Shown: piece by piece, positions 1-64,000 of the stretch
How the letters are laid out: each line of letters starts with the position of its first letter
Position numbering within the stretch: position 1 is the stretch's first letter
Assembly (NCBI GenBank): GCA_951406725.2
Contig: OX597818.1
Coordinates: forward strand, 85,808,001 to 85,872,000
DNA: 64,000 nucleotides
Source: Octopus vulgaris
Taxonomy: Eukaryota
Direction: 5' to 3'
Translations under genes and position numbers: made by a program
Notes under the pieces: generated by a model
What the model was told of the DNA's origin: nothing
The model's input: the letters and a program-made list of their open reading frames with translations, nothing else
Database searches by the model: none

Positions 1-675
1 AATAAGTGAGCCATTATCATTAGTTTGCTCAAGTTTCTTTGCATCAGCTCTGCTAAGATCTGAACAACCATTATTACAAGATATATGAATTATCTCTGTT
101 ATCTAAAGACTTTATGTGGATTTATAAACCAGATAACTCCAAACATAGACTGTATTTAATTCAGAATCTCAGTACGAATGAATTTGTGGATTAAAAGCCT
201 GAGATAAAAGAGAGAGCATGAGATTATCTGTCACAATAATTTAATAAGTTTATGCTTAATCATTGTGGAGAGAGCCCTGATTCACTCACCCCCAAACCTC
301 GTTTCTTTTTTAAACTATTTTTCACATCTATTAGCATGTGTTGCATGATCATGTTCTTTATTTTTCTTGTTGGTACATTAGCTCTCTCTCTCTCTTTCTC
401 TGACTGCCCCACCCCTGTACATTTTGGATACTTTCGTGTATCTGCTCCCTCACATTGATACAGTAACACACACACATTAAACAAGTGTTATCCTACAAGT
501 AGTGGCTTTTGTTTCCAACCTGCATGCAAATATGTCCGGCCATGAGAAAATATTACCTTGCTTAGAAAATAGGTGAGGGTTGGCAACCGGAAAGGCATCC
601 AGCCACAGAAAATCTGCCTCAAAAATTCAATCAATTCCATCTTACCCATGCAAGCATGGAAATGTGGTCATGCGG

Positions 676-719
<44 letters not shown>

Positions 720-1285
720 GTATACTATGGCCATGCTGGGGCACTGCCTTGAAAAGTCTAGACAAACAAATCAACCCCAGTATTTGTTTTTTTTTTTTTG
801 AGTCTGGTACTTATTCTATCAGTCTTCTTTTGCTAAACTGCTGAGTTACAGCTACATATGCTAGCCAACACTGGTTCTCAAGCAGTGTGGAGACAAACAT
901 AATCACAAAGACACACACGTGTGTGTGTATATGTACATATATATATATACACCACAGCATTCCATATAGTTTCTGTCTACCGAATTAATTGAAAAAGTAT
1001 TGGTCAGACCTTGTGCAAGCTGCTGTGCTGCAAGATTGAACATGAAACCATGTGGTTGCAAAGTGAGCTTCTTAACCACACAACATGGACCTGATCTATT
1101 TATATACATAGACTTGATCTATTTACACATGTTGATCCTATCCTTTATGCTGTCTCCTTTTCTCACTCATACACTCTCATTCTCATTGTTCCCTCCCCCT
1201 TTCATACACACCAATTTTTGTTTAGACCCTCTCCTCCCCCACACATAATACTCCTTTCTCTCACCAAACACTCTACTATGTTTGA

Positions 1286-2100
1286 ATTATGCAATAGAAA
1301 CAACTCTAGAGTAAAATTTTTATATAACCTACTTACAATATGTGTGTCATTGAAATGCCAAAACTGCAGTTTCTGTCCAGAGAAAAATCCCTTTATAGAC
1401 ATAATGTGTTAAAAATAACAATATACTTCAGAGCCAAGTGAAATGAAATTTTCCAGAAGTGACCATGAGAGTGACAGATATGTATTTCACTGTTGTTGTG
1501 TCTGATCAATATCATGTACTCATGTCACTTCTGAAATGAAATCAAATCAGCATGACTGAAGTACACAGAGATAATGCATACACTATACATTAGTTTGCAA
1601 AAGTGCCACCCAAGCAGAATAAAATTCAAATTATGCAATAGAAGTAGTTTGGTGATAAAAACTTTATCCATATAATATACTTAATGTATGGTTGTCGTTA
1701 AAAAAGCCAGAAGCAGCAGGTTTTCAACCAGGAAAAATCAATTGTTTAAAAAAAAGCATTAAACTTTAAAGCAAGATACAGATTTTTCTCCTGAGCCACC
1801 ATTGCAAACCAGCTTGTAGTCTATATACTATTTCTGCATACTTCAGATTGGCTGATTCAATCTTGTTTCAGAAGTGACATGAGTATGTGCCATTGGACAA
1901 GCAACAACATTGGTGAATAGGGGATCATTCACTTAAGTAATCACTTCTAGGGTGATTTTGTTTCATCTAACTCTGAAGGATATTACATTTTTTTAACATA
2001 CTACATTTATCAAGGAATTTTTCCCAGATGAAAAACTGCAGCTTCTGGCTTTTCAATGATACACATACGTTGAGCATGTTACATAAATAAATATTATTCT
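1286..2100. repeat. Diverged ~300-bp inverted repeat (about 1310-1605 vs 1795-2090) plus a partial direct copy at 1628-1740
   Basis: tgtgtgtcattgaaatgccaaaactgcag pairs with ctgcagcttctggcttttcaatgatacaca; actcatgtcacttctgaaa pairs with tttcagaagtgacatgagt. Confidence 0.75.
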
Positions 2101-2452
2101 ACCATGTTCTTACATACAAACTGTATTTCTTTCTTTACTTTTCTTTTCAACTAGCTCTTCCAAAATCACTTTTGATGATTTTGCTATTTAAATAGCCTTG
2201 TGGTTTTTGTTGTGATATGTTGTGACTCTCTGATATATGTAATGTAACACCCTAAAAACTTCCAATTGACTTGTTGCCCAATCCTCCCCACTATTTTTAT
2301 TTACTTATTTATTTATTTGGCATGACGCTTTTCTCTCTGTACTATTCTCCACTCCATCACTGTCCCATGTATCTAAACCATCTCTAATTTTTGGCATATT
2401 TCAATTTTAATTAAAATGTTCCTTTTCTATTATTTCTATCTGGATTATATAG

Positions 2453-2546
2453 GTCAATGATGGCGCTTATATGGCACTTAGGAAGAAACAAACTCCTGTA
2501 AACACTGGACCCCCTCTACAAGAAAAACCAACCTTTTATAAATATG
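2453..2546 (+). CDS. PlexA: Plexin-A exon (end of Rho-binding domain): VNDGAYMALRKKQTPVNTGPPLQEKPTFYKY
   Basis: Acceptor ttatatag|GTC and donor TATG|gtaaga; phase 0 to 1. VNDGAYMAL matches the plexin V.DG..VAL motif. Confidence 0.85.
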
Positions 2547-2911
2547 GTAAGAAATCAAAGACTTCTCTCTCTCTCTCTCATTTATTTCTCTTTTGTCTTT
2601 TAGTTATTTCTGTCATTAGGTTGCAACAATGCTGGGGTACCACCTTGGAAGCTTTTAGTCAAACAAGTCTTATTTTGTTGTTCCCTTTTACTGAACTGCT
2701 AAGCTCATTGACTGTGACTGTCAAATGGTGGGGTAGGCTTTCACATAGTTTCTTTGGGTTTTCACACATTTTCTGTCTACAAGGCATTGTTTGGCCCAAG
2801 TCTACAGTAGAACTAACTTGCCCCTAGGTGCCATGCAGTGAGACTGAACCCAAAACCACATAGTTGCAAAGGGAGTTTCTTATCCACACAGCCATGTCTA
2901 TTTATATATAT

Positions 2912-3310
2912 CCTTTTATCTGTTTCAGTCATTTAACTGTGGCCATGCTGGAGCACCACCTTTAGTTGAACAAATTGACCCCTAGTAAAAAGCACCATCT
3001 GTTCGTGGCTGTTTGCCAGCTCTGTCTGGCACCTGTGCGGGTGGCACGTAAAAAGCACCCACTACACTCACGGAGTGGTTGGCGTTAGGAAGGGCATCCA
3101 GCCGTAGAAACACTGCCAGATCTGACTAGGCCTGATGAAGCCTTCTGGCTTCACAGACCCCAGTTGAACCGTCCAACCCATGCTAGCATGGAAAACGGAC
3201 GCTAAACGATGATGATGATGATGATGGGCTCTTTTGCTGAACCACTAAGTTACGGGATTTAAACATACCAACATTAGTTGTCAAGCAATGGTGGGGGACA
3301 CACACAAACG

Positions 3311-3350
<40 letters not shown>

Positions 3351-3510
3351 AGGCTTCTTTCAGTTTCCGTCTACCACATCCACTCACTAGGCTTTGATCG
3401 GCCCAAAGCTATAGTAGAAGACACTTGTCGAAGGTGCCACACAGTGGGACTGAACCCAGAACCATGTGGTTGGTAAGCAAGCTACTTACCACACAGCCAC
3501 TCCTGTGCCT
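2912..3510 (-). mobile_element. SINE-A (tRNA-derived head, internal TA/TG microsatellite), interrupted by an RTE 3' tail at about 2983-3226
   Basis: Reverse complement of the head GGCACAGGAGTGGCTGTGTGG...GGTTCAGTCCC (A/B-box-like) and of the tail GACTGAAACA. More degraded minus-strand copies at about 720-1090, 2590-2895, 4855-5200 and 35560-35960. Confidence 0.8.
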
Positions 3511-3958
3511 ATATATATATATATATTGATTTTCTCCATGTATTTTTAGTTTAAATATATGATATAATTTATTATTCTAGAGTCAGGCTAAGTGGCAGAG
3601 ACTGTCTGAATTAAAATTAGCCCATAGTAATGAGTGTCAGGGACAAAATTAACTTATGGTAATTCCTTGGGTGATTTAAAAAAAAAAATTTTTTTGCTGG
3701 GTGAAAAGTATATCTTATATATCATCAAAAGTAAGAGCTATAGCTAAGATACTTTTGTAACGTTTGCATCCACCATTATGTTGTGAGTTCAAATTCCGCT
3801 GAGGTTGATTTCACCTTACATCCTTTTGGAAATCAATAAAATGAGTATCAGTGAAGTACTTCCACAAAATTGCTGGGCTTGTGCCAAAATTTGAAACCAA
3901 TATTACATGCTTTAATGCACTAAAAATGTTTTACCCTGAATATATGCCACTGACATTG

Positions 3959-4237
3959 TTTGTTCCTATTTCGAGCCATGCTTGGCTTATAAGGGCCAGT
4001 TTCCTGGTTTCCTTGGCGTATAGGCTCCCCACCTGGACAGGACGCCAGTCTGTTGCAGGTGAGCTGCAAGATGCAGGAGGAAAGAATGAGAAGAAGTTTG
4101 CCATTACCTTCTGCCGGAGCCGTGTGGAGCTTAGGTGTTTTGCTCATAAACACACATATCACCCGGTCTGAGATTCAAGCCCACGATCCCTTGACTGCGA
4201 GTCCACTGCTCTAACCACTAGGCCATATGCCTCCACA
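3959..4237 (-). mobile_element. tRNA-derived SINE (SINE-E) with perfect 12-bp TSD
   Basis: TSD CCACTGACATTG at 3947-3958 and 4238-4249. The - strand head reads GGAGGCATATGGCCTAGTGGTTAGAGC with a B-box-like GGCTTGAATCTC. Confidence 0.85.
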
Positions 4238-4527
4238 CCACTGACATTGGAGTGCATTTAATATGCCCAAGTGCCTTTCATGCCATCAGATACAGTAAAT
4301 CTGAAATTTTGCAAGAGTTACAAAGCATTCTTTGATCGGCTAATGATATGTATGCCAGTGTAGCCACATGTGTCAACATTTTCTTCTCTTCACCCAACAT
4401 TGTTTTGAAAATCCATATCTTTTATTTATGTCATTATATCTTTTCTTTTATCTTTTATTCTGACCAGTCAGCAATACTTTTTTTTATAATTGTTTACTTT
4501 TACATTTTCCAGAACGTTTAATTTCAG

Positions 4528-4625
4528 AAAATTCTCTCTACACCCGTAGCCCATCTTTAGGTCGTACTGTCAATTCTAGTGGTATACCTAATGATGGAGA
4601 AAACAATATACGCAAATATCATTTG
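4528..4625 (+). CDS. PlexA: Plexin-A exon: (E)NSLYTRSPSLGRTVNSSGIPNDGENNIRKYHL; alternative in-frame acceptor at 4513
   Basis: tttcag|AAAAT ... CATTTG|gtgagt; phase 1 to 0. It ends in the conserved (W/Y)HL that precedes VK in the next exon. Confidence 0.85.
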
Positions 4626-5639
4626 GTGAGTAACTCTCATTGCCTTTACTTTTATACTCATGTACAAAACCCCCTTCATTTTGAGCCCCAATCTGATGTA
4701 ACTCTAAAGTAATTTCTCTTCTGTAAATCATTTTCTTCAATGTTTAAGCTCTAACTCTAACAGCATCAGAGCTAAGTATATTCAGTTCCGTACATGTGGA
4801 CTTGCGACACAAGAACTGGGTTAACTCATTTTCTATAAATGAATGGGAAAATTTACCTTTTAATTTTCACTTATTTCAGTCATTGGACTTTGGCCATGCT
4901 GGAGCACTGCCTTGCAGGGTTTAGTAAAAAAAATTATCACAGTACTTAATTGTAAATCTAGTACTTATTCTGTTGGTCTCTTTTGCTGAACCACTAAGTT
5001 ACGGGAATGTAAACTTAACAACACTAGGTGTCAAATGATGGGTATGTGAATAAACACAGACACACACACACACAACCAATTCCACTCATAAGGCTTTAGT
5101 CAGCCAAGCTCTATGTAGAAGATACATGCCTAAGGTGCCACACAGTGGGACTTGAACCCAAGACTACATGCTTAAGAAACAAGGTTCTCAAACCCAAAGC
5201 TCTCATATTTCAGAATTCTCCACAATTCATACGATGTCATACACACATTTTATTTTTACTGGCCAATAGAAAGAGGTTGTAAGAACTGATTTGCATGTAT
5301 TTATTATGTTACCTCACCAGCTAAAATTTAATCAGTACTAGAAAGGTTGACAGGGTTTCACACCTTACAAATGCAATACTTAAAGTTCATACCTTTAACT
5401 TGCAATCTCTTCATGTTCTTGTATTTAACAAAAAGCATGAGGCCCTAATAGCAGTTCAATGAAAACCTGAAAGAAAATTTACTGAAATAACTACCAAAAA
5501 TGTTGCACAACTAAATACAATAATAATGCAGAAAAAAAAAGGCATTGGTGTGTGCAGATAAATTTTATTCCGTATAAATTTTAAAAATCAACTCATAAAT
5601 AAATGAAACCCTCATATCCATCACTGTACACACACACAC

Positions 5640-5837
5640 AGAGTCACATATCTGTGTATGTATTTATGTATCTTTGAAGATAATCAAACCAAATTTTCAT
5701 CATTTCAAGCCACTTGCCCAATTAGTTTTTCTGCCAAATTTGGTGATAATTTATTCAGCTGCTTTCCAGTAATTTTGCAAACACACAGACAAAGATGAAC
5801 GCCTACAATACCCTGCTTTCGCTTACGCACACAGGGT

Positions 5838-5842
<5 letters not shown>
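5640..5842. mobile_element. Helentron/DINE-1-like non-autonomous element end
   Basis: Terminal hairpin AATACCCTG...CAGGGTATT preceded by ACACACAGAC and CCAAATTTGGTG, the usual layout of HINE/DINE-type elements. Confidence 0.45.
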
Positions 5843-5884
<42 letters not shown>

Positions 5885-5886
<2 letters not shown>

Positions 5887-6240
5887 CCCCTGATGTAGTA
5901 CCAGGCAGTCACTCTTATGATTTCTGATCTTAACTGATTGCAAGTATTAGCAGGTACATGTTTTGTCTTAGTGTAAAAGATGGGATACAGCAAATATTCT
6001 GCTCAATATCACAGATTTGCTTGTCAGTTGCTCGACCTTAACCAGTTGAGCATGTCCTTTACTAGCTGACAATATGTGCATTTCTGATCATGAGTAGGGG
6101 TAGTGGAGACACATCATAATCATGTGTGGAGAGGGATTTTTGGGGGTTTGAAAAATTCACACCTGGAAACATGAGTAATTCGTTCATCATCCTTAAACAA
6201 CATTTATTCAAGGACCTTTTGGGATGGGCTACTCAACCAT
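5885..6240. mobile_element. Unclassified interspersed repeat (second copy at 44483-44970)
   Basis: Near-identical block caaatattctgctc...acagatttgcttgtcagttg...gatgggctactcaacca occurs at both sites; both are associated with (AAT)n. Confidence 0.75.
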
Positions 6241-7865
6241 AATATATTGCCATTTCTGTTGTAACAGTGTAGCCTCAGCTTGTTCAGTTAGAGAAAACCC
6301 ATGAAGCAGAGCAATCAAACCAATGAAATGAGAAAGTCACCATTTTCAGATATTTCTATCTTTACTTAATTGAAGTTAATTTCTCATTTAACCCTTTGAT
6401 TGCTCTGTCTATGCTTATTTGTTCACATCGTTTTGAATTAATCATACATTATCTCATTGCTTTGAGATTTCAACGATGTTGTTGTTTATTTTCAGATGAT
6501 ATTTTAGAATAGGTATGAGAGGCTAGATGTGGCCAGTTTGAAGCAGATGGAATATTAGAGCTGGATATTGTCAGTTTGACCGAAATTTAATGGCAGCATT
6601 TAAAAGATTACATAGATCCTTTTATAGTTGAAAACATCATCAGCTACAGAGAGGACTCCCCACCCTCATTAAATGAAAATATTTCAAAGCAGACATTGGT
6701 GTGCAACACAGTCCTCTTGGCTTCTTGGATCCTGTCAAACTATCCAATCCATGCCAGTTAGAAAGATAGAATATAAAGTAATCATTATCCATTCCTGAGT
6801 AGATAAAATAAATATTGATTAAGTACTGGAGTCAATGCAGTCGATTACATCCTTCTTCAAAATATCTGGTCTAGTGCTGTCTTTATGCTCTGAACTCAAA
6901 TTCTACTGAGGTTGACTTTGCGTTGAATCCTTTTGGGAGTCAATGAAATAAGCACCAGTTGAGCACTGGTGTCAGTATAATTGACTAGCTCCCTCCTCCA
7001 AAATTTCAGGCCTTGAGCTTATTGTAGAAAGAATTACTTTTGTAAGCTGGCAGAATTAGTAGAGCATCAGGAACAAAATGTGTCAGCCCATAACATTCTG
7101 AGATCAGATCTCAGCAAGGTTGACTTTTTCATCCTTTTTAGGATCAGTAAAACCAAAATGCTAGTCTGGTATAGGAGTCAGTGATATTGAACAACCCCTA
7201 CCCTTGTGTCTAAATCAAAAACCCAAAACAATAAGGTGACAGAATTCTTAGAATATTGGACAAAATGCCTTCTAGTAGTTCTTCCTCTCTCTTTACATTC
7301 GGAACTCAAATTATACTTATGACAACTTTGCCTTTGATAAAATAAAGTACCAGTCTAGTGTTTCCTATCACCAAGAATATGTTAGAAGAGATTTACCCAA
7401 CGTGTTCCTCAGTAGGAGCAAGCCAAAAATATGTAGTTGCAAAGAGTACTTCTTCACCCTTTAACATTTAAACTAGCATTTTAATCCAGCCTGAATATTT
7501 TGTCTGTTTTATGTTCAAACCAGCCAGGCCCAGCCTCTCACACTTACCCAACAATATCATTCTAAAAGTAAACAATCATCAAAATCTCAAAGTTACATGT
7601 TAATGCATGATTAATTAAAAACATTATGAATAAATAAGAATTAAATTCAACAGAGAAATCTGAATGCTAACAGGTTAAGCACACATCTATGACTGCAATC
7701 ATAGGCTTGTTATATTTGTTAACTTGTTTTCTCTTTTAATGTTAGTGATGCCAACACCAAGGAATACCCAATATTTCTCTTTGGGTAACATGTGTATTTG
7801 TAACTATGATGGTTTTGTTGTTTAAATGCTGGTTTCTATATCCATTCCTCTTTATAAATTCTCAG

Positions 7866-7958
7866 GTAAAACAACATGATTCACCAACACATAGAGAGGG
7901 AGATCGAGGAAGCAAAATGGTCAGTGAAATTTATCTCACAAGACTGCTAACAACTAAG
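7866..7958 (+). CDS. PlexA: Plexin-A exon: [31 protein letters not shown]
   Basis: ttctcag|GTA ... AAG|gtaggt; 93 nt, phase 0/0; plexin-A signature sequence. Confidence 0.96.
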
Positions 7959-8510
7959 GTAGGTTGCTATCATCATTGTTATTGTTATTATTGTGATAAT
8001 TTTTGTAGGCAGCAAGCTGACAGAATCATTAGCATCTTGGGCAAAATGCTAAGCAGCATTTTGTCCATCTTTACATTTTGAGTTCAAATTCCACCAAGGT
8101 TAACTTTACTTTTCATCCTTTCATGGTCAATTAAAATAAGTACCAGTTGAGCACTGGGGTCAATGTAATCAACTAAGCCCCCTACCACAAAAAAATTTCA
8201 GGTCTTGTGTTTATAGTAGAAAGGACTATCACCATATTTCCTGACATCCATATTGACATAGTATAAACATTCAAACATTGTCACTATCTTTTCAAATCCT
8301 GCTGGTCCAGGCACCATGGCCTTCAGTAAATTATCCTATAGAAACCTTGTTTTTTTGTTACCATTTTATTATTATTTAATTCCGCCAGAACTGACTTTGT
8401 CTTTCATCCTTTCAGGTTCAATAAATTAAGTACCAGGGAAACACTGTAGGTCAGTGTGATTGACTAGTCCTCTCCCCACAAATTTCAGGCCTTGTGCCTT
8501 TAGAAAGGAT

Positions 8511-8882
8511 TATTACCTCTGCTTTAGCTAAGGCAGAGGTATTGTTTTCAGTCATGTTTGTTTGTTTGTCCATAGACAAGATATCTCAAGAACAGCTGGA
8601 TGGAAACAGATGAAATTTTCAGGGATGTTTAGTCTCATGACTAGCATAAACTGATTAGATTTTGGGATTAATCTGGTACTGGACAAGGATTCTGGATTAT
8701 TTTTCCGTTTTTTTTTTTTCTTTGTTTTTTTTACTTAACTTTTGGGAGCAGTCGGGGTCATTTTTAGTATTTTCGTTTGTGAGAGCAGTCTAGTTTATTT
8801 CAGATATTCTCGTTTTTAAAAAAATCATCTCTGGCTAATTGTTGAGAAGTTGTTGGTGTTACCTTGGAGGAGGTTTGCACTC
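8511..8882. mobile_element. Helentron-associated (HINE-like) element
   Basis: Starts TTATTACCTCTGC...GCAGAGGTA (hairpin) followed by (GTTT)n, and ends CCTTGGAGGAGGTTTGCACTC, an asymmetric subterminal inverted-repeat layout. Confidence 0.55.
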
Positions 8883-8925
<43 letters not shown>

Positions 8926-9931
8926 CATTATTATTATTATCAGGCAGTAAACTAGAACATTCATTAGCATACCAAACAGAATGCGGCATTTCCTCTGGCT
9001 CCTTACATTCAAATTCCAACACAGTCACCTTTTCCTTTCATCCTCCCAGGGTTGATGAAACAAGTACCAGTTGAGCACTGAGGGCCAGTTTAACTGACTA
9101 GGCCCCCTCCCCTCAAAATTTCAGCGCCTGTAGTAAAAATTATTATTATTCTAAATCTTTATCACTTCTTTCCTTTTATCAAAGGTTTCTAGTTGCCTTT
9201 CTTGAAACCTCTGACTGTTTGATGACTCTTTCAGCTTCTATATCTTTCTTAAATACACATGAATGTGTATGTAATAGTTCAGACTTCTCCCACAAACTAT
9301 TGGTATTATATTCTGATTATAGGTTGAAATGTGTATCTATAATTATAGTTTCCACCTGGTTTTGTTACCAAAATATAGTAGTAAGAGTAAAAAACACAGT
9401 AATTTAGTGAATTTTATTGTGTGACACAGTACAGATGTTGATGTCTGACTATTAATAACGGCAACAGATTCCATAGAGAGAAAGAGGTTACACATTTATT
9501 AAAGGAATACATACAACAAAAACTATGAAATACTGATATATATATGTGTGTATGTGTGTGTATATACACACATACACACACACATATATAAAATCATAAA
9601 TTTATTTGTATACATGGATATATGTAGAGGTATACATTTGCATTATGTGTATGTATGTCTAAGTTTATGTAGTCACTGAATATGTGTACATATATGTATA
9701 TAGTAAGGGTGTGTGGTCTAGCAGTTAGGGTGTTGCACTCACAATTGCAAGATCATGGTTTCCATTCACAGACAAGTAGTGCATTGTGTTTTTGAACAAA
9801 AGGCATCATTTTACATTGCTCTTGTTTACTCAGTTGTGAATGGGTAACCTTGCAATGGACTGATCTTCAATTCAGAAAGAATGTGTTGTTGTGCCCTCAT
9901 AGCCAGCTACAACAGTGCAAGAAAGTGCTTC

Positions 9932-10357
9932 ATAATAATAATAATGGTTTAAAATTTTGGTACAAGGCCAGCAATTTGGACGGAAGGGTCAAGTTGATTG
10001 CATCAAGCCATTGTTCAGCTGGTACTTATTTTATCAACACCAAAAGGGTGAAAGGCTAAGTTGATCTCAGCAGCATTTGAACTTTGAATGTAAAGTTGGG
10101 AGAAATGTTGCTCAGCATTTTTCCTGGTGTGATAACAATTCTGCCAGCTTACCACCTTAGATGATAATAATAATAATCCTTTCTACTAAAGGCACAAGGC
10201 CTGAAATTTGGGTGGAGGGAACTAATCAATTACATTGACTCCAGGATGAAAGGTAAAAATCAACCTCAGCAGAAATTGAACCTAGAACATAAAGATGGAT
10301 GAAATGCTGCTAAGCATTTTACCCAGCATGCTAATAATTTTACCAGTTCACTGCTTT
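9932..10357 (-). mobile_element. Two antisense SINE-B copies (9932-10158, 10165-10357) just upstream of the 10418 exon
   Basis: Reverse complement of the SINE-B consensus: ctggtactta...aaagggtgaaaggctaagttgatctc...ttctgccagcttaccacctt. Confidence 0.85.
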
Positions 10358-10417
10358 AAATGATGGTAATGATAGAAAAAATTTATATCTAATTTTGTCG
10401 TTTGTTTATGATTTCAG

Positions 10418-10584
10418 GGTACTCTTCAACAATATGTTGATGATTTGTTTGAACGAATATTTAGTACCACCCATCGCGGTCAAGTATTACCCCTGGCCAT
10501 AAAATATATTTTTGACTTCCTTGATGAGCAAGCCCAGCTCCATAACATTGAGCCTGAAGTTGTACACACATGGAAATCCAACAG
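10418..10584 (+). CDS. PlexA: Plexin-A exon: [55 protein letters not shown](S)
   Basis: atttcag|GGT ... AACAG|gtaagt; 167 nt, phase 0 to 2; conserved plexin GAP segment. Not in the ORF track. Confidence 0.96.
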
Positions 10585-11510
10585 GTAAGTCAAGACAATA
10601 ACTTTTACAATCATTAGCAACAAATTGGGCTGGCACTGGGGCCCACCAGGTAGTCAGTCAAAAGGTTAGATAAAAGCAAACTGCTTTGCAGTGATGCATT
10701 CATAATCATTGTCATTCAACATCCCCATTTTAGTGTTTTTATCAGTATGATAGAATTTGCTGAGGCAGTTTTCTATGACCATATGCCCATCATGTTGCCA
10801 ATCTTCACTTGTTTCCGAGCAAGGTAATACTCCCCCATAGCCAGATATATTTTTCATGAAAGACTGGAAACAAACAACATTACACAGGATTGGCACAAGA
10901 CTTATAGAATGACTTGTATTGAAAGAGACTGAGGAATTAAATTGTCTGAGAAGGGATCAGCAAAGTGATCAATACTGACCCCTAAGAGGTCTATGTGGCT
11001 ATCCAAGTGGTCAATAAACGTTATATATTCCAACTATATCAGTATAATATGAGTGGATTTTTATTGTTCTTATCAATTTTTGTTATGTATTTTCATTAAA
11101 TTTCTTGAAATATTTTTTACTAAACTGTGATAATGATACAAAAGAATGTAGAAAACATTGCTTTTAAACCAAAAATTTTCTTATTGATTATACATTGTTA
11201 TTTTTTGTTAGGAATTTACATGATGGTGGAGGGTCAATAAGTTATCTATTTTGAGACTTGTTTCCTCCTTCAGTGTGTTGATCTTGACTGCTTGGGAGCA
11301 AGAGCTTCTCCACTAGGCTCTATTCAGTGCTTCTAATTTTACCTGTCTTCAGGTTTATCTTGCAGGCATAACAAAATATTGTTTGTCCCAAAGACCTATA
11401 CAAATGCAAAGAATATAAATACTGATTTAACACATTTTCATTTGAAGTTTAATTTTTCTATTTGAACTTGTTTTATTTAATTCTATCCTTCTGATGCATT
11501 CTCTTTGCAG

Positions 11511-11723
11511 CCTTCCTTTGCGATTCTGGGTAAATATTATAAAAAATCCCAACTTTGTCTTCGATATCCACAAATCTCATATCGTCGACTCCTGCCTATC
11601 GGTGACTGCCCAGACGTTCATGGACAGCTGTTCAATGAGTGAGCACCGGTTAGGAAAAGATTCTCCTTCCAGCAAGCTGCTATACGCCAAAGATATTCCT
11701 AAATATAAGGCATGGGTAGATCG
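11511..11723 (+). CDS. PlexA: Plexin-A exon: (S)[70 protein letters not shown](R)
   Basis: ctttgcag|C ... GATCG|gtaagt; 213 nt, phase 2/2; carries the LRFW catalytic arginine of the plexin RapGAP domain. Confidence 0.97.
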
Positions 11724-12159
11724 GTAAGTGAAATATTAATCTATTTTCATTCAAATTTGTTATATATCGTTGTTGTTGTTGTCAACCATATAGCTAACCA
11801 GATGACACAACCTACAGATCCAGTTTCTCTTTAATCAGATACTACATTGTACACTCATTCCACTTGGATAAAAAACATTTTGGCATGGCTGTTTTGGTAC
11901 CACTTTTTTGGCATTGCTGATCCAATGCGGACTTATTTGATATCAGACCTTTTAATGTTTCTCTCATTCTCTCTCTCTCTCTTTCTCTCTGTGTCTCTTT
12001 GACATGCTCTCCCTTTCAGTAGGTGTATATTTCTGGGTGTGCATACACGTGTGTGTGTATACTTCTTGTGCCAAAAAGTACTGTCACCAAAGCAGGTTGA
12101 ATGTCCAGTCAGCAACACCAAATTATCATCTAAATAGCTGCACCCAATTAACTAATAAA

Positions 12160-12680
12160 ACACTTAGAAATGAACCATATATTCAGTATTCTGGATAAAC
12201 AAAGGTGTCTGTCATGCAGCTATAAGCTTCACAGAGATCAGTACTATGATTAAGTTTGTGTTTATGATTGCGTTATGCAAAATTTATAACCTAAAACATG
12301 TCCCTTACCCACTTTTTGTCATAAGCATCAAATAGAACTTCCCAGGATCTAAAACCAGGTGAAGGTTCTTTCAGTTTCCTTTTTCAAAATGTCTTGAAAT
12401 ATTAGTAGTTCTAGTCCTTCATGAGAAAACTCATGGCACAGAATTGACCAATGAAATTCTAGGAAATAAACCACATTCTGTATAATGGATAAACAAGGGT
12501 GTCTGATGTGTCAAATTAGGCTTAATGAAGATCTGCATTTTGATTAACTGTTTAGTCTTGGTTATTTTATCTTATTTATAACTTAAAACATAATCTTTTG
12601 TCCCATTTTCCCTTCTGTCATAAGCACCAAACAGAACTTCCCAGAATCCAAAACCAGCTGAGGGCTCTTTCAGCCTCCAT
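12160..12680. repeat. Diverged direct duplication, ~300-bp period
   Basis: tggataaacaa(a/g)ggtgtctg and tgtcataagca(t/c)caaa(t/c)agaacttcccag...aaaaccag each occur twice, about 295-300 bp apart. Confidence 0.7.
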
Positions 12681-13665
12681 GTTTTCCTTCTCCAAATTGG
12701 TTTTCAGCCCTGAGTCTGCCTGGTTTCTACTGTAAATTCCTTAATTATTAATCTCTGTTGGATGGTCTGTCCTGGGTATACTTTAAACTGCACCCAGTTC
12801 AATAAATCCTGGGTTTTGAAGAGTATGAAATCATCTCTTAATACCTGTCAAGTTCCCATTTATGGGTTAATTAGCAAATCAGTTGAGCAGATGGAACTTG
12901 TTAGCCTGGAGGTGTGGCAACACATCTAGACAAAGGAAAACCCTGACTCCAAACCTGTGCTGCTTGGTGGCCATATTCAGCCATAGGAAAGGTTTTGAGA
13001 GTAAACCTTGATGAAACATCAAGTGTCAGAGCCACTACAGCAGTTGGATGTTATCTACAAACTCATTCTGACAATTCCTGCAATGATGTTAATGCCAAAT
13101 TGTAAGGGCCATACTGTTCTTTTGAGCAGACATGCTACATGAGCAACAACTTGTACTGCATATCATTCTGCTCCAGCTTGGATCCAATTGATAACCCTAT
13201 ACTAGAGAGAGGTAAAACTCCCTACAACTCAAATAGTACTGGGACAGACCACAATTGCAGCATGCCTAACAGACTGCCACTCATGCATCAGACTGTTCAG
13301 CCTCACACAACACTGTCCCAGTAGGGGCATTTAAGTAGGAACCTCTTCTATTATTATTGGTGACTGGCAGAGGCCTCACGGTTGGGTGGTATATTATTTA
13401 GCAAAAGAAAACCTGGTGTTTATAGTTATTTTTTCATCTCATTTCCTTGTAAGGATAAAATCTATTTGGCTTGTGCGTTTGCCTGATTGATTGGTGATCA
13501 GGTGATAGATCACTTCACTCTTTTACTAGTTTTAGAGCTGTGGCCATGCTGGTGCACCATCAATTTAAAAGTATTGCTCCTGATGTTTGTAGCCATTTAT
13601 TACAAAATACTGAAGTTATTTGATTTGCAGAACTGCTGGGGCCTTGAACCCTCCTTATTCCTTTC

Positions 13666-13701
<36 letters not shown>

Positions 13702-15057
13702 TGTATGTATGATGTATACAATATTTACATCAGCACATTGATACATATGTCTGTGTGTGTGTATATATATATATATATGCTTCTATAAGCAGATGTATAT
13801 GCATATGAGAGAGATGCTGAAGAAGGTAGTGTGTTTGCATATACATAATTAAATAAAATGAGAGAAAGAAAATTAATTGAATCAACAACGCTTACTAAAA
13901 CATTGATGATTGAATTAGTTCCCTTGTTTTCATTTAATTACACACTACAGTCTTATCTACCACTACACAGCTAGCAAACATTATCCACCAGTCCACAGCC
14001 CACATACATACCTAATACTTTTAAACAGAAATGCACTACCTGCTTTATGTGTATGTACGTATTATGTATACATGTTTGTGTTTATGTGTTCGTTTTATTG
14101 TGTACAAACTGTATTCTTGTTTAAGAGTCTGTATATACATTAACATCATGTATGTTGTTTCAGTATACACTTCATAATGCAATAAAAATACCTTGCGTCT
14201 ACAAACACTTATACATACACTCACATATACATACATATATAAACCATCCTCAGTAGTTAATTTACACATTGTGTGTAGAACCTTTCATAGCCATACTTTA
14301 TTTGTTATATGACTATACATATTATATATGCTATATACACAAACACACCTACATAAATATGCTTTGAATATTTCCATTTAATCAACTATGTTCAGAGCAT
14401 GTACACTCACAGTCCATACACATACATACACACATGCAATCATCCTACTCAAATATATATTGTATGCAAATATATACTTGTTTACAATAAATTGCCACAC
14501 TCACATATGCTTATGCAACGTGCATAGATACTTACTGATGTTAGTTGGTGCATTCTGAAATATGATTTTTTTTTTTTCTCTAAAAATGAGCTTCAGCAGG
14601 CATGACCAAATGGTTGAGGAGTTGGCTTCCCAGTCACATGGCTTTAGGTTCAATCCCACTGTGTGGGACACCTTCAACAAGTGTCTTCTAATATAGCCCC
14701 AGAACAGTCAAAGCCTTGTGAGTGGATTTGGTAGAGGGAAAGAAGCATGTTGTGTCACTCTGTCTGTATGTATATATATATGTATATACATTATGTATGA
14801 GTGTTTGTCTCTCCTCGTCTTGATATCACATGATTGTTATCAGTGTCATACAAGTGATGTCCCTCTTTTACAGACTTCCATGAAAACTTGTCCAGTCGTG
14901 AAGTAAATGTTACCTTGCTGGGAAATGGTTGAGAGTTAGCAACAGTAAGGGTCTCCAGCTGTAGAATAGAAAATCAACCTCAATGAATAGCTGTCATGCT
15001 GAATAAATAATCCAATGTACACAATTGAAGCAATATTAAATTAAGCTATCCATTTAT

Positions 15058-15775
15058 ATCATCATCATCATCGTTTAACATCCGCTTTCCATGCTAGCAT
15101 GGGTTGGATGATTTGACTAAGGACTGGCAAACCAGATGACTACACCAGGCTCCAATCTGATCTGGCAGAGTTTCTACAGCTGGATGCTCTTCTTAATGCA
15201 AGCCACCCTGAGAGTGTAGTGGGTGCTTTTACGTGCCACTGGCATGAGGTCCAGTCAGGTAGTACTAGCAACAGCCACGCTCAAATGGTGTTTTTTTACA
15301 TGCTCTTAGCACTCCACTAGCATGGATGCCAGTCATCGAATTTGATTTCGATTTCACTTGCCTCAACAGGTCTTTGCAAGCAGAGTTTAGTGTCCAATGA
15401 AGAAAAGGTACACATAAGTGGGCTGATTACACCCCTGGCATAGGCCATGGGTTATGGTCTCACTTGGCTTGTTGGGTCTTCTCAAGCACAACATATTTCC
15501 AAAGGTCTTGGTCACTTGTCATTGCCTCGGTGGGACCTAATGTTCGAAGGTCATGCTTCACCACCTCATCCTAGGTCTTCCTTGGTCTACCTCTTCCACA
15601 GGTTCCCGCAACCGCTAGGGTGTGGCACTTTTCCACACAGCTATCCTCATCCATTCGCACCACATGACCATACCAACGCAGTCGTCTCTCTCGCACACCA
15701 CATCTGATGCTTCTTAGGTCTAACTTTTCTCTCAAAGTACTTACACTCTGTTGAGTATGCACACTGACATTACAC
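15058..15775 (-). mobile_element. 5'-truncated RTE-clade LINE (RT C-terminus, 3'UTR and (GAT)n tail)
   Basis: ORF 15571-15813 gives LREKLDLRSIRCGVRERRLRWYGHVVRMDED...RGRPRKT, the RTE-type C-terminal motif. It is contiguous with a 3'UTR ending in ATG/GAT repeats. Confidence 0.88.
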
Positions 15776-16873
15776 AAATACATACACAATGCATATACAC
15801 CATTGACAAGCAAGTTGCTGCTTTTTCATCTGAGATGGACTCTCGTATGGATGTGCTGTGTTAAAAATGTATTTATGCTTATTTTTGGCAAAGTTGATTA
15901 TTGCAGCCATGACCTGCCTGCCTTTTGTTCTAATCATGTTTACCTATTATATAATGCCCTTCATTTTCTAAAAGCAATAGGTATAATTTAAGGGATATGT
16001 AACTTTTATTTCTAGCAGGGTAAACACGTACCAAGAGGTATATAAGGAACTGCAGACACTAAATTAATATCAACTGTCCCTAAAGAAGAACATAATCTAC
16101 AAACCCTGGGGGTCAAATGTAATCAGCTTACCCCTCCCTGAAACTGTTGGCCTTGTGCCAAAATTTGAAACCAATATTATTATTATTATAATACCTCCTC
16201 AACATTTCATATATAAATATTCATATACAAAACTGGACTATTTATCTAGCTTCCAGTAATCTAGGTATATTGTGCATTGTACTGTTCTCTGTATTGACTA
16301 AAACAGACCTTGTTTTTGAAGTTGGTTAATTTGCATACAGTGTGTTAAAAGTAGATATGTTCTTTACTTTTTTATGCAGATTGATAAAGTTTCAACTTTA
16401 TCAGTTTTGGAATTGTATTAATTTGTATTTGTCATATAAAATCATGTTCTTTACTTATCATCATTCAATTTTTATCCTATAAACATTACACAGTATGATA
16501 ATATTTTAAAAATTTGAAATGGATTAATAAATATAAAACAGACTCTCCTTTAGAAGTGTATTAATTTGAATCTGTTAAATATGGTTTAGCACTTGATATA
16601 GTTTATTTTATATTTTAAGTATATATTTAGACTGTCTCCAGAAAACCAGAAAATCCAGAAGACTTTGGGTCACAAGCTTGCCGGATAATTGGTCCGGTAC
16701 TGTATGAACCATGGTCAATATGTATATACAACACACACACACACAAAAAAGAAGCCATATTTTTATGAATATGCCACTTATTTTAGTAAATTCAATTATT
16801 CAAAACAAGTCAACAGTTTTTCTCATTCTCGCTATTTTTTTTTCCTCCTGTTTTTCTTGCACCACCACTGCAG

Positions 16874-16949
16874 TTATTATGAAGACATCAAATCTATCAT
16901 ACCAATATCAGACCAAGATATGAATTCTATGTTACAAGAAGAATCACGA
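16874..16949 (+). CDS. PlexA: Plexin-A exon: (R)YYEDIKSIIPISDQDMNSMLQEESR
   Basis: cactgcag|T ... CGA|gtaagt; 76 nt, phase 2 to 0; matches the plexin YY.DI...P.ISDQDM motif. Confidence 0.95.
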
Positions 16950-17286
16950 GTAAGTACCAAATTCTTTAGCGGGTTTTTTCTTTTATTTATTCATCTGAAA
17001 TATACCTCAAAACACCATAGAAAGTAACAGATGATTGACCTAACCCTTTAGGTTTTGAACTATCTGAGACTGCTCCTGGTTTTATGATTCAAACTTATTG
17101 TTTTATAATTATCTGAATTGTGATTTTCCAGCAAAATTTCATGTTGAATTATATTGCAAACACCAGCTCAATCATGATAATTATTTTACAAAGTACTTCA
17201 TTGTTTTCAAAGTTAATTGAACATGACAAATATGGTAACAAAAGTAGAAAGGATTATTATCATTACTATTATTATTATTATCTTTT

Positions 17287-19055
17287 AAGGTGGTGAGCTA
17301 GCAGAATTATTAGCATGCCAGGCAAAATGCTTAGCAGTATTTCATACATCGTCATGTTCTCAGCACAAATTCTGCCAAGGTCAACTTTGCCTTTCATCTT
17401 TTCAGTATTGATGAAATAGGTACCAGTGAAACACTGGGATCGATGTAATTGACTTACCCCTCCCCCAAAATTTCAGGCCTTGTGCCTTTAGCGTAAAGGA
17501 TTATTATTATTATTCAGATGGCAAACTAGTAGAATCATTAGCACGCCAGGTGAAATGCTTAGCTGTATTTCATCTGTCTTTGCAATCTGAGTTCAAATTC
17601 TGTCAAGGCTGGCTTTGCCTTTCATCCTTTCGGGGTCAATGAAATAAATATCAGTTACATGCTAGGGTTAATATAATCAAGTAGCCCTTCACAAAATCGC
17701 TGGGTTTGTGCCAAAGTTTGAAATTGATATTATGATGACAATAAGATAGTGAGCTGGCAGAATCATTAGTCTGTTCAACAAAATGTTTAGTGGCATTTCT
17801 TCCAGCTCTTTACATTCTGTGTTCAAATCATACTGATGTCAAATTTGCTTTTCATCCATTCAGGATTGATAAGATAAAGTACCAGCAAAGTACTGAGATC
17901 AATGTAATCAACTAATCCCCACTAAATAATTCTTATGCCTTGTGCTAAAATTTGAAGCATCATTATGCTTCATGGTCTTGTACATAAAGACATGTGTAGA
18001 TAGCACCATGGGACATCTTGGGAGAGATCAATCTTACCTAATGCCTTTTCTAAAGGAGTCTTCCTAAAGTTGTACATTTTTTAGGGTGATGAATTGGCAA
18101 AAAAGTTAATGCAAGGCTTTGTTTCCAATGCTCTATTTCATCACTTTCTGAGTTCAAATCCTATATCAATCAATTTTGTTCTAAGGCTGCAAGTAGCAGA
18201 ATCATTAGTGCATTGAATTAAATGCTTAGCTGCAGTTCTTCCAGCTCCTTATATTCTGAGCTTGAATCCTGTCATGGTCAACTTTGGTTTTCATAACTTT
18301 CAGGGTCATTAAAATAAAGTACCACTCAAGTCTTAGGGCTGGTGCAATCAACAAAACCCTTCTTCCTAAGATTTCTAGCCTTGTGCCAAAAGTTTGAAAC
18401 AATTATTATCAAGGTGGTGAGCTGGCAGAATTTTTAGCACACGAGGCAAAATGTTTAGTGAAATTTTGTCCATTTTTATGCTCTGAGTTCAAATACCACC
18501 AAAGTCGGCTTTGTTTTACATCCTTTTGGGGTCAATAAATTAAGTACCAGTGAAACACTGGGGTTGATGTAATCAACTAGTCCCCTCTACCAAAATTTCA
18601 GGCTTTGAGCCTTTAGTAGAAAGGATTATTATAAATGATAGTTACGGTGGAAAGCAGGCAGAATTGTTAACACACCGGGCAAAATGCTCAGCAGTATTTC
18701 ATCTATCTTCACGTTCAGAGTTCAAATTCCACCGAGATCAACTTCACCTTTTATCTTTTCAGGGTCTATAAAACATGTACCAGTTGAACACTGGGGTCGA
18801 TACAATTAACTTAACCCCTCCCTAAAATTTTCTAGCCATATGCCAAAATTTGAAACTAGTATTGTTAATTATACAACATAACAGAATCAACAGATCATTA
18901 GAACTCAGAATATGAAATAGTTTTATATGCCTTCAAGGCTCAATTTACCTTTCATCCTTCCAGAAGTCAATAACTCATCAAGTGCCGGGGGATTGATTCA
19001 GTAAAACATTCTTTCTCCTTCAAAATGTGTGTCCTTGTGCCTGTGTTAAAAGTTA
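17287..19055 (+). mobile_element. Head-to-tail array of about 8 diverged SINE-B copies, all sense
   Basis: The head AAGGTGGTGAGCT(G/A)GCAGAAT recurs at about 17287, 17515, 17745, 18085, 18183, 18411, 18645 and 18880. Most copies continue into the core and an (ATT)n tail. Confidence 0.85.
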
Positions 19056-19116
19056 ATATTGGTTTATATAGCAGTACGGAAACTAATATTTTCATTTTTG
19101 TCTCTTTACTATCTAG

Positions 19117-19191
19117 CTACATTGCCATGAGTTCAACACAGAAGCAGCGTTAAATGAATTGTACAAATATGTTGACAGTTATAGTTGTAAG
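19117..19191 (+). CDS. PlexA: Plexin-A exon: LHCHEFNTEAALNELYKYVDSYSCK
   Basis: tatctag|CTA ... AAG|gtaagc; 75 nt, phase 0/0; matches the plexin H..EFN...AL.E.Y.Y motif. Confidence 0.93.
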
Positions 19192-19624
19192 GTAAGCTGT
19201 GTCTTTTTATCACTTTCTGTTTGCAGCCTTGTTCTAGAAACATTACATAAATGCCATGGCATTAACCTTTCAGCATTTAAACTAGCATTATCCAACCAAA
19301 ATATTCTACCTGTTTTTTGGTCAAAGTGGCCAGATCCAGTTTTTCCCACCTATCCTACAGCATCATTCTAAAACTAAACAATCACATTATATATAGATAG
19401 ATAGATAGTAAAATAAGGACCCAGATAGAACCAGGTACTTGAAAAGGCATGCACCCGGTAGGGTTGGATAAACCTGTGGCTCTAGTTTATGGTTGATAAG
19501 TATCAAAATAAGATATGAGTATCTAGCTCATAGGGACTGGTCCAAAGCAAGCATTGCATTGAACTGTACATTGTTGAGTTGTAAATGTCTGCTCATTTAT
19601 CAATTGTATGTTATTGCTCATTTG

Positions 19625-19669
<45 letters not shown>

Positions 19670-20322
19670 TTCAACTGTCCAACCCATGCCAGCATGGAAG
19701 GTGGACATTAAATGATGATGATAAAATGCAACAGAATAAGAATTTTGACTCTGGGCAAATACCTTACAAGCACTCTGACAGAATCCAGACATGGCTAACC
19801 ATATTGAATGGTAGGAAACATTTAGAATACACAAGTTGTACTCCCTTGGATTGATAAATACTAAGATTGCTTCAGAGAATTTCATGTAGAAAATAGAGAG
19901 TATTTTTGCGATATAGTAATGAAGAATCGGGGGAGTTAGACATCTTAAAAATTTATTTGATAGAAATCATTTTCTTATTATTGGAATGTAATATGAAGAA
20001 AATAATTTTTATTAAATGAAATTTAAAGATGTATTTGTCATTATTTTGGCTTGATATACACAAATGATAAAATATTCACCACTTTTTTAAGTGGATGTTG
20101 TGTTAGAACACATAAATTCTCTCATGTGGTTATTTGGTGCATAAAAGCAACAGACAATCACCTCTACTTCTGCTGCTTGGACTACCAGGTCACATGATTT
20201 CGGCCTGATTTGGTCTTTTCAATGATGGAAATAGCATTAACTGCAGCACTAGTGATATACATAGAAATACAGAGCCAAAATGGGTGCTGATGTTGCCAAA
20301 GGTCGGTGTACTTATTAAAAAA

Positions 20323-20464
20323 GGAAGGATAGAGGCTGTATTAATACCCAAAGGTAAAATATCCACCACTTAAAAATGTATTTTGCATTAGAACACACAA
20401 ATGCTGCAATATTTTAAGTGGTGAATATTTTACTTTTGGGTATTAATATTGCCTCTATCTTTCT
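20323..20464. repeat. ~140-nt hairpin (probable MITE) in the last plexin intron
   Basis: GATAGAGGCTGTATTAATACCCAAAGGTAAAATATCCACCACTTAAAA pairs with TTTTAAGTGGTGAATATTTTACTTTTGGGTATTAATATTGCCTCTATC. A partial copy is at about 20068-20115. Confidence 0.8.
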
Positions 20465-20507
20465 ATGTTTTATACAAATGGATATTTTAATTATATTTAA
20501 ACTGCTA

Positions 20508-20730
20508 TACAAGCAGGCGTAGAAAAGTTCCTGGTTTTGGGTAAAAGAAAATACAGGAGGATCAGTTAATTATGATTTTATTCGACATATTCCCTTCTCA
20601 GATTCACGCACTTATTGTAGCAGTCCTTCAGTTTTTCTGAACCCTGTAAAAAGAACTCAGAAGGTTGGGGTCTCTGAACAGGCCTTTCATGATACCCTTA
20701 AAGCCAGGAACGTTTCCACGCCCCCTCATA
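20508..20730. mobile_element. Mariner-derived MITE (TA TSD); second copy at 34639-34857
   Basis: Ends are TA-CAAGCAGGCGTAGAAAAGTTCCTGGTTTT and AAAAGCCAGGAACGTTTCCACGCCCCCTCA-TA. The interior matches the 34.6-kb copy. Confidence 0.8.
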
Positions 20731-20777
20731 CACAAATCATTATTATTTATATGTTTTTTCTTTTCTTTTTTTCATAG

Positions 20778-20882
20778 TTGTTGCAAGCTTTAGAATCTGA
20801 TGAAACTGCCAGTCGGAGTAAGTTGGACCTGAAACTACAACAAGTGATGAACTTGATAAATAATGCCGACCAATCTTATTGA
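20778..20882 (+). CDS. PlexA: Plexin-A terminal coding exon: LLQALESDETASRSKLDLKLQQVMNLINNADQSY*
   Basis: Long pyrimidine tract then ttcatag|TTG. AL..D......L..KL.QV matches the plexin-A C-terminal helix; TGA at 20880-20882. Confidence 0.92.
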   Translation: MLQALESDETASRSKLDLKLQQVMNLINNADQSY

Positions 20883-22104
20883 TGTTGCTGCCAAGACCAA
20901 AAATATAAATATAAAAAAAAAATTTCAAAAAATTTTAAAAATAAACAAAAAAATACAAATGAAAAATACAAACACAACCACCAAACAACCTAGCATCCCT
21001 TACCTGCCTCCCGCATCACCTACTGCTACCAAAGGAATAATGACACTTCTTAGGGTGCAGTCTCTGTTGTTTTTTTTTTTAATATCTACACGCCATCACC
21101 ACCACCACCATCAATTAAACTACTGATCTTAATACCAAACTGCTCTACTGCTGCCACTGCTCTCAAAGAGGCATGGTATGGGTGGTTTGGAAGTTGGCGG
21201 GGGGATAAATAAAATAATATGAGGACTAAAATTTAAATAAAAGATATATATATATAAAATTCATACCAAATTTAAAAAAACAAGAAACATTACAAAGAAA
21301 TAAAACTATAAATGAAATATAAAAAAAATAAATAAAAAAATTCAAACTTGGAAAAATTCAAAACGGAAAACAAAGGAAAAAAAAAACAAAAACAACAAGG
21401 AGTTAAGTGAGCGAGGATAAATGAAGGGGATGTTGTTGTTAACAATGATGATGAAGAAGGAGGAGGAAGAGATGAAAGACAGGTGGAGGGTGACTGGGTA
21501 AAGGGATGTCAGCTATTTTTTTTTTGCTTGGAAATATTGCAAAAGACCATTTTTTATAAGAAAAAGATATAAATTCCAGATCCAGTAGCAGATATAATTT
21601 ATCTGGGAGGTGGGAGGCCTTTAATCTACTTTTAATGACTGGTCTTTGTTGTTGGTTTTTCATTATAATCCCTTCAAATTTTAGGCCTTATGTGTGCATG
21701 GTGTCATAAATTATACATATGCATGTACATAGATATATATATGTGTGTATATATATATATATACTCACACACATATTCTAGACATACATTCTTGTACATT
21801 AAACCTCATACCATGGTTTCATGTGGATTATCCTAGTGAATCCTTTTGATCATCAGTGGACAACATTACAGACATTTCTCCTGAGAAGTAATCTCTGTTG
21901 AAGACATTGATTTAACCTTCTAGATTACATACACTTGAATTTCTATTATTTTCAACACATGCATGCACATACACACTCACACACACACATTTATATACAT
22001 GCATATACACATATAGTGAACAATTTGTTTAAAAAAAAAAAACCAGAACACCATAAACACATTCTGTGTGTATATGTACATATATGTATGTGTGTGTGTA
22101 GAAG

Positions 22105-22135
<31 letters not shown>

Positions 22136-23170
22136 GTATATATATATATATATATATACAAAGTTTAGTGAAATCCCAATGCCAGCCCACCTCTCCTCCA
22201 CCTCACAAAGAAGACATAAAAGCAACATAGAACTTTTAAACCAGTCAAGGAATGTGTCCTCACAACAAAATTCATACTGTTAACAGCCTGTTTGTAAATT
22301 GCAAAGTTTTCGAAAAACCAAAGTGTGTGGATGTGTGCGTTTGCTTGCTTGGGTACGAATGCATGAGTGACTGTTTTTTTTTTTTTAAATAACTAATTTT
22401 AGTTTTTATTTTCCTATCATGTCAGAATTGAGTGTGTGTGTTTATATCCTCTCTGTCTCCTCTATAATTATTATTATTATTATTATTATTATAACTTCTA
22501 TTACTGCTACCGGACTACATATATTGATTCACCCACCTGCCCAACCACTCACCAACACAAACTTACAAAACACTCTCCACTTTCCCAATCACCAAAATAT
22601 CTTGTCACAGTGCTACATATATATATACACATATATATTTATATATTTGTGTGTGTATAAGTGTATAAACATTAATGTATGTATGTGCGTGTTTGTGTGT
22701 GTGTATGTGTGTATACACAGTAACTACAGTCAGCAGGATTATACTTTTACTATATATATACACACACATACACACACATTTGTATAATGTGTGTATTTAC
22801 TCTCCTTTGCCCTCTTTATAAAGAAAGAAAATTTTAAAGAAAGAAAAAATAAAGAAAAACAAGAACCACCGCCACCTCTACATAAGCACACATTAAACAT
22901 AACAAAACTATATAATTTTTTATATCTCAAAAAAAAATATATATATAAATAAATATAATGTAAATGAACATGAAACCAAAAAAAAATGATAATATTAATA
23001 ATAATAATAATAACTAAAAGTTTTGCGAATTGGGAAGGGCCAATGAGGAAAGAAGTGGAGAAAAGGGAAGGGAGGGGAGAAAGAGTTGGAAAAAAATTTA
23101 AATAATATTAATAATAATGAAGAAATAAAATTTTGAAAAAAATAAAAGAAAAATAATTAAACTTGTTTTA
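20883..23170 (+). other. Putative plexin 3'UTR (~2.3 kb)
   Basis: Follows the stop codon. It is A-rich and I see no interspersed repeats in it, unlike the flanks; SINEs resume at about 23290. The end point is inferred. Confidence 0.5.
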
Positions 23171-23200
23171 TTTTATTTATTTTCTTCTTTCTTGCTGTCA
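23124..23200 (+). terminator. Candidate polyadenylation signal cluster
   Basis: AATAAA at 23124 and 23141 and ATTAAA at 23156, followed by a U/GU-rich tract (cttgttttattttatttattttcttc). Other AATAAA hexamers (e.g. 21208) lie upstream. Confidence 0.4.
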
Positions 23201-23693
23201 TGTGAATTATTTTTTTCTAATGCATATTTTGCTTTTTAAATGAACATGGAAAAATTTCATAAATGTATATATGTGTTTAATATTATTTGTTACATCATTA
23301 GTGTTTGACATTTATTTTCTATGCTGGCATAGGTTGGATAGTTTGACAGAAGCCAACAAGCCAGAGGACTTCACCAAGCTCCATTGTTTACTTTTGCATG
23401 GTTTTTAAGGCTAGATGCCTTTACTAATGTCAACACCTTCACAGAGTGAAATAAGTGATTTCTTTTTACACAGAACCATGCCAAGTGAGGAAAGGCTAAA
23501 GTATGATGGAGTAACAAAGAGGTATTTTGCAGTATATATACAGGGCTACCTCCTATATATAGATGCAGAAATGAATGTGATTTTGGATGCAGTCCTACTA
23601 TGCAGGCAAGTATGTTTGGGCTAACCAAAGCCTTGTGAGTGGATATGGTAGACGAAAACTGAAAGAAATTCATCTTGTGTATATGTGTATATT

Positions 23694-23862
23694 GGCACAG
23701 GAGTGGCTGTGTGGTAAGTAGCTTACTTACCAACCATGGTTCTGGGTTCAGTCCCACTATGTGGCACCTTGGGCAAGTGTCTTCTACTATAGCCTCCGGC
23801 CAACCAAAGCCTTTTGAATGGATTTGGTAGATGGAAACTCAAAGAAGCCTGTTGTATATTTA

Positions 23863-23923
<61 letters not shown>

Positions 23924-24099
23924 ATATGTTTGTATGTCTGCGTTTGTCGCTTGACAACCGATGGTGGTGTGTTTATGTCCCCATAACTTAGTGGTTCGGC
24001 AAAAAGAGACCGATAGAATAAGTCTTGGGGTCGATTTGCTCAACTAAAGGCGGTGCTCCAGCATGGCTGCAGTCAAATGACTGAAACAAGTAAAAGAGT
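23694..24099 (+). mobile_element. Full-length SINE-A
   Basis: GGCACAGGAGTGGCTGTGTGGTAAG...GGTTCAGTCCC...CCTTGGGCAAGT...(TA)n(TG)n...GACTGAAACAAGTAAAAGAG. Confidence 0.88.
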
Positions 24100-24479
24100 A
24101 TATGTTTTGACTTGACATGGTGGTTCTAAGTAAGCATCACCATCATGCAAGCAAGTTTCCAATATTCCATAAAGATATGTCTGGCCGTAGAGATATATTT
24201 GTCTTGCTTGGCAACAGGAAGGGCATCAGCCATAGAAAATCTGCTTCAACAAATTCCATCTGACTCATGCAAAAAGTGGACATCAAAATGATGATGAGTT
24301 ATGCACATCATAAACCAGAAAATATATTTAAATATAGTCTTGCTGTGCATTAAATCAGACTGTAAGCACATTCATTTAAAACTATTTGATGTTTAGAAAA
24401 AGGAAGCTTTATCCAGTCATGATCTAAAGCAATGGTTCTCAACCAGCGTTCATATGGCCCTCTGCTAGAATACTTTATT

Positions 24480-25500
24480 AACCAATCTAAAATCAGAGTT
24501 CAGCATAACCCTAGAGTTTTCCTATAACTTGACCTTGGATGTTTTTATTATCTCTGCTGCTACTTTTCATTCCTCAGTGTACCACCAGTGTAAAGGCAAG
24601 TCTTGCTTCCAAGCCAAGCTTTGTAAACTTCTTTGCTTTGATGGCATCTTTAACCCCTTAGCATTCAAACCAGCCATATCAGGCCAAAATATTTAACCTA
24701 TTTTATACTGAAACCGGCTAGATCTGGCCTTTCACCTCATCCCCATAATGTCATTCTAAAACTAAGCAGCCACATCATCAGAATCTCTAAACTACAAGAT
24801 AATGCATGATTAATTTAAAACAACATAAATAAACAGATATTACATTTGAGAGAATAATCTGAATATTAAAGGGTTAATTTTCTGACTACATCAGGAGTTC
24901 TTTTAGCACCTAGCACCACACTGAGCTTCTTTCATCCACACTGTACAGTCAAAGAAGAAACTACCAAACAAAACAATCTCCACTCTGCTTCAACATCCTC
25001 TTTATTCAGAAAGGTCTCTGAATTTGGATAACAAGTGTCCTCATATATATTTCTGATCCAATCAGCCACTAAGGCTTCATACTTTATCCTCTTATAACTT
25101 ATCAGTTTTGTGAGCTCTCCACTGCAGTAGATATTTTTGGGCTGCAGACAGCTTGGTGGTGATCAGTTTCACTTTTTGCATGAACATCCAGCGCAGAATC
25201 AAAGAAGTCAGAGGTGATAACAAAATCTATCAGTGACCTCTGTCTCAAAGTATCCCTATATCATGTATACTTATGGATATTCCTGAGCTGGAAGAATGTG
25301 TTCATAACAGAGAGCCCATTTCCTGCAGCTAAGTCTAGTAAGGCCTCTCCATTTGCATTGAGTTCAAGGTCACCATTCCTCCCAATCACTCCTTTTCATG
25401 ACTTGTGGTCAGTGCCGACATCTGCATTGAAGTCTTGAAATAAACTCTTCCACAAGATATCCATCTTCATTATGTTGCTTTTCAATGCATTTTACATCCT
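24480..25500 (-). mobile_element. Degenerate LINE fragment (apurinic endonuclease region), interrupted by a piggyBac-like MITE
   Basis: The minus frame reads GLSVMNTFFQLRNIHKYT*YRDTLRQRSLIDFVITSDFFDSALDVHAKSETDHH, containing the APE motifs NTFF, HKYTW, IDF and TDH. Confidence 0.75.
24654..24873. mobile_element. piggyBac-like MITE with TTAA TSD (other copies at about 6388-6590, 7455-7678, 19262-19390)
   Basis: TTAA|CCCCTTAGCATTCA ... TGAATATTAAAGGG|TTAA. Confidence 0.8.
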
Positions 25501-26901
25501 CGATACAACCAGGACACGGTCAAAGTAATGAAAGTGGACATACAAAAAGTCTCACAAGCTGCACAAGTCATAAGCTGCATGGCAACCTTACTGGTGCTAA
25601 GTCTACCAAGGTGTATGGCCACCTCACTAATCCTAGATCCAACAAGCTACACAGTGATCTCACTTCTGTTGGGTCTTGCAAGCTGCATGGCAACCTCACT
25701 GGTGCTGGTCCCACATAAAAATCACCCAATACATGCTGTAAAGTAGCAGACATTGCATTATGCTGATCCTGTCAAGCTGCCTTACTCATGCCAGCAAAGA
25801 AAATGGATGTCAAAGAAAGATGATGATGATGGTATTTTGCATAATTGCTGTTAATCAATTTAACATTACATACACCTCAGTAGATAATAGCCATGTTTTG
25901 CTCAATTCAATTAAGAATTCAGTTAAAATATTTGGTGGATTCAACTTCAATAATTGAATTTAAATATTTGGAAGATCCAACTGTCAATAATTTTCTATTC
26001 ATCCTTCAATAGTTTCATTTTCTAAGAAAACACTTTCACTTTTCCACATGAAAAGATCATAGCACAGTCAAAATAAAAATGTTCACTTCCAAGGAGCCTT
26101 GGCTTGAAGAACAACCAAAACATCTTAATGTTCATCACTTCTTGCTAGATAGGTTCCACTTCAATTAACAAAGGCATGGTGTTGAATAAATCTGATATTT
26201 TGTGGTTAGAAAATAATGTTTGCAATCCAATCACATAACTCTGTCTGTGTCTATATGTACAAAATAATTTATACATCAATCAATATTTATTGGATGACAA
26301 GTTGGTCAAAATTTCCTTATGATGATGAATATACATACATACATAAATCAAAATAAGCAACAAGGATATCCAGAGGTAATGCAGTATGATCGTTTCATGC
26401 AACTCCATTTAATTGAACAATGCAATCATTACATCAATTTAAATAGAGAGCTATATATTTGTAAGTAAATATGTACAATTGTATGTACATATTTATATAC
26501 ATACACATAGGTATGTATGTATATATTTTTTGAAATTGTATGGATAATACCATACTAAATTCTGGTGCAACTTAAATACCATATTCATCTGAATCTAAAT
26601 TTTTGCTGAACTCATCTACATATATATATATAAGAAAAATATAAAGGAAAACCTTTACTGCAGCAAAACTAATCAGCACTCTATTGGAGCAAATAATAAC
26701 ATGAAGTGAAGTGAAGGACAAACTTTCATGGGTCAAATTTCTTTGTCAAAATTCATATACGGCATCAAACCAATCTTAAATATAAATCATGAAAATATGA
26801 AATACATAGATGTAGGTTCATCAGAACTTTTAGGTGTCAAGCATTCCAATATTACAAGTCAATAATGAAGTTAGATGAGCAATAGTATATAATAACGTAT
26901 A

Positions 26902-26995
26902 TATCCTTTACGATCATTTCAGGAAATTATGTTTGTATTGGGTGAATCTTCCAACCAGTACAAATAGCCACATTTCCCTCATCAGATTAAAATAT
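26902..26995 (-). ncRNA. Type I hammerhead-ribozyme-like motif with canonical core (probable Penelope-like element end)
   Basis: Minus strand: CUGAUGA-GGGAAAUGUG...CAUAAUUUCCU-GAAA-UGAUCG-UA. Long stem II, near-palindromic stem III, GUA triplet; stem I is weak. Confidence 0.6.
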
Positions 26996-27210
26996 TTTAA
27001 AAATAGTTTTAAAATAGTTTTAAAGTATTATCTACTTATAGAGCATAGAAGCATTTCAAAATAATGTTATAGTTTTTTTAAAAAGGTTTGTAAAGATATT
27101 GTAAAAATCTTTGTAAAAATAGAATATTTGTGCAAATAAAGATGAGAATATTTGTAAAAGTAAAATGACAGAGAGAGAGAGCTATATATTTGTAAATGAC
27201 TATATACAAC

Positions 27211-27770
27211 TCATCATCATCATCGTTTAACGTCCGCTTTCCATACTAGTATGGGTTGGATGATTTGACTGAGGGCTGATGAACCAGATGGCTGCACCAG
27301 GCTCCAATCTTGATCTGGCAGAGTTTCTACAGCTGGATGTCCTTCCTAACACCAACCACTCCAAGAGTGTAGTGGGTGCTTTTACATGCCACTGGCATGG
27401 GGGCCAGTCGGGCGGTACTGGCAACGACCTTGCTCGAATCATTTTACACATGCCACTGGCACAGGTGCCAGTAAGGTGATGCTGGTAACAATCACACTCA
27501 AATGGTGCCTTTTACATGCCACCAGCACGGAAGCCAGTTAGCCGCTCTGGCAAAGATCATGCTCAGATAGTGCTCTTAGCATCCTACTATCACGGGGCAC
27601 AAGTGCCAGTAAGGCGGTGCTAGTAACGATCACACTCGAATGATGCCTTTTATGTGCCACTGGCACGGAAGCTAGTTAGCCGCTCTGTCAATGATCACAC
27701 TCGTATGGTGCTCTTGCACACCGCATCTGATGCTTCTTAGGTTCCACTTTTCTCTCAAGGTTCTTACACT
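27211..27770 (-). mobile_element. RTE 3' end with ~58-bp tandem units and an internal deletion
   Basis: Same tail as 15058-15775, with repeated units of ggtgccttttac(a/g)tgccactggcacggaagccag. Related tails at about 30125-30935, 30990-31400, 38850-39125 and 33770-33950. Confidence 0.85.
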
Positions 27771-27942
27771 CTTATATGTACATATTTATATACATACACA
27801 TAGGTGTGTATGTATATATGTGTGTGTGTATATATATATATATATGAACATTACATACAAACACATATACATATAAGCACACACATATATATACATACAC
27901 ACACACATATATATACACACACATATATATACATACGCAAGA

Positions 27943-27979
<37 letters not shown>

Positions 27980-29538
27980 CACACATATATACACACACAT
28001 ATATATGATTTCATACACATACATATAAACCAATTATGACACTTGGGACAAATTAGTAGGCTTTGGTCAGATAAGGGTCATGATGATGACCCCTTTGGAA
28101 ATTCTCATCTGCTACAGTTGCTCAGGCCTTCTCAAAATTGCTTGCAGTGGTCTACGGCAATCTCATCAAGCTCCCTCTGTGCTGCAGCTCTCTCCAACCC
28201 TGTGGGGTCTATCCTTGGGTGAGCTAGCATTTCAGCTGGACTTCAAAATACTTCCTTGAGTCTCCTCTATCTGTGATGTCAGCATATATAACACCTAGTC
28301 TACTCACAACTAGTGCCTGACACCTCTGGGAACAGTCAGTGTTTGCAGAGTCTTGCACAGGGCACACATTCCAGTATGCTAGACTGAGGCTAGCTGACTT
28401 TTTTTTGTTTTATCCACTTTTATGTTTCCCTGTTTTTTCTAGCACTTGTCATTTCATTTTCTACCTCTCTAAATGAGATGGTTGTTGACTGTGGTGAGCC
28501 AACCAGGTGAGGGTCAGCTAAGCCTTTTTTTTCTTTGAAGCTACCTTTCTTAATTCCAACTCCATCGAGAACAAGGAATGTCACACCTAAAGAGGGCTGC
28601 TATGTCATTAACAGTGCTGTTGAATGTAACTTATTGCAAGCCAGTGTACAAATGACCAACATCAAGAGCCACCTACATGCAGAGTTGAGACTGTGACTAC
28701 CAGTTCCGTTCAGTACCTGTCTTTTTTGTTTCTTCCCCATTACTGCAGGGCTTTACTTCCAAACTGCACTCAGTACATTTGAAGTGAAAGTCAGTCCACA
28801 TAATCAGATCTCTCTCTTTAGACTTGGCAGCCTGAAGTGCAGTAGTTCAACAAGCTAAGACAAGTGTGGTGACCAACAAGCTGTAGGTTTTACATTGAAG
28901 TGGAACTCTCCCAGATGAATTGCCTAACACGGCTGGAGAGCTCCACCCACCCTGAAGACATCAAAAAGGGTGTCAAACAGGTCACTGGACCACCTTAAGA
29001 ACTCTAGGATGGAGGTGCATGTCTTAATGGTTGGGGTATTGGACTCATGATCGTAAGGTTGTGGGCTCAATTTCTGGACCAGGTGACACAATGTGTTTTT
29101 AAGCAAAACACTTCATTTCATGTTGCTCCAGTCCACTCAGCTGGCAAAAATGAGTAATCCTGCAGTGGACCAGCATCCCATCCAGGTGGGGAATGCCATG
29201 GACTAGGAAACTGGCCCTTATGAACCAATATGATTCAAGAAGGTAACCTTTACCTTTAGGAATTACACTTCTTGAGTTTCTAGTAAGGTTGGCTCCCTTA
29301 GCCTCTCCTTACTTTCACAAGGAAATGAAGGTTTGTGCTTGGAGTTTCCCTTCCTCTAATCTGGTTTCCAACCAAGGCTAACAGGCACAGGAACACCTTC
29401 ACATGGTGGCTCTGATTCTGCTTAGGTTGTCACAAGGATGATGACCAAGTGCTCAATGGTTTAACTGGGGTGGTCGGTCTGGGTGCTAATATATATGCAC
29501 AAGCACATATATATATATGTGTGTGTGTGTGTGCACAA

Positions 29539-29577
<39 letters not shown>

Positions 29578-30075
29578 CACAAGCATATATATATACACCT
29601 AACACACACAAATATGCACACACACACACACACTACTGGATGGCCATTCACCATCATGAGTTCTTCCACCCTTTGGTAAGCTTTGTTTTTGATCCCACAG
29701 GTTATCTAAAAATCAACTTCCTCATCAAACAAGTTTGGTGTGGTTGTCCATTTAGTTATTGCTGACCTTACCACACAACAGGTTGTACTGAGTTACATGT
29801 TAGCAGCAGTGCTCATGAGCGACGTAACAACAGTGTATACTTACATGTGTATATACACATATACCCATTTGTGTGTGACTTTGTTTTTGTCCTCCATCAC
29901 TACATGACAACCAAGGTTGGTTTGTGTTCAACCCCATAACTTTGCAGTTTGGCAAAAAGAGACTTATAGAATAAATATCAGGTTTCAAATAATAAGTAGT
30001 GTGTCAATTTGTTCAACCAAACCCTTCAAGATAGTGCCCTAGCATGACCACTGTATGAAGACTAAAAACTATAAA

Positions 30076-30125
<50 letters not shown>

Positions 30126-30666
30126 TCATCATCATCATCGTCATTTAATGTCTGCTTTCCATGCTGACATAGGTTGGACAGTTTGACTGAGAACTGGCAA
30201 GCCAGGAGGCTGTACCAGGCTCTAGTTTGATTTGGTAAGGTTTCTACAGCTGGATGCCCTTCCTAATGCCAACCATTCTGAGAGTATAGTGGTTGTTTTT
30301 TATGTGCCACAGGCATGGGTGCCAGTCAGGCGGCATTGGCATCAGCCACACTCAAATGGTGCTTTTTATGTGCCACTGACATGGGTACCTGTCAGCCAGC
30401 ACTGGTATTGGCCACACTCAAATGGTATTTTTACATACCACTGGCACATGTGGCACTCAGGCAGCACTGGCATTGACCATGATTATGATTTCACTCAGTT
30501 AAACAGATCTTCAGAAGTACAGCATATTGCCCAATGATTGAAAGGTGCTTTTAAATGGGCCAGTTATGTGACACGGGCATTGACCATGACTACGATCTCA
30601 CTTGGCTTGTGGAGTCTTCTCAAGCACAGCATATCTCCAAAGGTTTCAGTCACTTGTCATTGTCTC

Positions 30667-30892
30667 TTATTTCTTTATTGCCCACAAGTGGCTAAACAGA
30701 GGGGACAAACAAGGACAGATAAACAGATTAAGTCGATTACATCGTGCACAACTGGTACTTAATTTATTGACCCTGAAAGGATGAAAGGCAAAGTCGACCT
30801 TGGTGAAATATGAACTCAGAACGTAGCAGAAGACGAAATACCGCTAAGCATTTCACCTGGCGTGCTAACGTTTCTGCCAGCTCACTGACTTA
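30667..30892 (-). mobile_element. SINE-B (tail variant 2) inserted in an RTE 3'UTR
   Basis: Tail ttatttctttattgcccacaag..ggctaaac, as at 54309 and 60376. Imperfect TSD tcattgtctct / tcagtgtctct. Confidence 0.75.
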
Positions 30893-31855
30893 TCAGTGTC
30901 TCTATGAGGCCCAACGTTCAAAGATTATGCTTCATGCACACACATATGTACACATATAAACACACATACGTATCCATATACACATGTATATATCATCATC
31001 ATCATCATCATCATTTAACATCCATTTTCCATTCAAGCATGAGTTGGATGGGTTGATAGTAACTGGCAAGGTAAGGAGTCATACCAGGTTCCCTTGTCTA
31101 TTTTGGCATGGCTTCTACAGCTGATTGTCCTTCCTAATGCCAACCATTTTACAGAATGTACCAGGTACATTTTATGTGGCACCAGCACCAGTGCTTTTTT
31201 ACATGGCACCAGCCCCTGTACTTTTTAAGTGGTACTAGTACCAATGATTTGTACATGGCACCATCACTAGTGACTTTTATGTGACATTAGCACCAACAAG
31301 GTCACCGGTTACCTTACAAGATAATAACACCCTCAAGTTGAAGGAGGAGGAGTAGTACTGAGAAGATGTGGCTTTGTGCCAGTTGACAGATTTAAGGTAT
31401 AGAGGGGACAGATACACACACATATACATGCACACAAGTACATATATATATATATAAATATATATATACATACATACGCATATATGCATATATGTGTGTG
31501 TATACATATTTATACACACACACACATATATATATACACAAACATACACACACATATATATATATATATAAATACACATACATGTATATATGTATATACA
31601 TATACACATGTATAAATATATATATATTTATACACATATATATACACTTATATATACACATACATTCACACATTTATACACTTATATATACACATATATT
31701 CACATATTTATACACTTATATATACACATATATTCACACATTTATACACTTATATATATATACACACACACACACATATTCACACATATATACATTATAT
31801 AATACAATATATATACACACATACACACATACATATATTTATATACACATATGTA

Positions 31856-31897
<42 letters not shown>

Positions 31898-32229
31898 CAC
31901 ACACAGACATGCACACACAAAACTTATTTCAAACACCCATAACATCAGAAATGTTAATGACATTAGGAATATTTATTATTAATTGGTAATATTTGTAAAT
32001 GGCACCTTTTTGTGGGAGATGCTGCAAGTGTTGAAGAATGAATAAATGAATGAATGACGATAAATTAATTGAAAGAACAAACATAACATTGTGTGTAAAA
32101 CTATTGACTGCTGGCAAACCACACTATAAATTTTCTTATTTCTCCCAGCTACAGACATCATAAAATAGTAATGAATCAATGCCCAAACAGCCTTCCCTCC
32201 AAAGATACAAGCCCTGTAACTGAAATTTT

Positions 32230-34990
32230 CAAACCTTCAGAGCTGCAACCATATATGTAGGTATAATGAAAGATAGATCTGATAAGATTGTGGAAATGCT
32301 GGTGCAGAGACTTGTGGATGTGTGTTGTGTGCATGAGGTAAGGTGGACAGGATCCTTAATCAAACTCCTCACAGGCAAAAAAAGACTGCAATACAAATTC
32401 GTCAGGGTGAAAAATAGTAACAGTAGAGTAGAGGTGGAGCAGGCATGCTGTTAGCCGAGAAATGGATAAATAAAGAAATTAAGGTAGTCAGGGTGTGTGG
32501 TAGAATAACTAAAATGGGACTAGTTATAGGAAACACAACAGTGATAGTTTCTCAGCATATGCCCAACAGGAAGGATCAACAGATGAATGGCAGGGCTGCT
32601 TCTATGAGACCTTTTTGATGAGTACCTCGATGGTGACTGACATATTTATGGATCCCTGTAACATATATGACAACTGGAAATTTCTGTGAAATAACCAGCT
32701 TTGGACTATAGATTGGAGGTGTGCAGGAGAAAACTCCCTGGCAAGCCAAAAGTTTAGTGGTAGTGCAATAATACAGTTGGTAGCAGGGAGATAAAAGCTA
32801 ATGAGGAGGCTTGAAAAAGCTGGAAGTAAGGTGGGAGTAGGAAGCATTATTATATGACTAGAAGGGCAGCTGCACAAGAAGTATACCTGGCTAAAGATAA
32901 AGCAAAAAGGATGAGATCTGCACATAACTTGAAGTATGAGGATCAGAGGAGTAAAGTGTTCGGGAGTGCAAGATTCAGTGTGTGAAAGAAAAGAGATGCT
33001 GATGGTGAGAAGTGTATTTGAAATGATGAAGACATGCTTGCCATCAATATAGAAGGCAAGAAAGTGGTATAGAAGTGTTAATTTGAGAGACTGCTGAACA
33101 TCAAGAATGCTTGGGATAAAAGGGGAAGGGGCGACTGCATGCTGACCAAACAGTAGGACTGGAAATTCAAGTTGACAATAGTGTAGTCAATAAAGCAATC
33201 AAGGACATGAAGAAGAGGGAAAGCTGCAGGTACATTAGGGACAGTTGCAAAGATGTTCAAAATATCTGGTGAGGTATGGTACTTGATTACCGCCTGGATT
33301 GTTAATCAAGTCATACAGAGAGGTGTCATACCTAATGACTGGTTTAGCAATATCATCATAAACTGCAACAAAGGCAAAGGAGATGTCTTAGAGAGAAGCA
33401 ACTATAGAGGAACCAAGCTGCTATATCAGGTTATGAAGGCTATGAAGAGGGTCTATTCTGTCATGGATCGATTGTGCTATTACTAATATGAGATGCAGTT
33501 TGGCTTTGTCTCCTGAAGAGTCGCCATGGGTCCAATCTTCCTATTGAAGCAACTTCAGGAGAAATACTTGGCTACGAATAAACCACTGTTCCTAGCCTTT
33601 CATGGACATGGAGAAAGTATTTGATAGAGTACCACACTTAGTAATTTGTAGTCCTTGAGGAAACTAGGTGTAGATGAATGGCTTGTAAGGGCTGTACATG
33701 CTATGTACAAAGATGCACTAAGTGAGAGTCAACAACAATTTTAGTGATGAAATTAGCATACTCAGTGCACTCTGTTAAGTGATTGGTATTAAGAAGATCA
33801 TCCAGCCATAGAAAACATGCCAAAGTAGGCTGTAGAGCTTGGTGCAGACTTCTGACTTGCCAGTTCCTGTTAAATCATCCAGCCCTTGGTAGCCTGGACA
33901 CTACATGATGAAAATGGACATTACATGATGATGATGACGATGATGACTATTTATCATAGTCCTACAGGAATTCACATGGGAGCTCCTATATATTGATGAT
34001 CTAGTTCTCATAACTAAATTTAATGGGGAGAATTAAAGAACTTCGAAGCATGAAAGCTAAACTTAGAATCAAGAAGCCTTAAGATAAACATAGCAAAGAT
34101 GAAGGTTTTCATCAACAGGAAAGGAGACAGGACCTAGGCACCTTCAGGAAAATGGCCTTGCTCAATATGCAATAAAGGAGTACATATAAATTTGTTATGC
34201 TGTCCCATGTAACTATAAACATAGAAGAGGTGTAGTGGAATACAGGTAGACTAACAGTAAATATGATCTTTGTATGTGATAGATGCAGTGGAGCAGTAAG
34301 TACAATGAGCACACCAGAAAAGGATGCTCCTAGATGCCCAGATGACTCACTAGAAGACTTCAAAGCTCTTGTTACCTAGGTAAGTGAAGGTAGTTGCTCT
34401 GAAAATATAGCAACCAAGGTAAGAACAAGCTGAAGAAAGTTCAGTGAGTTACTAACACTGCTGATAACAAATCTCGTTCTCCTTAGAGTGAAGGGTAGAT
34501 TATATGACTTGTATTAGAATTGTGATGCAGCATGGTAGGTGAGACATGGACCTTGAATGCAAAGGGCTTAAGTAAACTGGAAAGAAATGAAGTGAGCATG
34601 CTCCATTGGATATGCAATGTAAGAGTGCCTGAACAATGTATGAGGGGATGCTGAAAAGTTTCTGGCTCTGGGTGAAAGAAAATACAGGCAAATCAGTTAT
34701 GATTTTATTCCATATATATTCCCCTCTCAGATTCACACGCTTATTGCAGCAGTTCTTCAGTTTTTCTAAGTCTTGTAAAAGTACTTGGAAGGTTGGGCCT
34801 CTCACCAGCCCTTTTGCTATACCTTTAAAGCTAGTAACTTTTCAGCACCCATTTGTAATATAAATGTTCTGAGAGAAAAACTGGGTTTAAAAAGAATCAG
34901 ATTTAGTATGTCAGAAAGAAGATTATTGGTAGGGACATGTGATATGTATGGATGCAAGGCAAGTGAAATGGGATTTCCTTGAAGGAATTC
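32230..34990 (+). mobile_element. Long degenerate RTE-clade LINE (APE + RT), many stops and frameshifts, with nested insertions
   Basis: Fragments VDVCCVHEVRWTG (APE), IPNDW..IIINCNKGKGDVLERSNYRGTKLL (RT N-part), EMQFGFV, YIDDLVL-like and VLREKLG..IRFSMSERRL occur in collinear order. Confidence 0.85.
34639..34857. mobile_element. Mariner-derived MITE inserted in the LINE
   Basis: TA-TGAGGGGATGCTGAAAAGTTTCTGGCT ... AGCTAGTAACTTTTCAGCACCCATTTG-TA; the LINE sequence resumes on both sides. Confidence 0.82.
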
Positions 34991-35766
34991 TAGAGTAATG
35001 TTACTCAGTTGGGTGAGTATGAGAGAAGTTAGGGAGCATCTCCAGTTTGAGCTACTACTTTTCAGCATTGAGCAGACATAAATCTGGTACTATAAGCATA
35101 TGGATAAACTGCCTCAGAAAAGGATCATAAGACAGAGTCATCAAACTCAAACAGTTAGTAGGAGATCTAGAGCAGTGGTTCTCAACTGGGTCTATATGGT
35201 CCCTGAAGGTCAATATAAGATTTTGGGGGTCCATGCAACAAAATAGTAAATTGGGGATTCACAATAATATTTTAAGGGCCCCTGCAAACATTTTGCTTTA
35301 GATGTATGTAATGGATGGAACCCTGATTAGGGAGATGTAAGATAAAAGGCATTCCAGATTTAACTATCCTGACTTGTTTTCATACATACTGCATTTAGGA
35401 TAAATTAGTCAATGTTTCCTACATTTTATTAAGACAGTCAATGGATATTTGGCAGCTATTACAACTTTACACTCTACAGAAGCTCAAAATTGGTTAGGGA
35501 CTTGTTTGTTGTAACCCATCACAGCATTTAAAATGAATTATTGAATAGTATTTGAAATAAGTACTTGTTTCAGTCACTGGATTATGGTTATGGAGAAGTA
35601 CTACCATAAATGGTTTTGGTCAAACAAATCAACCCCAGTATTTATATATATATATTTGTAAGTTTTGTACTTATTCTATCAGTCCCTTCTGCCAAACCAC
35701 CAAGTTAAAGGAATGTAAATAAACCAACAATAGTTGTCAAATGGTGAGCAGTGGAGACAAACAAAA

Positions 35767-35800
<34 letters not shown>

Positions 35801-37424
35801 ACAATGGCCTTCCACACAGTTTCTGGCTACCAAATTTACACACAAGGCATTAGTCAACCCAGGGATATAAAAGACCCTTGCATGATGAGCTGCAGAGTAG
35901 GACAGGGCACTGAACCTGAAACCACAAGGTTGTAAAGCTTGCTTCTCAACCAAACAGCCCTTTAGATTATCATGATGATTTTAGTAATTTTTCCCTAAAA
36001 CAATTTGTACCCATCAAAGGGTCACCAATGTAGCCCTAGTTTTATTTCTATGACTATCACTTCTCCACAGTTAACTCAGCTTTTTACCACCTCATACAAA
36101 TGACCCCAGGAAACATTTTAAACTTATCTCTTTCAAATCAATGGGGCTAAATTATTCACTCATGGAGAATTTCAATTAGGATAAAGTTAACGAATTAATC
36201 ACATTTTTGTATTAGATAAAGAAAAGCGTGATTGATTGACACCAAACCTCATTATGGTGATTATATGTAAATAGAAATTGTAATTAGTATTTTTTGGATA
36301 CATTCCTTTTATCTTAATACAAATGGAAAAGTGTTTTCCATAATTGAATTGAGACAAATTTGACGTCAGATATGAAAAGAAAATGTGAGGCTTTTGGGGG
36401 AAGCATGGCATGTGCATATGTGTGTATTTGTGTGTGTGTGTGTGTGTACACAAGCATATACATACATATAGGTGATGGTATGGGTGTTGATTAAGAAGCT
36501 TGCTTACCACCCATATGGTTTTGGGTTCAATCCCACTATATAGCATCTTTGGCAAGCATTTTCTACTATAGGCATGGCTGTGTGGTAAGAAGCTTGTTTC
36601 CCAACCACATGTTTCTGGTCTCTGTACTACAGTGTGGCACTTTGGATAAGTGTCTTCTACTATAGCCTCAGGCTGACCAAAGCCGAGTGAGTGAATTTGG
36701 AAGACAGAAACTAAATGAAGCTTGTTGTACATATATTTGTGTGTGCATGTATGAGAGTGTTTACATCCCCGTAACTTGGCAGTTCTGCAAAGGAGATTGA
36801 TAGAATAAGTACCAAGCTTAAAAGAAAAAGTTCTGACTAAAAGTTCTCAATGGTGTTGCCCCCAGCTTGGCAGCATGTCTAATGACTGAAACAAGTAAAA
36901 GGTAAAAAGTATAGATCCAGGCCAACCAGAGCCATGTGAGTGGATTTGGTAGACAGAAACTGAAAGAAGCTCATTACATGCGTACACACACACACATGTG
37001 TGTGTGTATGTGTATGTGTGTGTATGTGTGTGTGCATGCATGCTTGTATGCCATCATCATACAAGCAAGTTCGTTCCTTTCCTGTCTTCCATAAAAACCG
37101 GGTCTGACCATTGGGAAATATTATGTTACTTGGAAACAGGTGAGGGTTAGTGATAAGAAAAGTGTCTGGCGAGAAAATCTACCACAGCAAATTCCAGCTG
37201 ATCCATGCAAGCATGGAAAAGTGGATGCTAAATGATGATCATATACACTCATCTTGCATGCACACACGTAATATCACATCACATATACTTTTAGAACTAT
37301 TAGTATGACTTGGTAGACTGTACCATGCTTCAGTTAATTACTTAATGTGCAATAATTGCTTAGTCAAGAGCAGATAGAAATCTTCTTAACTTTCCCACTG
37401 TGGGCGTAGCAATACATCCAGGGA

Positions 37425-37485
<61 letters not shown>

Positions 37486-37697
37486 GTATGTGTGTCTGTA
37501 TATATCCCCCCAACATCGCTTGACAACCAATGCTGGTGTGTTTACATCCGTGTAACTTAGCGGTTCGGCAAAAGAGACTGATAGAATAAGAATAAGTACT
37601 AGGCTTACAAAGAATAAGTCCTGGGGTTGATTTGCTTTACTAAAGGCAGTGCTCCAGCATGGCCACTGTCAAATGACTGAAACAAGTAAAAGAGTAA

Positions 37698-37746
<49 letters not shown>

Positions 37747-38781
37747 CAAATGAATAAATAACAGACAATGGATAGATGTCAGTTCATTACAGCTGTTTCT
37801 TAATCATTCAACCCAACCGGGTGCATATCATTTAAGTACCCGATTCACTCCAGAATCCTTGATATTGTATCTATGTACAACTCATTTTTACAGTTGAGTG
37901 AACTGGAGCAACATGAGATAAAGTGTCTTGCTCAAGAACACAACACACAACCCAGTCATATATATATAAAATTGAGAGTGACAGAGGCAGTACTAATACC
38001 AAAAGGTAATCTTGATCCCCAACCTAAGGTTGAGGTTGAATTAGAATGCAGAATATTGTGTTATTTACCTTGAGAGAACCTCTCATATGGACTAGTGCAT
38101 AAAAACACATAAATAATTGACAGACAAAGGTTGTCTGCTATGGCTGCTGGAACTGCCAGATCAAGTGATTTATCTTTTCACTTCACTGTGTCCCTGTCTT
38201 TTTTTCTCACCCCTCCTTGATTCTTCTGTCCCTCTGCTCCGACTTCTCTCTCTTCTCTTCCCACGTGACCATGCAATCAACCTAGCCTGTTCTTTCTTTC
38301 TTGGTCTCACCGCTGTCCATGCAAGATTGATATTCTTCCCTGTGTTTCTGAAACTTTTGTATCTCTGCTGTAAGGCTTCATTTCCAAATGCACCAGCTTA
38401 ATTCAATTCGTTCTTTGTTGAAAGACACCTGTTGTGATGTCGTGTTATTATTTTTATTGTATTTATTATTGTTGTTTTTGTATACATTCGTTGCTTTCTT
38501 CCAAGGAATCTAATGCTCTTAGCTTAGTTTTTCCTTGAGGCTGGCCAGATTGGAGCAATCTCAAGAATAATCAGCCAAAATTGCAAGGATAATCTGGTGC
38601 TTGACTGAGGATAGAGGGCTTTGAATGACCCATCCTTATTTTCTTTGTATCTCCTATTTAGATGTTTTGCTGTCCCTTTTTGTATCACCTAGCTGTCCAG
38701 ATGTTCTGCGTTCTTGTCCCATTTTGTATTTTTTATTTAAATATATATATATATATATATAGCGGTGTACATACACTTTGG

Positions 38782-38821
<40 letters not shown>

Positions 38822-40802
38822 CATCATTGGATTATATTTCTGAAACAGAAACGCATTATATTGTGCTTGAGATGAAGACTCATCAAGCTGCACAAAATCA
38901 CAGTCATGGTAGATAGCAGTGTCACACAAATGGCACCTGTGCCAGTGGCATGTAAAATCACCCATTACACTCTCAGAGTGGTTAGTGTTATGAAGGGCAA
39001 CCAGCCATAGAAAACCATGCCAAATCACCCTGGAGCCTAGTGCAACCTTCCAGCATGCCACCTCAGTCAAACCGTCCAACACATGCCAGCAGGGACAACG
39101 GACATTAGATGATGATGATGATGAGAAGGAGGCAGACAATGATGATGAAGACAAACATGCATATATGGATGTATGTATGTATATATTTTATACATGTGAA
39201 TATATGTGTGTATATATGTATACATGCCCATATGTGTGTAGTATATTTTTACTAAGGAAAGGTTGATAGTGACTTTGAAGTTTCGATTTAGTTGCCTTCA
39301 CCAGGCATAAAAACAAATGCTAACATAGACACACACTCACACACACATACATCTCTAATATATGTATGTATGTATGTATGTATGTACGTACGTATGTGTG
39401 TAGGTATGTATGTATGTATGTATGTATGTATGTATGTGTGTATGTATGTATGTATGTATATGTATGTATGTATGTGTATGTGTGTGTATGTATGTATACA
39501 GGTATATATGTGTAAGAATACAACATAGAAGTTTATCTAAAACCAAAAACAAATGAGGAAGAGAAAAGAAAGAAGAAAATCTTATCAAACAAAGAAGACC
39601 AAAGCTGTGATATTTTCAGATTTCCAGAAATTTCTCCACTTCTGAAAGTGAAGACATGTAACCAAAAATGTATTTCCTGCTCTTAGATTCTTCTTGGTTT
39701 GTTTGTCAGAAAAATCTATTTTTCTTTTAGCAGATCCTCCGCAATTTCAGTTGAATCTGTGCAAAAGACTTGGGTGTTTAATTGGTTCAATGAAGATGTG
39801 AGGGACATATGATAGAGAGGGCGGGAAGAAGATGAGAGAAGAGGGATCAAAGAAGAGATTATGCAGGGGGGGAGAGAGAGAGAGAGAGATAGTGAGGGAG
39901 AGGAGAAAGAAATATTGAGAGAGAGAGTGAAGGGGAATAGAGAGTGAAAGACGGAAGGAAGAGTGATATGGAGAGGTGATGGGGAGAGACATGGAAGAGA
40001 AGGAGAGGACAATGAATGGGAAAGTGAGCTGTGGAGAAAGCGAGGGAGTAGGAGAGAGAAGGAGTGGGAGAAAGAGAGACATAAGAGAAAGAAGCATATT
40101 TAGACAGGTGAAATAAGCACAGCATTTAAATTAAAATTTTATCGTTTGCAAACTGCTCTGTGATGCCAGATAGAATGCCCATATAATCAATCACGTGTGT
40201 TGTTAGTAATTCCGATGTAATTTGCCATATGTCAAAGATGCTTTGGGGTTTTATTCTTATTTCTTTTGCTTCCTTCATTTTCATTCCTTCGTGTTCTCCC
40301 TCACCATGTGTTCATATAAAGTATTAAACTTATATGTCTTCTTGCATCCAATTGTAGCTGCTCATCTGCTCATCTGCTCAGGTTTGACTTGGTTTGGTTT
40401 ATTTTTTTTTTTGCAGCTGCACCAAAGAAATGTGAGTTGTGTGCAGTACGATGTATTTCATCACCATAATCATCACAATCATCATTATCATTGCTATCAA
40501 CAGCAGCAGTATCAACAACAACATTATTATCATCACTACCACCACTACCATCATCATCATCATCACCATCAGCTGTGTTATTTAGTCTTTCTCATGGTAA
40601 GGCAACTGCTATAGTGCTGGTGCTACATAAAGTACACCCAGTACATTCTGTAAAGTGGATGGTATTAAGAAGGGAGCCCAGAAATAATAGAACGTTAGAA
40701 AAATGAGACGTTGGTGGAAGATATGGTCCTCCAGCCTGTTGAATTCTCTCAAAGTGTTTTCCCATACTGGCAGAGAAAGCAAGCATTAAATGATAATGAT
40801 GA

Positions 40803-40850
<48 letters not shown>

Positions 40851-40853
<3 letters not shown>

Positions 40854-41257
40854 CGCAGGAGTGGCTGTGTGGTAAGTAGCTTGTTTATCAACCACATGGT
40901 TCCGGGTTCAGTCCCACTGCGTGGCACCTTGGGCAAGTGTCTTCTACTATAGCCTCGGGCCGACCAAACCCTTGTGAGTGGATTTGGTAGATGGAAACTG
41001 AAAGAAGCCTGTCGTATATATGTATATATATATATATATATGCGTGTGTGTGTTTGTGTATCTGTGTTTGTCCCCCTAGCATTGCTTGACAACCGATGCT
41101 GGTGTGTTTATGTCCCCGTTATTTAGCGGTTCGGCAAAAGAGACCGATAGAATAAGTACTGGGCTTACAAAAGAATAAGTTCCGGGGTCAAGTTGCTCGA
41201 TTAAAGGTGGTGCTCCAGCATGGCCGCAGTCAAATGACTGAAACAAGTAAAAGAGTA
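40851..41257 (+). mobile_element. Full-length, little-diverged SINE-A
   Basis: Nearly identical to the copies at 50743, 59167 and 61947. Confidence 0.9.
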
Positions 41258-41280
41258 TATACATATCCTTTAAGTTCATT

Positions 41281-41460
41281 TATGAGGAATGTGCTGAATA
41301 TGCATCCACACAGAAATGCCTACATACTCCGACCAACCTTCTCATTGATCAAAATTGACAAATGTCCCACAGTACAACATCAATTAATGCCATATCCTCT
41401 GAAGAAATGAATGCATGAAAATGATCTACCTGATGTCCATGGATACCACGGACTACACTG
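41281..41460 (-). pseudogene. Possible decayed SLC22/MFS transporter exon (TM4-TM5 region)
   Basis: The minus frame reads SFSCIHFFRGYGIN*CCTVGHLSILINEKVGRSM*AFLCGCIFSTF, resembling the SLC22 pattern RF..G.G.GG...V.F.L..E.VG...R...G. It has two in-frame stops. Similarity judged by eye only. Confidence 0.35.
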
Positions 41461-41590
41461 CAATCATCCCAGGACTATGATGTTAAGAAATATGTGATTT
41501 GTGGAAATGTGCATAGCAATGCATTAAAATATTTATAAATTCTATCCAAGGATTATTAGAATTATTACTTTATTACTATATATATATAGA

Positions 41591-41794
41591 GAGATGTACT
41601 TGCATAGCAAGTGATTTGATCTGAGATCGTGTGCTGAAACGAAAACAATTGCAGCATGGAAGGTGTTTGTAAGCCATTTAAGAAACACACAAAAGCCGTT
41701 CAATTCACTTCAACATTTAAGTTTAATTTGTCAAAATATTTTCATCGCTTTAAGACCGCGACCTGTTCACTGACAAAAATCCGTGCTGCATCTC
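41591..41794 (-). mobile_element. 204-bp mini-element in (TA)n with short terminal inverted repeat and a hammerhead-like motif
   Basis: Ends GAGATGTA / TGCATCTC (7 of 8 complementary), TA repeats on both sides; motif at 41727-41777. Confidence 0.55.
41727..41777 (-). ncRNA. Atypical type I hammerhead-like motif (G3-C8 swap)
   Basis: UUUGUCA-GUGAACA-G-GUCGC-ggucuuaaa-GCGAU-GAAA-AUAU-UU-UGACAAA: 7-bp stem I, 5-bp stem II, palindromic stem III. Confidence 0.5.
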
Positions 41795-41999
41795 ATATAT
41801 ATACATATATATGTATGTATGTATGTATGTATGTGCAGTGGAACCTTCTTGAACAAATCAGTTTATGAACAATTTTTCAAACATAAAATATCTCCGGTGA
41901 CAATCTGTGTCTCAAGTAATGAACATACAGGCCTGCAACAATCATTGGTGATTGTAAAGTGAGGTTCTATATACATAGAAATAGAAGATATGAGGAGTT

Positions 42000-43065
42000 T
42001 AGATCAAGATGACTCAAAGTTACAGCCATGCGTTCTGAGTGCTGAAATAGGTGTGCCACCAAAAACAGCTGTCAGAGACTATTTTTACCATTCATGATGT
42101 TGCTAAATTTTTAGATTGAATTAAATGAAAATCAAATGACCTTACCCTGCCTTGATTAATTGTTTGCCTTTCCTCACATAGAGCAACATCTGTTGTTGTC
42201 TTTCCCCTGTAGTTTCTGTAGTGTGCACAACAGCAGTTGCTGCAGCATCTCTTGTAAGTCAATCTGCATGTTGTGCTGCAGTCTCTGCAGTTTGTGCAGT
42301 AGCTGTTGAGGAAGCATCTCTTGTTCAGCATGTTGAACGTTGCTCGTTGCTCTGGGCAGCTCATTGTGCAGCAATATGTGCTAACTGATCACAACACTGG
42401 TCTTCACTTTCCTATCTTCATGCTGAAGCCATCCTAAGTGCATTGAGAGAGTTCCTCCTTGCAGCGTCCTTGGCAGATTTATTTGTCCTAAGTCAAAGAG
42501 GGCACACATGTCAAATTTGGTGAAATTTGGTTGAAAATTGTAGGAGTAGAAGTTGTTCATACAACACACACACACACACACACAGAGACAACTAGCCTTT
42601 TAATATATAAGATCAAACACGTACTGTTGCATAGTCGTGGTGGGTTCAAATCTTAAGTGAATTGAGAGTAGTCTATTTATGTTGGGGGCATGGAATTTCG
42701 AGGTAAAAATTATAAGAAAAAGCATCTTAAATCAAAGAGAGCACACATGTCAAATTTAGTGAAATTCGGTTGAAAATTGTAGGAGTAGAAGTGGTTCACA
42801 CAACACACAAACACAGACAGCTTGCCTTTTAATATATAAGATCAAATGCGTACCATTGCATAGATGTGGTGGGTTCAAATCCTAGGTCAATTGAGAGTAG
42901 TCTATTTATGTTGGGGGCATGGAATTTCGAGGTAAAAATTATAAGAAAAAGTGTCCTAAGTCAAAGAAAGCACACATGTCAAATTTGGTGAAATTTGGTT
43001 GAAAATTGTAGGAGTAGAAGTAGTTTATATAACACACACACAACTTGCCTTTTAATATACAAGAT
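42000..43065 (-). mobile_element. Helitron relic: three tandem 5' ends plus decayed N-terminal 23-aa repeats
   Basis: A|TCTT(A/G)TATATTAAAAGGC termini at 42612, 42841 and 43064. The downstream minus frame reads AAQSNEQRSTC*TRDASSTATAQ/TAETAAQHAD*LTRDAAATAVVH/TTETTGERQQQML. Confidence 0.6.
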
Positions 43066-43707
43066 AAATACTTGCATAGCTGACACAATGGAAAAAAGAC
43101 ATGATTCCTGACTTGGTGGTACTTTTGCTGGAAACCCTGTGCAGAAGATTTATATGTGCAAACAATTTTTATAGCAAAAGAAACCTGAAGTGCTATGAAT
43201 GTTACACATGCTTTCATATCCAACACCATTGTTTTTAATACATGCTATATTGCCTTTGGTAAAAGGTAATTGACACAACAAGTACACATAACTGATGCAA
43301 CATTTCCGCCTAGAAATGTGTAACTGATGCCACGTTGAAACTCAAATACCAATTAGTATTACACACTTCTTTTTTAATCAATCAGGACAATGAGGAATTG
43401 ATCAAAAGATAAAAACACACACTACGTATTCAAAATGTGTGCTACACATGAACACAAACTTCTACATAACATTTCTTGAAGCTTATTGCAGCATATGCAT
43501 AATGTCTTAGATAATTCAATCTAGATATTTTGCATGCATTGCAGGTAACAGTAGGAGCCCTATAATACAGTAAGTCACTGATCATAATGTGGCTGAAATT
43601 TCCATTGAACAGTGAGTGCACAAGCAGGTTCATAAAAATAAAAATAAGAAATAAGTGGAAATTTTACCAGTGAGTGTGTTACAATATAAGACACAAAAAG
43701 AAAATGA

Positions 43708-44331
43708 GGATCTTTTCCTTTTGAACGGCAGACAATTTCTAGTTAATTAAACACTTTAAAACTTCGTATACTGGTAGAATGTGTCAAAATAAAACATTTT
43801 TTTCTCTTGGCTTTCTTGAGAAAATTGTAATTTGTTTGTTTAACGTAATTTAATTTTTCGAATTTTAACCAATCCTATGCTCTCTTTTGAGCTAAAATCA
43901 TTTGCTGCGTCTAAAACTGAGACAACATCCTATAACTAACCCTAACCCTAAATTTTTTTTTCTTAATTGTTGAATTAATTTAATTGTTACGCATGTAAAA
44001 AAAAACTAAAGCAATGGAATTAAATTAATTTAACAATTAAGAAAAAAAAATTAGGGTTAGGGTTAGGGGAGAGGTTTAGGGTTAGTTACAGGATGTTGTC
44101 TCAGTTCTAGACGCAGCAAATGATTTTAGTTGAATGGAGGTGATCGATTGGTTAAAATTGCCAAAATGCTCGGATTTTCAGACGAAATATCTTACAAACT
44201 ATAGAATTTTCTCAATAAAACCAAGAGAAAATGATGTTTTATAAACGCATTCTACCAGTATACGAAGTTTAAAAGTGTTTAGTTAACTAGAAATTGTGTT
44301 GACATCTGCCGTTTTCAAAAGGAAAAGATCC
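43708..44331. mobile_element. 624-bp fold-back non-autonomous DNA transposon, Merlin-like (GG termini, 8-bp TSD), with TTAGGG repeats
   Basis: TSD GAAAATGA at 43700-43707 and 44332-44339; TIR GGATCTTTTCCTTTTGAA. The arms are complementary almost to the centre. Confidence 0.8.
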
Positions 44332-44409
44332 GAAAATGACTCTCCCCAGACACAACAGAATATGCTTCAACACACGAACTCATGATGAGCACACTGAGCT
44401 TCATATATA

Positions 44410-44970
44410 TTTTACCCCAGCATCACTTTGATGGCATGCACAGCTCTCTCACTCAATAATAATAATAATAATAATAATAATTGGTATAAAAGATGGGCTA
44501 AAGCAAATATTCTGCTCCATACCCACAGATTTGCTTGTCAGTTGTTTGACCTTAACCAGTTGAGCATGTCCCTTAGTGGCTGACGATATGTGCATCTCTG
44601 ATCATGAGCAGAAGTAGTGGGGGAGCATCATAGCTGTGTGTTGAAAGGAATTCTTAGAGGTTTGGATAATTCACCTTTGGAAACATGGGTGTTTCGTTCA
44701 ACATCCTTAAACAACCCTTATTCAGGGACCTTTTGAGCAGGATGGGCTACTCAACCAGAAGAAAATTCTAACTGGGCCCCACCAGCAAGGTCATGTGCTG
44801 TTTGTCTTGATATGAGATCACTATGTCATGCACCACAGGGTTGTGATGCATGTGTCTAGTGTACCCTTATCAGACGGGTAGTCATGATGGGTATACTGGG
44901 CTTTGTATATTTTTATCCCAGTGTCACTTTGATGGCATACACTGCTCTCTCACTCAATAATAATAATAAT
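44410..44970. mobile_element. Unclassified repeat with duplicated end (cactttgatggcat..ctctctcactc(AAT)n)
   Basis: The end motif occurs at about 44410-44480 and 44910-44970. The interior matches 5970-6240. Confidence 0.65.
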
Positions 44971-46151
44971 TATCGCATAGTTAAGAAACTCACTTTCCAA
45001 CCACATGGCTTTGGGTTTAGTTCCACTGCATGGTACCTTGGGCAAATGTTTTCTAGTTTGGCACTGGATGCCTTGTGAGTGAATTTGGTTGATAGAAACT
45101 GTGTGGAAGTCTGCCATGTATAATTTAGTATGTATCTTTATTTCTTGTGTTTTAACTTTTACTTGCTTCAGGCATTTGATTGTGGCTGTGCTGGATGGGT
45201 TTTAATTGAGTGAATTGATTCCAGTACTTACATTAAGCTATGAGGAAGTATACAAACTAACACTGGTTGTCAAATGGTGGTGGAGGATAACCACAATGAC
45301 GTGCACACACAGATATATATGCAGATTGTGGCGGAGTGTATATGCACACACACACATACACACACGTACATGATGGACCTCTTTCAGTTTCTGTCTGCCA
45401 AATCCACTCAAGGTTTTGACCAACCTGGGGTTATATAGTAGAAGACACTTGCCCAAGATTCCATACATTGGGACTGAACCTGGAACTACACACACATACA
45501 TACATACACATGCATATATGTATGACTTTGTGCTTGTCCCCCACCCCCACATCCCTGCTTGAAAACTGTTGATGGTTTGTTTACATCCCTGTAGCTTAGC
45601 AGTGTAACAAAAGAGACTACTGTACTGTGGTGGATTCATTTGATTAAACCCTTTAAGGTGGTGCCCCAACATGGTCACAGTCTAATGAGGAAAACAAGTA
45701 AAAGATGAAAGACAAAGATAAATAGAGGGCCACAAGTGTTGGCAGGGTGTATAGTCTATCATATGGACCACAGTATTTTACTGGTACTTTATTATAATGG
45801 GTTAATTAAAACTGAAAAGACAACTCACTGACCCTTTTTAGGGGTTCCTGTTGCTAGTGGATGGGAAAGGAGAGAGTTGTTCTCAAACACAAGGTGCTGG
45901 AATGATTAGGTGCAGGCATGACTGTAGATGTAGGTATGTCGATGTGGTAAGAAGTTTGCTTCTCAATCACATGGTTCCAGGTTCAGTCTCACTGTTTGGC
46001 ACCTTGGGCTAGTGTCTTCTCATACAACAGCTCTGGGCAGACCAAAGACGAAATGGATTTGGTAGATGGAAACTCAAATAAACCCATTATGTGTGTGTGT
46101 GTATGTATGTATGTATGTATGTATGTATATCACACATACACGTGTGTGTGT

Positions 46152-46182
<31 letters not shown>

Positions 46183-46219
46183 CGTGCGTGCGTGCGTGTG
46201 TGCGTGCGTGCGTGCGTGC

Positions 46220-46260
<41 letters not shown>

Positions 46261-46262
<2 letters not shown>

Positions 46263-46603
46263 GGCACATGGCTCAGTGATTAGAGTGTTGGGCTCACAGT
46301 CATGACATGGTGAGTTCAATTCCTGGACCGGACTGTGTGTTGTGTTCTTGAGAAAAACACTTTATTTCACTTTGCTCCAGTTCAGTCAGCTGTAGAAATG
46401 ATTTGCAATGTCACTGGTGTCAAATTGTATCAGCCTTTGCCTTTCCCTTGGATAACATTGGTGGCATGGAGAGGTGAGTGGCATGCATGGGCAACTGCTG
46501 TTCTTCCATAAACAACCTTGCTCAAACTTGTGTCTTGGAGGGTAACTTTCTAGGTGCAATCCCATAGTCATTCATGATTGGAAGGGGCCTTTACCCATTT
46601 ACC
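46261..46603 (+). mobile_element. tRNA-derived SINE-D inserted in a (TG)n tract (relatives at about 9705-9930, 29013-29260, and 37880-37958 on the minus strand)
   Basis: Head AAGGCACATGGCTCAGTGATTAGAGTG...GAGTTCAATTCC, then TGTGTTCTTGAG..AACACTTTATTTCAC.TTGCTCCAG. Confidence 0.8.
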
Positions 46604-46678
46604 CTGTGTGTGTGTGAGGGGAGTATATTTATGTATGGTGCATACATTTATGTCTCTTTGCTTTGATATCACATGATA

Positions 46679-47557
46679 CAGTAATTCCTCAACTATCGCA
46701 GGTGCTACATTCCAAAATCCCCCACAGTAGGTGAAAATCCACAAAGTAGAAACATTACTGTACAGTATATTTTTTTATTATTTTTATTTGTATATATTTA
46801 TTTTATTATAAATGCAAAACAGCACCACACACTCACTTCCCAAGTTTCATTTACCATACAGTATGTGCGATTCTTTGCTTACTTGTCTCTACGGTACACT
46901 ACATATTTTCTTTTAACATATCTTAATTAATAGGCATAGGAGTGGCTGTGTGGTAAGTAGCTTGCTTACGAACCACATGGTTATGGGTTCAGTCCTACTG
47001 TGTGGCACCTTGGGCAACTGACTTCTACTATAGCCTTGGGCCGACCAAAGCCTTGTGAGTGGATTTGGTAGACGGAAACTGAAAGAAGCCTGTTGTATAT
47101 ATGTATATATATATATGTGTGTGTGTGTGTATGTGTATATGTGGCTGTGTTTGTCCCCGCAACATCTCTTGACAACCGATGCTGGTGTGTTTACGTCCGT
47201 GTAACTTAGCAGTTCGGCAAAAGAGAACAATAGAATAAGTACTAGTCGATTTGCTCGACTAAAGGTGGTGCTCCAGCATGACCACAGTCAAAATGACTGA
47301 AACAAGTAAAAGAAAATGCTATACAGTGCAATACTGAACTGTATTTTTATTTATTAATTTATTAATTTTTTAGGCGTGAAAATGCTTGTTTTAACCACAG
47401 AAATAATAAAAATCTAAAAAAATCTAAATTCTTATCAGTTTCAGAAACCTGCAGTATAGTGAGGAGACCACGATATGAATTTACATATATTAGCCAGAAA
47501 AATCTGTGATGTACTGGGGGTGCGATAAGTGAACTACAATATGGCAAGTGACTACTG
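46679..47557 (+). mobile_element. Tigger/pogo-like non-autonomous element (TA TSD), interrupted by SINE-A at 46933-47313
   Basis: TA|CAGTAATTCCTC ... GTGACTACTG|TA. The same family occurs in the opposite orientation at 61049-61466. Confidence 0.78.
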
Positions 47558-47718
47558 TAGTTGTAAATAAGCATCACTGTTATACAAGCAGTGCCTTTCA
47601 TGTCTGGCCATGGGGATATATTACCTTGCTTGGAAACAAGTGAGGGTTGGCAACAAGGAAAATATCCAGCCATAGAAAACCTCCCTCATATAAACTCTGT
47701 CTCATCCACAGAAATATT

Positions 47719-47933
47719 CTTTTCTACTCTAGGCACAAGGCCTGAAATATTTTGGGAGGGAGCCAGTCGATTAGGTCGACCCCAGTATGCAAATGGTACT
47801 TAATTTATTGACCCTGAAAGGATGAAAGGCAAAGCTGGCCTCAGTGGAATTTGAACTCAGAACTTGAAGATAGATGAAATACTACTAAGTATTTCACCTG
47901 GCGTGCTAATATTTCTGTCAGCTTACTACCTTA
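47719..47933 (-). mobile_element. SINE-B with 15-bp TSD
   Basis: ATCCACAGAAATATT (47704-47718) / ATCCATAGAAATATT (47934-47948). Confidence 0.85.
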
Positions 47934-48364
47934 ATCCATAGAAATATTGAAAAGTCAATGTTAGATGATGATGATGAAGGCCTGTCTTCCATGTTTACAA
48001 CAGATTGGATATTGTGAAAAGCACCTGAGGGCCAGATAGTGTCTGTGATGCCAAAACAGGCACGAACAGTCCTATGAACCCTAGAAGCATGAAGAAAGGC
48101 AATGTCGATTCCAGGTTGTAACTAAAGCACCACAAGGCATTTTGTTTGTTGTTCTGTTGATTTTGCAATCCGCATTCTTTGCCATCCATGGTAATAGAAA
48201 AACTGTCAGAATTTAAAATGAAAATGTTATAGAGCTGCTAAGTGTTAATTATACATTGAATGTAAAACTTTGGATTAAATCTGGATCTGAGTGTGTGTGT
48301 GTGCGTGCGTTTGTGTTTGTGTTTGTGTGTGTAGCAGAGAGGAGGGAGTGTGATAGATTGAGGT

Positions 48365-48600
48365 ATCTGGCTGTGAAGTAATGAACACTGGGGGGAGGGT
48401 GTTAAATTGAGATATCTGACTGTGAGGTAATGAAGAGGAAGGATGTTAGATTTAAAAATCTGATTGTGATGATAATGAGGAAGGAGAGGGGTTTGGATTT
48501 TGAAAATAATTTGGCTGGGAGGTAAGGCAAATGCAGGATGGGCAGGTGGGTATTTATAGATCTGACTGTGAAGTAATGGAACAAGAGGGATAAGGGGGAA
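48365..48600. repeat. Degenerate minisatellite, 5 units of 44-51 bp with core ATCTGACTGTGARGTAATG
   Basis: Cores at 48365, 48414, 48458, 48509 and 48560. Confidence 0.65.
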
Positions 48601-48759
48601 GCAGTGGGAGCAGAGAGGAAGGCTGGTTGCTGTTTGATTGAGAGATCCACAACAGATGTCAGCTTTCACGGATCTTTTCTAGATTTTTTTTCTTATTTCT
48701 TTTTAATCTTGTTGTTTTTGTTAATTCCTTAACAAGAATTAATGGCAATGATTGTCACT

Positions 48760-49380
48760 TTGGTGGTGTTGTTTGTTGTGTAGCTGTAGTTGTTGAGGTG
48801 GTGGAGGTGATTTGGGAACAGGAGTAGCAGAGGTAGTAGTGGTACTAGAACAAGTGGTGTCAGTGGGGCTGCTTGTGGTGATATGTAGTTGCGGTGGTAG
48901 CAGTGGTGGTTGTAGTGGTGGTGGTGGTGATGGTGGTGGTGGAAGTGGTGGTGGTGGTGTTGGTGATGGCGGTGGCAGCAGTAGTGGTGAAGGTGGTGGT
49001 GGTGGTGGTAGTAGTATGGTGGTGGTTGTGGTAGTGGTAGTAGTAGTGGTAGTGGTGGTGGTGGTGGTAATGGTGGTAGTGGTAGTGGTGGCGGCGGCAG
49101 CAACAGTGGTGGTTGTAGTAGTAATGGTGGTGGTGGTTGTGGCAGTATTAGTAGTAGTGGTAGCGGTTGTGGTGGTATTGGTGGTGGTGGTGGTGGTGGT
49201 GGCGGTGGTGGCAGCGGAGGCAGTGGTTGTGGTGGTGGTGGGAGTTGTGGTAGTGGTAGTGGTGATGGTGGTGGTGGTGGTCGTCGTCATCGTCATCCTG
49301 TTAATTCCATCATGGTGGTGGTTAGCTGCAGTATTAGTAGTGGTGATATTAGTTGTAGTATTAGTTGGTTGTAGTTTTGG
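48760..49380. repeat. Compound (GGT/AGT)n triplet tract
   Basis: Visible directly; it is the source of the poly-V/T/P/H artefact ORFs. Confidence 0.95.
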
Positions 49381-49643
49381 AACATTGAAGGATATGATAA
49401 AGCAAAAGTGGATAGACAGTTAGAAAGAAAACAAAATGAGAGAAACAAAGAAGGAAAGAAAGAAAGGAAGAAAGAAAGGGAGAAGGGACATAAGGAATAG
49501 ATGGGGGGAGGAGAAGAAGAGAAAAAGAGGAAATATAATAGAGGAAGAAGGGGAGAAGCAAAGGAAGAGTATGAGTATATATGTGTGTGTGTGTGTGTAC
49601 ATACATGTGTAAACATATGTACATGTGTGTGTGTATGTGTATG

Positions 49644-49689
<46 letters not shown>

Positions 49690-50151
49690 CACACACAGAG
49701 AAAAAGAGAGATCGAGAGAAGAAAACTGTAGAGATTGAAGAAAGAAAAAAAGAAAAATAAGAGAAAGAGAAGAAAAATTAGAAAAAGAAGAGAGACTGAG
49801 GTGGTGGTGGGGTGGGGGGATATTCTGGATCAATTTAAGAAATATAATAAAAATCAGAGAAAACAAACATGGAGCAGAACTGTTTAACTTATAATTTTCA
49901 ATCAATTTTGTTATTCTAGAATATCTCCACACACTACACACTACACACTACACACTACACACACACATGTGTACATACATATACACATGCACAAACATAC
50001 ACATATCTGTCTCTTTGCAAACACTCCAGCATCCTGCACCACGTCCCCTTCCATTACCGAAAGATCATTAAGAGAATCACTTCTGGCAGTTTTCATTACG
50101 CATTTACATCTTGGAGCTGTTTAATTTTACCGAATGGTTTTGTTTAAGAAA

Positions 50152-50740
50152 CATCATCATCATCATCATCATCATCATCACCGTCATAATTGTCATCACT
50201 GCCACCGTCGTCATCACCATCATTATTACAGCCACCACCTTCATCATTACTACCACCACCACCATCATCATCACCGCTACCACCACCGTCGTCGTCGTCG
50301 TCATCATCATCATCATCATAACCATCTCCACCATTGTAGTCATCACCACTAACCAGCACCACCACCGCCATCATCATCACCGCCACCACCACCATCGTCA
50401 TCATCCTCACTACCATCATCATCACCATTATCATCATCTCTATTATCATCACCATCAACACCACCACCACCACTGCCATCATCATCACCACCACCGCCAT
50501 TGTCATCAACACCACCACTACCACCACCATCATCATCACTACCATCATCATCACCTTTATCATCATCTCTATTATCATCACCATCACCAGCACTACCATC
50601 ATCCTCAGCAATGACAACAACAAACATGACACTACAGTAACAACAATAGCAACAACGATGACAGCAAAGCACGACCACCACTACCACTGCCACAACTACA
50701 GCAACAGCAAACATGTCACAATTGCAACGATATCAACAAC
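50152..50740. repeat. Compound (CAT/CAC/CAA)n triplet tract
   Basis: Visible directly; it is the source of the poly-H/M/D artefact ORFs. Confidence 0.95.
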
Positions 50741-50742
50741 AA

Positions 50743-50909
50743 GGCGTAGGAGTGACTGTGTGGTAAGTAGCTTGTTTACCAGCCACATGGTTCCGGGTTC
50801 AGTCCCACTGTGTGGCACCTTGGGCAAGTGTTTTCTACTATAGCCTCGGGCCGACCAAAGCCTTGTGAATGGATTTGGTAAACGGAAACTGAAAGAAGCT
50901 CGTCGTATA

Positions 50910-50960
<51 letters not shown>

Positions 50961-51086
50961 TTGTCCCCCAACATCGCTTGACAACCGATGCTGGTGTGTT
51001 TACGTCCCCGTAACTTAGCGGTTCGGCAAAAGAGACCGATAGAATAAGTACGAGGCTTACAAAGAATAAGTCCTGGGGTCGATTTG
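50743..51086 (+). mobile_element. SINE-A, 3'-truncated at the mariner junction
   Basis: Follows the family consensus up to GGGGTCGATTTGC, then switches to transposase sequence. Confidence 0.88.
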
Positions 51087-51646
51087 CGCGTGAAATAAAA
51101 TCTTCATCCGCGTAAAATGATTTTGTGCGTATGTTGGAACTGGGAAGGAATTATCCATTACGAATTGCTTGAACGGAACCAAACGGTCAATGTGGAACTC
51201 TACGTTCAACAGATGGAACGACTCAGCACGGCTATTCAAGAGAAACGACCTGATCGCCAGCATGGAGTTCTGCTGCACGACAACGTCCGCCCTCATATCG
51301 CCAATATGACCAAGGAAGCCATTCAAACGCATGGCTGGGAAGTACTGCTACACCCTCAGTACTCTCCCGATTTGGCACCAACGGATTTCCACCTCTTTTG
51401 ATCTCTTTCAAATGCTAAGCGCGGAGTTTCGTTCAATACTGATGCAGAATTGAGAGCTTGGTTAGATCAATTTTCGAGTCGAAATCGGGTGATTTCTACC
51501 AACGTGGTATTGAAAATCGTGTTGAACGTTGGGAAGAAGTTGTAAACAACAAGTGTGAATACGTTATTGATTAAATAGTTATTTTTTTTATTAAACCTTT
51601 TAAAAATAAAATAAAAAAACGAACGGGAACTTAGTTTCCAACCTAA
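51087..51646 (+). mobile_element. Mariner (DD34D-type) transposon 3' half, inactivated
   Basis: HPRKMILCVCWNWEGIIHYELL...LLHDNVRPH...HPQYSPDLAPTDFHLF*SLSNA (CGA>TGA). Right TIR GAACTTAGTTTCCAACCTAA followed by TA. Confidence 0.92.
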
Positions 51647-52282
51647 TATATGTCTCTATGAGTTAGAAGTTAAGAAACCATCTAAGGGATATTAAATATA
51701 CAATAGACAACAGGATATGTACCTACGTACTTTTTAACCAAAAGCTTATAATTGCATGACAATATTGCAGTTCAATACTAGGTATGGGTGGGGGTAAATT
51801 TCCAATTTACCCCGGATTTATAAGGCGCCTTATATATATTGGAATAATGTTAATATAAGAGTTTCCAAATCGATCAGGTACATCCCTTTAGCAAAACATG
51901 CATTTTAATATGGAAAATGTATACCGTGTATTCCACATCAGCATATCGTGCAGTGGGGTCATGATTATAATATATTTATACATTTTTATATACAAATAGA
52001 CAAAATATATAATAGAAAATTAACAAAAGTTCAGTTATTGAGATTTCAATCAATAGATTTGTGGGTATTCCATTTCAGATAATGCAAAAAGAACATGACG
52101 AGTATTTACGATGGAAAACTTGTATCTATATGCACCCCAGCATGGCCACAGCTCGTGAGCTGAAACTAGGTAAAATAAAAAAAAAATCAAGAAATAATAC
52201 TTGAGGATAAAACCAGTACAATAGCAGGGTATAAAATATAGTACCTTAATTAGCCCTTACTTGAGTTAAAATTATAATTAGA

Positions 52283-52372
52283 AAGGAATTACACGTGTTT
52301 CTGTATTTGAAGATCAGAATATATGTAATCATCAGACTTATAATTCTACCAACACATCTTCAGGTTCAATTT
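52283..52372 (-). ncRNA. Type I hammerhead-ribozyme-like motif (probable Penelope-like element end)
   Basis: Minus strand: GAAC-CUGAAGA-UGUGUU...AAUACA-GAAA-CACGUG-UA-AUUC. Palindromic stem III ACACGUGU; stem I has a C-A mismatch next to the core. Confidence 0.6.
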
Positions 52373-52760
52373 TTCAAAATAATGTTCATATATTTTAAAT
52401 AATCATAATAATTAAGTGTTAAATTGATATTAAAGATTAAAAATAAACATTACAGAATTAAGAAATAAAAATTATAAATTTTAAATACATATATCAAACT
52501 TAGAATGTCAAATATAAGATATAAAATTATAAATCAGAATGAAGAGGTCTGTAATTAAATAAAAAAATAAAGATACATATCCATTTGTGATAGGACCAAT
52601 ATATCGTTCAAAATGGCGATTAGAGGAAGTGAATATAGCAGAGAACTATGGGAATTCATAGGTGATTAGTTCTAAGGGGTTTAGAACTAATCACCTATAT
52701 TTATATATATTCATATATATATATATGTACATATATATATACATATATGTATATGTACAT

Positions 52761-52793
<33 letters not shown>

Positions 52794-53559
52794 CAAATAT
52801 ATCTGTAAATGTAATATGTGACAATTATTCTGTAGACATGATAAAACTCCGAGTATCGGATGCCGAGGTGGAAATCCACGCCGCCAACTCTTCATCGGAA
52901 AAATGCTATGAAAAATGACCGTTATACAAAGGGAAATTACTGTGTAATTGACCGTTATTAAGACAAAAGAGCTATTCGAATGACCGTTAAGTAAGGGGAG
53001 GGAGTAAAGTAAGAGGGTAAAAAGTTCATAGTATTCGCGTAAGCGCGCCTGTTCATACCTACTCATGTGCGCCCGAACACCCACATGCGTGCGCCTAAAA
53101 GTATACATTCACCCACCCTTACTTGAAAAAGTACACATCCTCAGTGAGGGTGGATGAATGTATACATAAAAAGATTAAGAAAGCATAACGATGCACAAAC
53201 CTACTTCGTTTGTTGGCCAAATGCGATGCCAGTGACTGCTCAGTGCACAAACCCATGAAGAGCAATCACTGCTGCTACATGTGACCAACAGGAAGAAACA
53301 ACAACAGTGTGCAAAAAATGCATTATATCTACTATGTCACTGTTATGTGACATTATGTCAGTTAGCTGGACCCTAATCATTATTCACCCATGTTCCCCAC
53401 CTGCCATCCATACCTCTGTCCATTTTCTTTGACCATCCATACATGCATTTGTCTATCCATGCATACGCCATCCAAACAGCTGTCCATTTTCTATTTCTGG
53501 GAGGATCGTTGACGTAGAGTCCTAATGGACTTGTCGTTGAGGTAGAGTCCATAGGGACC

Positions 53560-53915
53560 TGTCAGAAGCTACTGCCATTAAACTCTCCGGCTGGATTACC
53601 AAGCTTGACCAATTGGGACTATTGATGATATATTATCCATCCATCTTGGTCTTGGTCTATCTCTAGGTCTCCTGTCACTTGACGTGGCTTGAAGAATCCG
53701 CCTTGCGATTCTTTCTTGCAACATTCTAGTCACATGTCCGTGATACCAGAGCCGTGACTTTTCAATGCTGACAAGCAGCTGTTCAACATGGAGACACTTT
53801 CCGAGCTACGCACCCAGTCGACTAATGCTATTCCAGAAATCCTATAGAGGCACCCCATTTCGGCTGCTTGCATTCGCGATCGTACTCTTTTCCAATGTTT
53901 GTGACTATGGGTCAC
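53560..53915 (-). mobile_element. RTE-type LINE C-terminal fragment (homologous copy at about 62570-63160)
   Basis: Minus frames read RSRMQAAEMGCLYRISG and IEKSRLWYHGHVTRMLQERIARRILQA..RRPRDRPRPRWMDNI. Confidence 0.8.
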
Positions 53916-54308
53916 GCATCCACATATTCACAATAAACTACAGAAAAGTAAACGAAACTGTGCAATAGTTGTTATAACAAGTTTTATACAGACCACGCCC
54001 ATAACCAACTATATAATGAAACAAAAACAAAACACCTTATTCGATGGCCTACAAGACGTGTGGTGTGTCAACATGTATGTGAGCGCACCCATCTTTATTT
54101 TTTCCCTCTCGTTAAATTTCAATATAATCATAACCTACACCATCTGAGGAGTGTAGAAAAATTCAGTAAAAAAAGAAAATTGCCCATTTTCTGAAAGTTA
54201 TGAGCAAACGAAGCCGACTCAAGTGGATAAACAATCTCCTTCCTCCACCACCGCCCGAAAATATTTCTTTCACAACAAATTCCAATATAGTTGGAATCTA
54301 CACCATCT

Positions 54309-54655
54309 TATTTCTTTATTGCCCACAAGGGGCTAAACATAGAAGGGACAAACAAGGACAGACAAAGGGATTAAGTCGATTACATCGACCCCAGTGCGTA
54401 ACTGGGGTCGATGTAACATCCGAAAGGATGAAAAGCAAAGTCGACCTCGGCGGAATTTGAACTCAGAACTTAGCGGCAGACGAAATACCGGTAAGCATTT
54501 CGCCCGGCGTGCTAACGTTTCTGCCAGCTCGCCGCCTTTCCCAGCTCGCTGCCTTTCCCAGCTCGTCGCCTTTCCCAGCTCGTCGCCTTTCCCAGCTCGT
54601 CGCCTTTCCCAGCTCGCCGCCTTTCCCAGCTCGCCGCCTTTCCCAGCTCGCCGCC
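54309..54655 (-). mobile_element. Young SINE-B (tail variant 2) with 17-bp head amplification and TSD
   Basis: TSD CTACACCATCT at 54298-54308 and 54655-54665. (CCAGCTCGCCGCCTTTC) occurs 7 times plus a partial unit at 54524-54655. Confidence 0.9.
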
Positions 54656-56105
54656 TACACCATCTGAAAGGTATATCTAGAACATTTCATCAAAGAGTAC
54701 CAATTCTTCTGAAAGTCAGGAGGAAACAAATTCAATGATGGCGCACTTGTGCAGGTATGCCGCCATCATAATTTATAAACCTGATCTAGTAAATTCCATA
54801 TGTATTTTCCTTTTTCAAACTGAAGTTTTTATTCTCTCATCAACGCTTCTGTATTTCTTTTCGCTTTCACCTAATCTAAGTTTCAGTATTTCTATTTCGT
54901 TTTTCATTTTATCTAGCAACAGTTTTTGTTGTTTTTTAAAACTCTGGTTTTCAGTTACAATTTTAAGCAATAATTTTGATAAGATTATTAGAATCGAGAT
55001 AATCTAACGCTCTTTAATCCACATTTTTTTCAGCATATAACCAAAAAGTGAAAATTCAAAAGCTAAAGTTTTAATTCCATATGTAACATATTCGGTTTTT
55101 ATAAGAAGTTCTGATAATATATTTTCAGGTGCTTTTGCAAGGAAGCACTTGGTGGAAGCAGTATTAGCCTGTATATCTTACTTTACGTAGACATATTACA
55201 ATACTAGAAAATCGTCTTAAGAATGCTTCTCGTATACAACGCATAGCGTTAAAAAGTACCAAAGAGTATCAGTAGCATACAAGAAGCGTCCAGCAGCAGA
55301 TTTCTGCATCTTTGCACATTATCAGTTGTAAGTATTCATTTTGCACACCAGTAGTAGCAAGTATTCATTATTAATCACATGTATAGACAAGTTTCGTCTC
55401 TACTTTTAAAGAAAAACAGTGATTCACAAATCACTGGTGTTGCAAATAGCCGGCAGGCCAGGTAAAAAATGCATTATCAGTAACGGAAGCAGTATTAGTT
55501 CAAGAATAATATTCTAGATATCTTACTTCATGTGAATATACTGTAGAAAGCCATAATAGTACTGAATTCCTCTTGAGAAAGCGTTTCGTAAGACTATTGT
55601 GCTATAACTTAAAGAGAAAAAAACATGTCACTGAAACCGCCGTCTCTTTTTAAATGAAAATAGTTTACTGACAGTGGTCTTACCGTATGGAATTGAACCA
55701 TCAATGTTTTGGATTGAGTACAGGCGCGGGAGTTAGTGTGTTGCACAGTCATGGGTATGTAGTAAGAAGTTTGCTTTCCAACCACATGGTTTCGGGTTCA
55801 GTTTTACAGCCTAACACCATGAGCAAGTGTCTACTATAGCTTCGCGCCAACAAAGGCTTTCAGTGGATTTGGTTGCTGGAAACTGAAAGAAGCCCGCCGT
55901 ATATGTGTGTGTGTTTTTCTATGTTTGTGGTCCTACACCATTACCTGACAACCGGTATCGGTGTGCTTACGTCCCCGTCAATTAGAGGTTCGGCAAAAAG
56001 ACACCAATACAATAAGTATCAGGCTTAGAACAAAAGTTCTGAGGTCAATCTGTACAACTCAACCTTTTAGGCGGTGACCCAGCATGACCCCAGTTCAATA
56101 ACTGA

Positions 56106-56178
<73 letters not shown>

Positions 56179-56263
56179 GACATTTACAGAAAAACAAAAG
56201 ACGTAGACATGTGTACAAACAACAAACAGATGTATTAGTTTAACGCTCAGGAAGTGAGAAAGT

Positions 56264-56299
56264 CTTTTACGTTTCAAGCCTACGCTCTTCAACAGAAAG
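56264..56299 (-). ncRNA. Minimal hammerhead-like motif (A6>U variant) in a ~140-bp TA-flanked insert (56176-56315)
   Basis: CUUU-CUGUUGA-A-GAGC-GUAG-GCUU-GAAA-CG-UA-AAAG. Confidence 0.45.
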
Positions 56300-56313
56300 G
56301 AACACAGAGAGAA

Positions 56314-56361
<48 letters not shown>

Positions 56362-56363
56362 AA

Positions 56364-56396
<33 letters not shown>

Positions 56397-56828
56397 TTGA
56401 GATTCTGTAGTCGATCTGTTCACAAAAAGAAAAATTATCGATAAAAATGAGCTAGCCCAAATAATGCACTATTCAAACCATTTACCATAATAAAATGCAA
56501 GAATAGGTTCTTGCCAGGAGAGTGCCTCTCCTTTTAGCAAGATGCAACAGCAACCATTATTTCCTAGTACATTTTATAGACACTGGAACGACGCCGTAGA
56601 TATAGAAGCAGAGAAACTCCTGAGATATTCTCGAAGACATTTGCAAGTCAAAGCAAAACAGAATAGGTTACGTACTGAGAAAGGCAAACATAAATGGATG
56701 AAGGTCGAAACTTCCAGGACAACCAATTGGGAAGAAACTGCAAACGAAGCATTGGTCAGTAATGGAGTTGGTGGCGAGACAATCTTGGCGGTGGCGAGAA
56801 ACACGGGTTGATATTTTGAGCCAAGGAT

Positions 56829-56887
<59 letters not shown>

Positions 56888-56907
56888 ACATACACAAATC
56901 TCTTTCT

Positions 56908-56942
<35 letters not shown>

Positions 56943-57249
56943 GACACACTCTCCCTCTCTTTTTCCAAATTTCTGTTCCCTGCAATATTGTAAACCAAGT
57001 CATCTTTGGAGAAGAGGTTGTTAACCTTTTGCATTGTCGTAGCGTATGAGGTGGGAGAACTGCAAGGGGTGGCCCCATTTTTTTTCTGTTATATACGTAT
57101 TTGCTGAAGTGGAAGAAATGTTACGCTTAAAGAAGAGGATGGCCAATTTGGCCTTCCTCTTCTTTATGTCTCGCAGCTGGCGTTATGTCCAAATCATCTT
57201 CATCTCTCAAGAAGGGGATGCTTTGAGTACCGACGACACTTCACATAAC

Positions 57250-57633
57250 AGGGAGAGAAAGGAAAGGAGAGAGAGAGATTGAGAGAGTGGGAGAGCGAGC
57301 GAGTGGGAGAGTGAGAGAGAGAGTTGGAGATAGTAGGAGACAGAGAAAGAGAGACAGTCGGAGAGAAAGACGATAGGAGAGAATGACAGTAGGAAGTGGG
57401 GAGAGAAAGTCAGAGCGGAAGGGAGTGAAAGAAACAGAGATAAACAAAGAGAATAGAGAGAGTGGGGAGAGACAGTGAGAAAGAGAGAAATTAGAAAGCG
57501 AAAGAGAGAGAATAGAGGAAGAGAAAATACAGAGACAGATAAACTAGAAAGAGAAGGAGAGTGAGATACAGAAAGAAGGAGTGAGACAAGAGAGAGGATG
57601 AGATATGGTGGGAGAGAGAGAGAGAGATAGATA

Positions 57634-57672
<39 letters not shown>

Positions 57673-57690
57673 TGTGTGTGTGTGTGTGTA

Positions 57691-57728
<38 letters not shown>

Positions 57729-57730
57729 GA
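57250..57730. repeat. GA-rich low-complexity tract with (GA)n, (GATA)n and (GT)n; similar tract at 39810-40095
   Basis: Visible directly. Confidence 0.9.
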
Positions 57731-57885
57731 AGGATTAGTATTTAGATAACAGAGATCCTGAATGAATACTATAAAATGCTCCGTCCCACGCGCTAACGGC
57801 TCTGTTAATTTGCCATCAGTCAAGTATATCACTTCAAGTGGAATATTTGTTCAAGTAATTTACTTCGCTAATCGACTGTTTACGC

Positions 57886-58151
57886 CAGTGGTTCTCAATC
57901 GGGGTGCATATAAGAGTTTTGGCGGTCCACGTATAAAATAGTAAATTGGGAATTCACAATAGTATTTTAAGGGCACCGGAAAAAATTTTGCATAGTTCCA
58001 CCTATACAAGTTAATGTGTAAAAAACAAAATAGGAAATTGAAGGAAGTTTCTATAAAACAAATTTGTAAATATCGAATGGTTATGGAGGTCCACAGAATA
58101 AAATAGTAATCCAAGGGGTCCATATGTTAAAAAAATGGATGAGAATCCCTG
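57886..58151. mobile_element. hAT-like MITE (partial copies at about 35173-35310 and 24430)
   Basis: TIR CAGTGGTTCTCAA / ATGAGAATCCCTG. The flanks GTTTACGC / GTTACGAC resemble a decayed 8-bp TSD. Confidence 0.7.
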
Positions 58152-58611
58152 GTTACGACCTTCACCGAAATTTTCGGCTTTGTGTCTAATATAAAAGTAT
58201 ATATAAAATATATAATATAAATAATACCATTTTGGTCAAGGGAGTGAACTCTTATTAATTGATTAAAGTTATGTCCCTTGAATTTTTAAAACTTTTTTTT
58301 TCTATGACTTTTTTCCTTACAGTTTAGTTCTTTCAGTTATTGGAGGAAGATCATGCTGGAGCACCGCATCGAAGCGTTTAGTCAAACAAATCGACGCAAG
58401 TACTTATCTTCAAAGTCTGGTACTTATCTACCGGTCTCTTTTTGCCAACTCGTTAGGTTCGCACTGGATGCCAAGCGGTGGTGGGGAACAAACACACACA
58501 CACACAAACACAAATATATACTCACACAGTCACACATACACACACACACGCACGCACATACACACACATACACGCACTCACACACACTCACACATACACA
58601 TGCATGTATAC

Positions 58612-58816
58612 TTTTATTCGTTTACTGGTTTCAGTTGACTGTGGCCATACTGGAGCACCGCTTTTAGTCGAACGAATCGACCCCAGGACTTATTCTTTGT
58701 AAGGCTAGTACTTATTCTATTAGTCAATTTGACCGAACCGCTAAGTTACGGGGACGTAAACAAACCAGCATCGGTTGTCAAGCGATGGTGAGGGACAAAC
58801 ACAAACACACATACAT

Positions 58817-58904
<88 letters not shown>

Positions 58905-59324
58905 CGACCAGCTTCTTTCAGTTTCCGTCTACCAAATCCACTCACAAGGTCTTGGTCAGCCTTAGGCTATAGTAGAAGACACTTGCCGAAGGTGCCACGC
59001 AGTAGGACTGAACCCGGAACTATGCGATTTGGAAGGAAACTTATCACACAGCTACGCTAAATTAACTTCATTGCTCTCTTTCTCTTTCCCCCTCTCTCTC
59101 TTTCCCTCTCATTCCCTTCCTCTATCTTTCTCTCCCGTTGCGTCACGATTTTCTATTATTAAAAAAAGTGGCTGTGTGGTAAGTAGCTTGTTTACCAACT
59201 ACATGGTTTCGGGTTCAGTCCCACTGCGTGGCACCTTGGGAAAGTGTCTTCTACTAAAGCCTCGGGCCGACCAAAGCCTTGTGAGTGGATTTGGCAGACG
59301 GAAACAGAAAAGAAGCCCGTCGTA

Positions 59325-59378
<54 letters not shown>

Positions 59379-59612
59379 TATATGCGTGTGTGTGTTTGTG
59401 TGTCTGTGTTTGTCCCCCTAGCATTGCTTGATAACCGATGCTGGTGTGTTTATGTCCCCGTTACTTTGCGGTTCGGCAAAAGAGACCGATAGAATAAGTA
59501 CTGAGCTTACAAAAAGAATAAGTCCCGGGGTCGAGTTGCTCGATTAAAGGCGGTGCTTCAGCATGGTCGCAGTCAAATGACTGAAACAAGTAAAAGAGTA
59601 AAGAGTAAAGAG
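58612..59612. mobile_element. Head-to-head pair of SINE-A copies (58612-59058 minus; 59167-59612 plus)
   Basis: Both follow the family consensus and are separated by about 110 bp. Confidence 0.88.
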
Positions 59613-59908
59613 AAATGCCCGATGCTATGTACAGTTACTTTAAATGTAAACCAGCGCAGAAAAAAGGAGCTGAATTTAAAATAAGACTAAAATATGAATG
59701 AAAAACAGAGATCTCATTTTTTTGTTTTTACCTCTTTCAGCAACTGGTGTGCTGTCATGCTGGGGCAGTGCCTTCAAGTCGAACGAATAGGTCCCAGTGC
59801 TTTTTTTTTTTAAGCCTGGTACTTTTACTATCGGTTTTCTTCTGCCGAATTGTTAAGATATGGAACATAAACAAACCGACACCTGTTGTGAAGCAGTGAC
59901 ATGTGTGA

Positions 59909-59941
<33 letters not shown>

Positions 59942-60211
59942 GCGGGGACAGGGGGCAGAAACGGGTGCCCGCGCACAACTAAATTCACTCACGAAACATT
60001 GGTCAGTCTGAGGCTATGATAGAATACAGCTGCTGATGGGGTTGTGTAGTGAGACGATGAGACAACCCCAGTTGTCTCGACACAAACCCTTGTTTATTGT
60101 CACCCAATCCGTGGACACGATTCGATCATGTGATGTTGATTATTTAAGCTTACGTCGATTCATCCGGAGTAAAAACACATTATGAACTCTACCAAGTGAC
60201 GTAAATATATA

Positions 60212-60789
60212 AACCTTTCTGCTATAGGCACAAGGCAAGGATTTTGTTGGGAAGGGGACAGTCAATCACATCGATCCCAGTACTCAACTGGTAATAAATT
60301 TATCGACCCCGAAAGGATGAAAGGCCAAGTCGACCCCGGGGGAATTTGAACTCAGAACGTAGCGGCAGACGAAATTTCTTTACTACCCACAAGGGGCTAA
60401 ACACAGAGGAGACAAACAAGGACAGACAGACGGATTAAGTCTACTATATCGACCCCAGTGCGTAACTGGTACTTAATTTATCGAACCCGAAAGGATGAAA
60501 GGCAAAGTCGACCTCGGCGGAATTTGAACTCAGAAGGTAACAGCAGACGAAATACCTATTTCTTTATTACCCACAAGGGGCTAAACATAGAGGGGACAAA
60601 CAAGGACAGACATAGGTATTAAGTCGATTACATCGACCCCAGTGCGTAACTCGTACTTAATTTATCGACCCCGAAAGGATGAAAGGCAAAGTCGACCTTA
60701 GCGGAATTTGAACTCAGAACGTAGCGGCAGACGAAATACTGCTAAGCATTTCGCCCGGCGTACTAATGTTTCTGCCAGCTCACCGCCTT
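60212..60789 (-). mobile_element. SINE-B trimer (one head, three bodies)
   Basis: The body ATCGACCCCAGT...GAAAGGATGAAAGGC.AAGTCGACC...GCAGACGAAAT occurs three times; the head is present only at 60740-60789. Confidence 0.88.
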
Positions 60790-61048
60790 GGATGACGTAG
60801 ATATACATCGACTCATTGTTGTGGATGGACTCTCGCCTTAGCACACTTGCTGTGGTACAGGCGACAGTTAATTTCTGCCTCGTGGGAAAATTGAAGTTAC
60901 AATTCGCCACTTTGCACATGAGTGTTGCAAAATTTAGTTCGTTTGTTAATAGTTATATCCGAGTACAATATTATTCTTACGTTATAACTGACTAAACCTG
61001 GAATCACGTTATAATAAAGCGAACATCTTAACCATACAGCGTTAATTA

Positions 61049-61466
61049 TAGTAACACCTCGCCATATCGCGATTCACCTATCGCGGTTTATTATTTAAGC
61101 TTACGTAGATTCCTTTGTGATGTTGTTTTCCATTTATAATTAAATAAATATATACAAATTATAGAAATAAAAAAAAGTACAGTGAAAGTTCGTGCCGATT
61201 TATAGTAGTTTACCTTTCGACTTACCCTCCTAGGCACCTCAATTCTGGGAAGAGGGTATTTTCAAGTTAAAAGAAAGGTGGAGACGCATTGTGCAACAAA
61301 ATGGTTCAAATTTGGTTGATTAAAAATGTAATGGTAAGTATTTATTGACCTTTTTATTTCCCTTAAAAATCAGCACGAACTTTCTGGACAACCCAATACT
61401 TCGCAGATTTTCACCTATTGCGTGAGGTTTTGGAATGTAACATCCGCGAAAGTCGAGGGATTACTG
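61049..61466 (-). mobile_element. Tigger-like element containing a mariner deletion derivative (61184-61396)
   Basis: Outer ends TA|TAGTAACACCTCG ... CGAGGGATTACTG|TA. Inner inverted ends GAAAGTTCGTGCCGATTT / AAATCAGCACGAACTTTC. The inner piece reads GIFKLKERWRRIVQQNG, a mariner C-terminus. Confidence 0.78.
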
Positions 61467-61946
61467 TATTGATAATTTGAACTGAAGTATGGAACCATTA
61501 TACGATAGAGTACGCAAAATGAGGAATACCGTGAATGATATTCACTGTTTTGATTCTTTATCTGTATGAGACATTTCAATGTATACCTATCCATTTGTTG
61601 CAAGCATGTTCATAGTTTGGCTTTTTACCTTTAGGTACCCACACATGAAGGTCAAGTCCTACATTTACGAGGGTGATCTACCCCATCATGTGGCAGACTA
61701 GCCAAGCGCGCCACCATCAGCTATATAAGGGAAGTTTTTCCCGCTATTTCCTTGGTGAGGTGGGTCGTCTCGATGGCGTTCGGATCTTTGACATGAGAGC
61801 AGTTTTATTCCGCTTTGAAGCCTCAGAGAAGAGAGAATCTTTAGCAGGATTCCTTGATACCATGGTTTGTGTTTTTCCTGCGTATATCTTTACCTTCAAA
61901 GTAGCACGAGAGAGCAATGTATTTTAACAGAATTAAGCGTGTCATA

Positions 61947-62117
61947 GGCACAGGAGTGGCTGTGTGGTAAGTAGCTTGCTTACCAACCACATGGTCTCGG
62001 GTTCAGTCCCACTGCTTTACACCCTGAGCAAGTGTCTTCTACTATAGCCTCGAGCCGACCAAAGCCATGTGAGTGGATCTGGTTGACGGAAACTGAAAGA
62101 AGCCCGTTGTATGTATG

Positions 62118-62174
<57 letters not shown>

Positions 62175-62370
62175 GCGTGTGCATGTTTGTGTTTGTCCGC
62201 CCAACATCGCTTGACAACCGATGCTGGTGCGTTTACGTCCCAGTAAGAGACCGATAGAATAAGTACTAGGCTTACAAAGAATAAGTTCTGGGGTCGATTT
62301 GCTCGACTAAAGGTTGTGCTCCAGCATGGCCACAGTCAAATGACTGAAACAAGTAAAAGAATAAAAGAAT
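61947..62370 (+). mobile_element. Full-length SINE-A (more diverged pieces at about 55750-56108, 59727-60060, 63357-63700)
   Basis: Family consensus head, microsatellite and tail. Confidence 0.88.
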
Positions 62371-63707
62371 ATCAGTTTGCTGCATTTTCTTTTAGCAGCG
62401 AAATAAATGTAGCAGTCAACTTTAACTTGTATCTTCGTATTCCTTGATGCTCATTATGATGATTCGCTTGAAACTCGAAGATTTATAACATTACCAGGGC
62501 CTGAGCTACATGCACCTTTTCTGTTTTTTTTAGCTCGCTAAACACTCATCCCACTATTCATAGAGGGTCACAGGGATAGCGTCCTCAGGCACCTCCTCAT
62601 TAGGTTTCTAACAGAAGTAAACGTCATTATATATTCTTGCTGGATTCTCAAGCGTGACCAATGTAGACAATGGATATTATCCAACCATCCCGTTCTTGGT
62701 CTACTTTTAGGTTTTCTGCTGGTTGACTAAACTTAAAGAAATCCGTCTCACGATTCTTTCCTGAGATATTCTAATCACGTGTCCGTAGTACCGGAACTAT
62801 GACCTCTCAATGCGGAGAAGCAGCAGCAGCTAGAGAGAGAGGGGGGGGAGACTCCGATCTTCGAGCTACACACCTTGTCAGACAACGTTACTCTAGAGAT
62901 CCTTCAAAAGAATCCTTTTTCGACCATTTGTTCTCGCGATCGTAGTCTTTCGGCCATGGTGCGGATAAGCACGGAAAGCGAATTGAAGTTTGGTTTTTAC
63001 AAACTGCTTTTATCTTGCGGATCGAACCCTGGAGCTGGCGCAATACTGTGCCAGCACCTGCAATTCTAGCGTCCATTTTAACCTCCTCTCTTCCACCACT
63101 CGAGCTGACCAATAGTCAATATCCACAGGCATAGCGTACCTTCGACTACCTTATCGAATCTGACCTTTTAATTTTTAAGACGGTGAGCGTGTTTCGAGAG
63201 TAATTCAACTGTTATTTTAGGAATTGTCGCCTTCGCAAATACTTACTTACAATGGCTAGAGTAGAGGACAGCCCGTCAAAATAAGAATAATTATTTTTTA
63301 TAATTAGAACCTGGAAATGCAAAAAAACCACGATACAAACAGTAAATATTTTGCAGACGTGACTGTGTATTAAAGAGCTTTCTTCCCAACCACATGGCTT
63401 CGGGTTCAGTCCTACTGCGTGGCATCTTGGGCAAGTGTCTTCTCTTATAGACCTGGGCCGACGCTTTAGTAGAGGACACTTGGTAGACAGCAAGTTGCAG
63501 AAAGCCCGTCGTGTATATATTCCTTTAGTCTTTATTTTACTTGTTTCAATCATCTGACTGCGGCCATGATGGAACACCCAGGACCTATTTTTTAAAGCCT
63601 AGTACTTATTCTATCGTTCTCTTATGCCGAACCGCTAGGTTACGGAACGTAAATGCACTACCAACGGTTGTCAAACAGTGATGCGGGGACAAACCCACAC
63701 ACACACG

Positions 63708-63814
<107 letters not shown>

Positions 63815-64000
63815 ATATATATATAGGCAATATTTATATCCAACTTAACGTAGATGCTTTGTTAGAACGCCGAATACCGCATTATTAGCGCTGAGAGAAC
63901 TTCTCATATAGGCTTTTGGGTCATAGAAGCACACTCGTACAGAAGAGACTCAACAGTTATTGGCCGCCGGATCTCCCATAACCTATGATTTCAGTCTACT

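What the first reader, a model, noticed from the sequence alone, without database searches (positions are those of the whole stretch)
41591..41794. 204-bp TA-flanked mini-element carrying a hammerhead fold with a compensatory G3-C8 core
Seen: the minus strand of 41727-41777 parses as stem I UUUGUCA/UGACAAA, core GUGAACA, one extra G, stem II GUCGC/GCGAU, GAAA, palindromic stem III (AAUAUU) and a UUU triplet. It lies in a non-coding unit with GAGATG/CATCTC ends between TA repeats. Established: C3 and G8 of CUGANGA base-pair in the active hammerhead, so GUGAACA is the compensatory double change; minimal type I hammerheads with palindromic stem III occur in Penelope-like elements and retrozymes, where they are thought to act as dimers. 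Inference: this may be a non-autonomous ribozyme-bearing retroelement family that CUGANGA-based searches would miss.
Basis: partly seen in the sequence, partly recalled or inferred. Interest (0 to 1): 0.75.

Follow-up and report, generated by a model that had tools for sequence, protein, structure and literature searches.

The report
Penelope retrotransposon end with swapped-core hammerhead
This is one of thousands of short copies of the end repeat of a Penelope-like retrotransposon in what is likely an octopus genome, and it carries a predicted self-cutting hammerhead RNA whose core base pair is swapped (G3-C8 instead of C3-G8), a natural form that our literature searches did not turn up and whose cutting is untested.

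Summary
The hammerhead parse is correct and unique in the window. The unit is neither a MITE nor a free-standing element. It is the last 203 nt of the pseudo-LTR of an autonomous Penelope-like element (RT plus C-terminal GIY-YIG, Nematis-like linker) found whole elsewhere in the genome, and includes the first 29 codons of that ORF. About 5,700 copies exist, with two fixed 3' ends, head-to-head inversions and (TA)n targets. The 6-bp 'inverted ends' are coincidence: 59 of 100 listed short copies carry an untemplated G where the parent has C or T, likely a copied RNA cap, and most copies run past CATCTC. G3-C8 dominates the family. At the same position, related elements carry C3-G8 or U3-A8, so the pair covaries. 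Inserted copies show no pile-up at the predicted cut: the templates were uncleaved, and catalysis is untested. U3-A8 and an engineered C3G/G8C rescue are published; natural G3-C8 was not found in five searches, but two key papers were unreadable. Verdict: new variant of a known kind.

The parts
41591..41793 (-). Short copy of the 3' end of a PLE pseudo-LTR (inferred transcription start to tail), 92.6-93.1% identical to the two direct pLTR ends of the full element L165 and 97.5% to the longer copy L008
41794..41794 (-). Extra G absent from the parent (C or T there); likely the reverse-transcribed cap of the template RNA
   Evidence: G in 59 of first 100 listed (hand count), binomial test
41793..41793 (-). 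Inferred transcription start, in an initiator-like TCAGAT context in the parent (Inr consensus recalled)
41771..41777 (-). Hammerhead stem I, 5' strand
41764..41770 (-). Hammerhead core positions 3-9 with G3 (41770) and C8 (41765)
41744..41763 (-). Bulged G, then 5-bp stem II and 9-nt loop; closing pair decayed to G-U in this copy
41734..41743 (-). GAA, palindromic stem III (dimer type) and H17; predicted cut between 41734 and 41733
41727..41733 (-). Hammerhead stem I, 3' strand
41591..41677 (-). First 29 codons of the parent's RT/GIY-YIG ORF; the frame continues into the full protein in L165
41591..41645 (-). PLE 'tail': the optional ~55-60 nt between the two fixed 3' ends; about 5 nt shorter in this copy than in most
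41578..41590 (.). (TA)n target microsatellite on the tail side
41795..41834 (.). (TA)n/(TATG)n microsatellite on the start side; probably host target, though the parent's 3' UTR has similar repeats

Best explanation
The 204 bp are the end of the pseudo-LTR of an autonomous Penelope-like retrotransposon, likely inserted as a full-length cDNA of the short 5' part of the element's capped RNA, and they carry a predicted minimal type I hammerhead whose C3-G8 core pair has been swapped to G3-C8. Shown: the parent is pLTR - ORF (RT, CxxxCxxC linker, GIY-YIG) - pLTR; the unit ends each pLTR and overlaps the ORF start; copies have two fixed 3' ends; 5' ends pile up just before the hammerhead, often with an extra G; the 3-8 pair covaries across related elements. 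Inferred: RNA polymerase II starts at the A at 41793. The element's protein nicks (TA)n DNA and starts reverse transcription inside the RNA at one of two sites about 30 and 90 nt into the ORF, as shown in vitro for the anole PLE. When it uses the 5'-most copy of that site it copies back to the cap and leaves a ~150 or ~210 bp insert, often as a head-to-head pair. Inferred from chemistry and published mutants: the G3-C8 core keeps the active-site pair, so the RNA would cleave slowly, as a dimer through the palindrome or with protein help. The integrated templates were uncleaved, so cleavage is not a step in making these copies.
For: Parent: L165 has direct repeats 3804-4921 and 8081-9182 around an RT/EN ORF plus an inverted truncated copy. 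GIY-YIG PF01541 at 915-1005 of the 1025-aa frame in L162. Copy number: 3,025 exact 24-mer and 5,745 22-mer matches, reversed controls 0, against 554 for the 21-mer just upstream. Ends: in 30 pattern-picked loci, 24 of 51 alignments end at 145-154, 24 at 200 or more, 3 elsewhere; 20 of 30 loci hold both orientations. Cap: 947 matches; of the first 100 listed the base before AGATG is G 59, C 26, T 8, A 7, with no shared sequence further 5' (p about 1e-19 against 18% G). Covariation: a sister family in the same genome (54.7% protein identity) has C3-G8 and two-sided changes in stems I and II. Three of 12 metagenome loci gave a hammerhead after the ORF: two U3-A8, one C3-G8, with a descriptor that did not require 3-8 pairing. 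Alignment A3: 9 of 11 pairs change on both sides, 0 of 500 shuffles reach the score. Literature: tail = two RT start sites, and C3G/G8C partly rescues a PLE hammerhead (PMC11167929); untemplated G attributed to cap copying (PMC3287187).
Against: No cleavage data. No pile-up at the cut: 298 copies lack the GAA but keep the downstream part; of 100 listed, only 2 start exactly at the cut, 3 more are inversions templated by stem I, and neighbouring positions are at least as common (hand count). Copies breaking the pair exist: 324 lack C8, and G8 is over-represented (42 of 100 listed); these are scattered over subfamilies. The sister family and one metagenome locus have C at core position 9, so the core is relaxed in this lineage. 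The modelled catalytic dimer (-22.8 kcal/mol) is no better than two monomers (-23.4) and worse than the co-fold MFE (-29.0). The stems in A3 were required by the descriptor and two of its six rows are the same family, so only the 3-8 column is a free test. Pfam RVT_1 did not hit the parent ORF; RT rests on motifs and homolog labels. The youngest intact ORFs carry a different loop II from the window copy; the ORF-linked copy with the window's loop (L245) is 94% identical to it. The sequence before the start also reads like a branch point and splice acceptor. The sister family showed no such sharp 5' pile-up in 30 loci.
Confidence: 0.82

Rival explanations
1. The short unit has become a SINE-like non-autonomous PLE. 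It holds an internal promoter, the hammerhead and both RT start sites, so short copies are themselves transcribed and re-inserted in trans by the PLE protein.
For: About nine in ten hammerhead copies lack the upstream pLTR (554 vs 5,745). Short copies mostly carry loop-II types other than that of the youngest ORF-bearing copies. L018 is a head-to-tail array of 150-bp units. Penelope has an internal promoter (PMC2377424). Non-autonomous PLE derivatives are described (PMC8557442; bioRxiv 10.64898/2026.07.22.740005).
Against: The window's loop type also occurs in long truncated copies (L008, L146) and an ORF-linked copy (L245). No sign of serial cap addition: GG before AGATG in 3 of 100. Short copies lose the initiator context upstream of the start.
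Confidence: 0.25
2. The fold is a structurally kept but catalytically silent or very slow hammerhead, serving as a protein-binding or translation-control element in the 5' leader rather than as a nuclease.
For: No inserted cut products. Excess G3-G8 copies. C9 in two relatives. In the anole PLE, hammerhead mutants do not affect insertion in vitro and no RNA-seq reads end at the cut (PMC11167929).
Against: The 3-8 pair forms in the active conformation (established; PMC3088659 and PMC8495972), and it is Watson-Crick in all five families examined, in three states. G5, A6, G12-A14 and NUH are intact in the window copy.
Confidence: 0.25
3. The 5' pile-up marks a 3' splice site, not a transcription start: copies come from spliced RNA whose tiny first exon ends in GAG.
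For: The parent sequence just upstream reads like a branch point, pyrimidine tract and YAG. PLE pLTRs often hold an intron that ends near the hammerhead (PMC4209133; PMC2377424).
Against: No shared exon-1 sequence precedes the G in any of the 59 listed copies. No such joint appears in contigs of four runs guessed to be RNA (contigs are weak evidence).
Confidence: 0.08
4. It is a Tc1/mariner-type MITE with 6-bp inverted ends and TA duplications, and the hammerhead is chance.
For: In the window copy alone the ends are complementary over 6 bp and flanked by TA.
Against: Ends are not symmetric across copies. The unit is the pLTR end of an RT element. Chance expectation for the motif is 0.02 per window.
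Confidence: 0.01

Closest known systems
Minimal type I hammerheads in PLE pseudo-LTRs (Cervera and De la Pena 2014, PMC4209133)
   Same: Type I, bulged nucleotide between 9 and 10.1, G10.1-C11.1 in the family majority, short palindromic helix III, location in the pLTR, mostly dispersed single copies.
   Different: G3-C8 core. All representatives in their Fig. S3 text that I saw have C3-G8 or U3-A8. The bulge is G, where their consensus gives H.
Poseidon element of Anolis carolinensis, PAc (Frangieh et al. 2024, PMC11167929)
   Same: Hammerhead at the pLTR-ORF junction, two fixed 3' ends inside the ORF start (tail), AT-rich targets, unprocessed RNA as template.
   Different: There G3-C8 is an engineered rescue; here it is the natural majority state. 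Here the hammerhead lies wholly upstream of the ATG, the tail is about 55-60 nt rather than 30-40, and the protein has a Zn-finger-like linker.
Nematis clade of EN+ PLEs (Craig et al. 2021, PMC8557442)
   Same: RT followed by a short CxxxCxxC linker set close to a C-terminal GIY-YIG, as in the two Nematis rows seen in the supplement; tandem and inverted pLTRs; tail.
   Different: Clade membership was not tested with a tree; the assignment rests on linker spacing only.
Non-LTR retrozymes (PMC7229834; bioRxiv 10.64898/2026.07.22.740005)
   Same: Short, non-coding-looking, type I hammerhead repeats of PLE pLTR origin.
   Different: Retrozymes are head-to-tail arrays processed at the ribozyme into circles. 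Here copies are mostly single or head-to-head, start at an inferred cap, end at RT start sites, and show no boundary at the cut.

Membership tests
EN+ Penelope-like element | Single ORF with RT and GIY-YIG endonuclease | tested here: met
   Frames of 1025, 839 and 777 aa with DKSG and YVDD motifs; PF01541 above cut-off; homologs labelled reverse transcriptase domain. Pfam RVT_1 did not hit.
EN+ Penelope-like element | Pseudo-LTRs in direct and inverted arrangement | tested here: met
   L165 self-comparison; 20 of 30 loci with both orientations
EN+ Penelope-like element | Optional 3' tail extending into the ORF start | tested here: met
   Two 3' ends, 24 and 24 of 51 alignments; frame continuity in L165
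Nematis clade | Reduced CX2-5CxxC linker next to a C-terminal GIY-YIG | tested here: met
   Visual comparison proteins with the Nematis rows; the 781-aa family has the longer spacing
Nematis clade | Placement in the RT tree | not tested
   No reference Nematis proteins were held as usable records
Type I minimal hammerhead | Core CUGANGA and GAAA with a 3-8 Watson-Crick pair | tested here: met
   Literal CUGANGA is not met; the pair is met as G3-C8 and covaries
Type I minimal hammerhead | Stems I and II, palindromic stem III, NUH | tested here: met
Type I minimal hammerhead | Self-cleavage after H17 | not testable with these tools
   No raw reads were available; inserted copies show no boundary at the cut
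Non-LTR retrozyme | Head-to-tail tandem units, each with a hammerhead | tested here: not met
   One array (L018) among the first 60 loci; neighbouring matches are mostly head-to-head
Non-LTR retrozyme | Circular RNA intermediates | not testable with these tools
   Only assembled contigs could be laid
MITE (Tc1/mariner type) | Terminal inverted repeats shared by copies | tested here: not met

The most novel reading that the evidence does not exclude
A natural G3-C8 hammerhead, completing three Watson-Crick states of the active-site pair (C-G, U-A, G-C) within one PLE lineage, sits just downstream of the cap of an RNA whose uncut 5' end has been copied into the genome thousands of times. The short unit is itself a mobile, SINE-like parasite of the PLE, and the ribozyme acts as a self-limiting switch that removes the cap from paired transcripts rather than as a template-processing step.
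Probability: 0.2. Interest if true: 0.65.

Novelty: new variant of a known kind. Interest (0 to 1): 0.42.

Why it matters
It adds a third natural state of the hammerhead's C3-G8 pair, so far seen by us in print only as an engineered rescue, and shows that CUGANGA or U3-A8 descriptors miss whole PLE families (about 5,700 copies here). The copies also record the element's RNA in vivo: an inferred cap site, two RT start sites and an uncut ribozyme. That offers a simple origin for the many solo minimal hammerheads in animal genomes and a natural pair (G3-C8 family and C3-G8 sister) for testing what PLE hammerheads do, which is still open.

Tried and rejected
Rfam: only microsatellite-driven noise, no hammerhead family. 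MITE reading: rejected. First GIY-YIG family search: found other PLE families, not the parent; the parent came through the upstream 21-mer. C3-G8 subfamily inside this family: 0 of the first 100 of 173 non-G3 copies; 4 have A3-U8, compatible with double decay. G3-G8 as an evolutionary intermediate: rejected, such copies are scattered over old and young subtypes (no tree was built). In-vivo cleavage footprint: none. Sequencing runs: held only as contigs; the four laid runs are guessed RNA and cannot show starts, strand or level. Nine of 12 metagenome loci gave no hammerhead, most lacking enough 3' flank. Earlier findings of this scan: none by sequence or words. Literature searches for a natural G3-C8 core: none found. 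The Hammann 2012 review and Lunse et al. (PMC5785218) were not held and may list such a variant; bioRxiv supplements were closed.

Full report
Observation. The MFE holds stems I and II (-13 kcal/mol; 5 of 200 shuffles as good). A relaxed descriptor finds only this site on both strands of the window, against a mean of 0.02 hits in 100 Markov resamples. Rfam has no hammerhead match here. The G-U pair closing stem II is CpG decay of this copy: 139 of 168 aligned copies have C.

Family. The own genome (2.8 Gb) holds 3,025 exact matches to a 24-mer of the motif and 5,745 to a 22-mer allowing C or G at positions 3 and 8; reversed controls give 0. Of the first 100 listed, 98 are G3-C8. The host is likely an octopus: a protein that NCBI labels Octopus vulgaris matches the genome at 100% over 136 residues. 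In 30 loci picked by pattern, 24 of 51 alignments end at unit position 145-154, 24 at 200 or beyond and 3 elsewhere, and 20 of 30 loci hold both orientations. Many flanks are (TA)n. Two fixed 3' ends, head-to-head inversions and microsatellite targets are the described marks of Penelope-like elements (PMC8557442, passages). The supposed inverted ends do not hold: copies continue past CATCTC and the first G is not in the parent.

Parent. Some copies extend further 5'; a 21-mer there has 554 matches, and several such loci have a GIY-YIG ORF end about 1 kb upstream. L165 (G000:C4:22952000-22961900) is a whole element: direct repeats at 3804-4921 and 8081-9182 around an RT/endonuclease ORF, with an inverted truncated copy upstream. 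The 204-bp unit ends each repeat at 92.6-93.1% identity, and the ATG matching window 41677 opens the ORF. The 1025-residue frame of L162 hits PF01541 above cut-off but not RVT_1; it has DKSG and YVDD motifs and 74 homologs. The short linker before the endonuclease resembles the two Nematis rows seen in the supplement of PMC8557442; no tree was made.

The 5' end. About nine in ten copies start just before the hammerhead (554 vs 5,745, a rough ratio of two exact patterns). A pattern that excludes the long form gives 947 matches. Of the first 100 listed, the base before AGATG is G 59, C 26, T 8, A 7 by hand count, and nothing is shared further upstream. The parent has C or T there. Dropping 13 rows whose G may come from the inverted arm leaves 46 of 87 (p about 2e-8 against 25%). 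Untemplated G at full-length insertions is attributed to copying of the cap (PMC3287187, passages). I infer a transcription start at the A matching 41793, in an initiator-like context (consensus recalled). The same spot also reads like a splice acceptor, but no first exon is visible. The sister family did not show such a sharp pile-up in 30 loci.

Mechanism of insertion (inferred). For the anole PLE, reverse transcription starts inside the RNA at two sites in the ORF start, which define the tail, and unprocessed RNA is the main template (PMC11167929, parts 1-2 of 4). Applied here, priming at the 5'-most such site and copying to the cap gives exactly the observed ~150 and ~210 bp inserts. These would be by-products of the autonomous element. 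The window's loop-II type occurs in long truncated copies (L008, L146) and an ORF-linked copy (L245, 94% identical). However, all 11 ORF-linked copies recognised carry another loop type, and short copies mostly do not, so mobilisation in trans from an ORF-less source is not excluded. That sample was biased by the protein query used to fetch it.

Is the ribozyme real? Within the family, positions 3 and 8 show mostly decay: 173 copies lack G3, none of the first 100 listed being C3-G8; 324 lack C8, with G 42, T 41, A 17 of 100 listed. The G3-G8 copies lie in several subtypes, so they are recurrent changes. Across families the pair covaries. A young sister family in the same genome (54.7% protein identity) has C3-G8, the same bulged G and two-sided changes in stems I and II, but C at position 9. 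Of 12 metagenome loci encoding relatives, 3 gave a hammerhead after the ORF, two U3-A8 and one C3-G8, with a descriptor that left positions 3, 8 and 9 free. In the six-row alignment 9 of 11 pairs change on both sides and the 3-8 column reads CG 2, GC 2, UA 2. Two rows are the same family and the stems were demanded by the descriptor, so the free evidence is five of five families Watson-Crick at 3-8, in three states.

Against efficient cleavage. Only 298 copies keep the downstream part without the GAA. Of 100 listed, 2 begin exactly at the cut, 3 are inversions templated by stem I, and positions 61 and 63 have about 4 and 5 (hand count). So cut products were not preferentially inserted. The catalytic dimer is not favoured in ViennaRNA. 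Published minimal PLE hammerheads cleave weakly, as dimers or with protein (PMC4209133, parts 1-2 of 4; PMC11167929). Runs guessed to be RNA contain the unit, but as contigs they show neither start nor cut.

What is known. Natural U3-A8 is reported (PMC3088659, section 8; PMC4209133). The engineered C3G/G8C double mutant partly rescues activity (PMC8495972, passage; PMC11167929). None of the representatives in the Fig. S3 text of PMC4209133 has G3-C8 (supplement parts 1-2 of 3). Five searches for a natural G3-C8 core found none, but Hammann 2012 and Lunse et al. could not be read. A recent repeat annotation of O. vulgaris lists 31 recently active Penelope-like families and does not mention ribozymes (PMC13282606, passages), so the element itself is probably already in a repeat library. 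Also seen as passages only: PMC3884650, PMC7229834, PMC3846280, PMC2377424, PMC6765202; bioRxiv 10.64898/2026.07.22.740005 parts 1-2 of 5.

Verdict. A real, well-supported hammerhead-fold variant in the pseudo-LTR of a known class of retrotransposon. The PLE origin is shown. The cap and RT-start reading is a strong inference. Catalysis is untested and was not needed to make the copies. New variant of a known kind; interest 0.42.

Noticed in passing
L229 (G000:C17:6329000-6338000), hammerhead near 7224: Very young sister PLE family (1312-residue frames with an Asn-rich insert; 1,534 exact matches of a 28-mer) whose hammerhead has C3-G8 but C at position 9; the same C9 occurs in metagenome locus L285. 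A GTAAGT donor-like motif lies just upstream.
   Followed up: partly
L068-L087, L111-L113: Another PLE family with many intact 781-residue RT/GIY-YIG frames, an upstream ORF and a U3-A8 minimal hammerhead.
   Followed up: partly
L079:12-70: A further U3-A8 minimal hammerhead of a different repeat family.
   Followed up: no
L038, L040, L056, L057, L059, L060: These six loci share the same inverted pair and over 1.1 kb of flank at 95-98% identity, so some copies spread as passengers of a larger repeat.
   Followed up: partly
L018:735-1701: Head-to-tail array of ~150-bp units separated by TA runs, the one retrozyme-like arrangement seen.
   Followed up: no
family-wide, core position 8 (window 41765): C-to-G changes at position 8 are as common as C-to-T (42 vs 41 of 100 listed), far more than the mirror G-to-C at position 3 (about 11 of 100); cause unexplained.
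   Followed up: partly
window 40811-41257 and some 20 other places in the window: A common short interspersed repeat next to TA runs, also found beside the PLE ends in L165 and L229.
   Followed up: no
P0069: A database protein labelled dynein regulatory complex subunit 6-like begins with about 150 residues of the sister PLE's RT, likely a gene-model fusion or an exonised fragment.
   Followed up: no
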